Part shown: positions 1 through 39,348 of the stretch, piece after piece
Layout: each line of letters begins with the position of its first letter
How positions within the stretch are numbered: the stretch's first letter is position 1
Sequence record: SRR33789315_111
Direction: 5' to 3' (one strand)
DNA length: 39,348 nt
Notes under the pieces: generated by a model
Told to the model about the DNA's origin: nothing
Database searches by the model: none
The model's input: only the letters and a program-made list of their open reading frames with translations
Made by a program: the position numbers and the translations under genes

Positions 1-245
1 TTTTCACCCACATAAGATGAAATCATTTTTTTGATTTGCCTATGTTGTAATAACAAACCAAGCCCAAAATCATCTACACCTGCATTATTAGAAATACAGG
101 TTAAACCCATTATTTTAAGTTTAACGAGCTGCTCGATGGCTTTTTCTGGAATTCCGCAAAGGCCAAAACCGCCCAACATTAAAGTCATTCCGTTTGAAAT
201 TCCCTTTAATGCTTCATCTGAAGAAGTTACGGTTTTACTAATCAT
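1..245 (-). CDS. scoA: CoA-transferase subunit A (3-oxoacid/succinyl-CoA), 5' part; runs off window edge
   Basis: Not in ORF track. Manual translation from ATG at 245: [40 protein letters not shown]...[16 protein letters not shown]...[20 protein letters not shown] and SNNAG are CoA-transferase A signatures. Confidence 0.9.
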
Positions 246-341
246 TTCAGTCTATTTAACCCTGAAATTTACGAAAAAGAGTAGCTAGACCATAGGGTTT
301 TATGAATCTTCTATGTTAAATTCCTACTAAATTAGTAGAAT

Positions 342-2666
342 TTAAAAATCAAGTTCATCTGGCAAGTGATTATCAACACCATCATCTTTAGGTGCAACAT
401 CACAATCTATACGTATAGATAGGTCTTTAGGTCTTTCAAAATTATCTTTTGATATACCCAATGTTTTTTCATCATAGCAACTACGCATAAACAAGGCCCA
501 TATAGGAAGTGCCATTGTTGCCCCTTGACCTTCTTGAATACTTTCAAAATGAACTGATCTTTCTTCTCCACCTACCCAAACACCCGTAACCAGATTAGGA
601 ACCATTCCCATAAACCAGCCATCACTTTGATTTTGTGTAGTTCCGGTTTTACCAGCAATAGGATTTTGAAAACCATAGGGATATCCTGTAATCACATTTG
701 TGTATAAGTGGCTTGTTTGCCAAGTATTTCTTAAACGTTGCCCAGAACCGTATTGTGTAACACCTTCCATAAGATTAACCGTTACATATGATGCTTCTTT
801 GCTTAAAACATCTCTGGTTTCAGGAACATGTTGATAGAGTACTGTACCATTTTTATCTTCAATGGTGGCCACAATTTGTGGCTCAACATGAACACCTTGA
901 TTAGCAAAAGTACTATAGGCCGAAACCATTTCAAATAAAGAAATATCTGCAGTACCTAAGGCAATTGAGGGTGCTTCTGGAATGTTTTTAGTATCTATTC
1001 CTAATCTCTTGACTAGATCTATTACGGGCTTAGGGCCTACGCGATCCATCAATCTTGCAGAAATTGTATTTATAGAACGGGCTAAAGCATCTTTTAACGT
1101 CACCATGCCACCATAGCCACCACTACTGTTTTCTGGACACCAGTCTTTTTGTATGTTGTATTTGCCTGCAGGGATACAATGTTGCACATTAGACATCGTG
1201 TCGCATGGAGAGAGTCTTAGCTGATCTATCGCCGTGGCGTATAAAAACGGTTTAAAGGTTGACCCTACTTGGCGTTTTGCGGTTTTAACATGATCGTATT
1301 TAAAATGTTTGTAATCTATCCCACCTACCCAAGCTCTTACCTCGCCTGTTTGTGGAACCATACTCAACATCCCACTTCGCAAAAAGCCCTTATAATAGCG
1401 TATTGAATCTAACGGAGTCATAATGGTATCTTTATCTCCTTGCCAGGTAAAAACACTCATCTCTCTTTTTTTACTAAAAGACTTTATAATTTCCTTATCG
1501 CTGATGCCTTTGGTTTTCATTTCTCGCCAACGATCTGAATTTTTCATCGCCCTGTTAAAAATTCCTTTTTCTTGCTCAGGCGTTATATCTCTAAAGGGTG
1601 CTGTTGTGTTCTTTTCGTTTTTTCTATCAAACTCTTTTTGCAGATTGGTCATATGAGCGGTTACCGCATCTTCTGCAAATTTTTGCATTCTAGAATCTAT
1701 CGTTGTGGTTATTACCAAACCATCACTATAAATATCAAAGTATTCCTTATTACCATCTGCATCTATGCGTTTAGGATTGTTCTTAACCCATTCTTTCATA
1801 AAAGACCGAAGATACTCTCTAAAATAAGTAGCAATCCCATCTGAGTGCCCTTGTGGAGTGTAGTTGATTTTTAAAGGGAGTTGTTGTAAACTGTCCTTTT
1901 CTGCTTCTGTAATTTTATCTGTTTCGGCCATTAGCGCCAACACTACATTTCTACGTCTAAAAGCATTTTCTTTACCTCCATCCCGATAAGGATTATATTG
2001 CCATGGGTTTTTAAGCATTCCAGCTATAACAGCAGATTCTTCAATATTTAAATCTTTGGGTTCTTTATTGAAATAAATATTTGCAGCAGATCTAATTCCA
2101 ATGGCTCTGTAAAGAAAATCTACCTTATTTAGGTACATGGCTACTATTTCCTGCTTCGTATATTGTTTTTCAAGTCTAATAGAAATTATCCATTCTTGTG
2201 CTTTTTGCAAAAGACGCTCAACGGTGTTTTTAGGAGCATCAGAGAATAAGTTTTTTGCCAACTGTTGGGTAATTGTACTCGCTCCTCCTTTAGATCCTAG
2301 AAAAGCTACCGCGCGAGCAGTACCTCTATAATCTATTCCAGAATGGTCATAAAAACGTCTGTCTTCTGTCGCTACAACAGCATCAACAAGACTCTGAGGC
2401 AGATCCTCATAATTGACTGGCGTTCTATTTTCTTTGAAAAATTTACCTAAAGTTTTACCATCAACAGAAAGAATTTCTGTTGCAAGATTTGTCTCTGGGT
2501 TTTCCAGTTCCTCAAAGGAGGGAAGTGCTCCAAAAACACCCCATCCAGCCAATAAAAAGAGAAGTGCAAGTAATGCTAAACCAGAAAAAAAGAGAATCCA
2601 AAATCTCTTTATGTATGTACTGAAACTCGAACCTCCCTTAGGAGATTCTGCCTTTTTTGTTGCCAT
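342..2666 (-). CDS. mrcA: Class A penicillin-binding protein (PBP1A)
   Basis: N-terminal TM, transglycosylase motifs EDRRFYDHSG and GASTITQQLAK, transpeptidase SxxK (GSTFKP), SxN (SIN) and KTG. Confidence 0.92.
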   Translation of the reverse strand: MATKKAESPKGGSSFSTYIKRFWILFFSGLALLALLFLLAGWGVFGALPSFEELENPETNLATEILSVDGKTLGKFFKENRTPVNYEDLPQSLVDAVVATEDRRFYDHSGIDYRGTARAVAFLGSKGGASTITQQLAKNLFSDAPKNTVERLLQKAQEWIISIRLEKQYTKQEIVAMYLNKVDFLYRAIGIRSAANIYFNKEPKDLNIEESAVIAGMLKNPWQYNPYRDGGKENAFRRRNVVLALMAETDKITEAEKDSLQQLPLKINYTPQGHSDGIATYFREYLRSFMKEWVKNNPKRIDADGNKEYFDIYSDGLVITTTIDSRMQKFAEDAVTAHMTNLQKEFDRKNEKNTTAPFRDITPEQEKGIFNRAMKNSDRWREMKTKGISDKEIIKSFSKKREMSVFTWQGDKDTIMTPLDSIRYYKGFLRSGMLSMVPQTGEVRAWVGGIDYKHFKYDHVKTAKRQVGSTFKPFLYATAIDQLRLSPCDTMSNVQHCIPAGKYNIQKDWCPENSSGGYGGMVTLKDALARSINTISARLMDRVGPKPVIDLVKRLGIDTKNIPEAPSIALGTADISLFEMVSAYSTFANQGVHVEPQIVATIEDKNGTVLYQHVPETRDVLSKEASYVTVNLMEGVTQYGSGQRLRNTWQTSHLYTNVITGYPYGFQNPIAGKTGTTQNQSDGWFMGMVPNLVTGVWVGGEERSVHFESIQEGQGATMALPIWALFMRSCYDEKTLGISKDNFERPKDLSIRIDCDVAPKDDGVDNHLPDELDF

Positions 2667-2668
2667 TT

Positions 2669-3151
2669 TTATTGTACTGCTTTCTCTATTAAAACACCCA
2701 CGTCTAAAATTCCTTTAAGATCTGCTACGGGCTCAACGCTACCATTCTGACGCATGGCTTGTTTGATTTTAAACTTGTAGTTACCCGATTCTTGAAAAGA
2801 AACGTTCTCTTTATACCACAATTTATTTTCAACCAAACCCCCTTTTCTGGTCCCTAACCAGGTGCCATCTGGATTTGCCATTTGATATTCTAACGTGTCT
2901 TTTACAACTTTCCCATTAGGAAATTGCAATTCTGATATTAAAAACAAATTACTAAATGCGTAGGTATTGTCATTTCTCAACATTATAAAAATGTTGTGTG
3001 TCGTAACGGTGTCTTTAGGTTCAAAATTTAAAACGACAAGAGTATCCTTATTCCAAATGCCATTAACACTCTTATAATTTTGATATACCTGATTTTTAGT
3101 ACAGGAAACCAGTGCGAAAAATAAGAAAATCAGGATAATAACCCTATTCAT
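2669..3151 (-). CDS. gldH: Gliding motility lipoprotein GldH
   Basis: Likely start MNRVIILIFLFFALVSC (lipobox) at 3151. LRNDNTYAFSNLFLI, DTLEYQMANPDGTWLG, KLWYKE and QAMR are GldH-like. Lies downstream of a PSP1 gene. Confidence 0.88.
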   Translation of the reverse strand: MNRVIILIFLFFALVSCTKNQVYQNYKSVNGIWNKDTLVVLNFEPKDTVTTHNIFIMLRNDNTYAFSNLFLISELQFPNGKVVKDTLEYQMANPDGTWLGTRKGGLVENKLWYKENVSFQESGNYKFKIKQAMRQNGSVEPVADLKGILDVGVLIEKAVQ

Positions 3152-4313
3152 TTTTTCTTGTGTTTTTCCGTTTATTACTGGGTTTATTTCTTCTATTGTT
3201 CTGTTTTTGTCTGCGTCCTTTTGGGGCGTCAAAACGTGTCAAACTATCTTGCCCTACAACGTTTCCAAAATTGATTTTATTTTCCTGTTTTTCTTCTACA
3301 GCAAATTCTTCCAGACTTTCTACCGAAGTTCCCTTTTTATTTAATGCTATAACTTCGTTTGCCTTTTCTGTAGTAAGCTGATGCCAGTTCATCCATTCTC
3401 CTTCATAGGCATACCAAAGATGCCCTTTGAAAATATCAATTTTTTGACATACGGCAGTCCCTTTTGATGTTTTAAGTTTAACTTCTGTTTTTGGAAAATC
3501 TTTTAAAGCATCTAGATAAGCATCTAATTCGTAGTTAAGACAACACTTTAATTTCCCACATTGACCTGCAAGTTTTTGAGGGTTTAAAGACAATTGCTGG
3601 TAACGAGCTGCACTGGTAGTAACCGTCCTAAAATCTGTAAGCCAAGTAGAACAGCACAATTCTCTTCCACAAGAACCAATACCGCCCAACCGAGCCGCTT
3701 CTTGCCTAAGACCTACTTGCTTCATTTCTATTCTCGTCTTAAAATCTTGAGCAAATTCTTTGATTAATTGTCTAAAATCTACTCTATCATCTGCGGTATA
3801 AAAGAAGGTAGCCTTAGAACCGTCACCCTGAAATTCAATATCAGAAATTTTCATTTGAAGCCCCAGCCTAATCGCGACCTGACGAGATTTAACTTTTATT
3901 GACTCTTCTTTGTCCTTTGCTTCTGTCCAGATATCTATGTCTCTTTGAGTAGCTTTTCTATATATTTTTAAAAAATCTTTATTATCTATTGGCGCTTTTT
4001 TCTTTTTCATTTGAACACGCACCAGTTCACCTGTGAGGGTTACAACGCCTATATCATGACCGCTTTTGGCTTGAACAGCAAGCACATCACCTACACAGAT
4101 TTGAAGACCTTCTACATTTTTATAAAACTCTTTCCGTCCATTTTTAAAACGTACCTCAACATAGTCAAATGGTTCTTGCCCTGCGGGAAGTTCCATATTT
4201 GCTAACCAGTCAAAAACGGTTAATTTATTACAGCCACCTGTACCACAAGTGCCATTATTTTTACATCCCCGTGGTTGACCATCTTTTGAGGAACCACAAT
4301 TTCCACACGCCAT
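3144..4313 (-). CDS. ricT: PSP1 domain Fe-S protein (RicT/YaaT family)
   Basis: GGIGSCGRELCC, LSLNPQKLAGQCGKLKCCLNYE and RVDFRQLIK motifs. Confidence 0.88.
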   Translation of the reverse strand: MACGNCGSSKDGQPRGCKNNGTCGTGGCNKLTVFDWLANMELPAGQEPFDYVEVRFKNGRKEFYKNVEGLQICVGDVLAVQAKSGHDIGVVTLTGELVRVQMKKKKAPIDNKDFLKIYRKATQRDIDIWTEAKDKEESIKVKSRQVAIRLGLQMKISDIEFQGDGSKATFFYTADDRVDFRQLIKEFAQDFKTRIEMKQVGLRQEAARLGGIGSCGRELCCSTWLTDFRTVTTSAARYQQLSLNPQKLAGQCGKLKCCLNYELDAYLDALKDFPKTEVKLKTSKGTAVCQKIDIFKGHLWYAYEGEWMNWHQLTTEKANEVIALNKKGTSVESLEEFAVEEKQENKINFGNVVGQDSLTRFDAPKGRRQKQNNRRNKPSNKRKNTRKNE

Positions 4314-4500
4314 ACATTCTTTTATATATTGAAGTTGCTCACCCAGTAGGTTATACCTTAGGCAACTGTTAAGTTATTTTAAATAAGTGTAAAATATTAC
4401 CCCTAGTTTTGAAGGGTTAAAGATACCAAATTATAGTCTTGATAAGATAATCAATTTTGTGCTTATAAAAACCCAAATACTTTGCTCTTACTTTTGCCTT

Positions 4501-4535
4501 ACAAAAAAAGCCAGCTAGTAGCTGGCTTTTTTTGT
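4501..4535. terminator. Intrinsic terminator (bidirectional form) downstream of trhO
   Basis: Perfect inverted repeat ACAAAAAAAGCCAGCTA-G-TAGCTGGCTTTTTTTGT abutting the trhO stop codon. Confidence 0.88.
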
Positions 4536-5584
4536 TAAATCGAACATCCCGATTGTTTTTGATACTTCAATTTTTCGGATCTGCCTTTTTTAAATATCTT
4601 GTTGCTATTGTGCGTCCCTTTTCTTAATTCTTTCTGTTCTTCAAAAGGAAGTGCGTGAACTTCTTTACATTCTTCAGTACAACAACTATTCATTGCTTCT
4701 GCACATGCTTCACACTGAATAAAAAGAAGATGACATGCTTCATTAGCGCAATTTGTATGGGTATCGCATGGTTTTCCACACTGGTGACAATTTGAGATGA
4801 CTTCTTCAGAAATACGTTCACTTCTGCGATGATCAAACACAAAATTCTTGCCTTTAAATTTATTTTCTAATTTCTGTTCCTCTACTTGACGAGCATATTC
4901 TATAATACCTCCTTCTAGTTGATAAACTTGCTTAAAACCTTTATGCTTATAATATGCACTTGCCTTTTCGCAGCGTATTCCACCGGTGCAATACATGATA
5001 AGTTTCTTGTCTTCTTTATGATTTCTTAAATCTTCTTCAATAAGATCTAAAGAGTCTCTAAAGGTATCTACATCTGGAGTAATTGCTCCTTCAAAATGAC
5101 CTATTTCGCTTTCATAATGATTACGCATATCAACCAAAACGGCATCTTCGCGAGCAATTAGTTCATTAAAGGTTTGAGCGTCGACATGAATGCCTTTATT
5201 GGTCACGTCAAAAGTGTTGTCATTTAAACCATCTGCAACTATTTTATGTCGCACTTTGACTTTAAGTTTCAAGAAAGATTTAGAATCTTGTTCTCTAGCA
5301 ATATTTAAACGAACATTCTCTAAGAAGTATATACTGTCAAGAAATTCTTTAAAGGGTTTAAATTTTTTTGCTGGAACAGAGAGTTGTCCATTAATGCCTT
5401 CCTGAGCGACATATATTCTACCTAGAACATCTAATGCATCCCAGGCGATAAAAAGGTGATTTCGGAAAAGATGGGGATTGCCAATTTTTGCATATTGATA
5501 AAAGGACAACGTGAGTCTCTCATCACCTGCCTCGTCAATAAGGGCTTCCCGCTCTTTTGCACTTAGTGTATTGTACAGTTGCAT
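4535..5584 (-). CDS. trhO: Rhodanese-related tRNA uridine(34) hydroxylase (TrhO/YceA, UPF0176)
   Basis: GRIYVAQEGING, DMRNHYESEIGHF, MYCTGGIRCEKAS, QLEGGI and FVFD motifs, plus a Cys-rich C-terminus. Confidence 0.88.
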   Translation of the reverse strand: MQLYNTLSAKEREALIDEAGDERLTLSFYQYAKIGNPHLFRNHLFIAWDALDVLGRIYVAQEGINGQLSVPAKKFKPFKEFLDSIYFLENVRLNIAREQDSKSFLKLKVKVRHKIVADGLNDNTFDVTNKGIHVDAQTFNELIAREDAVLVDMRNHYESEIGHFEGAITPDVDTFRDSLDLIEEDLRNHKEDKKLIMYCTGGIRCEKASAYYKHKGFKQVYQLEGGIIEYARQVEEQKLENKFKGKNFVFDHRRSERISEEVISNCHQCGKPCDTHTNCANEACHLLFIQCEACAEAMNSCCTEECKEVHALPFEEQKELRKGTHNSNKIFKKGRSEKLKYQKQSGCSI

Positions 5585-5618
5585 GCTATACTAATTTTAA
5601 GTTATTAAAAGCGTGGCG

Positions 5619-5626
5619 CAAAAATA
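5619..5626 (-). promoter_or_regulatory. Housekeeping Bacteroidota -7 element for trhO
   Basis: Minus-strand TATTTTTG matches TAnnTTTG, 35 nt upstream of the ATG. Confidence 0.6.
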
Positions 5627-5660
5627 CAAATTTTTAATTGTTTGAAAATAAAAGAGGTAA

Positions 5661-5865
5661 ACAAAAAAAGCCCCCGTGACTTAACGGGGGCTTTTTTTTG
5701 AACGGCTAATTCAATGTTAGATTTTTATTTTGTTTTTTAAAGTCAAACAAAAAAGCTAACCGCCGTCCAAACGTGTGCTGAAATTACTTCTAAAGACAAA
5801 TCCTCTAGAAACATTACAACACAAAATAATAGTCTTTATTCTCATAAGTCTTGTCGAATATATAG
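5661..5865 (-). ncRNA. Candidate ECF-dependent small RNA (or sORF/leader transcript), ~200 nt; 5' end approximate
   Basis: Bracketed by an ECF-like promoter (5870-5894) and a strong terminator (5662-5700). Contains a long hairpin at 5700-5768. No ORF of 60 aa or more. Confidence 0.5.
5662..5700. terminator. Strong intrinsic terminator inside a divergent intergenic region
   Basis: AAAAAAAGCCCCCGT-GACTTA-ACGGGGGCTTTTTTT, with A/T tracts on both sides. Confidence 0.85.
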
Positions 5866-5869
5866 TAAA

Positions 5870-5894
5870 GATGGATATTTAAGAAAAGGTTGCG
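5870..5894 (-). promoter_or_regulatory. ECF-type promoter copy 1
   Basis: Minus strand CGCAACCTTTTC-TTAAATATC-CATC. Shares a 12-mer plus CATC with 7035-7060. Confidence 0.6.
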
Positions 5895-6010
5895 TGCAAC
5901 AATGTTAAAATTTTGAATATAAAATAATCCCAAGAAGAGGAAGAGCGCATTGTAGTCCTAAAAAAGAAATGGTAATTTAGCGGACTTAAAAATTTTAGAG
6001 GAGACTGACT

Positions 6011-7018
6011 ATGAGTAAAGATAAAGATGCAAAACTTAAAGCCTTAAAATTAACCCTAGACAAGCTAGACAAAGCTTATGGCAAAGGGACCGTTATGAAG
6101 ATGGGAGATAATGCCATAGTCGAGGTAGAAGCAATTTCTACTGGCTCTTTAGGTTTAGATTTAGCCTTAGGTGTGGGAGGATACCCTAAAGGAAGAGTAG
6201 TAGAAATTTATGGTCCAGAGTCGTCTGGTAAAACAACACTTACTTTACATGCCATAGCTCAATCACAAAAAGCAGGAGGCATTGCTGCGTTTATTGATGC
6301 AGAACATGCTTTTGATAGGTTCTATGCAGAAAAATTAGGGGTAGATATTGAAAATCTAATCATTTCACAACCTGATAATGGTGAGCAGGCATTAGAGATT
6401 ACAGATAACCTGATACGCTCAGGCGCTATTGATATTATTGTAATAGATTCTGTAGCGGCGCTAACCCCAAAAAGTGAGATTGAAGGAGAAATGGGAGATT
6501 CTAAAATGGGGCTCCATGCGCGTTTAATGTCCCAAGCATTACGTAAACTCACAGCTTCAATAAGCAAAACCAATTGTACTGTAATCTTCATTAATCAGTT
6601 ACGAGAAAAAATAGGAGTGATGTTTGGAAATCCAGAGACTACAACTGGCGGAAACGCACTAAAATTTTATGCCTCAGTACGTCTTGATATACGTCGCTCA
6701 ACTCAAATTAAAGACAGTAATGGCGCTGTTATGGGAAATAAAACCCGTGTTAAAGTAGTTAAAAACAAAGTTGCTCCTCCATTTAGACAAGCTGAGTTTG
6801 ACATTATGTATGGTGAGGGTATTTCTAAAGTGGGTGAAATAATCGACATAGGTGTAGATTATGAAATCATTAAGAAGAGTGGATCTTGGTTTAGTTATGA
6901 TGATACCAAACTAGGGCAAGGAAGGGATGCAGTAAAAAGCTTATTGAAAGATAACCCTGACCTAATGGATGAATTAGAAGAAAAAATTAAGGCTGCGATT
7001 AAAATTGCTACTGCCTAA
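6011..7018 (+). CDS. recA: Recombinase A
   Basis: Walker [10 protein letters not shown], plus DSVAAL, FINQLR and [17 protein letters not shown]. Confidence 0.99.
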
Positions 7019-7034
7019 TATTATTAATATCTAA

Positions 7035-7060
7035 CGCAACCTTTTCAAACTATTAGCATC
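7035..7060 (+). promoter_or_regulatory. ECF-type promoter copy 2 (probable autoregulatory promoter of the ECF operon)
   Basis: CGCAACCTTTTC-AAACTATTAG-CATC has an AAC-type -35 and lies 28 nt before the first gene of the ECF operon. Confidence 0.65.
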
Positions 7061-7088
7061 CTATATATAAATATAGCCTGTTAATAGT

Positions 7089-7514
7089 TTGAAAAAGTTG
7101 TTTTTTTTTATCGCTGGTCTAGTCTTGATCACGGGATGTTCGTCTGAGGATGATAGTGTCATTTTTAACTATGACGTTGTCCCTATAGTAAATGTCAATT
7201 TACCTGACACACTCGTATTTGGCGCAGAATACAACTTTCCTATTCAATATTACCGTCCTACAAATTGTTATGTTTTTGAGGGTTTTGATTATTCCAAAGA
7301 AGACAGCACAAGGTATGTCGCCGTAATTAATAGAGTCTATGATACAGGAAATTGTAATACCTTATCTGAAGATAATGATGAAAGTTTTATAGAAGAAGAT
7401 TTTGCTTTTAAGGTTCTTTATGATTACACCTATACATTTAAATTTTTTCAAGGGATGAATTCTAGCGAAGAAGCCCAGTATCTTGTAATTAAAGTTCCCG
7501 TAAAGCGCAGTTAA
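7089..7514 (+). CDS. Lipoprotein of unknown function
   Basis: MKKLFFFIAGLVLITGC lipobox followed by acidic SSEDD. Two further Cys. TTG start. Confidence 0.8.
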   Translation: MKKLFFFIAGLVLITGCSSEDDSVIFNYDVVPIVNVNLPDTLVFGAEYNFPIQYYRPTNCYVFEGFDYSKEDSTRYVAVINRVYDTGNCNTLSEDNDESFIEEDFAFKVLYDYTYTFKFFQGMNSSEEAQYLVIKVPVKRS

Positions 7515-7529
7515 TAAAAAACCATAGCA

Positions 7530-8078
7530 TTGAGTTTAGATCAACTCATAAAAGACTGTAAACAAAAAAAGCCTAAAGCACAAGAGACGTTGTATAGGAG
7601 GTATGGTAGCGTTCTTTACTCTATATCGTTGAAGTATTCTAGGAATAAAGCTGAAGCTGAAGACAATTTGCAAGATGCATTTATTACCATATTAGAAAAA
7701 GTTGGCCAGTATAAAAAGCAAGGCTCTTTTGAAGGGTGGCTTAAACGAATAGTGATTAATACAGCATTGCAGCGTTATAGAAAACGAGATGTTTTTGAAA
7801 TTGTAAACCCTGGTGATATTGCTGCTGTCGAGATAGAAATAGATAATGATGATGTCTCTTTGGATTTTTTGCTCCAAATAGTTCAAAATCTTCCAGACAG
7901 ATACCGTTTGGTTTTCAACCTATATGCATTAGATGGTTTTTCGCATCGCGAAATCGCAAACATGCTATCCATTTCAGAAGGCACATCTAAGTCAAATTTA
8001 GCTAGAGCCAGAATGATCTTAAAAGAAAAAATAGAAAAAAAAATTAATATCAACAACATACAATCCTCAATGTCGTGA
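7530..8078 (+). CDS. ECF RNA polymerase sigma-70 factor
   Basis: AEDNLQDAF, SFEGWLKRIVIN (region 2), LPDRYRLVFNL and GFSHREIANMLSISEGTSKSNLARAR (region 4). Confidence 0.95.
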   Translation: MSLDQLIKDCKQKKPKAQETLYRRYGSVLYSISLKYSRNKAEAEDNLQDAFITILEKVGQYKKQGSFEGWLKRIVINTALQRYRKRDVFEIVNPGDIAAVEIEIDNDDVSLDFLLQIVQNLPDRYRLVFNLYALDGFSHREIANMLSISEGTSKSNLARARMILKEKIEKKININNIQSSMS

Positions 8079-9499
8079 AGGATAAGAAGAACATAGACCG
8101 ACTTTTTCAAGAGAAATTTAAAGATTTTGAGGTGCATCCTGATGAAAAAGTTTGGCAAAACATACTAGAGCGTAAAGAAGAAAAAAAGTTACGTATCATA
8201 CCTCTCTGGATAAAATTATCTGGGGCAGCAGCACTTTTACTACTATTGTTTACAATAAGTAATAACTTATTTCTGAAACCAAATAATAATCAAAATCCTA
8301 TAGTAGAAACAACTTCAGAAAAAGCAATAGAATTGAATAATAATAATACCAATTTTGAAGAAGAAACAAAACCAAGAACAGCCTCTACTACAGATCAAAC
8401 TACTCCGTTAAACAAAGCTACAAGTATTAAGGACAATACGAATAATCAGAACCTTGAAAGTACCGTTGCTGCTACTCCAATTAAAGAAAGAAAAGCAGGC
8501 TCAAGAGCTGAAAATTCAAATATCAATCAGCAGGCAGTAAGCAATACAAATAATAACACAAATACTATAGCCGAGCATAAAGCTATAAATGATAAAACAG
8601 AAGGGCAAGATATAGCCCCAATTATCACACCGCCTTCAGAGACATCAATTAATTCTACTGAAGTTTCTGAAAAAAATACCAAAAAAGAAATTAGCGAGAA
8701 GGAAGAAAAACCATCTATACTTGAGGCAATAGTTGAAAATACAGAAGAAAAATCACAGCTCAAAAAAGAAGAAGCTCCTAAGAAATGGGGTGTTACTCCT
8801 ATGGTAGCTCCCGTTTATTATAATAGTTTTTCAGGCTCTGGTATTGACCCTTTATTTGACGATAATGAAAAACACGGAAAACTCAATTTAAGTTATGGTG
8901 TACAAATAAGCTATGCCATTAGCCCTAAATTAACGATACGATCTGGTATTAATAAAGTGGATTTAAACTACATCACAAACGATATTGCTTTTAATCCGGC
9001 TATAAATGCAAAAAGTATTCGCAGTATTAATTACAAAGACGGATTGGCGGGTATAGAAATAAACGATGCACAAGCAGCTATCCGTTCTGAGGCCTTATTA
9101 TCGACAGAAAATCAAGAGGTAAATGAAACCACTGTTTCTATAGCCAGTGTGAATCAAAAACTGGGTTACCTGGAAATCCCCATAGAAATGCAGTATGCCC
9201 TATTAGATAAAAAATTAGGAATTCAATTTATTGGAGGTATTAGTACTTTATTTCTTGATGCCAATTCTATATCACTTATTGAAGGCGATATGGTAACAGA
9301 ATTAGGCTCGTCAAACAGTCTAAACAGCACTAGTTTGTCAACGAATTTAGGCTTTGGTTTTGATTATAAAATTACCAAAACCATAACTTTTGATCTTGAA
9401 CCTATATTCAAGTATCAACTTAATGCATATAACAAATCAGTACAAGATTTTAAACCATACTATCTCGGTGTTTACACCGGTTTGCGTTTAAATTTCTAG
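8075..9499 (+). CDS. Putative anti-sigma factor with C-terminal outer-membrane beta-barrel
   Basis: Short N-terminal IDRLFQEKF...VWQNI domain, one TM, an N/T/E/K low-complexity linker, then amphipathic strands ending YLGVYTGLRLNF. GTGA overlap with the sigma gene. Confidence 0.75.
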   Translation: MKDKKNIDRLFQEKFKDFEVHPDEKVWQNILERKEEKKLRIIPLWIKLSGAAALLLLLFTISNNLFLKPNNNQNPIVETTSEKAIELNNNNTNFEEETKPRTASTTDQTTPLNKATSIKDNTNNQNLESTVAATPIKERKAGSRAENSNINQQAVSNTNNNTNTIAEHKAINDKTEGQDIAPIITPPSETSINSTEVSEKNTKKEISEKEEKPSILEAIVENTEEKSQLKKEEAPKKWGVTPMVAPVYYNSFSGSGIDPLFDDNEKHGKLNLSYGVQISYAISPKLTIRSGINKVDLNYITNDIAFNPAINAKSIRSINYKDGLAGIEINDAQAAIRSEALLSTENQEVNETTVSIASVNQKLGYLEIPIEMQYALLDKKLGIQFIGGISTLFLDANSISLIEGDMVTELGSSNSLNSTSLSTNLGFGFDYKITKTITFDLEPIFKYQLNAYNKSVQDFKPYYLGVYTGLRLNF

Positions 9500-9531
9500 A
9501 CAAAATATATTTAAAAGGAAAGTATTTAAGA

Positions 9532-9563
9532 TTAGGTTAGTTTTTTAGTTGGTTAGGTTAGTT
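9532..9563 (+). repeat. TTAG-rich repeat; direct repeat TTAGGTTAGTT x2
   Basis: Copies at 9532-9542 and 9553-9563. Five TTAG units in 30 nt. Confidence 0.8.
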
Positions 9564-9583
9564 ATTGCATTCGCAATGATGAG

Positions 9584-9610
9584 GAAAAGCCACCCATTGG
9601 GTGGTTTTTC
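9584..9610. terminator. Bidirectional intrinsic terminator between the ECF operon and plsC
   Basis: GAAAAGCCACCCA-T-TGGGTGGTTTTTC between convergent genes. Confidence 0.85.
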
Positions 9611-9618
9611 TGTTTTAT

Positions 9619-10362
9619 TTATTTTTTATTTTTGTTAGTTATAAGTTTATTATAGATCAGATCATAGGCCTCTTTAATGATTACTTTTCGATCTAGATTG
9701 GGTGAAGTAGTTTCAATGAATGGAAGAACATCCACTCGCATTTGTCCAGGAGATCCGCTAAAAAAGGTATATGAAAAGCGCTCTTTATTATCGTAGAAAA
9801 CCAAAGGAACAATAGGGGTTTTTTGATTTATCGCTAACCGAAAGGCGCCATCCTTAAATCTATCCAGCACAATAGTTTTATCATCTGGAACGCCACCTTC
9901 TGGGAAAATACAAATACTCAAACCGCGATCTAACCTTTCCTGTGCACTTTTATATACAGCATGTCTGCTTCTGGTGTTGCTTCTATCTACGAGAATACAT
10001 GTCCTTTTATAGAAAAATCCAAATATGGGAATTTTAGCCAACTCCTTTTTTCCTACAAACACAAAAGGATTGTTTACCGTATGTAGCATAAGCATAATAT
10101 CTGCTATAGATGTATGATTAGAAATAAACATATAACTCTTACCCTTTTCGATTTTTTGATAACGCTTAACTTTGGGCCAAAAACCCATACCATACAAGAT
10201 AATTCGGGCCCAAACCTGTGCTAATCTGTAGAAAAAAGGATACAAACTCTCTTTAGCAACTGAAATCAATAATACCGGAAACATAATGATTATGGGCACG
10301 ACCAAAAGGAGGTAAAACCAAATACGCCAAAGTAGCGTTAAGATGTTGCGAAAAAAATTCAT
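9619..10362 (-). CDS. plsC: 1-acyl-sn-glycerol-3-phosphate acyltransferase
   Basis: NHTSIAD (HxxxxD), FPEGG and FKDGAF. Start moved to MNFFRNIL because a TATTTTTG -7 element lies at 10387-10394. Confidence 0.85.
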   Translation of the reverse strand: MNFFRNILTLLWRIWFYLLLVVPIIIMFPVLLISVAKESLYPFFYRLAQVWARIILYGMGFWPKVKRYQKIEKGKSYMFISNHTSIADIMLMLHTVNNPFVFVGKKELAKIPIFGFFYKRTCILVDRSNTRSRHAVYKSAQERLDRGLSICIFPEGGVPDDKTIVLDRFKDGAFRLAINQKTPIVPLVFYDNKERFSYTFFSGSPGQMRVDVLPFIETTSPNLDRKVIIKEAYDLIYNKLITNKNKK

Positions 10363-10455
10363 TAAGCCTTCATTCCTGTTTACGCTCAAAAATAGGTAAA
10401 TTAAAAGGAGGCAATACATCAAAAAAATTAACTTTACGCCAAATTTTTAACTACC

Positions 10456-11424
10456 ATGTCAAGAATATTGACCGGTGTACAAAGTACCGGAACTCCACAT
10501 TTAGGCAATTTATTAGGTGCGATCATCCCTGCTATTAAGATGGCTAACGAGCCTACGAATGAGGCTTTTCTATTTATTGCAGATTTGCATTCTCTTACGC
10601 AGATTAAAGACGGCGCTCAATTGCGTGAAAACACATACTCAACTGCCGCTGTATGGCTCGCGTGCGGTCTAGATATTGAAAAAACTGTTTTTTACAGACA
10701 AAGCGATGTGCCGCAAACAACAGAACTTACTTGGTATTTAAGCTGTTTTTTTCCATATCAACGTATGACGCTTGCGCATAGCTTTAAAGATAAAGCAGAT
10801 CGACTAGAAGATGTTAACGCGGGGCTTTTTACTTATCCTATGTTGATGGCAGCAGATATTCTTTTATATGATGCAGAGATTGTACCTGTGGGAAAAGATC
10901 AAAGCCAACATCTAGAAATGACACGTGATGTTGCTTCGCGATTTCATGCGCAAATGGGTGAAACTTTTGTTATACCCGAAGTAAAACTAAATGAGGCCAC
11001 CATGTATGTTCCAGGAACAGATGGCGGAAAAATGAGTAAGAGTAAGGGAAATACCATAAACATCTTTCAAACAGATAAAAAACTGCGCAAGGAAATTATG
11101 AGTATCGCAACAGATAGCACACCACTTGAGGAACCTAAAAATCCAGATACGTGTACTGTTTTTGCTTTATATACACTGCTGGCTTCTGCCGAAGAAATTG
11201 TAGAAATGCGTGCTAATTATGAAAAAGGAGGCTATGGATATGGTCATGCTAAAATGGCTTTATTTGAAAAGATAAAAGCTAGTTTTACTGAAGAACGCGC
11301 TCTTTATGAACACTATATAAATAACTTACCCGAAATAGACGCTGCCTTAAAACTGGGTGCGGAAAAAGCTAGCTTAGTAGCAAATGAAGTGCTAAAACGG
11401 GTGCGTGCTAAACTAGGTTATTAA
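10456..11424 (+). CDS. trpS: Tryptophan--tRNA ligase
   Basis: HLGN (HIGH-like), KMSKS, YPMLMAADILLY and VPVGKDQ. Confidence 0.97.
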   Translation: MSRILTGVQSTGTPHLGNLLGAIIPAIKMANEPTNEAFLFIADLHSLTQIKDGAQLRENTYSTAAVWLACGLDIEKTVFYRQSDVPQTTELTWYLSCFFPYQRMTLAHSFKDKADRLEDVNAGLFTYPMLMAADILLYDAEIVPVGKDQSQHLEMTRDVASRFHAQMGETFVIPEVKLNEATMYVPGTDGGKMSKSKGNTINIFQTDKKLRKEIMSIATDSTPLEEPKNPDTCTVFALYTLLASAEEIVEMRANYEKGGYGYGHAKMALFEKIKASFTEERALYEHYINNLPEIDAALKLGAEKASLVANEVLKRVRAKLGY

Positions 11425-12521
11425 AGCAACTCAAACTGCTTACCGGGTAATGGTCTAAGTAAACCTTTTAACTCCATTGCGATTAAAAGCCCTGCGAGTT
11501 TATAGGTTGGCATCTCACAAGCAAGAGATATGGTATCAATATGTTCTTTTTCATGAGCATTTAAATAATTCCATATTTTTTGCTCATCAGTGGTAAGTTC
11601 TACAAACAATTTACGCTGTATGGGTTTGGGTTTTTCTTCTGTCATCCAATTGAGCATATACACGAGATCTGCCGCATCTGTAAGCATCTGCGCCTTTTGG
11701 GTTTTGATTAAAACATTACAACCCTTGCTCTGACTATCATTATATCTTCCGGGCACAGCAAAAACTTCCCTGTTATATGAATTGGCAATTTCGGCTGTAA
11801 CAAGAGACCCACCTCGATCTGCACTTTCAATTACAATAGTGGCTTCACTAAGTCCGGCAATAATCCTATTTCTTCTTAAAAAATTTGTTCTATCAAAGGT
11901 ATCTGTACTCCAAAAATCTGTCACAAAACCTCCATGCGTTTCTAACTGTTCTTTGTATTTGGCATGTGTTTTAGGATAAATTTGGTTGAGACCGTGAGCC
12001 ATAACCGCTACCGTTTGTAAGCCGTGATCTATCGCCGCACGATGGGCAGCGATATCTACCCCATAGGCAAATCCTGAAACAATAATAGGATTAAGTGGCG
12101 CGAGTTGTTCTATTAATTGTTTGGTAAAATCTACCCCTTGTGTGGTTACTTTTCGGGTTCCTACTATAGAAACTATTCTAGGGTTATTCCAATTGATATT
12201 TCCCCTATGAAATAAAACCACGGGACCATCTAGACATTGTTTTAAGGCTTCGGGATAATGAGCTTGCATAAATCCAGTACACTCAATGCCATTGTTTTGA
12301 ATAAAATCTAATTCGGTTTTAGCTTCAGCAAAAAAAGCAGGGTTGTTAAACTCTTTCAACTTAAAGGTTCCTATCCCATCAATCTGTAATAAATCACTTT
12401 TCTTTGCCTGTAAAACATCGGCAGCGCTACCCATACTATTTATGAGCTTCTTAATAGAAGTATCCCCTAAATTAGGAATGCGTTTTAGTGTAAGTAAGGA
12501 AAGTAGTTCGTTTTCAGTCAC
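11421..12521 (-). CDS. dprA: DNA-processing protein DprA/Smf
   Basis: SIVGTR, IVSGFAYGVDIAAH, FLRRNRIIAGLS, GGSLVTA and FAVPG, plus a C-terminal winged helix. GTG start at 12521 assumed. Confidence 0.95.
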   Translation of the reverse strand: MTENELLSLLTLKRIPNLGDTSIKKLINSMGSAADVLQAKKSDLLQIDGIGTFKLKEFNNPAFFAEAKTELDFIQNNGIECTGFMQAHYPEALKQCLDGPVVLFHRGNINWNNPRIVSIVGTRKVTTQGVDFTKQLIEQLAPLNPIIVSGFAYGVDIAAHRAAIDHGLQTVAVMAHGLNQIYPKTHAKYKEQLETHGGFVTDFWSTDTFDRTNFLRRNRIIAGLSEATIVIESADRGGSLVTAEIANSYNREVFAVPGRYNDSQSKGCNVLIKTQKAQMLTDAADLVYMLNWMTEEKPKPIQRKLFVELTTDEQKIWNYLNAHEKEHIDTISLACEMPTYKLAGLLIAMELKGLLRPLPGKQFELL

Positions 12522-12612
12522 GTGCAAAAGGTCTAATATAGCACAATGTAATTTGTTAATAAAAAGATAACCACTAAAAAGGGTTCCGAATAAATTTTTT
12601 TATTTTTACAAT

Positions 12613-13545
12613 ATGCAATTAGAAACGTACATCAGTGAGCTTTTATACAGATACGAGTGTGTTACCGTACCTGAGTTTGGTGCTTTTCTCTCGCATCAGA
12701 TACCCGCAAAACTGGACACTACTAGTCAAGTTCTTTATCCGCCGTCAAAACGTTTATCGTTTAACAGGCAACTAAGTAAAAATGATGGGTTACTCTGTAA
12801 TTATATTTCTCAAGCTGAAGAAATCTCTTATCCGGATGCTTTAAAGAAAGTACACGCCTATAGCGAATATCTTAACTCGACTCTTGAACAGGTTAAAACG
12901 CTTCATCTTGTTGGATTAGGGGCGCTACAAAACAATGATAGTAAAATTTCATTTGAGCCAGAGACTACTATAAATTATTTAACGACTTCTTTTGGGCTTG
13001 ATTCTATTGGAGTTACGCCAGTAATGCGCGAAGTATATAAATCGCAAGCAGAATCTATCGAAGAAAATACACCATTGCTTATCACCACAGAAAAAAGGAG
13101 TCTTCCTGTCTGGGTGCGATATGCAGCTATTGGTCTAATCGCAATAGGGGTATCTGGTCTTTTAGGGTATCGTCACGTTAAGAATGTGGAAGCCTATAAT
13201 GTAGCGGCTAAGCAAGAAGCTGAAACACTACTTCAAAACAAGATTCAAGCTGCCACCTTTACGATTAGCAATCCGCTTCCTGCTATTCATTTAAAAGCAA
13301 GTAAGCCCAACGGAAAATATCATATAATCGCTGGCGCTTTTCGTGTTGCTGAAAATGCAGAAAAGAAAGTAGCTCAATTACGGGCAAAAGGATATAAATC
13401 AAGACAAATAGGTCAAAACAAATACGGATTGCATCAAGTAGTTTACGGCAGTTTTACCGAAGCTTCTCAAGCTTTGGAAGTACTTCGCAGTGTTCGCAAA
13501 AATGATGACCGTGAAGCTTGGATGCTCATCCAAGAGTTAGATTAA
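12613..13545 (+). CDS. HU-like (CCDC81-type) N-terminal domain / TM / SPOR domain protein
   Basis: ISELLYRYECVTVPEFGAF and NDGLL N-terminus, TM at YAAIGLIAIGVSGLLG, SPOR YHIIAGAFRVAENA...AWML. Confidence 0.8.
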   Translation: MQLETYISELLYRYECVTVPEFGAFLSHQIPAKLDTTSQVLYPPSKRLSFNRQLSKNDGLLCNYISQAEEISYPDALKKVHAYSEYLNSTLEQVKTLHLVGLGALQNNDSKISFEPETTINYLTTSFGLDSIGVTPVMREVYKSQAESIEENTPLLITTEKRSLPVWVRYAAIGLIAIGVSGLLGYRHVKNVEAYNVAAKQEAETLLQNKIQAATFTISNPLPAIHLKASKPNGKYHIIAGAFRVAENAEKKVAQLRAKGYKSRQIGQNKYGLHQVVYGSFTEASQALEVLRSVRKNDDREAWMLIQELD

Positions 13546-13602
13546 CTTTATTACACAATCAAGCCCAAAAAAATTATTCCTTACCTTGCGCCTTCATTAA
13601 AA

Positions 13603-14118
13603 ATGAATATGCAAAGCAAGACACCTTCAGATTCAAGAGCTATTCAAGCTGATATTGTATTACCTAACGAAACCAATCCGCTGAATAATATGTTTGGAGG
13701 CGAATTACTCGCCCGTATGGATCGGGTAGCCAGTATAGCAGCTCGTAGACATTCTAAATGCATTGTCGTAACTGCTTCTGTAAATCAGGTCGCCTTTAAT
13801 CACCCCATTCCACTAGGAAGCATTGTGACTGTTGAGGCTTCAATAAGCCGTGCTTTTAGAACTTCTATGGAAGTCGTTATAGATGTTTGGGTTGAAAATA
13901 CCGCCAATAGTGAACGATTACTTGCAGATAGTGCTATCTATACTTTTGTAGCAGTAGATGATGATGGGAAACCAACCGCTATTCCGCAAATTAAACCTGA
14001 AACTCCTCTTGAAATAGAACGGTATGAAGCAGCTTTACGTAGAAAACAACTCAGCCTGGTTTTAGCTGGAAAAATGAAGCCTCAAGATGCAACAGAGCTT
14101 AAGGCTTTATTTCAATAG
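13603..14118 (+). CDS. Acyl-CoA thioesterase (hotdog fold, YciA-like)
   Basis: PNETNPLNNMFGGELLARMD, VVTAS, TSMEV and TFVAVD. Confidence 0.9.
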   Translation: MNMQSKTPSDSRAIQADIVLPNETNPLNNMFGGELLARMDRVASIAARRHSKCIVVTASVNQVAFNHPIPLGSIVTVEASISRAFRTSMEVVIDVWVENTANSERLLADSAIYTFVAVDDDGKPTAIPQIKPETPLEIERYEAALRRKQLSLVLAGKMKPQDATELKALFQ

Positions 14119-14133
14119 CTAACAAAACTATAT

Positions 14134-15555
14134 TTAGTCTCTATAATTTAAAGCGGGTTTTCTATCTCCCAGCATGGGTATATATTTGAAGTCTAGGCCT
14201 CTTTTTTCTAAAAACTCTGCTTTGGCAGCTTTTACAAGTTCAGGATTATCTATTAAATCGATACCGGTAAGTGCAATAGTTTTTGCAGCTACTAACATAC
14301 CTTTCTCACCTATACTCATTCCACCAGCAGCGACAGCTTGCCAACTGTGTGCAGATGTTCCAGGCACCCAAGTAGCAGCAGACATTCCTACAGTAGGAAT
14401 TGTAAAACTCACATCACCCACATCTGTAGATCCTCCAGCATGTGGATAAGGATCATATGCCGCAACTCCTTCTACAGTTTCTACACTTAATGGCATATTT
14501 AGCGTTTTTGATATTGCAAGTGCAAATTCTTTCTCTTCTGGTGTATAGGTATATCCTCCTACTTGCACCAAATTATCATACATTAGTTTTTGAAGTGTTA
14601 GATTAGGTAACAGTTCGTGTGTCCCACCTATCATTTCATACTCCATTGTAGTGTCTGTCCCAAGGGCAGCACCTTTTGCTGCATTTACCATTCTATCAAA
14701 AATAGCAATTACCTCATCCCGCTCTGGGTGACGTGCATAATAATATACTTCGGCAAAATCAGGAACCACATTAGGTGCTTTACCACCATCTGTGATGACA
14801 TAATGTATTCTAGCTTCCATCGAGATATGTTCACGCATCATATTAACCATGTAATTCATTGCTTCTACAGCATCTAGGGCAGATCTTCCTTTTTCTGGAG
14901 CAGCAGCGGCGTGAGCAGAAATTCCATGAAAACGAAATTTTGCCGATTTATTGGCCAAAGCAGCTCCCGGATTAGCAGCATTTCTATTACCTGGATGCCA
15001 GTTAAGCGCTATATCTACATCGTCAAACATTCCTTCTCGAGTGAGGTATACTTTTCCAGACCCACCTTCTTCTGCGGGGCAACCATAAAACTTAATGGTA
15101 CCTGATTTTCCAGTTTCCTTTAAATAATCTTTAAGCGCAATAGCTGCAGCGGCAGAAGCTGTACCAAAAAGATGATGACCACAAGCATGTCCCGCTACGC
15201 CACCATTAGATTCTTTATACGGAACGGCTTTTTGTGACAACCCGGGTAGTGCGTCATACTCTCCCAAAATAGCAATCACTGGAGCACCTGATCCATAAGT
15301 TGCAACAAACGCCGTTGGCATTCCTGCCACTCCCTTTTCTAAAGCAAAACCTTCTTTAGAAAGCGTGTTTTGCAATAATGCTACGCTCTTTTCTTCTTTA
15401 TAACCCATTTCAGCATAAGACCATATGGTATGGGCTATTTCGCCATAGGCAGCAGCTTTTTTATCTAATTTCTGAATAACTTTTTCTTTGGATGATTGGG
15501 CGAAAATGGATACCGCACCAAACAGTAGGCAAGTAATTAGGGTGATTTTTTTCAT
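14134..15555 (-). CDS. M20 family amidohydrolase (AbgB-like) with signal peptide
   Basis: EYDALPG, HACGHH, PAEEG, WHP and GSTDVGDVS. N-terminus MKKITLITCLLFGAVSIFAQ. Confidence 0.85.
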   Translation of the reverse strand: MKKITLITCLLFGAVSIFAQSSKEKVIQKLDKKAAAYGEIAHTIWSYAEMGYKEEKSVALLQNTLSKEGFALEKGVAGMPTAFVATYGSGAPVIAILGEYDALPGLSQKAVPYKESNGGVAGHACGHHLFGTASAAAAIALKDYLKETGKSGTIKFYGCPAEEGGSGKVYLTREGMFDDVDIALNWHPGNRNAANPGAALANKSAKFRFHGISAHAAAAPEKGRSALDAVEAMNYMVNMMREHISMEARIHYVITDGGKAPNVVPDFAEVYYYARHPERDEVIAIFDRMVNAAKGAALGTDTTMEYEMIGGTHELLPNLTLQKLMYDNLVQVGGYTYTPEEKEFALAISKTLNMPLSVETVEGVAAYDPYPHAGGSTDVGDVSFTIPTVGMSAATWVPGTSAHSWQAVAAGGMSIGEKGMLVAAKTIALTGIDLIDNPELVKAAKAEFLEKRGLDFKYIPMLGDRKPALNYRD

Positions 15556-15655
15556 AATGTAAAAGGATCTTGTTGGGGATTTAATTTACTCAAGAATTGA
15601 GTGGATTAAAGTTAGGGTATTTTTAAACAAACGCCCTGTTACAAGACTCTAGAAA

Positions 15656-16897
15656 TTACATATTGTAGATCCAGGTTTCTGGATTTTGGCGTTCTCTATC
15701 TTTATATACCAAGAATTTAAGAATGGTTTTACCGCTAAACGGGTTCACAGCTATTTCTCCTATTTCCTGTTTAGAATCAACTTCTTGGTTCATATGAACC
15801 TTAAGGTTTTTTAAATTTTGGTAAACCGTGATATAATTTCCATGCCGAATATAAACAGCCTTATTAGCACCTGGCAAACCCTGAATTTCAAATACGGTTC
15901 CTTTAAAAGCCGCTCTAGCCATACTACCAGGTTCGGTCTCTATTTCTACTCCGCTATTATACGTAGTAATATTGGCTAAAGTAGGATGCTTTGAGGTGCC
16001 AAAATGATTGTACACCCGACCAGTTTGTACGGGCCATGGCAATTTACCTTTATTAGATACAAAATCATCTGCAAGGGCTTTTGCTTCGGCAGTAAGCGCA
16101 AATTTGGTTGAGGAGGTTTTAGTATCAGTAGCTCCTGATTTTTTATTTGCCGCGGCAATGGCTTCACGAATAATACGGTCTATTTCTTTATCTAACTTAT
16201 CTGCCTCTTTTTGCTTTTCCTTTATTTGACCAGCGTAGGTACCTTCCTTTTCTTTAATGGTTGCAATTAAAGCATCTTGCTGTACCTTTTCTTCTTCTAA
16301 CTTTTCCTTTTCTTCCTTATTAGCGGCAATAAGAGTTACCTTTTCTTTTTTCTGAACCAGTAACTGATCATTTGTCTCTTTAATTAAAGCTACGCGTTCT
16401 TCTATTTGTTTTCCTTGCTTCTTACGGTAATTGCTGTACTGTTTGAGGTATTGCACCCGCTTATAAGCCTGGAGAAAACTTTCAGAGGATAACAAAAACA
16501 TGATTCGGCTCTGATTGCTTTTGCTTTTGTAAGATTTCTGAATTAATGCGGCATAATCTGATTTGAGTTTTTTTAACTCATTGCGTAAATCTGTAAGCTT
16601 ATTGATATTTTTATTGATTTGGCTGGTTAAAAGACTAGCCTGATCATTTGTTATTTTAATTAAATCTTCACGCGCCTTAATTTTGTCTTTTAAATCTTTA
16701 ACATCATTTAAAATGTTTATTTCCTTAGCCTTATTACTCTTTCTCAGTTTATTGATTTGAGCTATTTGCTCCATCAACAATTGCCTTTTTTTCTCTAATT
16801 CTTTCTGCTTAGTACTTTGCCCATATAGGGAACTTATACTAAATAGGACTAGTAAGAGAAGTGGAAATATGGATTTAAAATTCGTCTTTTTTGGCAT
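15656..16897 (-). CDS. envC: Murein hydrolase activator EnvC (degenerate M23)
   Basis: Signal peptide, long coiled coil, KGKLPWPV. The M23 domain lacks the Zn ligands (YNSGVEI, VYQNL). Confidence 0.82.
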   Translation of the reverse strand: MPKKTNFKSIFPLLLLVLFSISSLYGQSTKQKELEKKRQLLMEQIAQINKLRKSNKAKEINILNDVKDLKDKIKAREDLIKITNDQASLLTSQINKNINKLTDLRNELKKLKSDYAALIQKSYKSKSNQSRIMFLLSSESFLQAYKRVQYLKQYSNYRKKQGKQIEERVALIKETNDQLLVQKKEKVTLIAANKEEKEKLEEEKVQQDALIATIKEKEGTYAGQIKEKQKEADKLDKEIDRIIREAIAAANKKSGATDTKTSSTKFALTAEAKALADDFVSNKGKLPWPVQTGRVYNHFGTSKHPTLANITTYNSGVEIETEPGSMARAAFKGTVFEIQGLPGANKAVYIRHGNYITVYQNLKNLKVHMNQEVDSKQEIGEIAVNPFSGKTILKFLVYKDRERQNPETWIYNM

Positions 16898-17673
16898 TAA
16901 AGCGTGATTTTTTTATAGCCTTCAGGTATGCTGAAAGGAAAACTTACAGGAACATTAAATTCTAGCGATCTATACTCAATATCTATAGCCGTTTGCTTGT
17001 TTTTTTCTACTGCGTTTAAGGCTATTTTATTAGGTAACATACCTTCTTGCACTTGTTCATAGTCTGAATAAGTGACGGTAAGTTCTCGTCCTTCTGCTTC
17101 TTGGGATATGCGCTGCTGTTGCAATGTAAATGCCGGATTTAAATAAAAAAAGAGGTTAAATAATTTTTGTTGTTTCTTGGGAACCATAATGTAGTTCTCT
17201 GGGGTTGTTTTGGTTTCAAAAGCAAATGCATCTAAGGTATTTATGGGTTGTCCTAATAAAATAGCCTCAAGTTGTTTATAGGTAAGATCTGCTCCAAGAA
17301 ATTTACTGATTAATTGATAATCTCCATCAAAATAAGTTCTGCTTATCTTCTCATAATATTGAACACGTTCTGGAGTTATTTTTGCTTTAGCAAGTGAAAT
17401 ACCTAAAATAGAAGCGCTAAGCCAAATAGTCTTGTCTTTTTCTAACCGAAGGCTTACACCTACATTCTGTGACATTTTCCCATCATCATACTTGACTTTT
17501 AGTCTAGAAACCATCGTTTCAAAATTTGGACTAAGTGCATAGTGATTCTTGACAATATTTGCTGTCTCTATATCTGCCGCAGTCGGCCCTTTTACTGCTT
17601 TAGAACTTTTACAACCTACTAGTGTTGCCAGAAGCATTAAAACTAAACCTAACTTGTATATATATCCTTTCAT
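16897..17673 (-). CDS. DUF4292 lipoprotein (LolB-like in Bacteroidota)
   Basis: Lipobox LVGC, IWLSA and YFDGDY...L+A+LLG pattern, position between TPR and envC. Confidence 0.7.
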   Translation of the reverse strand: MKGYIYKLGLVLMLLATLVGCKSSKAVKGPTAADIETANIVKNHYALSPNFETMVSRLKVKYDDGKMSQNVGVSLRLEKDKTIWLSASILGISLAKAKITPERVQYYEKISRTYFDGDYQLISKFLGADLTYKQLEAILLGQPINTLDAFAFETKTTPENYIMVPKKQQKLFNLFFYLNPAFTLQQQRISQEAEGRELTVTYSDYEQVQEGMLPNKIALNAVEKNKQTAIDIEYRSLEFNVPVSFPFSIPEGYKKITL

Positions 17674-19016
17674 CAATTAATCGTGTTTATCTTTTCGCGG
17701 TATTTCTTTGCCTCAACCACATTGCCTGTTTTTTCATAAGAAAATGCCAATTGCTCATAAAATTCTATAGCAATTTTTGTGTTATCAATAAGATAATCTA
17801 AGCCCATTTCAAGCATTTGAATAGCCTTCTTATATTGATTTAAGTTATTATAAGCCATTCCCTGAAACAAGTAAAAAACGGGTTGAGATGGGTAAAACAT
17901 GATACCATCTTCACTAATAGTGATTGCACCCTCAAAATTATCCATCCCTAAATATAAAAAGGCGAGATTTTTCATCACATCAACATCTGAAACATCATTT
18001 TGATATGCCTCTTGATAGTAGTGTAACGCCTTAGGATAATCTTGTTTTTTATAATAATAAGCTCCCAAAGCAGGATTCAGATCTATTTTTTCTCGATCTG
18101 AAAAAAGCTGGAGCATATTTTCAAAATCTGCCTCGTTCTCAGGATTATTTTCAACAAAGTGTAAAAAATCATTAAGTACGGCCTGCTTAGTTTTGGCCTC
18201 AATTTGATCGCTTTTAAGCACTTTTTGTATGGATACTAACGCTTCTTGAGGATTGTCTTTTTCTAAATTAAATTTATAAAGCGCAAGATGTGCAGCATCT
18301 GCATCTGGATTGATTTTGAGTAATTCTTGCGCAGTTTCATATGCCTTTTGCATATTTCCTTGCTGAGTGTATGCAAAAATCATTTTAAGATAATCATCCT
18401 CACTGCGAGTTGATGATTGATTGTTTTTTTTGATATCTGCTAATTCCAGACTTCCACCAGTGGCTTCGGTTATTTCCTGATGAAGTGCATCCCGTTGGTG
18501 GTTTTTACCTACTTTAAGATCTAATTCATTTATTAACGAAAGTGCTTCTTTATAGTTTTTGGCCTTAACATAAATAGTCACCAAATCCTCTTTATAGCTA
18601 ACATCAATATTTATGAGTTCACGCACTATGGTTATTGCCTTATCATATTCCTGCTGGGATTCATACACCTTAAAAAGGCTTTCCATGATATCCTTTTGAT
18701 TAGGTTTTAGAGCCAGAGCTTTATTAAAATTTGTTTCGGCTTCTATTAATTTACCTAAAAGTGCTAGGTTTTTTCCTTTTTCAAAATACAACGCAGCTTC
18801 TTCGGGACGTATGGAAATGCATTTATCCAGAGCGATTATCGCTCGGTCATAATTCTCTATACCTTTTTGTTTTAGCGCCTCAAAAAATAGTTCTTGAAAC
18901 TCATCTGAAACACCTTCGGTATCAAGAACGGTTGCATCTTTTAGGTCAAGGTTTTCCTGTGCTTTGGCCGAAGTCAAAATTAGAAAAAACCCTAAAAGTC
19001 CTATTATGTAACGCAT
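17673..19016 (-). CDS. Exported tetratricopeptide-repeat protein
   Basis: Signal peptide MRYIIGLLGFFLILTSAKAQ followed by multiple TPR-like helical repeats. Confidence 0.85.
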   Translation of the reverse strand: MRYIIGLLGFFLILTSAKAQENLDLKDATVLDTEGVSDEFQELFFEALKQKGIENYDRAIIALDKCISIRPEEAALYFEKGKNLALLGKLIEAETNFNKALALKPNQKDIMESLFKVYESQQEYDKAITIVRELINIDVSYKEDLVTIYVKAKNYKEALSLINELDLKVGKNHQRDALHQEITEATGGSLELADIKKNNQSSTRSEDDYLKMIFAYTQQGNMQKAYETAQELLKINPDADAAHLALYKFNLEKDNPQEALVSIQKVLKSDQIEAKTKQAVLNDFLHFVENNPENEADFENMLQLFSDREKIDLNPALGAYYYKKQDYPKALHYYQEAYQNDVSDVDVMKNLAFLYLGMDNFEGAITISEDGIMFYPSQPVFYLFQGMAYNNLNQYKKAIQMLEMGLDYLIDNTKIAIEFYEQLAFSYEKTGNVVEAKKYREKINTIN

Positions 19017-19023
19017 CTTCCTT

Positions 19024-20034
19024 TTATTCAAATACCGAATAATCTCCTAAACTAATCTTGGTATAATCACCATCATATTTGGCAAAATTGCCAATCATAG
19101 CGTGTGTGAGTTTTGCATTTTTCACCTCGCTATAACTTTGTATTAAACTGTCTTCTATGGTGCTATTTTCAATTTTTGTGCCATTTCCTACAGAAACATT
19201 TGGCCCAACTACCGCATTAATTAAAACCACTTCCTCTCCTATAAAACAAGGCTGAATTATAGTGGAATTTTCCATCTTGACCGTTTCAGACATTAACGTT
19301 TCACCCTCTTCCTGAAGTATATTCAACATACGAGAATTGGTTTCTACGGTCACATTTTTGTTTCCGCAGTCCATCCATTCATCAATTTGACCAGGAACAA
19401 AAACATAGCCTTTTGCCATCATTTGCTTAATCCCATCATTAATTTGATACTCACCACCTCTAAGGAGTTGTGCGTCAAGAACACTTTGTAATTCTTCCTT
19501 TAACACACCGGCGTTTTTAAAATAGTAAATTCCGATTACGGCTAGATCTGAAACATAGTCTACTGGCTTTTCTACTAAACCACTTATTTCTTTTTTATCA
19601 TTTAAAGAAACTACACCGTATGCACTAGGATTTGTTACCTGTTTTACCCAAATAACACTATCTGCACTCTTATCTAACTTAAAATCTGCTCTAAAAAGTG
19701 TGTCGGCATAAGCAATAACACAAGGTCCACTAAGGGATTCTTTGGCACACATAATTGCGTGACCTGTTCCCAGTGGTTTATCTTGTATATAAATGCTTCC
19801 TTTTGCGCCTAAAGATTCTGCAATTGTTATGAGATCTTCTTCAACTTCTTCTCCAAAATCTTTTCCTATTACAAAAGCTATTTCGTCTATAGGTTCATTG
19901 ATAACTTTAGCAATATCTTCTACCAACCTGTGTACAATAGGCTTTCCTGCTATAGGTATTAATGGCTTAGGAACAGTAAGTGTATGCGGGCGCAGTCGAG
20001 ATCCTCGACCCGCCATGGGTACAATAATTTTCAT
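19024..20034 (-). CDS. Sugar-phosphate nucleotidyltransferase with short C-terminal LbH
   Basis: MAGRGSRLRPHT..PKPL, PLGTGHA, VEKP and WMDCG, plus a hexapeptide-like C-terminus. Confidence 0.88.
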   Translation of the reverse strand: MKIIVPMAGRGSRLRPHTLTVPKPLIPIAGKPIVHRLVEDIAKVINEPIDEIAFVIGKDFGEEVEEDLITIAESLGAKGSIYIQDKPLGTGHAIMCAKESLSGPCVIAYADTLFRADFKLDKSADSVIWVKQVTNPSAYGVVSLNDKKEISGLVEKPVDYVSDLAVIGIYYFKNAGVLKEELQSVLDAQLLRGGEYQINDGIKQMMAKGYVFVPGQIDEWMDCGNKNVTVETNSRMLNILQEEGETLMSETVKMENSTIIQPCFIGEEVVLINAVVGPNVSVGNGTKIENSTIEDSLIQSYSEVKNAKLTHAMIGNFAKYDGDYTKISLGDYSVFE

Positions 20035-20109
20035 TTCTATATGGGTCAACGAACTGTTTATCTAAAAACAGAACTATCGATTTAATTACTACTTTTTATG
20101 GGTCTTGCT

Positions 20110-20544
20110 CTAAAGGGTTCCTGTACTCCCAAAACCGCCAGCTCCCCGTTCGGTTACACCTAAGACTTTAACTTGGTGCCACTCTGCGCGCTCGTATCTG
20201 GCTACTACCATTTGTGCAATACGATCTCCGCTTTTAATACTAAAGTCCTCTTGGGACAAGTTAATAAGAATAACGCCAATATCTCCTCTATAGTCTGCAT
20301 CTACCGTTCCGGGCGCATTAAGGACTGTTATGCCCTTTTTTAAGGCTAAACCACTTCTAGGGCGTACTTGTGCCTCAAGACCAATAGGCAACTCTATAGA
20401 GAGCCCTGTGGGTATTAAAACGCGCTCTAAAGGTTTTAGTGTTATTGGATTTTCAATAAATGCCCTAAGATCCATCCCTGCAGAAGAAAACGTTTCATAT
20501 TCTGGAAGTTGGTTATTGGACTTGTTTATAATTTTAATATACAT
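20110..20544 (-). CDS. dut: dUTP diphosphatase
   Basis: All five motifs present: [33 protein letters not shown]. Confidence 0.97.
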
Positions 20545-20562
20545 GAATGTGAGGGTGCTTGA

Positions 20563-21990
20563 CTATTTTTTAATAAAAATGCTTCTGAGTTCTTTTCTTT
20601 CCAATAGGTAAAAACTTATTAGAAATAGTAGCAGCAAGATACTATTTATCACATAATTTTCTCTAAAAACATAGAATGACAATCCCGCTATAAGCGTGGC
20701 TGTAAACAAATAAAAAGTTATGCGACCTGTATGATATGGTATGGTATAGTGTCGCTGACCATATACATAAGAAATTACCATCATCAGTCCATATGCAACC
20801 AGAGTTGCATAGGCTGAGGCCATAAATCCTATTCTTGAAATCAAGAAAACATTTATAATGATTGTAACTATTGCGCCTATTAATGAAAAATACATGCCAT
20901 AATGGGTTTTGTCTGTTAACTTATACCATACGGCCAAGTTGTGGTAGATACCCAAAAAAAGGTTGGCTAGTAATATATAGGGGACTATTCCTACTGCATA
21001 CCAGTAACTCTCGTTGCTGATAATTAATTCTTTTAAAAAATCAATAAACATCACCACTACAATAAGGCCTATAGAACCGATTATGGTGAAATATTTGAGA
21101 ATAGTAGCATAGGTCTTAGGTGCATTTTTCTCCTTTGCATGATTAAAGAAAAAGGGTTCTGCCCCTAACCGAAACGCTTGAATAAAAACGGTCATAAACA
21201 CTGCCAACTTATAACACGCACTATAAGCACCCGCCACATCTTTATTTTCAAAATGGAGCAAGAGCACTTTGTCTAATTGCTCATTTACCACAAACGCCAA
21301 ACCCGCGACCATAATAGGCCAACCATAATGCCATAACTGTTTGAAAATAGCCTTATCAAAAACCAGTTTTATTTTAAATAAATCTGGCACTAACAATAAA
21401 AGCGTAATTGCGCTTGCAATAATATTTGCAATGAATATATATACTGGATTCCCAGATTTATACCACGAATATTCTAGATTAAATTTGGGTATAGCCCAAT
21501 AAAAAAAGAGGTTGAGAATTACAAAAATAAACAGATTGGCCATTTTAAATCCTGTAAATTTCAATGCCTTACCCTGCGCTCTGAGGTATGCGAAAGGAGC
21601 CACTACTAAGGTGTCTAAAGCAGTAAGACCTAACAATAGCCAGAAGTAATAAAGAGGGATCTCTAAAAAATGAGTAATAGGATTATAGAGTAGTGCTATA
21701 CAACCCAATAATATGCAAGTAGAACCTAAAAGTGCTATAAAAACAGTACTGTATAACTTCGTATTGTCATTTGCTTTTGAAAAGAAACGGAAAAATGCCG
21801 TCTCCATCCCAAATGTGAGGAGGACATTTATAAATGCAGCACCAACATAAAAAGAGGTATTGTCTGCATAACTTGCATTCGCGAGTTTAGCTGTGTGTAG
21901 GGAAACCAAAAGGATATTCATCACTCTTGGCATTACAGTTGCCATTCCATAAATGGCTGTATCCTTAACAAATCCTTTTAATACACTCAA
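20563..21990 (-). CDS. MOP-superfamily (Wzx-like) oligosaccharide flippase
   Basis: About 12-14 hydrophobic segments. TFGMETAFFRF, DK and AFRLGAEPFFF motifs. Confidence 0.82.
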   Translation of the reverse strand: MSVLKGFVKDTAIYGMATVMPRVMNILLVSLHTAKLANASYADNTSFYVGAAFINVLLTFGMETAFFRFFSKANDNTKLYSTVFIALLGSTCILLGCIALLYNPITHFLEIPLYYFWLLLGLTALDTLVVAPFAYLRAQGKALKFTGFKMANLFIFVILNLFFYWAIPKFNLEYSWYKSGNPVYIFIANIIASAITLLLLVPDLFKIKLVFDKAIFKQLWHYGWPIMVAGLAFVVNEQLDKVLLLHFENKDVAGAYSACYKLAVFMTVFIQAFRLGAEPFFFNHAKEKNAPKTYATILKYFTIIGSIGLIVVVMFIDFLKELIISNESYWYAVGIVPYILLANLFLGIYHNLAVWYKLTDKTHYGMYFSLIGAIVTIIINVFLISRIGFMASAYATLVAYGLMMVISYVYGQRHYTIPYHTGRITFYLFTATLIAGLSFYVFRENYVINSILLLLFLISFYLLERKELRSIFIKK

Positions 21991-22010
21991 TGAGCTATAA
22001 TTTCTGAAAG

Positions 22011-22442
22011 TTAATCCTTATTTACTTTTGTTCTTATTCTTGCCAAGCGATAATATTTTTCTTTTCCAGATTGAGAAAAATATAATAAAGATTCACCTGA
22101 AGCCAAATCAACAGGCGGCTTGGTAAACAATTCAGGTAGCGGATTATTTATTTCCTGTGTTCTATCTGACGATATGATTTTATCTGGTCTTACCAGAGAA
22201 GCAACATATACTCCAGTGCTATAGGTAGTTATAGTATAGGTGTTTCCTTTATAAAAAATACTTATAAGTTTAATACTATCTGGCTTATCAGGGATATCAA
22301 AAAAAATCCTATTCTGCTGTTTATCTAAAAACACATCTTCTAAAGTAAAAGGTAAACTAGAGACAACTCCCTTTTTGCCCGAACAAGAGACACTTGCAAT
22401 TAATATAATGAGGATTATAAAAGGTGTGTTAATATATTTCAT
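22011..22442 (-). CDS. Hypothetical lipoprotein
   Basis: Lipobox ASVSC followed by SGKK. Confidence 0.7.
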   Translation of the reverse strand: MKYINTPFIILIILIASVSCSGKKGVVSSLPFTLEDVFLDKQQNRIFFDIPDKPDSIKLISIFYKGNTYTITTYSTGVYVASLVRPDKIISSDRTQEINNPLPELFTKPPVDLASGESLLYFSQSGKEKYYRLARIRTKVNKD

Positions 22443-22519
22443 TTCTCCCTGAGTTGCCCAAAGATAGAGTCTTTAAAGCATCCTCTAAAATAAAGCTTTA
22501 CCCAATAAATAGTGCATAA

Positions 22520-22548
22520 AAAAACCCACGCCAGTAGCGTGGGTTTTT
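22520..22548 (-). terminator. Intrinsic terminator of the atp operon
   Basis: AAAAACCCACGC-CAGTA-GCGTGGGTTTTT just after the atpG stop. Confidence 0.88.
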
Positions 22549-22564
22549 AAAACATATGTTGTTC

Positions 22565-23434
22565 TTAATTGTTTAATGCCTCTGCACCACCTACAATTTC
22601 CAATATTTCATTGGTAATAGAGGCTTGACGTGCCTTATTATAGGTAAGTGTCAATTGGTTTTTAAGATCATTAGCATTATCTGTGGCTTTATGCATAGCG
22701 GTCATACGAGCCCCATGTTCACTAGCTACAGAATCTCTTATGCCTTTAAATAATTGTGTTTTTAATGCCTTTGGGATTAATTGAAGTACAATTTCGGGCT
22801 TAGAGGGTTCAAAAATATAATCCTGAATGTTTCCAGCTTCAACTCCTTCTTTTTTAATAGGAAGAATAGGAAGAAACTGCTCTCTGGTTATAATTTGTGT
22901 TCCTGCATTTTTGAACTTGTTATAAATCAAATCCACGCGGTCATATTCTCCTTTTAAAAAGAGATCCATAACTTTCTCTGCGATTACCTCAACATTGTCA
23001 AACGTAAGGTCATCAAAGACCTCGTTGTGATTCTCTATTACCGTAAATGTTTTTGTTAATATGTCATTTGCTTTCTTACCTATGGTTAGAAAATGCACTT
23101 CTTTATTAGCATAAACATTATTTACTAGCTCTTTTCCTTCTTTTACAATATTAGAATTAAAAGCTCCAGCAAGACCTCTATTAGAAGAAACTGCTACAAC
23201 AAGTATTTTTTTAATCTCCCTATTTTCTGCAAACTTACTTCCGCCATCTCCTTCAAGAGAACTACTTAAATTCTGAAGTAATTCGGTAAGTTTATCAGAA
23301 TACGGGCGCATGGCTGTGATTGCATCCTGTGCTTTTTTCAACTTTGCAGCAGAAACCATTTTCATGGCACTTGTAATTTGCATTGTTGATTTCACAGAAG
23401 AAATCCTATTTCGTATTTCCTTTAAATTTGCCAT
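22565..23434 (-). CDS. atpG: ATP synthase F1 gamma
   Basis: MANLKEIRNRISSV...QITSAMKMVSAAKL and ARQASITNEILEIVGGA. Confidence 0.98.
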   Translation of the reverse strand: MANLKEIRNRISSVKSTMQITSAMKMVSAAKLKKAQDAITAMRPYSDKLTELLQNLSSSLEGDGGSKFAENREIKKILVVAVSSNRGLAGAFNSNIVKEGKELVNNVYANKEVHFLTIGKKANDILTKTFTVIENHNEVFDDLTFDNVEVIAEKVMDLFLKGEYDRVDLIYNKFKNAGTQIITREQFLPILPIKKEGVEAGNIQDYIFEPSKPEIVLQLIPKALKTQLFKGIRDSVASEHGARMTAMHKATDNANDLKNQLTLTYNKARQASITNEILEIVGGAEALNN

Positions 23435-23478
23435 TTATTTTACGTTGACCTATTCCTTAAAAAAAGTGAATTGGAAAA

Positions 23479-25056
23479 TTAGTTATACTTAGCTGAAAGG
23501 TCTTTAGCAACTGCCGCAAGGGTGTCTGTTACCTCATCAGTCAATTTACCTGCCTTCAATGTATCTAAAACATCTCTGTGTTTAGCGTTTAAGTATTCAA
23601 GATAATTTGTTTCAAATTCTTTGATCTTATTTACTGGCACAGCGCGTAAAAGATTTTTAGAACCTGCATAAATGATCGCAATTTGATCTTCTACAGTATA
23701 TGGATCGTTTTGTGCTTGCTTAAGGATTTCAACATTACGTTTACCTTTCTCAATTACATTTAAAGTTGCCGTATCTAGATCTGAACCAAATTTAGCAAAA
23801 GCTTCTAATTCACGATATTGTGCTTGGTCAAGTTTTAATGTCCCCGCTACCTTTTTCATCGATTTAATCTGTGCGTTTCCTCCAACACGTGATACCGAAA
23901 TACCTACGTTAATTGCGGGTCTAACCCCAGCGTTGAATAAATCTCCATCCAAGAAAATTTGACCATCTGTGATCGAAATTACGTTGGTTGGAATATATGC
24001 AGAAACGTCACCTGCTTGTGTTTCAATAATAGGAAGCGCAGTCAATGAACCACCACCTTTTACGAGAGGTTTTAATGAATCTGGAAGATCATTCATCTCT
24101 TTTGCAATTTCGTCATCTGCAATAATTTTTGCAGAACGCTCTAATAAACGCGAGTGAAGATAAAAGACGTCACCTGGATAAGCCTCACGACCTGGAGGAC
24201 GACGTAATAAAAGTGAAACTTCACGGTAAGCAACTGCTTGTTTAGACAAATCATCATACACGATTAATGCAGGACGACCAGTATCTCTAAAATACTCACC
24301 TACAGCAGCACCTGTAAATGGGGCATAAACCTGCATTGCAGCAGGATCTGATGCGTTTGCAGCTACAATAGTCGTGTATGCTAATGCTCCTCTTTCTTCA
24401 AGGGTATGCGCAATTGACGCAACGGTTGAAGCTTTTTGACCAATAGCAACATATATACAATATACTGGCTTACCAGCGTCGTAAAATTCTTTCTGATTCA
24501 AAATGGTGTCAATACAAACGGTAGTTTTACCTGTTTGACGGTCACCAATTACCAATTCACGCTGACCTCTTCCTACAGGAATCATAGCATCAATTGATTT
24601 AATCCCCGTTTGTAACGGTTCGTTTACAGGTTGACGGTAGATAACACCCGGTGCTTTACGCTCTAATGGCATCTCGTAAGTTTCACCCTCAATTGCTCCT
24701 TTACCATCTATAGGGAAACCAAGCATATCAACTACACGTCCAACAATACCTTCTCCTACTTGTACAGAGGCAATTCTTTGTGTACGTTTAACTACTGTAC
24801 CCTCTTTTATGTGACGTGAAGAGCCAAACAATATAACCCCTACATTATCTTCTTCAAGGTTAAGTATCATTCCTTCTAGCCCGCCTTCAAACTCAACAAG
24901 TTCGCCATACTGCGCGCTTGAAAGTCCGTAAACACGTGCAATACCATCACCCACGGTTAGTACTGTTCCCACTTCATTTAATGAAGCAGTTGCTTCAAAT
25001 CCCGAAAGTTGCTTTTTTAAAATCGCTGAAACTTCTGCTGGTTTTACTTCTGCCAT
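23479..25056 (-). CDS. atpA: ATP synthase F1 alpha
   Basis: [29 protein letters not shown] and [13 protein letters not shown]. Start MAEVKPAE at 25056. Confidence 0.98.
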
Positions 25057-25104
25057 TTTGACTTTATTATATGCATTAGAACCCAATACGGATTCATTAT
25101 ATTT

Positions 25105-25644
25105 TTAATTACTTTGTTGTATTACTTTTTTAGCCTCTTTTAATTGATGTGATATGCTGGCATCATATTGAATATCGCCTACACGTAAAATAAATCCACC
25201 AATAATACTGGGGTCAATGACATGCTCAATACTCACCTTGTCTTTACCGGTAAGTGCCTTAACTTTTGCATTGACTTTGTCAGACATTGCAGGAGTTAGT
25301 GCTAAAGCAGTAGTCACTTTTGCAACAACAACACCTTGCTGTTCTTTATAAAGAGCAATAACACCCTTTGCGATTTCGCCTAACAAAGAAGCTCTATTGT
25401 TAGCGACAAGCATATCAAAAAGATTAATGATAATTTTAGAATCACCCTTAAAAATCTCTTTAAGAATATTACCCTTATCTCCTTCACTAACTACCGGACT
25501 CGCTAAAACATCTCTAAGTTCTTTGCTTCCTTCTAATGTTTTCAAAATATTTTGCATATCCTGAAAAACACCAGCCTCCTTAGAAACTTCTTTTGCGCGA
25601 TCTAATATAGCTTTAGAATATCTTAATGCTGCTCTAGTAGACAT
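25105..25644 (-). CDS. atpH: ATP synthase F1 delta
   Basis: RAALRYSKA and DPSIIGGFILRVGDIQYDAS, plus operon position. Confidence 0.95.
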   Translation of the reverse strand: MSTRAALRYSKAILDRAKEVSKEAGVFQDMQNILKTLEGSKELRDVLASPVVSEGDKGNILKEIFKGDSKIIINLFDMLVANNRASLLGEIAKGVIALYKEQQGVVVAKVTTALALTPAMSDKVNAKVKALTGKDKVSIEHVIDPSIIGGFILRVGDIQYDASISHQLKEAKKVIQQSN

Positions 25645-25651
25645 CAATCTC

Positions 25652-26152
25652 TTAGTTTAAAGTTGCTTCTTGCAACATTTTATCAACAAGAACCATCTGA
25701 TCTTCTGAATTAGAAAGTTCTCTTTTTACTACCTTTTCTGCTATTTCAACAACTAACTCGGCCACTTGACCTTTCAAATCTGCTACTGCTGCTCTTTTTT
25801 CAGAAGCAATTGCCTGTTGTGCTTGCACAATTATTTTATTAGCTTGAATTTTTGCTTCTTCTTCAGCATCTAAAATCATTTTTGCTTTGATTTCACGCGC
25901 ATCTTTTAGCAAAGTTTCTCTTTCTGCACGGGCTTCTTTAATCAATTTTTGATTATCAGCCTGAAGGTTTTCCATTTCCTTCTTAGCATTTTCAGCAGAA
26001 TCTAATGCATTCTTAATCCCTTGCTCACGATCATTGAGGGAATTTAAAATAGGTTTCCAGGCGAATTTTTTCAATAGAAAAAGCAAGACCAAAAAAAGGG
26101 CAAGCTGCCAAAAAAATAACCCGAAAGAAAAATCGTTTATTAACTTTTCCAT
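25652..26152 (-). CDS. atpF: ATP synthase F0 subunit b
   Basis: N-terminal TM, KFAWKPIL...RE and a coiled coil. Confidence 0.95.
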   Translation of the reverse strand: MEKLINDFSFGLFFWQLALFLVLLFLLKKFAWKPILNSLNDREQGIKNALDSAENAKKEMENLQADNQKLIKEARAERETLLKDAREIKAKMILDAEEEAKIQANKIIVQAQQAIASEKRAAVADLKGQVAELVVEIAEKVVKRELSNSEDQMVLVDKMLQEATLN

Positions 26153-26193
26153 TTATTATAACTATTAAATAAAATTTTAAATTCTAAAAGAAT

Positions 26194-26219
26194 GGCCCGC
26201 AACCAACCGTCGCGGGGCC
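26194..26219 (-). other. GC-rich stem-loop between atpE and atpF
   Basis: Minus strand GGCCCCGCGAC-GGTT-GGTTGCGGGCC, an imperfect hairpin in otherwise AT-rich DNA. Confidence 0.6.
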
Positions 26220-26238
26220 TTGTTCTTTTTCAGTTTTC

Positions 26239-26436
26239 TTATGCAGCAAATAATGCGGCAAAAGCAACACCTTCTAAAAGTGCCGCGATGATAATCATCG
26301 CTGTCTGAATCTTACTTGTAGCTTCAGGTTGACGTGCGATCGCCTCCATTGCAGAACCACCAATCTTTCCAAGACCGATACCAGCTCCAATTACGATTAA
26401 ACCTGCACCAACTTTTGCTAAATCCAAAGTTTCCAT
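26239..26436 (-). CDS. atpE: ATP synthase F0 subunit c
   Basis: GAGIGLG, ARQPE loop and ion-binding Glu in LEGV. Confidence 0.97.
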   Translation of the reverse strand: METLDLAKVGAGLIVIGAGIGLGKIGGSAMEAIARQPEATSKIQTAMIIIAALLEGVAFAALFAA

Positions 26437-26467
26437 AAATAGTATTTAAAATTAAAAATATACTCGT

Positions 26468-27589
26468 CTATAAGATGGGGGCTTCTTCGTTCCCGTCATC
26501 GTGGTGGTCGTGCTCTTCTATGGCACTACCTATATATAATGCGCTTAATAAGGTGAAAATATAAGCTTGTAAAAACGCAACCAAAACCTCAATAATTGAT
26601 ATGAAAATCGTAAACCCAAAAAAGGCAGGACCAGCGATCCAATTTTTAAATATAAAAATCAACGAGAGTAAACTCATAATCACAACGTGACCCGCTGTTA
26701 TGTTAGCATAAAGTCGAATCATCAACGCAAAGGGTTTGATAAAAAGACCTAATACTTCAATAGGAGCCAAAATAATCTTCATAGGAATTGGCACACCTGG
26801 CATCCAGAAAACATGTTTCCAATAGTCTTTATTCCCACTAAACTGTACGATGAAAAAAGTGATTAGCGCTAAGCATAACGTCACCGAAATATTATTAGTA
26901 ACATTCACTCCAAAAGGAGTTAATCCCAACACATTAATAGTTAATATGAAGAAAAAAACTGTAAGCAAAAAGCCCATATATTTACGGTGCTTCTTCTCAC
27001 CTATATTGGGAATGGCGATATCATCACGCACATATATAACTAAGGGCTCAAGAATTCTATTGATACCTTTAGGAATCTTATTGGTACTGTATGATTTTGC
27101 AAGTCCGTTGAAAATGAAAAACAAGAAAATAGACACCAAAAATATTACAACTACATTTTTAGTAATAGAAAAGTCTAAGGGCTTAGTTTGCGTGGGGTGA
27201 CCATGCTCATCTAGCGTTATGGTTCCTGCGCTATCTGTTTTATAAATTTTATTATGAAAGGTCTTATAGTAATTATCACCTACCGAAGCAACCGCTTCAC
27301 CATGATGAAACTTTGCAGAAGAAAATATCTTCAGACCGTTATCAATTAATATAACAGGTAATGGAAACCCATAATGTTTGCCCGTTTTTGCATCAGAAAA
27401 TAGTGTGAAATCGTGCGTATCTAATAGATGGTGATCTATATATTCACTTATTTCTTCTTTTGTATCCACCAGATTGCCCTCTTCGTGGACCCCTTCTTCT
27501 TCAGGGTGACCTTTTTGCGAAAAAAGTGTAAATGAGCAAAGTAACAGTACGCTTAAGGTTAAAAACCTAGCCTTAATAATTGATTGCAT
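26468..27589 (-). CDS. atpB: ATP synthase F0 subunit a with Bacteroidota-type N-terminal extension
   Basis: KPFALMIRLYANITAGH and LQAYIF. Start likely MQSIIK (27589), downstream of a -7 element. Confidence 0.95.
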   Translation of the reverse strand: MQSIIKARFLTLSVLLLCSFTLFSQKGHPEEEGVHEEGNLVDTKEEISEYIDHHLLDTHDFTLFSDAKTGKHYGFPLPVILIDNGLKIFSSAKFHHGEAVASVGDNYYKTFHNKIYKTDSAGTITLDEHGHPTQTKPLDFSITKNVVVIFLVSIFLFFIFNGLAKSYSTNKIPKGINRILEPLVIYVRDDIAIPNIGEKKHRKYMGFLLTVFFFILTINVLGLTPFGVNVTNNISVTLCLALITFFIVQFSGNKDYWKHVFWMPGVPIPMKIILAPIEVLGLFIKPFALMIRLYANITAGHVVIMSLLSLIFIFKNWIAGPAFFGFTIFISIIEVLVAFLQAYIFTLLSALYIGSAIEEHDHHDDGNEEAPIL

Positions 27590-27622
27590 TCGCTTTAACG
27601 TTTGACTCTCTAAATTTGGCTG

Positions 27623-27630
27623 CAAATGTA
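27623..27630 (-). promoter_or_regulatory. -7 element (TACATTTG) upstream of atpB
   Basis: Exact TAnnTTTG match 34 nt upstream of the inferred start. Confidence 0.6.
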
Positions 27631-27669
27631 AACAATTGTCTGTATTTTCAACTCAAATAAAATTTATTT

Positions 27670-28083
27670 CTATTTTTTTGATTCATTTTTTTCACTATCT
27701 GAATTATTTTTTATTTTCTTTAAGACTCTGCTAACCACAAATATTTCTAATAACAAACAAATAAAGTAAGGAATAAAAAAATCTAAGAAAATCGTTTTGT
27801 CCAATGAGAAGTTCATTTTTTTACTTAAAAAAAGAAACAGTACAATCTTTATCCCACTACTAACAAGAAAAAGATAGCCCAACTGGTCTTTAAAACGAGT
27901 ACTTACAATAATTAGAGTTGTAGTAAAAAGGAAAGTGATGCCGAAGTTAAACTTATAAGAAAAGTCCTGAAAAGGAGTAATAGATTCTTTGAAAAAATCG
28001 GTTAATAATCCAATATGTAGAAAATAAGAAACCGAAAATACGACACCAAATAAAATAAAAAAACGACTTATATCTTTTATCAA
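27670..28083 (-). CDS. 4-TM membrane protein, AtpI-like position (DUF6168-like)
   Basis: Four hydrophobic segments with QLGYLFL...KI and FFIPYF..L..E. Directly upstream of atpB. Confidence 0.65.
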   Translation of the reverse strand: MIKDISRFFILFGVVFSVSYFLHIGLLTDFFKESITPFQDFSYKFNFGITFLFTTTLIIVSTRFKDQLGYLFLVSSGIKIVLFLFLSKKMNFSLDKTIFLDFFIPYFICLLLEIFVVSRVLKKIKNNSDSEKNESKK

Positions 28084-28092
28084 AACAACATC

Positions 28093-28323
28093 CTAATTAT
28101 CAAAACGTTTAAGCTGGCGGAGGACAGCATACAGAGAGATCGCAACGCCAAAGAGAACAAAACCTATGGTAAACCATTGCGTGTTTTCAGGATCGATATA
28201 ACGTGCATCCAGTTTTTTACCCACCCAAGAGCAAAGAAAGATGGTTGCTCCCATTTGAAAAGCAATCCCCGAAAAAATAGCCCAATACTTAAGCGGATTG
28301 CTCGGTTTCTTTTTTGATGTCAT
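28093..28323 (-). CDS. AtpZ/AtpI family protein
   Basis: SGIAFQMGATI...GKKLD pattern, two TMs. Confidence 0.8.
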   Translation of the reverse strand: MTSKKKPSNPLKYWAIFSGIAFQMGATIFLCSWVGKKLDARYIDPENTQWFTIGFVLFGVAISLYAVLRQLKRFDN

Positions 28324-28690
28324 CTCCTAGGCTTTTCACTCTATTCTTCATGGCGCAACTAGCTTGAAATATTGCTCCAGGCTCTACCGAAAGTTTATCT
28401 GTAACTACATCTCCTTCAATGTGCGAAGACTTCTTAAGGGCTAATAAATTTTTAACTTGTAAAACGCCGTTAAAAGTGCCTTCAATATCTGCATCTTTAC
28501 AAATCAAGGTGCCTTTAACTTTTCCATTTTTACCAATCACAACCTTTGCCTGACTTTCTATTTTCCCTTCTACCTCACCATCAATTCTAAAGCCGTTGTC
28601 AGAAGAAATATCACCTTTTAGTTTAGTCCCTTCACCTATACGATTCTGGATACTACCTAGATCTAAGACGTTGCCTCTTTCCCTTTTCAT
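28289..28690 (-). CDS. Bactofilin (polymer-forming cytoskeletal protein, CcmA family)
   Basis: IGEGTKLKGDI, RIDGEVEG, VIGKNG and LSVEPGAIF beta-helix repeats. Confidence 0.92.
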   Translation of the reverse strand: MKRERGNVLDLGSIQNRIGEGTKLKGDISSDNGFRIDGEVEGKIESQAKVVIGKNGKVKGTLICKDADIEGTFNGVLQVKNLLALKKSSHIEGDVVTDKLSVEPGAIFQASCAMKNRVKSLGDDIKKETEQSA

Positions 28691-28711
28691 CAATAATTTA
28701 TTTGATTATAG

Positions 28712-31243
28712 TTAGTTAATTGTTCTATTCTCATAAGATTTTAAATTCTTATGAATCTGCACAATTCTATAGTTTTCTGAAGTAATTGTCTTGGGCAAAT
28801 ATGTCCATTTATTTTTCTTTTCTCGACTCAAACGTTCATTAAAAGAAAGTGCTGCTCCTTCAGAACTAAATCCGTGTACAAGTATAAGCTTTCTCTTGCC
28901 ATCATAAAAATCTAATGAAATCTTGTATAATCCACTATAAAACAGATCATTATTTTTATTAAGTATTTCTTCAGCTTTATGTATTTCTTCTTCCTGAGCG
29001 CCATCAAAACTATAGTACAGCTTCCAATGTTCCTTGTTTTCGTCATTAACAAAAGTGCTGTCTTGTATTTGGGGAATTACTTCGGCAATGGTTTTTTCAG
29101 CCTTTTTACCTTCTACTTTATTAGGGTAATTAAGCGCAATGTAATTGAGCGCTTTTACATATTCATTAAAGCCTTTATATCTAGCAATTGCATTAGCGCG
29201 TAGTAATTCGAATTTAGGGACATAAGGCTCTCCTGTAAAACGTTCTATATACACACCAGCCAAATCAACCACTTCTGGATAGGCTTGATTTTCATATTTT
29301 GAATATAATTCTTGATAAAGCGCCTCTGGACTGCCTTCTGCTAACGCTAAAGCGACATCTGGATTTCTAATAATGGCTGCATAACGCGTATCTCCATAAT
29401 TATTTAAAATGTCTGTCTTATATTTTTCCTGTTTGTTTGCATCGCTCAATGCCTCATAGATTTGATAGAGGTAATATTTTGACGGAAGCACTAATCGCTC
29501 CTCAGGTTCAAATTGAAGGAGTGATTCTAGCCTATTTGCGGCCAACTCATTTTCTTTAAACTTTTCTTTATAGATTAAACCTAATTGATAATACGCAAAG
29601 TTTCGGTCTGTACTTAGGCTATCTATTTGTTGTGTTCCTGTAGGAATAGCACTCAAATAAGTGTCTATTTCATATTCGGGATGTAGGTCTATTTTATTTG
29701 CACCATCTTCTCCAGATGCAATTGTATTATTTACCGCAAAACTGTTTTTAGTGGAAAGCCTCCAGTTATCTTCTAGTTCACGTTTACCCCATCTTGTCTG
29801 AAACTGCATTTTTCCTTGAGCAAGTGCGGTTGTATTATAAAAATAAAATGGCCCAGAGGTACTTTGATTTTCTGTTTTATTATTAAAAAACTCATTGTTT
29901 GTAATAGCCAAAGTTTCTTGAGCTACACTATCTCGCTTGGCAGCTTCTTTTAAGGTGGCTATGTGCTTTTCGAAAAAGGTTGTTCTTTCAGATTCACTCA
30001 TAGCAACAAGTGTCAAAATACTGTCATTAACCTTTGCTATGCGCTCATAATTAATAACATCTTCCAGATTTTCTCGACGTTTTTTAATTCTTCTATATTC
30101 TCGAGAGCGTTCATCAATATGGGTTAGCGTACTGTCATAATAAGCTCCCGCCTTTTGATAAGCCGCAGCTTCAAAATCTAAATCACCAAGCACTAAATAA
30201 TTTCTGGATTTAAGATACTTGTCATCAGATTGTGTGCGTAAGGATCTATTATAATAGGCTACGGCAGAGTCTATCTCTTTCTCCTTAAGGTAGTAGGCTC
30301 CTAATTGATTATAAATACGATCCAAAAAAGGGCGGTTTTCTCTATCTTTTTCTAAATCTTTTAGCAGCTCAAAAAAAGCAATTTTATCACCATTTTGATA
30401 ATCAAAGTTTTTTGCTTTTGCGATATACGCATTAATCATGTAGTTACGAGGAGACTTCCTGTTTAAAGCAATTACCTCATCGTAAGCCATATTTGCGCTA
30501 TCTGCCTTTTGAAGCGCATCATAGAGTTGTCCCTTTATATAAAGATATCTTCCGCGCTCCTCGTTGTTATGGGTATAAGTTGCTGCGTTATTAATCTTAA
30601 CAAGTGCGCTGTCTTTCTGGTTGAGATTGACATAAGCCTGCCCAATCATCGCGTAGGCATCTGCTATGTCTTTGTCTGTTAACTTTTCGCCTTTGAGTAA
30701 TTTTTCTAATTTATCAATAGCAATTTCATTATTGTCTAATCTAATATTGGTTTTTTCTTTCCAAATTTTAGCTTGCGCAATACTATTACTGGTTGGATAA
30801 AAAGCTAATATGTAGTTGAAGGCTTCTAGCGCTCTAACAAAACGTTGATCAAAATACCGCGCTTTCCCAAGCATCATAAAGGCTTCATCTATTTGTGGGT
30901 TGCGCTCCTCACCATTAATTTCCATACTGTGTTTTTGTATGGCTTTAATGGCTTTTTCTTCAGCGCGCTCAAAATCTGGGTTGTTATTTTGACCTTCAAG
31001 TTGATCATCGGGAATAGGTTCTAAGCGTTCTACAGGTAAGATTTCCCAGAAATTATCCTGAAAAGAGCCTATCAATGCTTTTTTACCTTGATCTAGTGCA
31101 AGGCCTCCGTTATAAAGCGTGTTATATTCTGCTGTTACCGCGTGAGCATTACGGCTCAAAAAGGTGTCATTCTTACGGGAGCAACCCCAGAAGAAAACAG
31201 TAGTTAAAACAATTAAAAGTCCTTTTTTAACGATGGCGTACAA
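28712..31243 (-). CDS. sprE: T9SS/gliding TPR lipoprotein SprE (PorW family)
   Basis: Lipobox FWGC-SRKNDTF, YNTLYNG, KAIKAIQKHSM, FYFYN...WGKRELEDNWR and TPR repeats. Confidence 0.85.
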   Translation of the reverse strand: MYAIVKKGLLIVLTTVFFWGCSRKNDTFLSRNAHAVTAEYNTLYNGGLALDQGKKALIGSFQDNFWEILPVERLEPIPDDQLEGQNNNPDFERAEEKAIKAIQKHSMEINGEERNPQIDEAFMMLGKARYFDQRFVRALEAFNYILAFYPTSNSIAQAKIWKEKTNIRLDNNEIAIDKLEKLLKGEKLTDKDIADAYAMIGQAYVNLNQKDSALVKINNAATYTHNNEERGRYLYIKGQLYDALQKADSANMAYDEVIALNRKSPRNYMINAYIAKAKNFDYQNGDKIAFFELLKDLEKDRENRPFLDRIYNQLGAYYLKEKEIDSAVAYYNRSLRTQSDDKYLKSRNYLVLGDLDFEAAAYQKAGAYYDSTLTHIDERSREYRRIKKRRENLEDVINYERIAKVNDSILTLVAMSESERTTFFEKHIATLKEAAKRDSVAQETLAITNNEFFNNKTENQSTSGPFYFYNTTALAQGKMQFQTRWGKRELEDNWRLSTKNSFAVNNTIASGEDGANKIDLHPEYEIDTYLSAIPTGTQQIDSLSTDRNFAYYQLGLIYKEKFKENELAANRLESLLQFEPEERLVLPSKYYLYQIYEALSDANKQEKYKTDILNNYGDTRYAAIIRNPDVALALAEGSPEALYQELYSKYENQAYPEVVDLAGVYIERFTGEPYVPKFELLRANAIARYKGFNEYVKALNYIALNYPNKVEGKKAEKTIAEVIPQIQDSTFVNDENKEHWKLYYSFDGAQEEEIHKAEEILNKNNDLFYSGLYKISLDFYDGKRKLILVHGFSSEGAALSFNERLSREKKNKWTYLPKTITSENYRIVQIHKNLKSYENRTIN

Positions 31244-31334
31244 ACCTTAATAAATTATATCTTAAAACTAAAAAACCATGCTTTTAGTATGAAAAGCCCG
31301 TAAAAATACAAGACTTCAAGCAGAATATAACAAA

Positions 31335-32084
31335 TTAAGATTCAGAATCACCTTCTTCTACTGGGATGTCTGCTTCCACAACCGTTTCTGTACCACTAAA
31401 GTAATTCTCTAATTCTTTCAAGGTGGCAGGAGAGGTGATAATATCTTTCACCTGTTTTCCTTTTTCAAGGACAACAATACGCTCACAAACCTCAGTGACG
31501 TGACTCAAATCGTGACTGGAAACCAGTACCGTAACATCAGACTCTGTTGCTAGTTTTCTAATGATACCTTTCAGTCTAATTTGAGTGGTGGGATCAAGAT
31601 TAGCAAAAGGCTCATCGAGTACGATCACCTCGGGATTTCCTATTAAGGTCGCGACAATACCTACTTTCTTTTGGTTTCCTTTAGAAAGATCTCTTAAGTA
31701 TTTGCGCTTCCCTATGATTTCGTCATTAAAAAAATCTTCAAAGCCAGCCAGTAGCGTGTCAACATCTGCTTTGTTTTGACCTCTTAAATCTCCAATAAAG
31801 TAGAAGTATTCCTCCGGTGTGAGATATCCTATCAAAAATGACTCATCTATAAAAGATGCCGTGTAGTTTTTCCAGTCCTCACTCTCATGTACCTTAACTA
31901 CACCATTTGTTATATGCCCTGTTGTAGGTCTAATTAAATCTAATAGGCAGTTAAAAAAAGTAGTTTTTCCTGCGCCATTGTTACCTACTAAGCCAAAGGC
32001 TTCTCCTTTTGGGATTTCCAGATGGTCTAATTCCAGTACGGTAACACCGTTATACGACTTTGATAAATCTTGTACAGTTATCAT
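31335..32084 (-). CDS. ABC transporter ATP-binding protein
   Basis: GNNGAGKTT, LSKGN signature, VLDEP and SSH. Confidence 0.95.
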   Translation of the reverse strand: MITVQDLSKSYNGVTVLELDHLEIPKGEAFGLVGNNGAGKTTFFNCLLDLIRPTTGHITNGVVKVHESEDWKNYTASFIDESFLIGYLTPEEYFYFIGDLRGQNKADVDTLLAGFEDFFNDEIIGKRKYLRDLSKGNQKKVGIVATLIGNPEVIVLDEPFANLDPTTQIRLKGIIRKLATESDVTVLVSSHDLSHVTEVCERIVVLEKGKQVKDIITSPATLKELENYFSGTETVVEADIPVEEGDSES

Positions 32085-32087
32085 AAA

Positions 32088-33557
32088 TTAGTTGTTTTGT
32101 TTGTAAGCGGCTATTGTTTTGTACTTCTCAGCCTTATATACATTTTCTATTTTTCCGAACACATAATCTCTAAAAGCAAAGCCTATTAGTCCTGCTAATG
32201 CGACAAGTGCAAAGCCCAATAGATTTCCTCCAATAAAATCACCCACCGCATATAAAACAATAGGAAGAAGCAATTTTGGAATCGTCAACAAAAGGGTTTT
32301 CATATTAAATGCCTTTTTATCACCAAAGGCTTTTTTTCCACTGGTTAGGTCTATAGGCGTTTTCACGAAAGCCCCACCCAACATAACCAGATGCGAATTA
32401 ACACCCATATTGTATATGGCTCCTACAACTACTGCGGCATAAGCCTTCCACCCAAAATAGAGATAAAATGCGCTCACAATTGCAGAAACAGCCGTAGCAA
32501 TAACAATTAACCACCATTTTGAAGCTAAATATTCTTTGTACTTGATGTTTTGACTCATCATTAAGGGATAATATGAACTATCCCAACTGGGAACAAATTG
32601 CCCAAACGTAAATAGAAAACCACCCGAAACAAATATTCCGGCAAAAATCTTCATATAGTCATTATCATAAGCTTCTATACTGCCCGTAAAAAACAGAAAA
32701 CCATAGAACAAAAACAGTATGCTCATAAAAATCGTTGAGCGCGAGCGTTTATTTCGTTTAATCAGTTTGATATCATTTTTCAAAAAGGTAGCTATTTTTC
32801 CAAAACGATTCAGCCAGTCCATATTCTCTGTAGCTGCAATACTTTGTTTACTGGCCAGTCCCGCATCTAGATACATCCTGCTTGAAAAATAATTGTAGGC
32901 AATTCTAGCTACAACAATAAGTAGAATTAACGGAATCAACCAGAGCCACCAATGCGCATATAGTGCCTGGAAAAAAGAAAAGGTATAGGCCGTAATATCA
33001 AAATATCCCTTAAAATGCAAAAAGCCCAAGCTTGCAATTATCGTCCCAACAATGATAACAACGATATCTCTATCATTTAAAAACACATTGATAAAGTTGT
33101 TGATATAAATTAAACACATTATTCCTAAATTCCATGTGAGTATACCTACGGGATCGTGACCCTCTTTAAGTAGGATAACACTAAATGGAATAAAGAAAAA
33201 AAGATGATATATATTAAAAAAAGATATTGCAGTCTTGCCTAGTGCATAGTTGACTATTTTATTCTTTTTAAACGGAAGCAAGAGCAACGGCTTAATATTA
33301 ATTATAGGCATTTTTTGACCAAAATACCTGAGAATTAAATCAAAAGCAAAATAATAAATAAGCAACTTATTTATAGTTTCAAATGGAGGAAGGCCGGCTT
33401 TGTCTATCAAATAATAAGCCCCAACACCTAAGGCAAGAAACATAAAAATAAAATAAAGTGCTCCCAGCACCATTAATATTTTAATGATCAAATTAGTATT
33501 GAAAGAGGCAGATCTAAAAAAACTTTTCCACTCGAGACTAATAAAGTGTTTTAACAT
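32088..33557 (-). CDS. ABC transporter permease (DUF5687-like)
   Basis: Two blocks of TMs. LEWKSFFRS, IKPLLLLP and KLIKRNKR motifs. Adjacent to the ATPase. Confidence 0.75.
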   Translation of the reverse strand: MLKHFISLEWKSFFRSASFNTNLIIKILMVLGALYFIFMFLALGVGAYYLIDKAGLPPFETINKLLIYYFAFDLILRYFGQKMPIINIKPLLLLPFKKNKIVNYALGKTAISFFNIYHLFFFIPFSVILLKEGHDPVGILTWNLGIMCLIYINNFINVFLNDRDIVVIIVGTIIASLGFLHFKGYFDITAYTFSFFQALYAHWWLWLIPLILLIVVARIAYNYFSSRMYLDAGLASKQSIAATENMDWLNRFGKIATFLKNDIKLIKRNKRSRSTIFMSILFLFYGFLFFTGSIEAYDNDYMKIFAGIFVSGGFLFTFGQFVPSWDSSYYPLMMSQNIKYKEYLASKWWLIVIATAVSAIVSAFYLYFGWKAYAAVVVGAIYNMGVNSHLVMLGGAFVKTPIDLTSGKKAFGDKKAFNMKTLLLTIPKLLLPIVLYAVGDFIGGNLLGFALVALAGLIGFAFRDYVFGKIENVYKAEKYKTIAAYKQNN

Positions 33558-33669
33558 AGATGCTGATTTAGGATGGTAGATTATGAATTCTTCTGAATTA
33601 GTAGGAAAAATACCAAAATGTTACACGCTTACAAAGCCGGGTTGTATTTTTGGTCAAATTTTATTCACT

Positions 33670-34719
33670 ATGAGCGATTTTCATACGCTAACCATACAAA
33701 ACATCCATAGAGAAACTCCAAGCGCTGTCACGCTTACCTTTGGCGTGCCAGATGCCTTAAAAGAAGTCTATCAATACAAAGCAGGACAATATATCACTCT
33801 TAAAGCCGAGATTAACGGTGAAGAAGTACGCAGAGCTTATTCTTTATGCTCAGCACCCTCAAGTGGGCTGCTTCAGGTGGCCGTAAAAGAGGTAGAAAAT
33901 GGTACTTTTTCTGTATTAGCAAACAATAAACTCACCGTAGGACAATCTATAGACGTGCATACGCCAGAAGGAAAATTTATTTTTGTGCCTAACGGCGAAA
34001 GGCAAGCCAGCTACGCAGCCTTTGCTGCTGGAAGCGGTATAACGCCTATACTTTCTATCATAAAATCTGTGCTCATAGACGAACCCAAAAGCACGTTTGT
34101 GCTTGTTTATGGTAATAGATCTCTTGAGGGAACTATGTTTCATAAGGTACTTCTTGAGCTTCAATTAGAATATCCTGATCGGTTTTTTGTAGAATTCTTC
34201 TACAGCAGAACTCAGGAGCCTAATTCTAATTTTGGAAGAATAGAACGCTCAACCATTAACTATGTGGTAAGAAATAAATTTAAAGCACACCAGTTTAGTA
34301 AATTTTTCCTCTGCGGACCAGAACCTATGATTAATCTGGTTGCAGAAGTGCTCGAAGATAAAGGAACACCTAAAGAAGATATTCTTTTTGAGCTGTTTTC
34401 CAGTAGTGCCACAGCAGAAGTTAATGCAGCCTTAGATGGAAATACTGCCCTAACTGTAATTTGTGACGATGAGGAATTTAACCTTACCATGCCGCAAAAC
34501 AAAGTAATACTCGATGTAGTCCTAGAAGCTGGTATTGATGCTCCGCATTCCTGTCAAGGCGGTATTTGTAGCAGCTGTATTGCGCGTATAACCTCGGGAA
34601 CGGCTACAATGCGTAAAAATCTTATTCTAACAGATGAGGAAGTAGAAGAAGGATTAATACTTACTTGTCAGGCACATCCAACCTCTGCTACTATAACTAT
34701 AGATTATGATGAGGTTTAA
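33670..34719 (+). CDS. FNR-like reductase with C-terminal 2Fe-2S ferredoxin (PaaE-like)
   Basis: RAYS (FAD), AAGSGITP, LCGP and CQGGICSSC...LTCQ. Start at 33670, after a TATTTTTG -7 element at 33645-33652. Confidence 0.9.
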   Translation: MSDFHTLTIQNIHRETPSAVTLTFGVPDALKEVYQYKAGQYITLKAEINGEEVRRAYSLCSAPSSGLLQVAVKEVENGTFSVLANNKLTVGQSIDVHTPEGKFIFVPNGERQASYAAFAAGSGITPILSIIKSVLIDEPKSTFVLVYGNRSLEGTMFHKVLLELQLEYPDRFFVEFFYSRTQEPNSNFGRIERSTINYVVRNKFKAHQFSKFFLCGPEPMINLVAEVLEDKGTPKEDILFELFSSSATAEVNAALDGNTALTVICDDEEFNLTMPQNKVILDVVLEAGIDAPHSCQGGICSSCIARITSGTATMRKNLILTDEEVEEGLILTCQAHPTSATITIDYDEV

Positions 34720-35750
34720 TTCATAACAGATTTTATGCGTGCTAAAATTAGCTCTGGCTTAATAGTGCGCATAACCTGTTCATATCCTTGCGGAATCTTG
34801 TTTCCATAAACCGATGTAGGTATCAGCGGGAATTGGTTTCTATCTACAGTAATTTGATTTTCTTCGGGCTGATTGTAAGGTACAAAACCCAAATAAGGAT
34901 GTGTGACTCCCCAAATTGTTATTACCGGAACTCCAAACATAGCGGCTAAATGACCATTGCCACTATCCATAGAAAGCATAGCGTCTAATCGTGAAATGAC
35001 AGCTAGTTGCTTTTCGAACTTAAAATCTTTAGCAACATTCATAACACTACTATATTTTGAAGCTAAAATATCAAGTTGATCAACTTCTGATTTTCCACCA
35101 CCAAAAAGCATAATTTTATATGTGCCGTCCAGTTCTTTAATAACTTCCTCTAGAAGATCAAGCGGATACATTTTACCAGAATGAGCGGCAAAAGGGGCAA
35201 TGCCCAACCATTTTTTGTGTCCTTTACCCAATTTTAAAACCACATCAGCATCAAGCGTCATTGGGCTACAAATATCTTGAGGAATAAGATTAAGCGGCAT
35301 TCCCAAATGCTTAAATACATAAGCATACCGTTGATGACCAGAAAGCAACGGTTTAAAATCTGTTTTAATAGGTTGGGTGAGTTTGGCTTTTTCTTTTCTG
35401 CCCTTATCTAGCCTATAAACAGGCGTGTTTATACATTTAAAAAAGCCACCAAGTATCTGAGATCTCAAGACATTATGTAAATCTGCAACAGCATCTATTT
35501 GAAGTTCTTTGAGTTCGAGAAATAAGCGCCGAATGCCTAAAAACCCCTTATGTTCTCCCTTTGTATCTACTTTACAAAAAGTGACATTAGGCAAATTATT
35601 AAATAAGGGTTGGTGAAATGCTTTTGAAAGTACCGTGATTTTAACATCAGGATACATTCTGTTTAATGCAAGAATAACAGGAACTGTCATCGCTACGTCA
35701 CCCAATGCAGAAAGCCTAATTAAGAGGATATGCTTGAGTGGTTTCATCAT
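34716..35750 (-). CDS. Glycosyltransferase family 9 (LPS core heptosyltransferase-like)
   Basis: LIRLSALGDV, DLHNVLRS and MDSGNGHLAA...WGVT. Confidence 0.9.
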   Translation of the reverse strand: MMKPLKHILLIRLSALGDVAMTVPVILALNRMYPDVKITVLSKAFHQPLFNNLPNVTFCKVDTKGEHKGFLGIRRLFLELKELQIDAVADLHNVLRSQILGGFFKCINTPVYRLDKGRKEKAKLTQPIKTDFKPLLSGHQRYAYVFKHLGMPLNLIPQDICSPMTLDADVVLKLGKGHKKWLGIAPFAAHSGKMYPLDLLEEVIKELDGTYKIMLFGGGKSEVDQLDILASKYSSVMNVAKDFKFEKQLAVISRLDAMLSMDSGNGHLAAMFGVPVITIWGVTHPYLGFVPYNQPEENQITVDRNQFPLIPTSVYGNKIPQGYEQVMRTIKPELILARIKSVMN

Positions 35751-35775
35751 AAATTACTAAAAGAAGAAGATATTT

Positions 35776-36384
35776 TTATTTCAAGTTGCGCAATACTGGG
35801 TTAAGCTCATTATCATTATACATTTTCATTTGCTTATAAACCTTCATATACTTATCACCGCTTTTAATATCTTTAATAAGCATATCTATTGCAGTTGATA
35901 AGTCTGCATGTTGCTCTAAGAGGATGTCTAATTTGCTTTGACATGCTATGCGGTGTTGTGCTGTGGCATTTACTCGCAAAGATTCTTCCCGCATATGGTA
36001 AATTTTAAGCTCAAGAATTGAAAGCCTATCTATTGCCCACGCTGGAGATTCTGTATTAATAGAAGCACATTCTGTTGGCGCTACATCTTTATATTTGGCT
36101 AGAAAATAACTATCTATAAACTCAACCATATCTGTACGGTCTTGATTAGATGCATCAATTTTTCGCTTTAGCGCTAATGCCGCAACGGGATCAATTTGCG
36201 GATCTCTAATAAGATCTTCATAATGCCATTGAACAGTATCTATCCAACACTTGTGATATAATAAATGCTCTATATGGTATACTTTATTGTCATAGGGGTT
36301 TTTAAACTCTTGATCTACACTATCTACTATGTGATATGTATCTATAGCTTCACGAAAAACTTTTGTTGCCTTATGTGCTATCAT
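35776..36384 (-). CDS. DUF4254 domain protein
   Basis: WIDTVQWHYED, KRKIDASNQDRTD, NTESPAWAIDRLSIL and YKQMKMYND. Confidence 0.85.
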   Translation of the reverse strand: MIAHKATKVFREAIDTYHIVDSVDQEFKNPYDNKVYHIEHLLYHKCWIDTVQWHYEDLIRDPQIDPVAALALKRKIDASNQDRTDMVEFIDSYFLAKYKDVAPTECASINTESPAWAIDRLSILELKIYHMREESLRVNATAQHRIACQSKLDILLEQHADLSTAIDMLIKDIKSGDKYMKVYKQMKMYNDNELNPVLRNLK

Positions 36385-37382
36385 ATATTTTTTTCTAATA
36401 TGTGTAAATATTCTGTCGTGGCAGAAGCCTTATGATTACGGTTTTCGGTTTTATCTGCTTTAAAGCGCTGATAAGCCTTGGTAACCAAATTATAACTACC
36501 GTAACGTTGCATTATTTCTTGTACTACTTTTTTTGACATTAACCCTTCGTTGTTGTAACTCAAAAAGATATATCTAAAGTTAGCCGCTGAAATGATTTCC
36601 TCAAAAGCTTGTTCAACCTCACCTGTTCTACAAAATGCACTCTTGTTATATTGGGGTAAGCCAGTAATGCCTTTGGGTACAAAGGTATTATATATTGCTA
36701 TTGTATTTAATAAATGGTAATTGGCACCATATTGTCTTGCATTATAAGGCGGGTCTAAATACAATATATCTCCTGAAATGGTTTTGATTAACGCATTTGC
36801 ATCTGCATTATATACCTGGTGAGCCTGCGAAGTTTTTTCAAAATAGGCTGGTTTAAGTACTAGCTCCCGTTGTGCAGATTTTTTAATCTTTTTTAGAAAA
36901 GCTCCATATACAGAAGCTGTATTGGCTACTTTATCCAAACTTTCTAATAAGGAAGCAAGTAGAAAAAAGTACTCGTCTTCATTTATCTTTCCTTCTTTTT
37001 TCCATATTTCAAGGGTTGTTCTTATGGCATCAGCCTTTTGCCCATTATGAGCAGAAAAATACATTCTGCCACCCGAACCGCCATCTGCATATTCATTATA
37101 AATAAATCCCTTTATGGGCTTTAGCGCATTGAGTTCGTCAAAAAGAGGTTCTATATTTAATGCCTTGTGATTGCCTATATAATTTCGATTAAGCACATAA
37201 CTGTAATACTCCAGATCATTGGCAATAACTTGTTTTGCTTCGGTTTTAAATGTTCTTCCTACAATACCCGTTCCTGCAAAAAGATCACAAAAAACCAGCT
37301 CATTAAGTGCTTCTCCACATGTTTGTTTAACATGTTCTAAAAGCCAACTAGAAAGTTTGTTTTTTGATCCTATATAATTCAT
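36381..37382 (-). CDS. D12-class N6-adenine DNA methyltransferase, M.NlaIII-like (predicted CATG)
   Basis: MNYIGSK, DLFAGTGIV (motif I), DKVANTASVYGAFLK, YLDPPYNARQYGANYH (motif IV) and LSYNNEG. Closely resembles M.NlaIII/M.HpyI as recalled. Confidence 0.88.
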   Translation of the reverse strand: MNYIGSKNKLSSWLLEHVKQTCGEALNELVFCDLFAGTGIVGRTFKTEAKQVIANDLEYYSYVLNRNYIGNHKALNIEPLFDELNALKPIKGFIYNEYADGGSGGRMYFSAHNGQKADAIRTTLEIWKKEGKINEDEYFFLLASLLESLDKVANTASVYGAFLKKIKKSAQRELVLKPAYFEKTSQAHQVYNADANALIKTISGDILYLDPPYNARQYGANYHLLNTIAIYNTFVPKGITGLPQYNKSAFCRTGEVEQAFEEIISAANFRYIFLSYNNEGLMSKKVVQEIMQRYGSYNLVTKAYQRFKADKTENRNHKASATTEYLHILEKNI

Positions 37383-38017
37383 CGAGTAGCCCAAATAATA
37401 TCCGAGAAAATAGGTTTTTCTGGATTGAGTTGTAGTTTAATAAGATTTGCGGGCGCAAAAGTAGTTACATAATCCTCAACAATACTCTTTAACCAGGATA
37501 TTTCTGCTTTCAGTTTATAGTGTTCTCCTTCTCGATTGTGTACAACTAGAAATAATCGGTTTTCAAGGTGGTATCTCTTTTGCTTGCTTTGGTTATTATA
37601 AAACCACAAGGTTAATGCTTTTGGATTTGCTTTCGCGAAAGCGATCTCTTTCCCAAACCCTTTAGGAAACTTAGAGGTTTTCAAATCAAATTGAATACCG
37701 TCAATCGCAAAATCTACTAACCTATCTTTTTTATTTATTGCGGGAATAACTTGTGGCATGTTTTTAAAAATCTGCTCCACCGCAATCGCACTCCAGAAGT
37801 TGTACCAACGATTTATTGCGTAATAAAAGAATTCTTTTTTATTGAGTTTGTGCGTTTTTACCGCCAGTGCAATGTGTTTAATTAATTCTTCAAAATCTAT
37901 CACGGTATAAATAAACTGAGAATATGCATCCCAACTATCATTTTGCTTCCTAAACCATAAATCTGGATACGGCCATCTTTTTTTAAGTTCTGCTTCTATG
38001 TAGTCTAAATCTGCCAT
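37379..38017 (-). CDS. Putative PD-(D/E)xK restriction endonuclease
   Basis: E...VDF-X7-DLK (VEQIF...VDFAIDGIQFDLKTS) catalytic-like motif. Coupled to the MTase by an ATGA overlap. Start MADLDY at 38017. Confidence 0.55.
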   Translation of the reverse strand: MADLDYIEAELKKRWPYPDLWFRKQNDSWDAYSQFIYTVIDFEELIKHIALAVKTHKLNKKEFFYYAINRWYNFWSAIAVEQIFKNMPQVIPAINKKDRLVDFAIDGIQFDLKTSKFPKGFGKEIAFAKANPKALTLWFYNNQSKQKRYHLENRLFLVVHNREGEHYKLKAEISWLKSIVEDYVTTFAPANLIKLQLNPEKPIFSDIIWATR

Positions 38018-38943
38018 CAAATAAATAAAGGCAAAAAAGGAATGAGTAAAGAAAGCCATATTAACAGCTCTTTAAAAAGTAAGCCTTTGCTGCTTTCTAT
38101 ATATTTTGCAGCCATTATAGATAACGGAATTAACAAAAAATAAAAGGCATTGCCGTTATGCTCTCGAGCAAAAAATACTGCCAGAATTAATGCGGTAACA
38201 GCTATTGCAATTACAATTGTGTATACTGGTCTCATTTTCTTGAGTACTGTGCCAGTAAGGCCAATATATTTAATCAATGTCCAGATAAATAAGGATAAAA
38301 TAAAGGTGACGGGGATTAATAACTCTAGTCCACTATAGTTGCTGTACTCAAAACTAGGGTGATTATAATAAGAGCTAAAAAAGCTCCTAATTCCTTCAGT
38401 ATATAAGGCATAAGTGATGCATAACACGCTAAATATTAAAATGCTAACAAAAGGCACAAGATAAAGTTTGCGGTTACGTCCTGCATAAAAACTAACCGTA
38501 ATAAATACAGGAACTAAAAATAAAATACTCCAGAAATAAAATAGAGAAGCAATACAAACCCATAAAGTTGCGTCAAGTACTTTTTTAAGTGTGTCTTTTT
38601 GTGAATGTATACTAAGCATTCTTCTACTTGCTAATGCTATAAAAAGACCCGCTACTATTATAGCTTTATTTATAAATAAAGCGGGTAACATAAAGCTTAG
38701 TGTTACAAAAAAGAAGACTGCATAACTATTGTTAGCTGTTAATGTGTTGCGTTTAATGAAAAAATTGAGTGTTGCGACTGTCCAAAAGAATACAGCCAAA
38801 TACCCTATATTAAAAAAGATTTCTTGCCATCCTAATGGATGTTGATTGAACCAAAATCTGCTTAAAAAAAATAAGATTAGAACCAGAACAATGATAACAA
38901 TGTGGTTAATCGGTTTTGAAGCATTAAAAAATCTTGTTAGCAT
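38017..38943 (-). CDS. Multi-TM membrane protein (DUF6427-like)
   Basis: Hydrophobic throughout. FNASKPIN, RNTLT.NNSY and LASRRMLS...KK.LDA motifs. Confidence 0.7.
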   Translation of the reverse strand: MLTRFFNASKPINHIVIIVLVLILFFLSRFWFNQHPLGWQEIFFNIGYLAVFFWTVATLNFFIKRNTLTANNSYAVFFFVTLSFMLPALFINKAIIVAGLFIALASRRMLSIHSQKDTLKKVLDATLWVCIASLFYFWSILFLVPVFITVSFYAGRNRKLYLVPFVSILIFSVLCITYALYTEGIRSFFSSYYNHPSFEYSNYSGLELLIPVTFILSLFIWTLIKYIGLTGTVLKKMRPVYTIVIAIAVTALILAVFFAREHNGNAFYFLLIPLSIMAAKYIESSKGLLFKELLIWLSLLIPFLPLFI

Positions 38944-39021
38944 CGGCTATTTTACTATTTTTGTAGTGTCCATAACGTTTTAAAAGATAATTTTGGGCAC
39001 TACTTTGCAAAAGTACATTTT

Positions 39022-39279
39022 ATGAAACTTAGAGACTTATTTTACGGTATTCAGGATTTTTTTGTTAATACAGCCTTTGCACCTTTGGATGCTATTAGAA
39101 AATTACAGCTTGACAGCTGGTTTCTTGCCAATCTGTTGAACTGGATTTTTATGCTTATTGCTTTTGTTGCTTTCCTATATTGGATGAAAAAACTTAGTGA
39201 CTTCAATAAAAACAATGAAGAGGATCGTTCTGTAATGGCTCATGGTTTCTTAGGAACTTCTGTTGCCAAAAAGAAATAA
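39022..39279 (+). CDS. Small membrane protein (DUF6341-like)
   Basis: FYGIQ..F...AFAPLD..R...SWFLAN..NWIF...YW...AH pattern. Divergent from the DUF6427-like gene. Confidence 0.75.
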   Translation: MKLRDLFYGIQDFFVNTAFAPLDAIRKLQLDSWFLANLLNWIFMLIAFVAFLYWMKKLSDFNKNNEEDRSVMAHGFLGTSVAKKK

Positions 39280-39348
39280 TCCTTTTTCTTTATTAGTTTA
39301 GCTATTTATAGGTTTGAATTATAGGTCAAATCCTATATCTTTTCTATA

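Follow-up and report, generated by a model that had tools for sequence, protein, structure and literature searches.

Enterobacterial small RNAs that depend on sigmaE, such as MicA, RybB, and MicL, are non-coding, possess a conserved seed, and need Hfq in these bacteria. A different class is represented by SgrS/SgrT, RNAIII/delta-haemolysin, SR1/SR1P, and AzuCR, which are small, structured, stress-induced RNAs with a peptide of less than 50 aa. ECF sigma factors in general use promoters with an AAC core in the -35 region and a -10 element of the CGTC type, located approximately 16 nt apart, and the sigma operon is autoregulated. The unit described herein is located in a 39,348-nt stretch of DNA from sequence record SRR33789315_111 (hereafter, the window), and shares a short length, its own terminator, and a promoter of the envelope-stress ECF type with MicA, RybB, and MicL as well as with FoxI/FoxJ of Fusobacterium, as presented in part of PMC11005410. 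It differs from all of these in carrying a conserved ORF of 29-30 codons, in having neither a common seed nor an Rfam match, and in showing no detectable complementarity to the two mRNAs tested; it adjoins the sigma operon. As in dual-function RNAs of the SgrS/SgrT type, signs of selection are present on both the structure and the ORF of the unit, and some lineages have kept the RNA but not the ORF; unlike them, the function of the unit at the RNA level is one that we infer. Judging from its sequence, the unit appears to be a real small gene of the ECF regulon, namely, the mRNA of a small peptide or a dual-function RNA, and a small-protein gene, which may additionally serve as a regulatory RNA, is more likely than a purely non-coding RNA.

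The features of the locus, in coordinates of the window, are as follows:
4535-5584, minus strand: trhO, with Rhodanese_C, UPF0176_N, and Rhodanese domains
5619-5626, minus strand: -7 box of trhO, TATTTTTG, of the TAnnTTTG type, 3' of the unit terminator
5663-5699, minus strand: intrinsic terminator (sequence and RNAfold), with a GC core at 5670-5691 and A/T flanks, in a two-way form
5698-5770, minus strand: hairpin 2 (RNAfold), long and AU-rich; the 5' arm GGCGGTTAG holds the Gly-Gly and stop codons, and the 3' arm is GAATTAGCCGTTC
5756-5845, minus strand: ORF of 29 codons plus stop, MRIK...STRLDGG-stop, with the position, length, and DGG-stop found in relatives
5774-5823, minus strand: hairpin 1 (RNAfold), inside the ORF
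5860-5864, minus strand: predicted transcription start, placed by promoter geometry approximately 6-8 nt past the -10 element
5869-5873, minus strand: -10 element CATCT, 14 nt past GCAACC
5883-5895, minus strand: -35 region ACGCAACCTTTTC, with the core GCAACC at 5893-5888, an exact 13-nt match to 7034-7046 (23.5 bits)
6011-7018, plus strand: recA, divergent from trhO
7034-7061, plus strand: promoter of the lipoprotein/ECF sigma/anti-sigma operon, with ACGCAACCTTTTC, a 15-nt spacer after GCAACC, and CATCC (27.3 bits)

The coordinates of trhO and recA bear out the divergent arrangement given in the preliminary description of this DNA. The strong terminator that it placed between the two genes is present, with a stem of 13-14 bp confirmed by RNAfold, and reads A8-GCCCCCGT-TAAGTC-ACGGGGGC-T7 on the minus strand. 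A terminator is located at the equivalent place in 12/12 units (the window and relatives among the matches listed). A consensus terminator scan returned two terminator-like sites, neither of which was the one at 5663-5699; by our reading, it may have been missed because its A/T flanks would pair and leave no free T tail. The -7 element of its own that trhO was said to possess past the terminator was also found, TATTTTTG at 5626-5619, and is of the type TAnnTTTG, the -7 consensus given in parts of PMC7366714 and PMC9723704. A similar box, recognized by eye, precedes trhO in 10 related trhO-recA spacers that bear the unit.

The proposal that the unit has the same type of promoter as the neighboring ECF operon is backed by comparative evidence. 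ACGCAACCTTTTC is common to positions 5895-5883 on the minus strand and 7034-7046 on the plus strand, and exact occurrences of GCAACCTTTT in the window are limited to two, the unit promoter and the operon promoter. When one mismatch was allowed, seven matches to the motif were obtained in the window versus 5.7 expected, and, thus, only the exact, longer match is informative. These two promoters were also the only sites in the window that reached at least 14 bits in a promoter matrix scan. The architecture is GCAACC-N14-CATCT at the unit and GCAACC-N15-CATCC before the sigma factor's own operon; the near-identity claimed for the two motifs stands for the 13-nt exact match, but not for the gap to CATC, which is N9 at the unit and N10 at the operon. 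A GCAACC-CATCT spacer of 15 is shared by the operon promoter and 11/11 related units, with an equivalent -35 element at the equivalent place in these 11 loci and with CATCT, CGTCT, AATCT, or CTTCT as the -10 element. A CGT -10 box in flavobacterial ECF promoters is described in part of PMC9723704. In 10/12 units, no more than a few tens of nt separate the divergent -35 element from the -7 box of recA. The anti-sigma factor encoded by the operon is unusual in having a C-terminal outer-membrane beta-barrel domain.

Related loci were compared in a set of 81 sequences, comprising the window and 80 loci among the matches listed (80 of 604). A scan of these sequences (1.42 Mb, both strands counted) with the promoter matrix, for which 21 of the sites later found had served as the training set, gave 32 sites of at least 15 bits in the window and the loci listed. 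All 32, among the matches listed, are in Flavobacteriaceae and flank recA; 16 are upstream of operons (16/16), 12 belong to units pointing away from recA, and the remaining four, found in two Flavobacterium loci that lack the operon, are downstream of recA. The unit, pointing away from recA, was present in 12/16 operon-bearing sequences versus 0/65 without the operon (among the matches listed), L016 and L017 possess trhO-recA while both the operon and unit are absent, and, in L002, the unit is present with a convergent gene in the place of trhO. Therefore, the unit follows the operon and not trhO. Comparative evidence also supports the earlier suggestion of a unit that would be discrete, approximately 200 nt in length, on the minus strand, equipped with its own terminator, and independent of trhO. 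When the spacer was compared with the 80 loci by plain nucleotide BLAST, almost nothing was recovered, the best match being 48 nt at 81% in L015, and conservation of the spacer became visible only after syntenic spacers were lined up and read together. A match to a known Rfam family or a repeated element had been named as a result that would refute the proposal, and neither was obtained: the whole window gave 0 matches at Rfam gathering thresholds, and self-BLAST of the unit against the window returned the 13-nt promoter match and short low-complexity matches only, which ruled out a repeated or mobile element.

The minus strand between 5655 and 5870 folds at -61.9 kcal/mol (z = -6.48; 0/200 shuffles as good), and the plus strand at -45.8 kcal/mol (z = -3.43). 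The long hairpin that had been noted before the terminator is predicted by RNAfold at 5770-5698, together with a second hairpin at 5823-5774, and the covariation check on related units that had been recommended indicated, in a 7-sequence alignment, that both hairpins covary. In this alignment, 86.7% of cells were paired versus 21-47% with slid partners, and the covariation score was 0.331 versus a maximum of 0.097 with slid partners, with 0/500 shuffles equaling it, an advantage over controls that is inflated because the tested structure was taken from the same seven sequences. Equivalents of hairpin 1 are kept with different sequences in L002, L006, L008, L015, and L024, and five of the nine pairs in its main helix have changed on both sides. 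The base helix of hairpin 2 (11 pairs) is 88% paired across the seven sequences, and its G-U pairs are compatible with the minus strand only. The arm of hairpin 2 suggests that the closest relatives of this organism are on the Gillisia/Psychroflexus side.

Regarding the ORF, it starts 23 nt past CATCT in the window and ends with GAC GGC GGT TAG inside hairpin 2. ORFs of 29-30 aa with a DGG-stop occupy the equivalent place in the window, L002, L006, L008, and L015, and the motif GAYGGNGGNTARC had five matches in all 81 sequences (among the matches listed), only at these ORFs. A comparison of L006 and L008 revealed 6, 7, and 15 changes at codon positions 1, 2, and 3, respectively, and this third-position excess between orthologues supports coding. 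A profile search of 1.84 billion representatives yielded 17 matches, two of which were left out as long repeat proteins; the other 15 are proteins of 28-54 aa that match end-to-end, with E-values between 1.8e-10 and 3.5e-4. A word-indexed search collected 65 clusters, all ending in DGG (65/65) and most in CKADGG (57/65), with a family range of 28-30 aa and exactly 30 aa in 39/65. Subsaxibacter and Mesoflavibacter are among the genera that carry a canonical CKADGG ORF. The family signature is M-[KR]-[FY]-[FL]...LGVS...N-x-x-C-K-[ATV]-D-G-G, with Cys in 64/65 and Asn in 63/65, and the consensus is M-K-F-F-K-K...L-G-V-S-V...N-S-x-C-K-A-D-G-G. Family peptides are basic at the N-terminus, continue with a short hydrophobic stretch, and end in a conserved tail that contains the Cys; the hydrophobic stretch of approximately 10-15 residues includes an Asn and is short for a membrane helix. 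Four database proteins carry spurious N-terminal extensions that translate through both promoter elements (TQPF...CIY or ATF...LHL), which indicates that, in additional genomes, the promoter and start codon are no more than approximately 30 nt apart.

The window ORF has the architecture of the CKADGG family, with 29 aa, a start approximately 20-30 nt past the -10 element, and a DGG-stop in the 5' arm of the hairpin; other family ORFs may follow a longer leader. By comparison with the family, the sequence of its peptide has drifted and the family Cys has been lost. Against a profile of the 65 database members, the window peptide did not show the family signature and scored -0.6 bits, with shuffles scoring up to 6.7 and L015 17.7; since it does not match the profile, it was classed as orthologous by position and not as belonging to the family by sequence. 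It keeps M-R, the Asn at -9, and DGG, Thr replaces the family Cys in the tail NFSTRLDGG, and its two Cys are at positions 9-10. The chance of a 29-codon frame staying open in such AT-rich DNA is approximately 10% by an estimate from composition. An intact ORF is absent in 7/12 units (L001, L003, L005, L007, L011, L012, and L024, among the matches listed), and these ORF-less units keep terminators and have promoter scores of 20.8-41.5 bits versus 20.5-41.7 bits in ORF-bearing units, which points to selection for transcription or for the RNA as such.

Searches of Pfam and NCBIfam gave no family for the eight peptides tested, the ESM Atlas contained the L006 peptide letter for letter, but offered no usable look-alike and no model, and the tails CKADGG, SCKADGG, and NCKADGG had no match in the literature. 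Under the lipobox rule, the Cys is preceded by a small residue (G, A, or S) at -1, with a hydrophobic one at -3. In the family, -1 is N in 37 members, S in 25, and D, H, or G in one each, and -3 is N in 63/65, and a lipoprotein was rejected on these grounds; the lipoproteins of the operon (14 orthologues and that of the window) have S, A, or G at -1. A type I toxin mRNA was not supported because the hydrophobic stretch of approximately 10-15 residues has polar interruptions and a non-exhaustive search revealed no antisense promoter or terminator. The family resembles MgrB, which exerts feedback on PhoQ, as a peptide of approximately 30 aa that would be under the control of envelope signaling and in the layout of N-terminus, hydrophobic stretch, and Cys-containing tail described above, and differs from it in having no sequence similarity and a short hydrophobic stretch. 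Our best guess is that the peptide would associate with the membrane in an N-in orientation, expose a short tail at its C-terminus, and participate in an envelope response.

The preliminary description had compared the unit with MicA and RybB, and this likeness is not supported in the form given, in view of a 29-codon ORF with conserved orthologues of 28-30 aa, the lack of a common seed, and pairing with two mRNAs that was no better than that of shuffled RNA. A purely non-coding sRNA of the ECF regulon, the hairpins or single-stranded stretches of which would act on target mRNAs and the ORF of which would be incidental or a relic in this genome, is the reading of the preliminary description, and we consider it unlikely. 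It is consistent with the strong promoters and terminators of the 7/12 units that have no intact ORF, with the window peptide not matching the family profile, and with the covariation of both hairpins, including compensatory changes in hairpin 1 even where the peptide differs. The base of hairpin 2 persists in ORF-less L005, and the window, L015, and L005 share GAATTAGCC unchanged in the 3' arm. A further promoter of this type, present in L013 and L014 of Flavobacterium, precedes approximately 110 nt in which no ORF exceeds 7 aa. The motif RGGRAAwwwTTGCTATGAAAAAG near the 5' end of 9/12 units, doubled in L012, points in the same direction, but is missing in the window, L005, and L015, which leaves the terminator as the only RNA element common to 12/12 units, and, in several database genomes, this motif is the start-codon region of the peptide ORF (...KEKVA-M, ...REKIA-M, and ...WETFA-M). 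The window ORF also retains the orthologous start, length, and DGG-stop. A comparison of the spacers revealed no seed common to all 12 units, Rfam gave no match, and duplex energies with the start regions of the lipoprotein and recA mRNAs were no better than those of shuffled RNA, with z between -1.5 and +1.2 in 23 RNAduplex tests of 20 shuffles each, a crude test that gave long-looped duplexes. A dual-function RNA, which would act as a riboregulator and, in most lineages, encode a 30-aa N-x-x-C-K-A-D-G-G peptide at the envelope, for example, for feedback on the anti-sigma factor, appears quite unlikely in this specific form; the riboregulator role would explain why the promoter, 5' motif, and terminator are kept in ORF-less versions, and the RNA would be the first ECF-sigma-dependent regulatory RNA described in Bacteroidota.

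That the unit of this genome is a decaying remnant, inherited and with its function lost, is very doubtful. The spacer of 14 in place of 15, the lost peptide signature, the absent 5' motif, and the frequency of ORF loss in relatives (7/12 units) are compatible with decay, whereas L013 5104 also has a spacer of 14, the folding z is -6.48, and the promoter hexamers, both hairpins, open 29-codon frame with its DGG-stop, and perfect terminator are intact; the window copy thus keeps the promoter, short 5' leader, length and frame of the ORF, DGG-stop, hairpins, and terminator. A leader or attenuator of trhO, in which the small ORF and terminator govern read-through into this gene, is suggested by the position of the terminator 5' of trhO on the same strand and by the C-terminus of the ORF being its most conserved part, its stop codon being located in a hairpin, a combination that certain regulatory leader peptides show. 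TnaC and SecM are similar to the unit in that the C-terminal residues and stop position are the most conserved and the stop lies within an RNA structure; the unit differs in having no downstream gene on its transcript, as a strong terminator ends it and a convergent gene may follow. Rfam in E-value mode returned 78 matches below threshold in 5560-6030, led by Thr_leader with 36.4 bits versus a cut-off of 55; however, by their coordinates, most of these matches take in the terminator hairpin, with the highest-scoring ones located on the plus strand. The leader reading is largely refuted by the trhO -7 box past the terminator, both here and in related spacers, and by the convergent gene that follows the unit in L002; furthermore, trhO-recA occurs without the unit in L016 and L017, and inspection by eye revealed no alternative structure in which hairpin 2 pairs with the terminator arms. 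We regard it as highly improbable.

The unit is probably an autonomous member of the regulon of the neighboring ECF sigma factor and is orthologous by position to a highly structured mRNA that encodes a 28-30-aa peptide, as far as sequence comparisons indicate. We infer that it is transcribed in dependence on this sigma factor and translated, and that the peptide has a role in the cell. The sigma factor, when released from its membrane anti-sigma factor, would direct RNA polymerase to start at GCAACC-N14-CATCT, at approximately 5862 on the minus strand, and the transcript of approximately 200 nt would end at the intrinsic terminator at 5699-5663; transcription of trhO would then begin at its own promoter. 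The 5' arm of the conserved long hairpin encloses the final two Gly codons together with the stop, and the hairpins would set the stability and translation of the mRNA, while the RNA may also carry a role of its own. Such a small gene has been kept beside recA and the lipoprotein/sigma/anti-sigma operon in marine Flavobacteriaceae.

To our knowledge, ECF sigma regulons in Bacteroidota are almost uncharted, and Hfq has, as far as we know, been reported missing from this phylum. Our literature searches brought up neither a small RNA nor a small protein of Bacteroidota that depends on an ECF sigma factor, and the unit does not appear in the sigma-motif passages of the transcriptome of F. psychrophilum (PMC9723704) or in the ECF-factor passages on B. 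thetaiotaomicron (PMC7366714). The present locus offers a concrete, conserved case in which a sigma operon, the autoregulated promoter of which has a clear motif, is accompanied by a second such promoter on a tiny gene. It also introduces a new family of peptides, the C-terminus of which is strikingly constant and the stop codon of which lies in a conserved hairpin. The unit could be a ready-made reporter of sigma activity and may open the way to studies of regulation by small proteins and RNA in a phylum reported to be without Hfq, in which lineages with and without the ORF represent a natural experiment that splits the functions of the RNA from those of the peptide.

The short gene between trhO and recA (hereafter, the unit) lies on the minus strand in the spacer 5585-6010 of the window, which derives from one of the Flavobacteriaceae. 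Even the best match to its RecA protein among the 80 related loci listed (including Gillisia, Winogradskyella, and Algibacter) reaches no more than 90-91% identity. The unit, the neighboring genes, and the operon after recA comprise the following features.

Features of the trhO-recA region in the window
342-2666, minus: class A penicillin-binding protein
2669-3232, minus: gldH
3144-4313, minus: PSP1-domain gene
4535-5584, minus: trhO-like rhodanese gene
5626-5619, minus: TATTTTTG, fitting the Bacteroidota TAnnTTTG -7 box; trhO starts 35 nt further on
5699-5663, minus: terminator, A8-GCCCCCGT-TAAGTC-ACGGGGGC-T7
5770-5698, minus: hairpin 2, long and AU-rich, with the Gly-Gly-stop codons in its 5' arm
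5823-5774, minus: hairpin 1, within the ORF
ATG at 5845 to GAC GGC GGT TAG ending at 5756, minus: 29-codon ORF
5873-5869, minus: -10 element CATCT, after a 14-nt spacer following GCAACC
5895-5883, minus: ECF-type -35 region, ACGCAACCTTTTC
6011-7018, plus: recA
7089-7514, plus: lipoprotein-like ORF, 141 aa, without a Pfam family
7530-8078, plus: ECF sigma factor
8075-9499, plus: 474-aa protein whose C-terminus weakly matches OMP beta-barrel models, at scores under the Pfam cut-offs

The strong terminator and the separate trhO -7 element located 3' of it, both of which had been noted in the preliminary description, are present. The terminator was not listed by a consensus terminator scan of the window, though textbook in form, likely because its A-run and T-run pair, which lengthens the stem and leaves no free T tail. 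Regarding the operon, the position of the 474-aa gene and its architecture, an N-terminus followed by a hydrophobic stretch, suggest that it encodes the anti-sigma factor. In this protein and its orthologues (15 loci), a conserved N-terminal region of approximately 50 aa precedes a hydrophobic stretch, and a long low-complexity linker then leads to an OMP beta-barrel at the C-terminus, the barrel domain matching PF13505 and PF13568 just under both cut-offs; an inner-membrane anchor and an outer-membrane barrel in one protein would be an unusual architecture. The first operon gene and its orthologues encode lipoproteins of 134-149 aa without a Pfam or NCBIfam family, and most orthologues carry acidic residues directly after the lipobox Cys (CSSEDD, CSIDDD, and CSLGDD), which we take to resemble the surface-export signal of Bacteroidota lipoproteins.

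The sequence GCAACCTTTT has two exact matches in the window, namely, the unit promoter and a site 44 nt before the lipoprotein ORF, and the identity between these promoters extends to 13 nt, which bears out the near-identity claimed previously. Since matches with one mismatch were not enriched (7 versus 5.7 expected), the signal is the long exact match. A promoter matrix trained on 21 regex-selected sites was used to scan 81 sequences (80 loci and the window; 1.42 Mb, both strands counted) and returned 32 sites of at least 15 bits, 11 of which were outside the training set: one before each of 16 operons, 12 before divergent units, and four downstream of recA in the Flavobacterium loci L013 and L014, with no such site elsewhere in the 81 sequences. 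The unit spacer is 14 nt in the window and 15 nt in the other 11 units and in the window's operon promoter; a spacer of 14 recurs at L013 5104. Autoregulation by an ECF sigma factor is usually recognized by such a promoter motif before the sigma operon itself, and the second copy suggests that the unit belongs to the same regulon, that of the neighboring ECF sigma factor.

The comparison set comprised 80 loci retained from 604 RecA matches in a genome scan. The lipoprotein/sigma/anti-sigma operon directly follows recA in 15 of the 80 loci listed, with sigma factors 54-66% identical to that of the window, and trhO is directly divergent from recA in 12 of the 80. When the spacers were read side by side, ACGCAACC-N15-C(A/G)TCT directed away from recA, followed by 100-270 nt and a terminator, defined 12 units (the window, L001, L002, L003, L005, L006, L007, L008, L011, L012, L015, and L024). 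The presence of the unit tracks the operon rather than trhO: L016 and L017 have the trhO-recA arrangement and lack both operon and unit, while L002 has operon and unit with a convergent gene in the place of trhO. L004 and L018 have the operon without a unit, no unit was found within the 534 nt available for L034, and operon-bearing L021, with just 104 nt upstream of recA, was left out of this judgement. The distance from the divergent ECF -35 element to the recA start codon is 60-84 nt in 10 of the 12 units, 117 nt in the window, and 149 nt in L003. A conserved TAnnTTTAGC-like box resembling a recA -7 element (window 5963-5970) lies a few tens of nt from the ECF -35; these back-to-back promoters (window 5888-5970) could interfere.

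L013 and L014 have no operon after recA and instead carry two tandem plus-strand promoters of the same ECF type (intervals 5104-5260 and 5286-5570 in L013; 5100-5260 and 5280-5570 in L014). The first is followed by approximately 110 nt, a small hairpin, and a terminator, with no ORF longer than 7 aa, and its transcript is a candidate non-coding sRNA. The second precedes a 34-aa basic ORF (MKEKIEVLY...IIHR) and then a terminator; the two loci have almost the same ORF.

L002, L006, L008, and L015 each have, in the position of the window's 29-codon ORF, an ORF of exactly 30 codons ending GAT GGN GGN TAR, and the pattern GAYGGNGGNTARC occurred at just five places in the 81 sequences, these four ORFs and that of the window. 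The five ORFs were combined into a profile, and a search of 1.84 billion representatives with it gave 17 matches; two were long repeat proteins and were set aside, and the other 15 (28-54 aa) covered the whole profile, each with the end C-K-[ATV]-D-G-G. A word-indexed search yielded 65 clusters (E 1.2e-14 to 7e-6), all of which end in DGG, 57 in CKADGG; 39 are exactly 30 aa, 64 have Cys at the conserved position, and 63 have Asn three residues before it. Named sources were Ichthyenterobacterium, Winogradskyella, Psychroserpens, and, from its locus tag, a Bizionia-like strain, all annotated as hypothetical; no Pfam or NCBIfam model fits the peptides. In 22 longer members the internal Met is kept, and the unrelated sequences that extend them N-terminally resemble gene-caller artefacts. 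Four such extensions translate both promoter elements (TQPF...CIY or ATF...LHL, depending on the frame) just 5' of the conserved Met, which extends the linkage of promoter and ORF to further genomes. Orthologous ORFs differ preferentially at third codon positions (L006 versus L008, 6, 7, and 15 changes at codon positions 1, 2, and 3; L008 versus L002, 1, 4, and 5).

The window peptide, MRIKTIILCCNVSRGFVFRSNFSTRLDGG, scores -0.6 bits against the 65-member profile, for which its shuffles reach 6.7; the L015 peptide scores 17.7 bits (shuffle maximum, 4.4). Family features found in the window peptide are the M-R at the N-terminus, a K-T-I-I-L stretch, Asn at -9, and the DGG end; Arg stands for Lys at -5, and Thr where the family has Cys. 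The window copy retains every architectural feature of the unit. At the DNA level, conservation among the window, L015 (Gillisia), and L005 (Psychroflexus) is best in the -35 region, in GG..GGTTAGCT, and in ACGAATTAGCC(G)TT with the A-run behind it; what is conserved there is the promoter and the hairpin 2 base, not the peptide.

The RNA before the terminator is strongly folded, as previously proposed: the minus strand of 5655-5870 gave -61.9 kcal/mol (z = -6.48; 0 of 200 shuffles as good). The plus strand gave -45.8 kcal/mol (z = -3.43), a weaker fold that fits G-U pairs workable only on the minus-strand RNA; in hairpin 2, G-U pairs contribute to the pairing of the non-coding 3' arm with the Gly-Gly-stop codons. 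From an alignment of seven long units (the window, L002, L005, L006, L008, L015, and L024), RNAalifold predicted hairpin 1 and the base of hairpin 2, with 86.7% of cells paired (21-47% with partners slid by 1-3 columns) and eight pairs changed on both sides. Covariation analysis, proposed previously for orthologous spacers, gave a score of 0.331 (at most 0.097 for slid partners; 0 of 500 shuffles reached 0.331), on seven sequences and a structure derived from the same alignment. Since very different sequences make up hairpin 1 in the window, L006, L008, L015, and L024, and the peptides differ there as well, selection appears to act on the RNA.

The ORF is intact in five of the 12 units. L005 has a 14-aa ORF that lies in a different frame, L024 is missing the start codon and its frame is shifted, and the short units L001, L003, L007, L011, and L012 (100-152 nt) have mini-ORFs only; the promoters of ORF-less units score as high as the rest. 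Nine units have the motif RGGRAAwwwTTGCTATGAAAAAG near the 5' end, which is absent from the window, L015, and L005, and in several database genomes is simply the sequence around the start codon of the peptide ORF; where an insertion parts the motif from the ORF, it may be what remains of a start site. The distance from the -10 element to the ORF start is 22-23 nt in the window and in L015. The motif, as TTGCTATGA(A/G)AAAG, is duplicated in L012 (3797-3908, minus; considered with L011 and L001), and the 5' ORF end is partly duplicated in the database members P0058 and P0015, which points to small duplications and deletions having recurred in the unit.

We consider it probable that the unit is an ECF-induced, autonomous, structured small-ORF transcript; the sigma factor would induce an RNA that serves as the mRNA of the peptide, and the RNA itself may also act. 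A purely non-coding sRNA has support in the units without an ORF and in the drift of the window peptide but is unlikely considering that the 12 units have no common RNA element except the terminator and that complementarity to two candidate targets did not exceed that of shuffles. Still less probable is a decaying relic; the spacer of 14 and the lost peptide signature point that way, whereas the intact elements and the folding z of -6.48 do not. That the unit is a leader of trhO is very improbable because trhO has its own promoter and the L002 unit exists without trhO.

The sRNA akin to MicA and RybB envisaged in the preliminary description thus stands in its regulon-type promoter, its terminator, and the lack of an Rfam family; that it is non-coding is doubtful in view of the ORF, and no seed shared by the 12 units was found. 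Rfam at gathering thresholds had no match in the whole window, in which the unit is not repeated; most of 78 weaker matches, judged from coordinates, take in the terminator hairpin (leader and sRNA models). The unit resembles MicA, RybB, and MicL of the sigmaE regulon and FoxI/FoxJ of Fusobacterium as a small gene of a sigma regulon; unlike the MicA/RybB/MicL class, it carries a 29-codon ORF and has neither an identifiable seed nor an Rfam match. The full-text literature searched, including passages of two transcriptome papers, gave no description of the unit, and a literal CKADGG-type motif was not found in the literature searched.

Regarding the product, a lipoprotein signal peptide releasing a mature CKADGG is unlikely because Asn occupies -1 in 37 and -3 in 63 of the 65 members; the operon lipoproteins, by contrast, have S, A, or G at -1 (14 orthologues and the window's own). 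A type I toxin is also unlikely, the hydrophobic stretch being short. The nearest concept for the unit is a dual-function RNA or, alternatively, an MgrB-like stress-induced small protein, and the peptide is probably a small, membrane-associated member of the envelope response with a functionally critical C-terminal tail.
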